Both the position numbers and the translations under genes were made by a program. From IMG/VR virus record IMGVR_UViG_3300028985_000038: a DNA stretch of 5,679 nucleotides. One strand, 5' to 3'. Under the pieces are notes generated by a model that searched no databases, was not told the DNA's origin, and saw only the letters and a list, made by a program, of their open reading frames with translations. Below, one piece after another: positions 1 through 5,679 of this stretch. How positions within the stretch are numbered: the first letter of the stretch is position 1; the number at the start of each line of letters is the position of its first letter. Source of the DNA: a virus. Taxonomy: Duplodnaviria; Heunggongvirae; Uroviricota; Caudoviricetes.

Positions 1-135
1 CGATCCGGGCGGGTACGCATTGGTGAGTTAAACTGCCTGTTCGAACATATTGACCACCAGGAGTACCGCAAAATTCTCGCGGACACTGAGCAGGAAAAGC
101 ACCTGAAAAAATTACGAGCCATAAAAAGGAAGTAA
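1..135 (+). CDS. Hypothetical phage protein, C-terminal fragment (5' end outside window)
   Basis: Frame 1 is open for 44 codons from the window edge to TAA at 133-135 (RSGRVRIGELNCLFEHIDHQEYRKILADTEQEKHLKKLRAIKRK*). Its stop sits 3 nt before the next ATG, suggesting coupling. No recognisable family; short and partial, so weak. Confidence 0.35.
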   Translation, partial: RSGRVRIGELNCLFEHIDHQEYRKILADTEQEKHLKKLRAIKRK

Positions 136-138
136 AGA

Positions 139-273
139 ATGAATAAAGCATTTGAACGATGGGTCCACCAGCGTTACGGCAATCGCTATGACCTGACGCG
201 AGATGTTGACGGCTTCTACTGTCGTGAAGTTGTGAAGCGAATGTTTGAAGTGTGGTGCCACTGCCGTGGATGA
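139..273 (+). CDS. Hypothetical small protein (44 aa), phage accessory ORF upstream of xis
   Basis: ATG at 139 preceded by AGGAAG (127-132) at 6-nt spacing; TGA at 271-273. Translation MNKAFERWVHQRYGNRYDLTRDVDGFYCREVVKRMFEVWCHCRG has a Cys/His-rich C-terminus (C28, C40, H41, C42). Below the ORF-track length cutoff; no family recognised. Confidence 0.4.
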   Translation: MNKAFERWVHQRYGNRYDLTRDVDGFYCREVVKRMFEVWCHCRG

Positions 274-291
274 AAATTTTATGAGGTTGGC

Positions 292-546
292 ATGCAGACA
301 ATTATCTATCAGATAACCCCCAGCAAATGGTGTACGGAGAGAGTCCTCATTGCATCAACAGGGCTAAAGCCTGGCACCATTGAGCGGGCAAGAAGAAAGT
401 CATGGATGCAGGGAAAAGAATACCGCCATTACGCTGTAGAAGGTGATCCGGGGCACTACAGTGAATGCCTGTACAACATCGAAGAAATTATGCGATGGAT
501 CGAAAACCAGAAACAACCAGGTGCCAAAAATGCAAGTTCCGGTTAA
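292..546 (+). CDS. xis: Putative excisionase / excisionase-like DNA-binding protein (84 aa)
   Basis: ATG at 292 with GAGG (283-286) upstream. Small basic protein immediately upstream of and co-oriented with the integrase, the canonical xis position. Sequence pattern resembles DUF1233-type putative excisionases, recalled from memory and not searched. Confidence 0.6.
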   Translation: MQTIIYQITPSKWCTERVLIASTGLKPGTIERARRKSWMQGKEYRHYAVEGDPGHYSECLYNIEEIMRWIENQKQPGAKNASSG

Positions 547-570
547 CCTGTTAATGCTCCTGGACGTCTG

Positions 571-575
571 GGAGG
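571..575 (+). promoter_or_regulatory. Ribosome-binding site (GGAGG) for the integrase gene
   Basis: GGAGG at 571-575, 4 nt upstream of ATG 580-582. Confidence 0.6.
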
Positions 576-579
576 TTTA

Positions 580-1866
580 ATGAGTAACGCATCATACCCG
601 ACAGGCGTTGAAAACCATGGAGGATCACTCCGTATATGGTTTCACTATAATGGCAAACGTGTCAGAGAAAACCTCGGTGTTCCTGACACAGCCAAAAACC
701 GGAAGATCGCTGGTGAACTTCGCACTTCCGTTTGTTTTGCAATCAGAATGGGGAGTTTCGACTACGCCGCGCAGTTCCCTAATTCCCCTAACCTGAAACA
801 CTTTGGTCTGGGAAAAAGAGAGATAACCGTTAAGGCACTTTCGGAAAAATGGTTGGACCTTAAGAAAATTGAGATTTGTGCGAATGCACTTAACCGTTAC
901 CAGTCAGTAATTAAAAACATGTTACCAATGTTAGGTGAAAAAAAACTGGTTTCATCCATAACAAAAGAGGATTTACTTTTCGTAAGGAGAGATTTGTTGA
1001 CCGGTTACCAAAAGCTTTCTAATGGAAAGACTTCTTCCATAAAAGGGCGCTCAGTGGTCACGGTAAACTACTATATGACAACCATAGCTGGAATGTTTCA
1101 ATTTGCAACAGATAATGGTTATACCTCAGGAAACCCATTTAACGGTCTGGCTCCCTTAAAAAAGTCCAAGGTAAAACCAGATCCTCTCACCCGTGACGAA
1201 TTTATTCGTTTTATTGAGGCTTGCCGTCATCAACAAACAAAAAACCTGTGGATTCTCGCTGTATACACGGGTATTCGTCACGGGGAGTTGGTATCGCTGG
1301 CATGGGAAGATATAGACCTTAAAGCAAGGACTATAACCATCCGTAGAAATTATACAAAACTTGGCGAATTCACTCCACCAAAAACCGATGCAGGCACCGG
1401 AAGGACAATTCATCTGGTTCAACCAGCTATTGATGCTCTTAAAAGCCAGGCGGAAATGACCATGCTTGGAAAGCAACATTCTGTAGAGGTGAAGCAGAGG
1501 GAATATGGGAGAACTGCTGTGCATAAATGCACTTTTGTTTTTAGTCCTCAGGTAACAAAACAGCAGCAGTTGTCCGGACCTCACTACAAGGTTGACTCCA
1601 TCAGGGAGTCATGGACAAGTATCTTAAAACGCGCAGGTCTGAGACACAGAAAATCGTACCAATCCAGGCATACTTATGCATGCTGGTCACTTGCCGCAGG
1701 AGCTAATCCTAGTTTTATCGCAAGCCAGATGGGCCACACAAACGCACAAATGGTATTCAATGTTTACGGAGCATGGATGAAAGACAACAATCACGAACAG
1801 ATAGAACTCCTTAACAAAAGACTATCTGAAAGTGTCCCATGTATGCCCCATAAGAAAGTTGGGTAA
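580..1866 (+). CDS. int: Phage tyrosine recombinase / integrase (428 aa)
   Basis: Translation shows tyrosine-recombinase motifs: box I Arg in YTGIRHGEL, box II Arg in SRHTYACW, then GHTN His and the putative catalytic Tyr in NVYGAWM near the C-terminus. N-terminal region is consistent with an arm-type DNA-binding domain. Lies directly beside the att junction. Confidence 0.93.
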   Translation: MSNASYPTGVENHGGSLRIWFHYNGKRVRENLGVPDTAKNRKIAGELRTSVCFAIRMGSFDYAAQFPNSPNLKHFGLGKREITVKALSEKWLDLKKIEICANALNRYQSVIKNMLPMLGEKKLVSSITKEDLLFVRRDLLTGYQKLSNGKTSSIKGRSVVTVNYYMTTIAGMFQFATDNGYTSGNPFNGLAPLKKSKVKPDPLTRDEFIRFIEACRHQQTKNLWILAVYTGIRHGELVSLAWEDIDLKARTITIRRNYTKLGEFTPPKTDAGTGRTIHLVQPAIDALKSQAEMTMLGKQHSVEVKQREYGRTAVHKCTFVFSPQVTKQQQLSGPHYKVDSIRESWTSILKRAGLRHRKSYQSRHTYACWSLAAGANPSFIASQMGHTNAQMVFNVYGAWMKDNNHEQIELLNKRLSESVPCMPHKKVG

Positions 1867-1889
1867 AATAAAAACTTGCAAAATCAGTT

Positions 1890-1915
1890 AGTTTACCCTT
1901 AATCCCTGTCACGTT
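1890..1915. other. Approximate int-proximal att junction (attL by lambda convention) between phage and mlrA sequence
   Basis: In-frame mlrA-like codons (VTLRAWQRRYGLLKPQRTDGG) are clear from about 1908 onward, while upstream sequence (TAA at 1869-1871, AT-rich) is phage-like. Exact core cannot be delimited without the other prophage end or an uninterrupted mlrA reference. Confidence 0.5.
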
Positions 1916-2588
1916 ACGCGCGTGGCAGAGGCGTTACGGATTGCTGAAACCGCAACGGACAGACGGCGGTCATCGGCTGTTCAACGATGCCGATATTGAC
2001 CGGATCCGCGAGATCAAACGCTGGATCGACAACGGCGTGCAGGTCAGCAAAGTAAAAATGCTGCTCAGTAATGAAAATGTTGATGTGCAGAACGGCTGGC
2101 GCGATCAGCAAGAAACATTACTGACTTACCTGCAAAGCGGCAATCTGCATAGCCTGCGAACGTGGATCAAAGAGCGCGGTCAGGATTACCCCGCCCAGAC
2201 ACTCACCACACATCTGTTTATTCCTCTGCGCCGACGACTTCAGTGTCAACAACCGACTCTCCAGGCGCTGCTGGCGATCCTCGACGGCGTACTGATCAAC
2301 TACATCGCCATCTGTCTGGCTTCGGCACGTAAAAAACAGGGTAAAGATGCGCTGGTGGTTGGCTGGAATATTCACGATACCACCCGTCTGTGGCTGGAGG
2401 GCTGGATTGCCAGTCAACAAGGATGGCGCATTGATGTCCTCGCCCACTCGCTCAATCAACTACGCCCTGAACTGTTCGAAGGCCGTACATTGCTGGTGTG
2501 GTGCGGTGAAAATCGAACCTCTGCCCAACAGCAGCAACTCACCAGTTGGCAGGAACAAGGCCATGATATTTTCCCACTCGGCATTTAA
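1908..2588 (+). pseudogene. mlrA: mlrA (yehV) 3' remnant: MerR-family curli regulator lacking its N-terminal HTH, truncated by prophage insertion
   Basis: Translation from about 1908 matches MlrA from ...VTLRAWQRRYGLLKPQRTDGGHRLFNDADIDRIREIKRWIDNG... to the C-terminus ...QEQGHDIFPLGI*. The native N-terminus (MALYTIGEVALLCDINP, recalled from memory) is absent. No in-frame ATG or RBS at the 5' end; first in-frame candidate start is TTG at 1941. Confidence 0.85.
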
Positions 2589-2591
2589 TGA

Positions 2592-2634
2592 TTCGTTAAC
2601 AAATGCGCTTTACTGTACAATCCTTTCGTTAACA
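2592..2634. repeat. 10-bp direct repeat TTCGTTAACA (2592-2601 and 2625-2634) in the mlrA-yohO intergenic region
   Basis: Exact duplicate read directly from the sequence; each copy contains the palindrome GTTAAC. The copies flank a TACAAT -10-like hexamer (2616-2621) upstream of yohO. Confidence 0.5.
2616..2621 (+). promoter_or_regulatory. Candidate -10 hexamer (TACAAT) for yohO
   Basis: TACAAT lies 26 nt upstream of the yohO ATG, with TG immediately upstream. No good -35 at canonical spacing, so weak. Confidence 0.25.
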
Positions 2635-2647
2635 TAAGGAGTGCATT

Positions 2648-2755
2648 ATGCGCATAGCTAAAATTGGGGTCATCGCCCTGTTCCTGTTTATGGCGTTAGG
2701 TGGAATTGGTGGCGTCATGCTCGCAGGTTATACCTTTATTTTGCGTGCTGGCTAA
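2648..2755 (+). CDS. yohO: Small membrane protein YohO (35 aa, UPF0387 family)
   Basis: ATG at 2648 preceded by AGGAG (2637-2641) at 6-nt spacing. Translation [35 protein letters not shown] is a single hydrophobic helix. Matches the known small gene between mlrA and yehW in E. coli K-12 (from memory). Confidence 0.8.
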
Positions 2756-3467
2756 GTGCCTGCACCAGCCTTTCAAACAGGCGGTCTGCGATGATCGCCG
2801 CCAGTGCCACCAGTAACGCCCCCTGGATCACATACGCGGTATTAAATCCGCTAAGCCCGATGATGATCGGCGTACCCAGCGTGCTGGCCCCTACCGTTGA
2901 GGCGATCGTCGCCGTACCAATGTTGATAATCACCGAAGTTCGCACGCCCGCCAGAATCACCGGAGCCGCCAGCGGTAGCTCGACCTTACGCAGTCGCTGA
3001 CCACGACTCATTCCCATACCTTTCGCAACTTCTGTCACGCTGGCATCAATCGCTCCCAGCCCGGCAAGTGTCGCCTGTAGGACGGGCAGCACACCGTAAA
3101 GGATCAAGGCGATAATCGCGGGTTGCAGACCAAAGCCGATCACCGGAACGGCAATCGCCAGCACCGCGACGGGCGGAAAAGTCTGCCCAACGGCGGCAAT
3201 AGTTTCCACCAGTGGGCGAAATTCCGCCCCCCACGGGCGAGTGACAGCAATTCCGGCACCAGTACCAATGATCACCGCAAACAAACTCGAAATTCCCACC
3301 AGCCAGAAATGAGCCAGTGCCAGAGCTGCAAAACTCTCTTGCTGATAAACGGGTCGTGGCAGTTGTGGGAACAAGGCAGCAAACAGCGGCTGGCTGTAAG
3401 GCAGCCAGAAAATCAGTGCCACAAACAAAGCAATGAGCCAGAACAGCGGATCGCGCAACATCTTCAT
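2736..3467 (-). CDS. yehW: Osmoprotectant ABC transporter permease YehW (243 aa)
   Basis: 243-aa polytopic hydrophobic protein starting [15 protein letters not shown] with typical ABC permease features. ATG at 3467-3465 with GGAGG (rc of 3477-3481) upstream; length matches K-12 YehW. Confidence 0.93.
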
Positions 3468-3471
3468 ACGC

Positions 3472-4386
3472 TTACGCCTCCACCAGCAGATCCTGAAAAT
3501 GCAGCGTGCCGCAAGGCTCGCCCTGTGTGTTCACCACCGGCAGCACTTCACATCCCCGCGCGACAAACAGGGAGAGCGCATCGCGTAGCGTCATCTCTTC
3601 TGCCAGCGCCTCACCTTCTGCCCGTTCTTCGCGACGCACGTAATCCGCCACGCTACGTAACGAAAGCAGGCGGACACCCAGTTCACTATGCCCAAAAAAC
3701 TGGCGGACAAAATCATTCGCCGGACGAGTCAGCATCGTCAGCGGATTTCCCTGCTGCACCACTTCACCGTGATCCATCAACACCAGATGTTCTGCCAGTC
3801 GTAGCGCCTCATCAATATCATGAGTGACCAGCACAATGGTACGCCCCAGCAAACGGTGTATGCGCGTCATCTCTTGTTGCAACGCGCCGCGCGTTACCGG
3901 GTCCAGCGCGCCAAAAGGTTCATCCATCAGTAAGACTTGCGGATCGGCAGCCACTCCCACACGTTGCTGCTGACCGCCGGAAAGCTGATGCGGATAACGC
4001 TCACGCAAATTTGGCTCCAGCCCCAGTAGCGCCATTAATTCGTCGATACGATCGTCGATCCGCGCCCGTGACCATTTTTGCAATTGCGGCACGGTGGCGA
4101 TGTTTTGTGCCACGCTCCAGTGGGGAAACAGGCCAATAGATTGAATGGCATAGCCCATCCGGCGGCGCAACTCCAGCACTGGCAGCGAGCGAATTTCTTC
4201 TCCGGCAAAGCGGATCACGCCACTGTCATGCTCCACCAGGCGGTTAATCATTTTCAGAGTGGTGGATTTACCGGAGCCTGATGTACCAATCAGCACTGAA
4301 AAACTCCCCTCCTGAAAATTGAGATTGAGATCGTTAACGGCTTTTTGTGCGCCGAACAGTTTGCTGACATGGCTAAATTCAATCAT
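3472..4386 (-). CDS. yehX: Osmoprotectant ABC transporter ATP-binding protein YehX (304 aa here; apparent 4-residue in-frame loss after the signature motif)
   Basis: Walker [10 protein letters not shown], signature LSGGQ, Walker B LLMDEP and H-loop VTHD are all present. The segment after the signature reads [15 protein letters not shown] rather than the canonical ...RVGVARALAADP.... Length is 304 aa versus 308 recalled for K-12. Confidence 0.93.
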
Positions 4387-5536
4387 TACGTTTCACCTTC
4401 AGCAGTGCGATAAGCAAATCGAACAGCGCGTCGGTAAGCACCGCCAGAACAATTACCGGGATCACCCCCAGCAACACTAAATCAATGGCACTGCTTAGCA
4501 GCCCCTGGAAAACCAGCGCACCAAAACCGCCTGCACCGATTAACGCCGCAATCACCGCCATACCTACAGTTTGCACCATCACCACCCGCAGGCTGCGCAG
4601 AAATACCGGTAACGCCAGCGGTAACTGAACATGCAGGAATCGCTGCGCCCCGCTCATCCCCATCGCTCTGGCGCTCTCCAGCACATCGCGCGGGATCTGG
4701 TTCAAGCCGACTACCACGCCGCGCACCAGCGGCAGCAAGGCATAGAGCACCAGCGCAATCAGTGCGGGTGTCATTCCGGTTCCTGCTATGCCCAGCTTAC
4801 CCAGCCACGGAAAGGCCGTAACCAGCGCGGCAAGCGGCGCAATCAACAGGCCAAAGAGCGCCACCGAAGGCACGGTCTGAATGACATTGAGTAGCGAAAA
4901 AATCGCCCCCTGCCGCGCAGTGGAAAAGTAGCACCAGACGCCCAACGGCACACCAATCACTAACGCAGGCAGCACCGCACCAAACAGCAACGTCAGATGT
5001 TGTGCCAGCGCGTCGTCAAACACATCCTGACGGTTGGCGTATTCTTTCATTAGCGAGAGATCGTTAAGCGTGCCGGAGTACAGCAACCACAGCGGAATAA
5101 TGGCAATCTGCATATGCAACAACCAGCGCCACAGCGGATGCGTGGAGATTCGGCGGATGGCATCGCTACAGGCCAGCAATGCCAGCGCCGCAGCCAGCCA
5201 GAAACCACTGCCGAGGCTGGTACGCGCCAGCGCACTGCCATTTTGCGCCAGTTGGGTCGCCGCTTTTCCCGCTCCCCACACCAGCAATACGAAGACGAGT
5301 TGCGCCAGGATGAGTGCAAAAATGCTGCCTTTTCTACCGGGAATAAAACAGGCTGTCAGCCAGGCGCAACATACGCCCACCAGCATCCAGATCGTTTGCG
5401 GCCACAACTGCCAGAGATGACGCCCCTCACCAGAGACTAAACGATTAGGCGCGTAACTGATAAACGGCAGCGCCGCTGCGATTGCCGTCAGCAACAGCAG
5501 CAGCGCCAGAACAGGATTAATACGTAGATAAGTCAC
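4379..5536 (-). CDS. yehY: Osmoprotectant ABC transporter permease YehY (385 aa)
   Basis: 385-aa polytopic membrane protein ([16 protein letters not shown]...KVKRND*). Start is GTG (rc of 5534-5536); its stop overlaps the yehX start by 8 nt (ATGATTGA), indicating translational coupling. Confidence 0.92.
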
Positions 5537-5542
5537 GGGAAA

Positions 5543-5679
5543 TTACTTCGTCCACCCTTTTTGTTTCAGGTAGTCGGCAGCCACTTTTTTGGCATCCAGT
5601 CCTTCCACAGCAATGCTGGCATTCAGTTGCTGCAATGTTTTTGCATCGAGGCTGGCGAAGACTGGCTGTAGCCACTGTG
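5543..5679 (-). CDS. osmF: Glycine betaine/osmoprotectant-binding periplasmic protein OsmF (YehZ), C-terminal fragment (5' end outside window)
   Basis: Minus-strand frame is open from the window edge to TAA (rc of 5543-5545), ending ...QKGWTK*. Position immediately upstream of yehY matches the osmF-yehYXW operon order. Confidence 0.8.
   Translation of the reverse strand, partial: QWLQPVFASLDAKTLQQLNASIAVEGLDAKKVAADYLKQKGWTK

What the first reader, a model, noticed from the sequence alone, without database searches (positions are those of the whole stretch)
1..2588. Lambdoid prophage inserted within mlrA (yehV), removing the regulator's HTH domain
The integrase and xis genes abut a 5'-truncated mlrA. 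The sequence shows mlrA coding sequence beginning mid-gene (VTLRAW...) directly after the int stop and a short AT-rich spacer, with no start codon, RBS or N-terminal MerR HTH. MlrA is the MerR-family activator of csgD and curli expression. Insertion of Stx1-converting and other lambdoid prophages in yehV/mlrA is a described feature of EHEC O157:H7 and has been associated with reduced curli and biofilm. This window is therefore probably that junction, but whether the prophage carries stx cannot be judged from here.
Basis: partly seen in the sequence, partly recalled or inferred. Interest (0 to 1): 0.6.

Follow-up and report, generated by a model that had tools for sequence, protein, structure and literature searches.

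The report
Prophage end splitting curli regulator mlrA
This is the integrase end of a lambda-like prophage sitting in its well-known attachment site inside the E. coli curli/biofilm regulator gene mlrA (yehV), an ordinary and already well-described arrangement found in about 9% of complete E. coli genomes.

Summary
Window 1-1904 is the int-proximal end of a lambdoid prophage: a DUF4222 gene tail, a 44-aa ORF, xis and int. Bases 1905-1924 are the 20-bp att core annotated for phage VT1-Sakai. From 1905 to 2588 the sequence is mlrA from codon 17 to its stop, with no promoter or canonical start codon. The published yehV junction primers F/B give exactly the diagnostic 824-bp product in silico.

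Three corrections apply.
- The HTH is split between its two helices, not removed. The distal fragment still encodes the recognition helix and wing (MerR_1 profile positions 16-68 of 69).
- The sequence is not the O157:H7 Stx1 prophage, which is 97.2% identical. The prophage part is 100% identical to prophages in E. coli CE10 (O7:K1, meningitis) and AR_0013, and neither has stx annotated.
- RefSeq annotates the fragment as a 228-aa "MlrA" starting at ATC, with no pseudogene flag.

The arrangement is already known (Uhlich, Tarr and others), so interest is low. One side finding: a 12-bp in-frame deletion in yehX that I found in no other E. coli genome or public assembly.

The parts
1..135 (+). 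3' end of a prophage DUF4222-family gene; its start lies upstream of the window
   Evidence: Annotated as a DUF4222 domain-containing protein in CE10 and AR_0013 at the equivalent position. The 44-aa partial product has no Pfam hit on its own.
139..273 (+). 44-aa prophage ORF of unknown function
   Evidence: ORF listed. Annotated as a hypothetical protein (WP_001030157.1) in CE10. No Pfam hit.
292..546 (+). xis, excisionase (84 aa)
   Evidence: Pfam PF06806 DUF1233 putative excisionase, E 2e-29, full-length match. Annotated xis/xisR in VT1-Sakai and CE10.
580..1866 (+). int, lambda-type tyrosine integrase (428 aa)
   Evidence: Pfam Arm-DNA-bind_2 (residues 7-70) and Phage_integrase (203-396). 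It aligns with the catalytic domain of the Int protein in PDB 6emy, with R233, R363-H364, H386 and Y396 in the motif positions. 100% identical DNA to CE10.
1832..1851 (+). Two candidate arm-type Int-binding repeats, GTGTCCCAT and ATGCCCCAT, inside the last codons of int (inferred)
   Evidence: The motif (A/G)TG(C/T)CCCAT occurs twice here and three times in the other attP arm of PhiR5_1. It occurs nowhere else in the window; 0.15 hits are expected in shuffles. Function is inferred by analogy with lambda attP and was not tested.
1867..1904 (.). Phage arm between the int stop codon and the att core (38 bp, 26% GC)
   Evidence: Identical or near-identical in PhiR5_1 and VT1-Sakai and unrelated to the K-12 sequence upstream of the core.
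1905..1924 (.). 20-bp att core (identity segment) CCTGTCACGTTACGCGCGTG; the crossover lies somewhere within it
   Evidence: Present in K-12 attB, in both Sakai junctions, in both AR_0013 junctions and in the window. Annotated as the 'attachment site of Enterobacteria phage VT1-Sakai'.
1905..2588 (+). Distal mlrA (yehV) fragment: codons 17-243 plus stop, with no promoter or canonical start
   Evidence: Matches K-12 MlrA 17-243 apart from Q173H. Pfam MerR_1 positions 16-68/69, MlrA_helical and MlrA_C are all present. There is an in-frame TAA at 1869-1871 and no ATG/GTG/TTG until 1941.

Best explanation
Window 1-2588 is the integrase-proximal junction of a lambdoid prophage that integrated into mlrA (yehV) by Int-mediated site-specific recombination. 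The crossover fell within a 20-bp identity segment covering mlrA codons 17-23.

Shown by sequence:
- The phage arm (DUF4222 gene, orf44, xis, int, 38-bp spacer) abuts the core, followed by mlrA codons 17-243.
- The cut falls between the two helices of the MerR-type HTH.
- The distal part has lost its promoter, ribosome-binding site and start codon.
- In the nearest genomes the mlrA promoter and the first codons lie 37-50 kb away beside btsS. In AR_0013 and Sakai they end as a 22-codon stub, closed by a TGA formed at the core/phage boundary.

Inferred from published work on O157:H7 and other STEC:
- Without full-length MlrA, sigma-S-dependent csgD transcription is not activated, so curli and biofilm formation are reduced.
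- Int plus Xis can excise the prophage and rebuild mlrA exactly, because the core equals attB.
- Distal mlrA is co-oriented with int and no terminator-like site lies between them, so it can be transcribed by read-through from the prophage during induction.

The int/xis/att module is shared by Stx1a, Stx2a, Stx2d and stx-negative phages. This copy is the CE10/AR_0013 type, in which no stx is annotated.
For: - DNA matches: bases 1-1905 hit 45 phage records, with PhiR5_1 at 99.7% and VT1-Sakai at 97.2%. All 5426 complete E. coli genomes match the chromosomal part, and 453 also carry the int junction.
- Junction and core: plus the annotated att site in AP000400.
- Domains.
- Diagnostic PCR: in-silico product of 824 bp, equal to the F/B band reported in PMC3874044.
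- Far junction: the CE10 stub and truncated core; AR_0013 with both cores intact exactly 50,000 bp apart and a 22-aa stub.
- Prophage identity: the prophage part is 100% identical to CE10 and AR_0013.
- Lambdoid architecture in relatives: repressor, Q antiterminator, lysis genes, terminase and tail genes.
- Read-through: no terminator-like site on the + strand between 1866 and 2588.
- Site occupancy: the intact 100-bp attB region is present in 4944 of 5426 genomes, so about 9% are split.
- Phenotype, excision and run-off transcription: PMC5931665 reports distal mlrA up 62-fold after induction. PMC3874044, PMC10562709 and PMC13516484 add further support.
Against: - The window stops inside the prophage, so its size, completeness, stx content and the state of the far junction in this particular genome are unknown.
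- The near-identical genomes differ from each other. CE10 has lost the left ~13 kb of the prophage and 8 bp of the far core, so it cannot excise precisely. AR_0013 has both cores but a frameshifted portal and terminase.
- The curli/biofilm phenotype was not tested for this lineage. Published data are for STEC, where rpoS variation also matters.
- RefSeq annotates a 228-aa MlrA here that is not flagged as a pseudogene.
Confidence: 0.95

Rival explanations
1. The element is a locked-in defective prophage remnant. mlrA is then permanently inactivated and the insertion is not a reversible switch.
For: In CE10, which has only 3 SNPs and one indel across the whole window, the prophage is about 37 kb. 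Its far end is deleted into the tape-measure gene, the far att core is cut to 12 of 20 bp, and the portal and terminase are frameshifted. AR_0013 also has a frameshifted portal and terminase.
Against: AR_0013 matches the window equally well and keeps both 20-bp cores exactly 50,000 bp apart. int and xis are intact full-length ORFs in the window. PhiR5_1 is deposited as a complete phage genome and has a 99.7% identical int module. This rival changes only the reversibility, not the identity of the feature.
Confidence: 0.4
2. The distal fragment is a working gene. An N-terminally shortened MlrA is made, either 228 aa from ATC 1902 as RefSeq annotates or 215 aa from TTG 1941. It retains some regulatory activity, so mlrA is not simply knocked out.
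For: PGAP annotates a 228-aa MlrA (WP_042030043.1) that is not marked as a pseudogene. The recognition helix, wing, MlrA_helical and MlrA_C domains are all still encoded. A GAGG lies 9 nt upstream of TTG 1941. The fragment is co-oriented with int with no terminator between them. PMC5931665 reports that distal mlrA is strongly transcribed on induction and that recombinant fragments changed Congo-red affinity.
Against: There is no canonical start codon and no Shine-Dalgarno sequence before 1902. HTH helix 1 is missing. PMC5931665 states that the fragments did not restore biofilm or raise csgD expression and are unlikely to act as DNA-binding factors. The GAGG-TTG sequence is present in every intact mlrA and so is not evidence of an evolved start.
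Confidence: 0.1
3. The window is the Stx1-converting prophage junction of EHEC O157:H7 (Sp15/CP-933V) itself.
For: It has the same att core, the same gene order and 97.2% identity to VT1-Sakai over 1-1905.
Against: The prophage part is 100% identical to CE10 and AR_0013, whose prophages have no stx annotated. In them a 429-bp CDS annotated tolA occupies the position between the tRNA genes and the esterase/holin genes. The distal mlrA differs from Sakai at 8 of 550 positions. The same int module carries Stx2a, Stx2d or no toxin in other strains.
Confidence: 0.03
4. Bases 1-1904 are native chromosome, or the junction is an assembly artefact.
For: None found.
Against: K-12 and 4944 of 5426 genomes have mlrA uninterrupted at this point. 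453 independent complete genomes carry the same junction. The junction falls exactly at an annotated att site.
Confidence: 0.01

Closest known systems
Prophage at btsS-mlrA in E. coli CE10 (NC_017646.1, O7:K1) and AR_0013 (NZ_CP032204.1)
   Same: Window 1-1905 is 100% identical. The whole window differs from CE10 by 3 SNPs and one 12-bp indel. The core and junction are the same.
   Different: The window carries a yehX 12-bp deletion absent from both genomes. Which version of the prophage the source strain has (37 kb truncated or 50.0 kb) is unknown.
VT1-Sakai (Sp15) / CP-933V Stx1-converting prophage in yehV of E. coli O157:H7
   Same: It has the same 20-bp attachment site, the same xis-int-att order and the same split of yehV/mlrA at codon 17. 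The diagnostic F/B PCR product is also 824 bp.
   Different: DNA identity over the int module is only 97.2%. The nearest relatives of the window have no stx annotated and are not O157:H7.
Other phages with this int/att module: BP-4795 (Stx1), YYZ-2008, Stx2a_1447/WGPS2, JLK-2012, PhiR5_1, and the Stx2d prophage of RM10410
   Same: Identity to window 1-1905 is 96.6-99.7%. The RM10410 Stx2d prophage is reported at btsS-mlrA.
   Different: The cargo differs (Stx1, Stx2a, Stx2d or none), and so do the structural modules: PhiR5_1 has lambda-like head and tail genes, while CE10/AR_0013 have HK97-like head genes.
Phage lambda Int/Xis/attP site-specific recombination
   Same: It works the same way. 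The tyrosine integrase has an N-terminal arm-binding domain, xis lies next to int, int lies next to attP, and short repeats occur in both arms (2 + 3 copies, as with lambda's five arm-type sites). The lambda details are from my own knowledge.
   Different: The identity segment is 20 bp and lies inside a coding gene. Lambda's 15-bp core lies between gal and bio. The integrase sequence is only distantly related to lambda Int (E about 0.002-0.009 over residues 161-245). The first His of the HxxR motif is Tyr (Y360) here.
Gene-splitting prophages that act as regulatory switches ('active lysogeny', e.g. Listeria phi10403S in comK); from my own knowledge
   Same: A prophage interrupts a regulator gene, and precise excision restores it. 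Excision restoring mlrA and curli is cited for strain PA20 in PMC5931665.
   Different: There is no evidence that excision here is a programmed, non-lytic host-benefiting switch. PMC5931665 reports that cured cells are rarely recovered.

Membership tests
yehV/mlrA-integrating lambdoid prophages (Sp15/CP-933V type) | Attachment core CCTGTCACGTTACGCGCGTG at the junction with mlrA | tested here: met
   Window 1905-1924 is identical to the att site annotated in AP000400 and to K-12 attB.
yehV/mlrA-integrating lambdoid prophages (Sp15/CP-933V type) | Integrase and excisionase of the same type, adjacent to the junction | tested here: met
   96.6-99.7% DNA identity over 1-1905 to VT1-Sakai, BP-4795, YYZ-2008 and PhiR5_1.
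yehV/mlrA-integrating lambdoid prophages (Sp15/CP-933V type) | Diagnostic int-yehV junction PCR product (primers F/B, 824 bp) | tested here: met
   Both primers match exactly at 1395-1414 (+) and 2196-2218 (-), giving 824 bp. The published size is in PMC3874044.
yehV/mlrA-integrating lambdoid prophages (Sp15/CP-933V type) | Second junction carrying the mlrA 5' part next to btsS (yehU) in the same genome | not testable with these tools
   It lies outside the window. It is present in the near-identical genomes CE10 (truncated core) and AR_0013 (intact core).
Stx-converting phage | stxAB operon downstream of the Q antiterminator | not testable with these tools
   That region is not in the window. 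No stx is annotated in the CE10 or AR_0013 prophages.
Tyrosine recombinase / phage integrase (Pfam PF00589) with an arm-binding domain | Catalytic domain and N-terminal arm-DNA-binding domain above the Pfam cutoffs | tested here: met
   PF00589 scores 66 bits (cutoff 27.1). PF12167 scores 85.7 bits (cutoff 22).
Tyrosine recombinase / phage integrase (Pfam PF00589) with an arm-binding domain | Catalytic residues Arg-I, (His)-x-x-Arg-II, His/Trp and the Tyr nucleophile | tested here: met
   R233, R363, H386 and Y396 align with the corresponding motifs of the 6emy Int. The first His of HxxR is Y360, a position I understand to be variable in this family.
Functional MlrA (MerR-family activator of csgD) | Complete N-terminal MerR winged-HTH (helix 1, helix 2 and wing) | tested here: not met
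   MerR_1 profile positions 1-15 are absent from the fragment. K-12 MlrA matches positions 1-68.
Functional MlrA (MerR-family activator of csgD) | Own promoter, ribosome-binding site and start codon | tested here: not met
   There is an in-frame TAA at 1869-1871, no ATG/GTG/TTG before 1941, and phage sequence upstream.
Functional MlrA (MerR-family activator of csgD) | MlrA_helical and MlrA_C domains | tested here: met
   PF22270 scores 109 bits and PF22267 scores 115 bits. Residues 17-243 match K-12 apart from Q173H.

The most novel reading that the evidence does not exclude
The distal mlrA fragment could be more than debris. During SOS induction, int read-through would transcribe it. An MlrA lacking HTH helix 1, but keeping its helical and C-terminal domains, would be translated from a non-canonical start. 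That protein could titrate MlrA's partners (DgcM/PdeR, from my own knowledge of the csgD c-di-GMP module), giving the prophage a way to modulate host biofilm signalling. Because automated annotation calls this fragment an intact MlrA, genome surveys may also be counting split mlrA genes as intact with a 'phage-proximal' prophage.
Probability: 0.08. Interest if true: 0.4.

Novelty: already known. Interest (0 to 1): 0.12.

Why it matters
Prophage occupation of mlrA is an established cause of weak curli and biofilm production in O157:H7 and some other STEC, so this window adds no new biology. There are two practical points.
- The same int/att module splits mlrA in roughly 9% of complete E. coli genomes. 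These include stx-negative extraintestinal strains such as CE10, so the effect is not confined to EHEC.
- Only 48 nt of mlrA are separated, and RefSeq annotates the remainder as a normal 228-aa MlrA. Annotation-based or BLAST-based checks of mlrA integrity can therefore miss the disruption.

Tried and rejected
- Native chromosome or assembly artefact: rejected.
- The phage arm supplying a replacement N-terminus for MlrA: rejected. The in-frame phage-derived codons (KLAKSVSLPLI) follow a TAA, contain no start codon and are unrelated to MALYTIGEVALLCDIN.
- Identity with the O157:H7 Stx1 phage: rejected in favour of the CE10/AR_0013 type.
- Rfam and tRNA scans of the window found nothing.
- The promoter/terminator scan found only one promoter-like match (on the minus strand, fewer than the shuffle mean) and no + strand terminator-like site between the int stop and the end of distal mlrA.
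- An exact-protein look-up of the 304-aa YehX found nothing on record, so I could not identify the source genome.
- Shaikh & Tarr 2003 (PMC156235) is not held in the library. It is cited only through the reference lists and primer table of PMC5931665 and PMC3874044.
- Searches failed because I gave the wrong reading frame. I repeated the work correctly.
Full report
**What is in the window**

On the + strand the ORF list shows, in order:
- the last 45 codons of a gene at 1-135;
- a 44-aa ORF at 139-273;
- an 84-aa ORF at 292-546;
- a 428-aa ORF at 580-1866;
- after a 38-bp spacer, an open frame that runs to a stop at 2588.

Pfam identifies the 84-aa protein as a DUF1233 putative excisionase (101 bits). 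The 428-aa protein is a tyrosine integrase with an N-terminal arm-DNA-binding domain (PF12167, 85.7 bits) and a catalytic domain (PF00589, 66 bits). Aligned with a solved integrase (PDB 6emy), R233, R363-H364, H386 and Y396 sit in the catalytic motifs. GC content is 0.39-0.47 up to about position 1950 and 0.53-0.62 beyond.

The rest of the window (2648-5679) is the ordinary E. coli yohO-yehW-yehX-yehY-osmF region.

**The junction**

Identity with K-12 mlrA begins at window 1905 (CCTGTCACGTTACG...), which is codon 17. The upstream sequence is phage and is shared with PhiR5_1 and VT1-Sakai.

Bases 1905-1924 (CCTGTCACGTTACGCGCGTG) are present in K-12 attB, in both junctions of VT1-Sakai and AR_0013, and in the window. 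GenBank record AP000400 annotates exactly this 20-mer as the phage attachment site.

In the mlrA frame there is a TAA at 1869-1871 and no ATG, GTG or TTG before the TTG at 1941. The encoded residues 17-243 match K-12 MlrA apart from Q173H.

The published junction primers F (1395-1414) and B (2196-2218) match exactly and span 824 bp, the size of the diagnostic band. Primer A lies in mlrA codons 8-14 and is absent from the window (primers and sizes from PMC3874044).

**Correction about the HTH**

The distal fragment still matches Pfam MerR_1 at profile positions 16-68 of 69 (51.7 bits, above the 21.6 cutoff). Intact K-12 MlrA matches positions 1-68.

The insertion therefore cuts the winged HTH between helix 1 and the recognition helix. 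It does not remove the domain. The functional result is the same: the DNA-binding motif is broken, as PMC5931665 also says, and the fragment lacks a promoter and a start codon.

**Where the other half is**

The window cannot show this, but the nearest genomes can.
- In AR_0013 the mlrA promoter and first codons lie next to btsS. They are followed by the full core and phage DNA, giving a 22-codon stub (MALYTIGEVALLCDINPVTLRA) closed by a TGA at the core/phage boundary. The two cores are exactly 50,000 bp apart. Sakai has the same stub.
- In CE10 the far junction retains only 12 of the 20 core bases and runs straight into a truncated tape-measure gene. About 13 kb of that prophage has been lost, and precise Int/Xis excision is no longer possible there.

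**Which prophage it is**

- The window differs from CE10 (O7:K1, neonatal meningitis) by 3 SNPs and one 12-bp deletion. All of these lie in the chromosomal part; the prophage part is identical.
- The 2004 window bases that overlap the AR_0013 locus are also identical.
- VT1-Sakai is 97.2% identical, BP-4795 96.6% and PhiR5_1 99.7%.
- The CE10 and AR_0013 prophages have a lambdoid layout: a LexA-like repressor, Rha regulators, a replicative helicase, a Q antiterminator, tRNA genes, an esterase, holin and lysozyme, terminase, an HK97-like head and a lambda-like tail.
- Neither has stx annotated. Both have a frameshifted portal and terminase.
- The same int/att module is found on Stx1a, Stx2a and Stx2d phages.

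This is the known yehV-type junction, but it is not the O157:H7 Stx1 prophage. The relatives suggest, but do not prove, that this copy is stx-negative and possibly defective.

**How common it is**

- 453 of 5426 complete E. coli genomes cover at least 80% of the window, meaning they carry this int next to mlrA.
- A 100-bp probe centred on K-12 attB is intact in 4944 of 5426 genomes. About 455 records show two separated halves.
- Roughly 9% of complete genomes therefore have mlrA split at this core, nearly all by this integrase type.

**Mechanism**

Shown by sequence: Int-type recombination at a 20-bp core inside mlrA separates the promoter and codons 1-16 from the rest of the gene.

Inferred from the literature:
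- MlrA is needed for RpoS-dependent csgD expression.
- More than 95% of clinical O157:H7 isolates carry a prophage here, with loss or reduction of curli, biofilm and Congo-red binding.
- Spontaneous or induced excision regenerates mlrA.
- Distal mlrA is transcribed by run-off from the prophage (62-fold up by qRT-PCR) but does not restore csgD expression (PMC5931665, PMC3874044, PMC13516484).

The window is consistent with run-off transcription. Distal mlrA is on the same strand as int, and no terminator-like site lies on the + strand between the int stop and the end of distal mlrA.

Two copies of (A/G)TG(C/T)CCCAT lie at 1832-1851 inside the end of int, and three more lie in the other attP arm of PhiR5_1. 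These look like arm-type Int sites; 0.15 hits are expected in shuffles of the window. This is inference only.

**Annotation issue**

RefSeq/PGAP annotates the fragment in CE10 and AR_0013 as 'HTH-type transcriptional regulator MlrA', 228 aa. The CDS starts at the ATC equivalent to window 1902 and is not marked as a pseudogene. No Shine-Dalgarno sequence precedes that codon.

A recent survey classifies some genomes as having a prophage 'proximal' to an intact mlrA, using an 80% identity criterion (PMC13516484). Since only 48 nt are removed, such criteria might count split genes as intact. This is my inference and I did not test it.

**Side finding: the yehX deletion**

yehX (3472-4386, minus strand) encodes 304 aa instead of 308. 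A 12-bp in-frame deletion at window 3949/3950 is flanked by TGGC direct repeats. It removes four residues (ARAL/RALA) between the LSGGQ signature and the Walker B motif.
- A 40-mer across the deletion junction matches none of the 5426 complete genomes.
- The undeleted 40-mer of the same allele matches 24 genomes, which serves as the positive control.
- The exact 304-aa protein is not on record in the large public gene collection.

The deletion is either a private mutation that probably impairs the ATPase of the YehZYXW (OsmF) transporter, or a sequencing or assembly error.

**Verdict**

The arrangement is already known, so interest is low.

Noticed in passing
window 3949/3950, within yehX (3472-4386, minus strand): A 12-bp in-frame deletion relative to CE10 and K-12, flanked by TGGC direct repeats. 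It removes ARAL/RALA between the LSGGQ signature and Walker B of the YehX ABC ATPase (304 aa instead of 308). It is absent from all 5426 complete E. coli genomes, with a positive control that worked, and the exact protein is not on record in the public gene collection. It is either a private, probably function-impairing mutation or an assembly error.
   Followed up: yes
window 1902-2588 (equivalent to CE10_RS13005 and AM340_RS25175): RefSeq/PGAP annotates the truncated gene as a normal 228-aa 'HTH-type transcriptional regulator MlrA' starting at ATC, with no pseudogene flag. Annotation-based surveys would therefore miss the disruption.
   Followed up: partly
window 1832-1851; L007 (PhiR5_1), last ~150 bases: The repeats (A/G)TG(C/T)CCCAT occur twice inside the 3' end of int and three times in the other attP arm. 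TCGACGAA occurs three times in the distal arm. These are candidate arm-type Int and accessory-protein binding sites.
   Followed up: partly
L005 about 27130-27145 (CE10, btsS-side junction): In CE10 the far att core is cut to 12 of 20 bp and fused directly to a truncated tape-measure gene. The mlrA 5' stub then reads on into phage sequence for at least 100 codons. This is a deletion that locks the prophage in place.
   Followed up: yes
L009/L010 (AR_0013): att cores at 4815301 and 4865301: The two 20-bp cores are exactly 50,000 bp apart. The prophage has a frameshifted portal and terminase and no stx annotated. A 429-bp CDS annotated 'tolA' sits between the tRNA genes and the esterase, where Stx phages carry stxAB.
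   Followed up: partly
window 2421-2423 (MlrA codon 173): MlrA carries Q173H relative to K-12. This is the only amino-acid difference in residues 17-243.
   Followed up: no
window 2648-2755 (+) and 2736-3467 (-): yohO (35 aa, identical to K-12) and yehW converge and overlap by 20 bp at their 3' ends, as in K-12.
   Followed up: no
window 5606 and 5609 (osmF 3' end) and 3006 (yehW): These are the only three SNPs between the window and CE10 across 5.7 kb.
   Followed up: no

Follow-up and report, generated by a model that had tools for sequence, protein, structure and literature searches.

A 12-bp in-frame deletion between the ABC signature and Walker B of YehX on a single Escherichia coli contig

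Introduction

YehZYXW, also written OsmF-YehYXW, is reportedly an ABC transporter of Escherichia coli for betaine, of low affinity and non-osmoregulatory; it is said to have been characterised as such, in comparison with ProX/ProU, by Lang and colleagues in Biochemistry in 2015. Other osmoprotectant importers exist in E. coli, and because these back up YehZYXW its loss should cost little. In ABC ATPases a helix begins at the LSGGQ loop, which forms its N-terminal cap, and leads away from the ATP site; a short loop joins this post-signature helix to the Walker B core strand.

Lesions in the post-signature helix have been described for NBD1 of CFTR, where L558S, A559T/E, R560T/K and A561E are trafficking (class II) mutations (PMC9961391; PMC7450043). 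In the assays of these reports A559T, A559E and R560T abolished maturation and correctors were without effect, and A561E is listed there with the trafficking and modulator-unresponsive variants (PMC9961391; PMC7450043).

Inactivation of an osmoprotectant ATPase gene has likewise been described. In Salmonella Gallinarum biovar Pullorum osmV, which encodes the ATPase of the third osmoprotectant ABC system OsmU, is inactivated while ProP is kept (PMC6449608). This case resembles the loss proposed here in that an enterobacterium has lost the ATPase of a redundant third osmoprotectant importer with other systems remaining, and differs from it in the species, in the nature of the lesion and in being fixed in its lineage. 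Here we describe a yehX allele that lacks four codons of the post-signature helix.

Results

The DNA analysed (the window, 5,679 bp) is a segment of the E. coli chromosome. Its closest complete genomes are CE10, AR_0013, N32 and AF57, joined by IAI39 for the yeh genes, and in the four former genomes gene order and annotation are as in the window. On the plus strand the window carries the excisionase (xis, 292-546) and tyrosine integrase (580-1866) genes at the right end of a prophage, a 5'-truncated mlrA (about 1902-2588) and the 35-codon yohO (2648-2755). The minus strand carries the permease gene yehW (2736..3467), yehX (3472..4386 in the ORF list), a second permease gene yehY (4379..5536) and the 3' end of osmF (yehZ; 5543..5679), which encodes the substrate-binding protein and is cut by the contig end. 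The window, evidently a complete short contig, ends inside osmF on one side and in the interior of a prophage gene on the other. The convergent genes yohO and yehW overlap by 20 nt at the 3' end of yehW. The stop codon of yehY overlaps the start of yehX by 8 nt (4379-4386), which suggests that the two genes are translationally coupled.

The end of the lambdoid prophage lies inside mlrA (yehV), and homology to K-12 begins at window position 1899. Phage DNA takes the place of the first ~15 codons of MlrA (MALYTIGEVALLCDIN), the start and some of the HTH included, and the match of the remaining protein to the MlrA NCBIfam model covers only profile positions 29-243 of 243. The same arrangement is present in CE10, AR_0013, N32 and AF57. 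Curli and biofilm are known to be reduced when a prophage is inserted in mlrA (PMC3874044).

The identity of yehX follows from its position and its sequence. The operon order osmF-yehY-yehX-yehW-yohO-mlrA is shared with CE10, AR_0013, N32, AF57 and K-12, the window gene is 100% identical in nucleotide sequence to the yehX of CE10 and IAI39 outside the gap described below, and its product clusters at 90% with proteins named YehX, in a protein cluster of 5,460 members. By synteny and near-identity, the gene is assigned as YehX. The encoded protein has 304 amino acids, compared with 308 (a gene of 927 bp) in K-12, CE10, AR_0013, N32 and AF57. Relative to K-12 YehX (WP_000569315.1) the window allele lacks residues 146-149 (ARAL) and carries six substitutions besides, whereas relative to the CE10/IAI39 allele (WP_000569342.1) there are no substitutions apart from the deletion.

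When the whole window was aligned globally with the four nearest genomes, 15 columns differed. Twelve of these make up a single contiguous gap following window position 3949 and the other three are SNPs, one in yehW (3006) and two in osmF (5606 and 5609), all three synonymous. The 12-bp gap is thus the sole indel and the sole protein-altering difference in 5.7 kb relative to four near-identical genomes. The first-pass annotation, made from the window alone, had placed a 12-bp in-frame deletion at 3940-3960 and given lengths of 304 and 308 amino acids; ORF translation and the alignments agree with it in every one of these particulars, and pairwise alignment with K-12 YehX likewise bears out its placing of the deletion in the helix that links the LSGGQ signature to Walker B. 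It had further proposed that the downstream yehW was left in frame, and the YehW protein is indeed identical to that of the nearest genomes, as is YehY.

Base-by-base alignment to L003, L004 and L005 and comparison of the coding strands place the junction of the missing 12 bp at 3949..3954 on the minus strand. The reference proteins (K-12, CE10, AR_0013, N32 and AF57) read ...RVGVARALAADP... at this site. Read along the coding strand, GTG GGA GTG GCC CGC GCA CTG GCT GCC GAT (V G V A R A L A A D) of the reference is shortened to GTG GGA GTG GCT GCC GAT (V G V A A D) in the window; across the junction the allele with the deletion is GGGAGTGGCTGCCGAT and its undeleted counterpart is GTGGCCCGCGCACTGGCT. 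The deleted block is bounded by two copies of TGGC, such that the reference GTGGGAG-TGGC-CCGCGCAC-TGGC-TGCC is reduced to GTGGGAG-TGGC-TGCC, with the retained repeat located at 3950-3953 (GCCA on the plus strand, TGGC on the coding strand). Because the bases flanking the two repeats differ, the microhomology is exactly 4 nt. The junction can be placed equivalently at five positions, from 3949|3950 to 3953|3954, so that ARAL (146-149) and RALA (147-150) are both valid names for the lost residues.

By our own arithmetic, junction microhomology of 4 nt or more is expected in ~1.5% of random deletions; the deletion itself is a fixed sequence difference, so chance matching is not at issue. Microhomology of this length is characteristic of slipped-strand mispairing, or else of template switching by a polymerase in vitro. 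Hairpin-assisted slippage was also considered and was dropped, as the reference DNA folds no better than shuffled sequence (z +1.3 and +1.9 for the two strands), which leaves the 4-nt direct repeat as the sole candidate cause.

The motifs of the 304-residue protein were located in its translation. Walker A (GTSGSGKST, residues 34-42; 4261..4287), the ABC signature (LSGGQ, residues 135-139; 3970..3984) and Walker B (VLLMDE, residues 151-156; 3919..3936), all on the minus strand, are intact, as is the H-loop histidine, and the C-terminal CBS domain is found. The protein scores 95.4 bits against Pfam PF00005 (ABC_tran), for which the gathering threshold is 25, compared with 113 bits for the full-length allele. 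Against the NCBIfam model TIGR01186 (proV subfamily; betaine/proline/choline) it scores 278 bits, below the curated cutoff of 326.6; this cutoff was rejected as a means of discriminating between the alleles, the full-length protein also falling below it at 297.1 bits.

The spacing between signature and Walker B was then measured in a diverse homologue set, which comprised the best 150 hits, sharing 36-98% identity with the query, from a search of 1.84 billion 50%-identity representatives. Intact signature-to-Walker B segments were present in 143 of these proteins; eight hits without an intact segment were truncated, frameshifted or chimeric. From the serine of the signature to the aspartate of Walker B there are exactly 23 residues in all 143 homologues and 19 in the window. 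The residue at position +12, the arginine of ARAL, is likewise arginine in 143/143 and is absent from the window allele, and the neighbouring positions are alanine at +11 (120 of 143), alanine at +13 (133) and leucine at +14 (129). The 23-residue spacing and the arginine at +12 are properties measured here and are no formal Pfam criterion. All catalytic motifs of an ABC ATPase are therefore present in the window protein, yet the fixed spacing between signature and Walker B is violated.

The same helix turn is represented in models built for other ABC families. The deletion costs 17.6 bits in Pfam ABC_tran and about 14-19 bits in each of the sixteen NCBIfam ABC-ATPase models compared, which include betaine, sulfate, phosphonate, polyamine, maltose, glycerol-phosphate, glutamine and others. 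HMMER alignments to the solved structures of OpuA (7ahc) and ABCA3 (7w01) show a four-residue gap in the query at the same helix. From these score losses and gaps it follows that the four residues occupy match-state columns across ABC families.

We next considered how widely the deletion is distributed. A megablast search with the window yehX returned matches in 5,424 of 5,426 complete E. coli genomes, none of them at 99% identity; the best reached 98.7% over a 927-bp span, a value accounted for by the 12-nt gap alone. In a sensitive-mode search, a 90-bp query with the junction at its centre had matches in 5,425 genomes, the highest identity being 88.2%. Sixty rows sampled across this ranking all spanned 102 bases, i.e. 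retained the 12 bp, with the single exception of a plasmid cysA paralogue. The deletion was thus found in 0/5,425 complete E. coli genomes, and all 5,423 that match yehX well retain the 12 bp. It was equally absent from the 120 closest 90%-identity cluster representatives, every one of which retains ARAL, the proteins being 308 amino acids long in 115 and longer in five.

A degenerate DNA pattern for the junction gave no match in 185,579 species-representative genomes, JGI metagenome contigs and IMG/VR, a search that likewise did not return the window itself; nor did a locus look-up with the exact protein. In a collection of 15 billion proteins the exact 304-residue sequence occurred on one JGI/IMG contig only, 5,679 bp long and evidently the window itself, while the full-length allele of the same background occurred on at least 1,000 contigs. 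The allele is private to one contig and is no lineage variant. The first-pass annotation had left room for a lineage-specific allele; this is ruled out, since the nearest genomes, three synonymous SNPs away, carry the full 12 bp, as do all other complete E. coli genomes. The reading RVGVAADP, which it had allowed might be shared by reference YehX proteins, occurs at this position in none of the 120 close and none of the 143 diverse representatives.

Several other length variants of YehX were encountered. Two 324-residue YehX proteins from NCBI E. coli assemblies (P0005 and P0008) carry a 16-residue tandem duplication directly after ARAL, in which Walker B is duplicated. A 264-residue homologue that is 78% identical to YehX (P0124) has lost ~50 residues in frame, including Walker B, the D-loop and the H-loop, and is, judging by these losses, apparently another YehX-like ATPase that is dead. 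Like the window allele, these are rare in-frame indels, each known from a single record, in or adjoining the signature-to-Walker B segment; they differ from it in being separate events, none of which involves deletion of ARAL.

A further sequence, a 2,066-bp Logan contig from SRR22910438 (L006; about 1430-2066), contains a yehX that is broken off immediately behind the V145 codon (...GTGGGAGT), beyond which the DNA is unrelated. The join starts TCTCAACGT-GCCACTCCCACAC, where the preceding 13 nt recur in reverse complement. This breakpoint coincides with the deletion site of the window; on its structure the contig is most likely chimeric or rearranged. A breakpoint hot spot after V145, suggested by P0128 and P0129, was rejected, as L006 is most likely chimeric or rearranged and the other truncated hits break elsewhere.

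According to the general architecture of ABC ATPases, removal of Ala146-Arg147-Ala148-Leu149 would take away the last turn of the helix that leads from LSGGQ toward the Walker B strand. The helix would be shortened by ~6 Å, and Asp-Pro would come to lie at the positions usually held by Arg-Ala. Either the signature loop would be pulled off the ATP of the partner subunit or packing of the helical subdomain would fail. A misfolded nucleotide-binding domain or a mispositioned signature loop would in turn abolish YehZYXW activity. The conservation of the segment strongly suggests that ATPase function is impaired, and we infer that loss of function of YehX, and with it of YehZYXW, is the most likely outcome. 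Partial function is conceivable, in that a deletion of four residues approximately keeps the helical phase (400 degrees) and is the mildest deletion that a helix can undergo. AlphaFold2 models, built from alignments of near-identical sequences only, had mean pLDDT values of 43.1 for the deletion allele (A1) and 39.4 for the full-length protein P0004 (A2), too low for either model to be informative.

CFTR offers the closest experimental comparison for this element. In our own motif-register mapping, equating S549 of NBD1 with S136 of YehX puts A559-R560-A561-V562 opposite A146-R147-A148-L149, and the helix shortened in YehX is thus the one in which the folding mutations A559T, R560T and A561E of CFTR lie. 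The CFTR lesions substitute single residues of a full-length eukaryotic transporter, whereas YehX is a bacterial stand-alone ATPase from which a whole turn is deleted, and the effect on YehX is extrapolated across this difference.

Discussion

The account that we favour, and consider probable while leaving appreciable room for doubt, is that the window carries a real, recent and private 12-bp in-frame deletion, most likely inactivating YehX, in an E. coli closely related to CE10 and IAI39, whose lineage probably belongs to phylogroup F. The deletion would have originated by slipped-strand mispairing between the two TGGC repeats 12 nt apart, and the loss of a minor, redundant betaine importer would have been nearly neutral. 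Since the reading frame is kept and no stop codon arises, yehW should be free of polar effects. The intact remainder of the operon fits a very recent event, and it fits equally well an artefact of sequencing, amplification or assembly in an organism whose yehX has the normal 927 bp. Such an artefact could have come about if a polymerase switched templates at the TGGC repeats while the library was being prepared, or as a consensus error in a short contig of low coverage. Its appeal is that the allele is known from a single short (5,679 bp) JGI/IMG contig with no second sighting, and that polymerases slip at microhomology in vitro too. However, a 4-nt repeat is in general far below the k-mer of an assembler, so that collapse of the graph is unexpected, and the usual errors of sequencing platforms are homopolymer indels of 1-2 nt, unlike a clean loss of 12 nt from non-repetitive GC-rich DNA. 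The three synonymous SNPs of the window's own also point to a genuine, distinct strain rather than a corrupted copy of a reference. We regard an artefact as unlikely, though deserving of serious consideration.

If the deletion is real, its consequences may still be read otherwise than as a nearly neutral loss. The shortened YehX might fold and drive transport, with the AADP loop stretching over the lost turn. The deletion is in frame and nearly preserves the helical phase, Walker A, the signature, Walker B and the H-loop histidine are intact, and the ABC_tran score of 95.4 lies well above the threshold of 25. Against this, a spacing of 19 was seen in 0/143 diverse and 0/120 close homologues, the deleted arginine is invariant, the gap is penalised by all sixteen ABC-ATPase profiles compared, point mutations at the equivalent A559 and R560 suffice to abolish CFTR maturation, and the allele has not spread. 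We judge this tolerated deletion to be improbable, and hold it slightly less probable still that the allele is at once real and functional. A loss or change of function might alternatively have been selected, for example by saving the cost of an rpoS-induced transporter or by blocking a harmful substrate. This would accord with a lesion that is in frame and non-polar and preserves yehW translation, and a related ATPase gene was inactivated during the host adaptation of Salmonella Pullorum (PMC6449608). However, the allele occurs once, with neither recurrence nor clonal spread, and one event is indistinguishable from drift; of the explanations considered we think selection the least probable.

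The transporter is already known, and an event of this kind, in which a dispensable transporter gene acquires a private in-frame indel, is ordinary and has little significance beyond this strain. For annotation, the allele should be flagged as a probable non-functional variant and is unfit as a reference sequence for YehX. Should the deletion be real and the protein function after all, it would be the first natural example of an ABC ATPase whose signature-to-Walker B segment has 19 residues and lacks the conserved arginine, and a supposedly rigid connector would prove to tolerate the loss of a full helical turn. If real, the allele could be used as a natural test of how short the signature-to-Walker B helix can be. 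If the deletion is real and, as we favour, inactivating, the organism is probably without YehZYXW activity, a minor betaine route that is backed by other importers.
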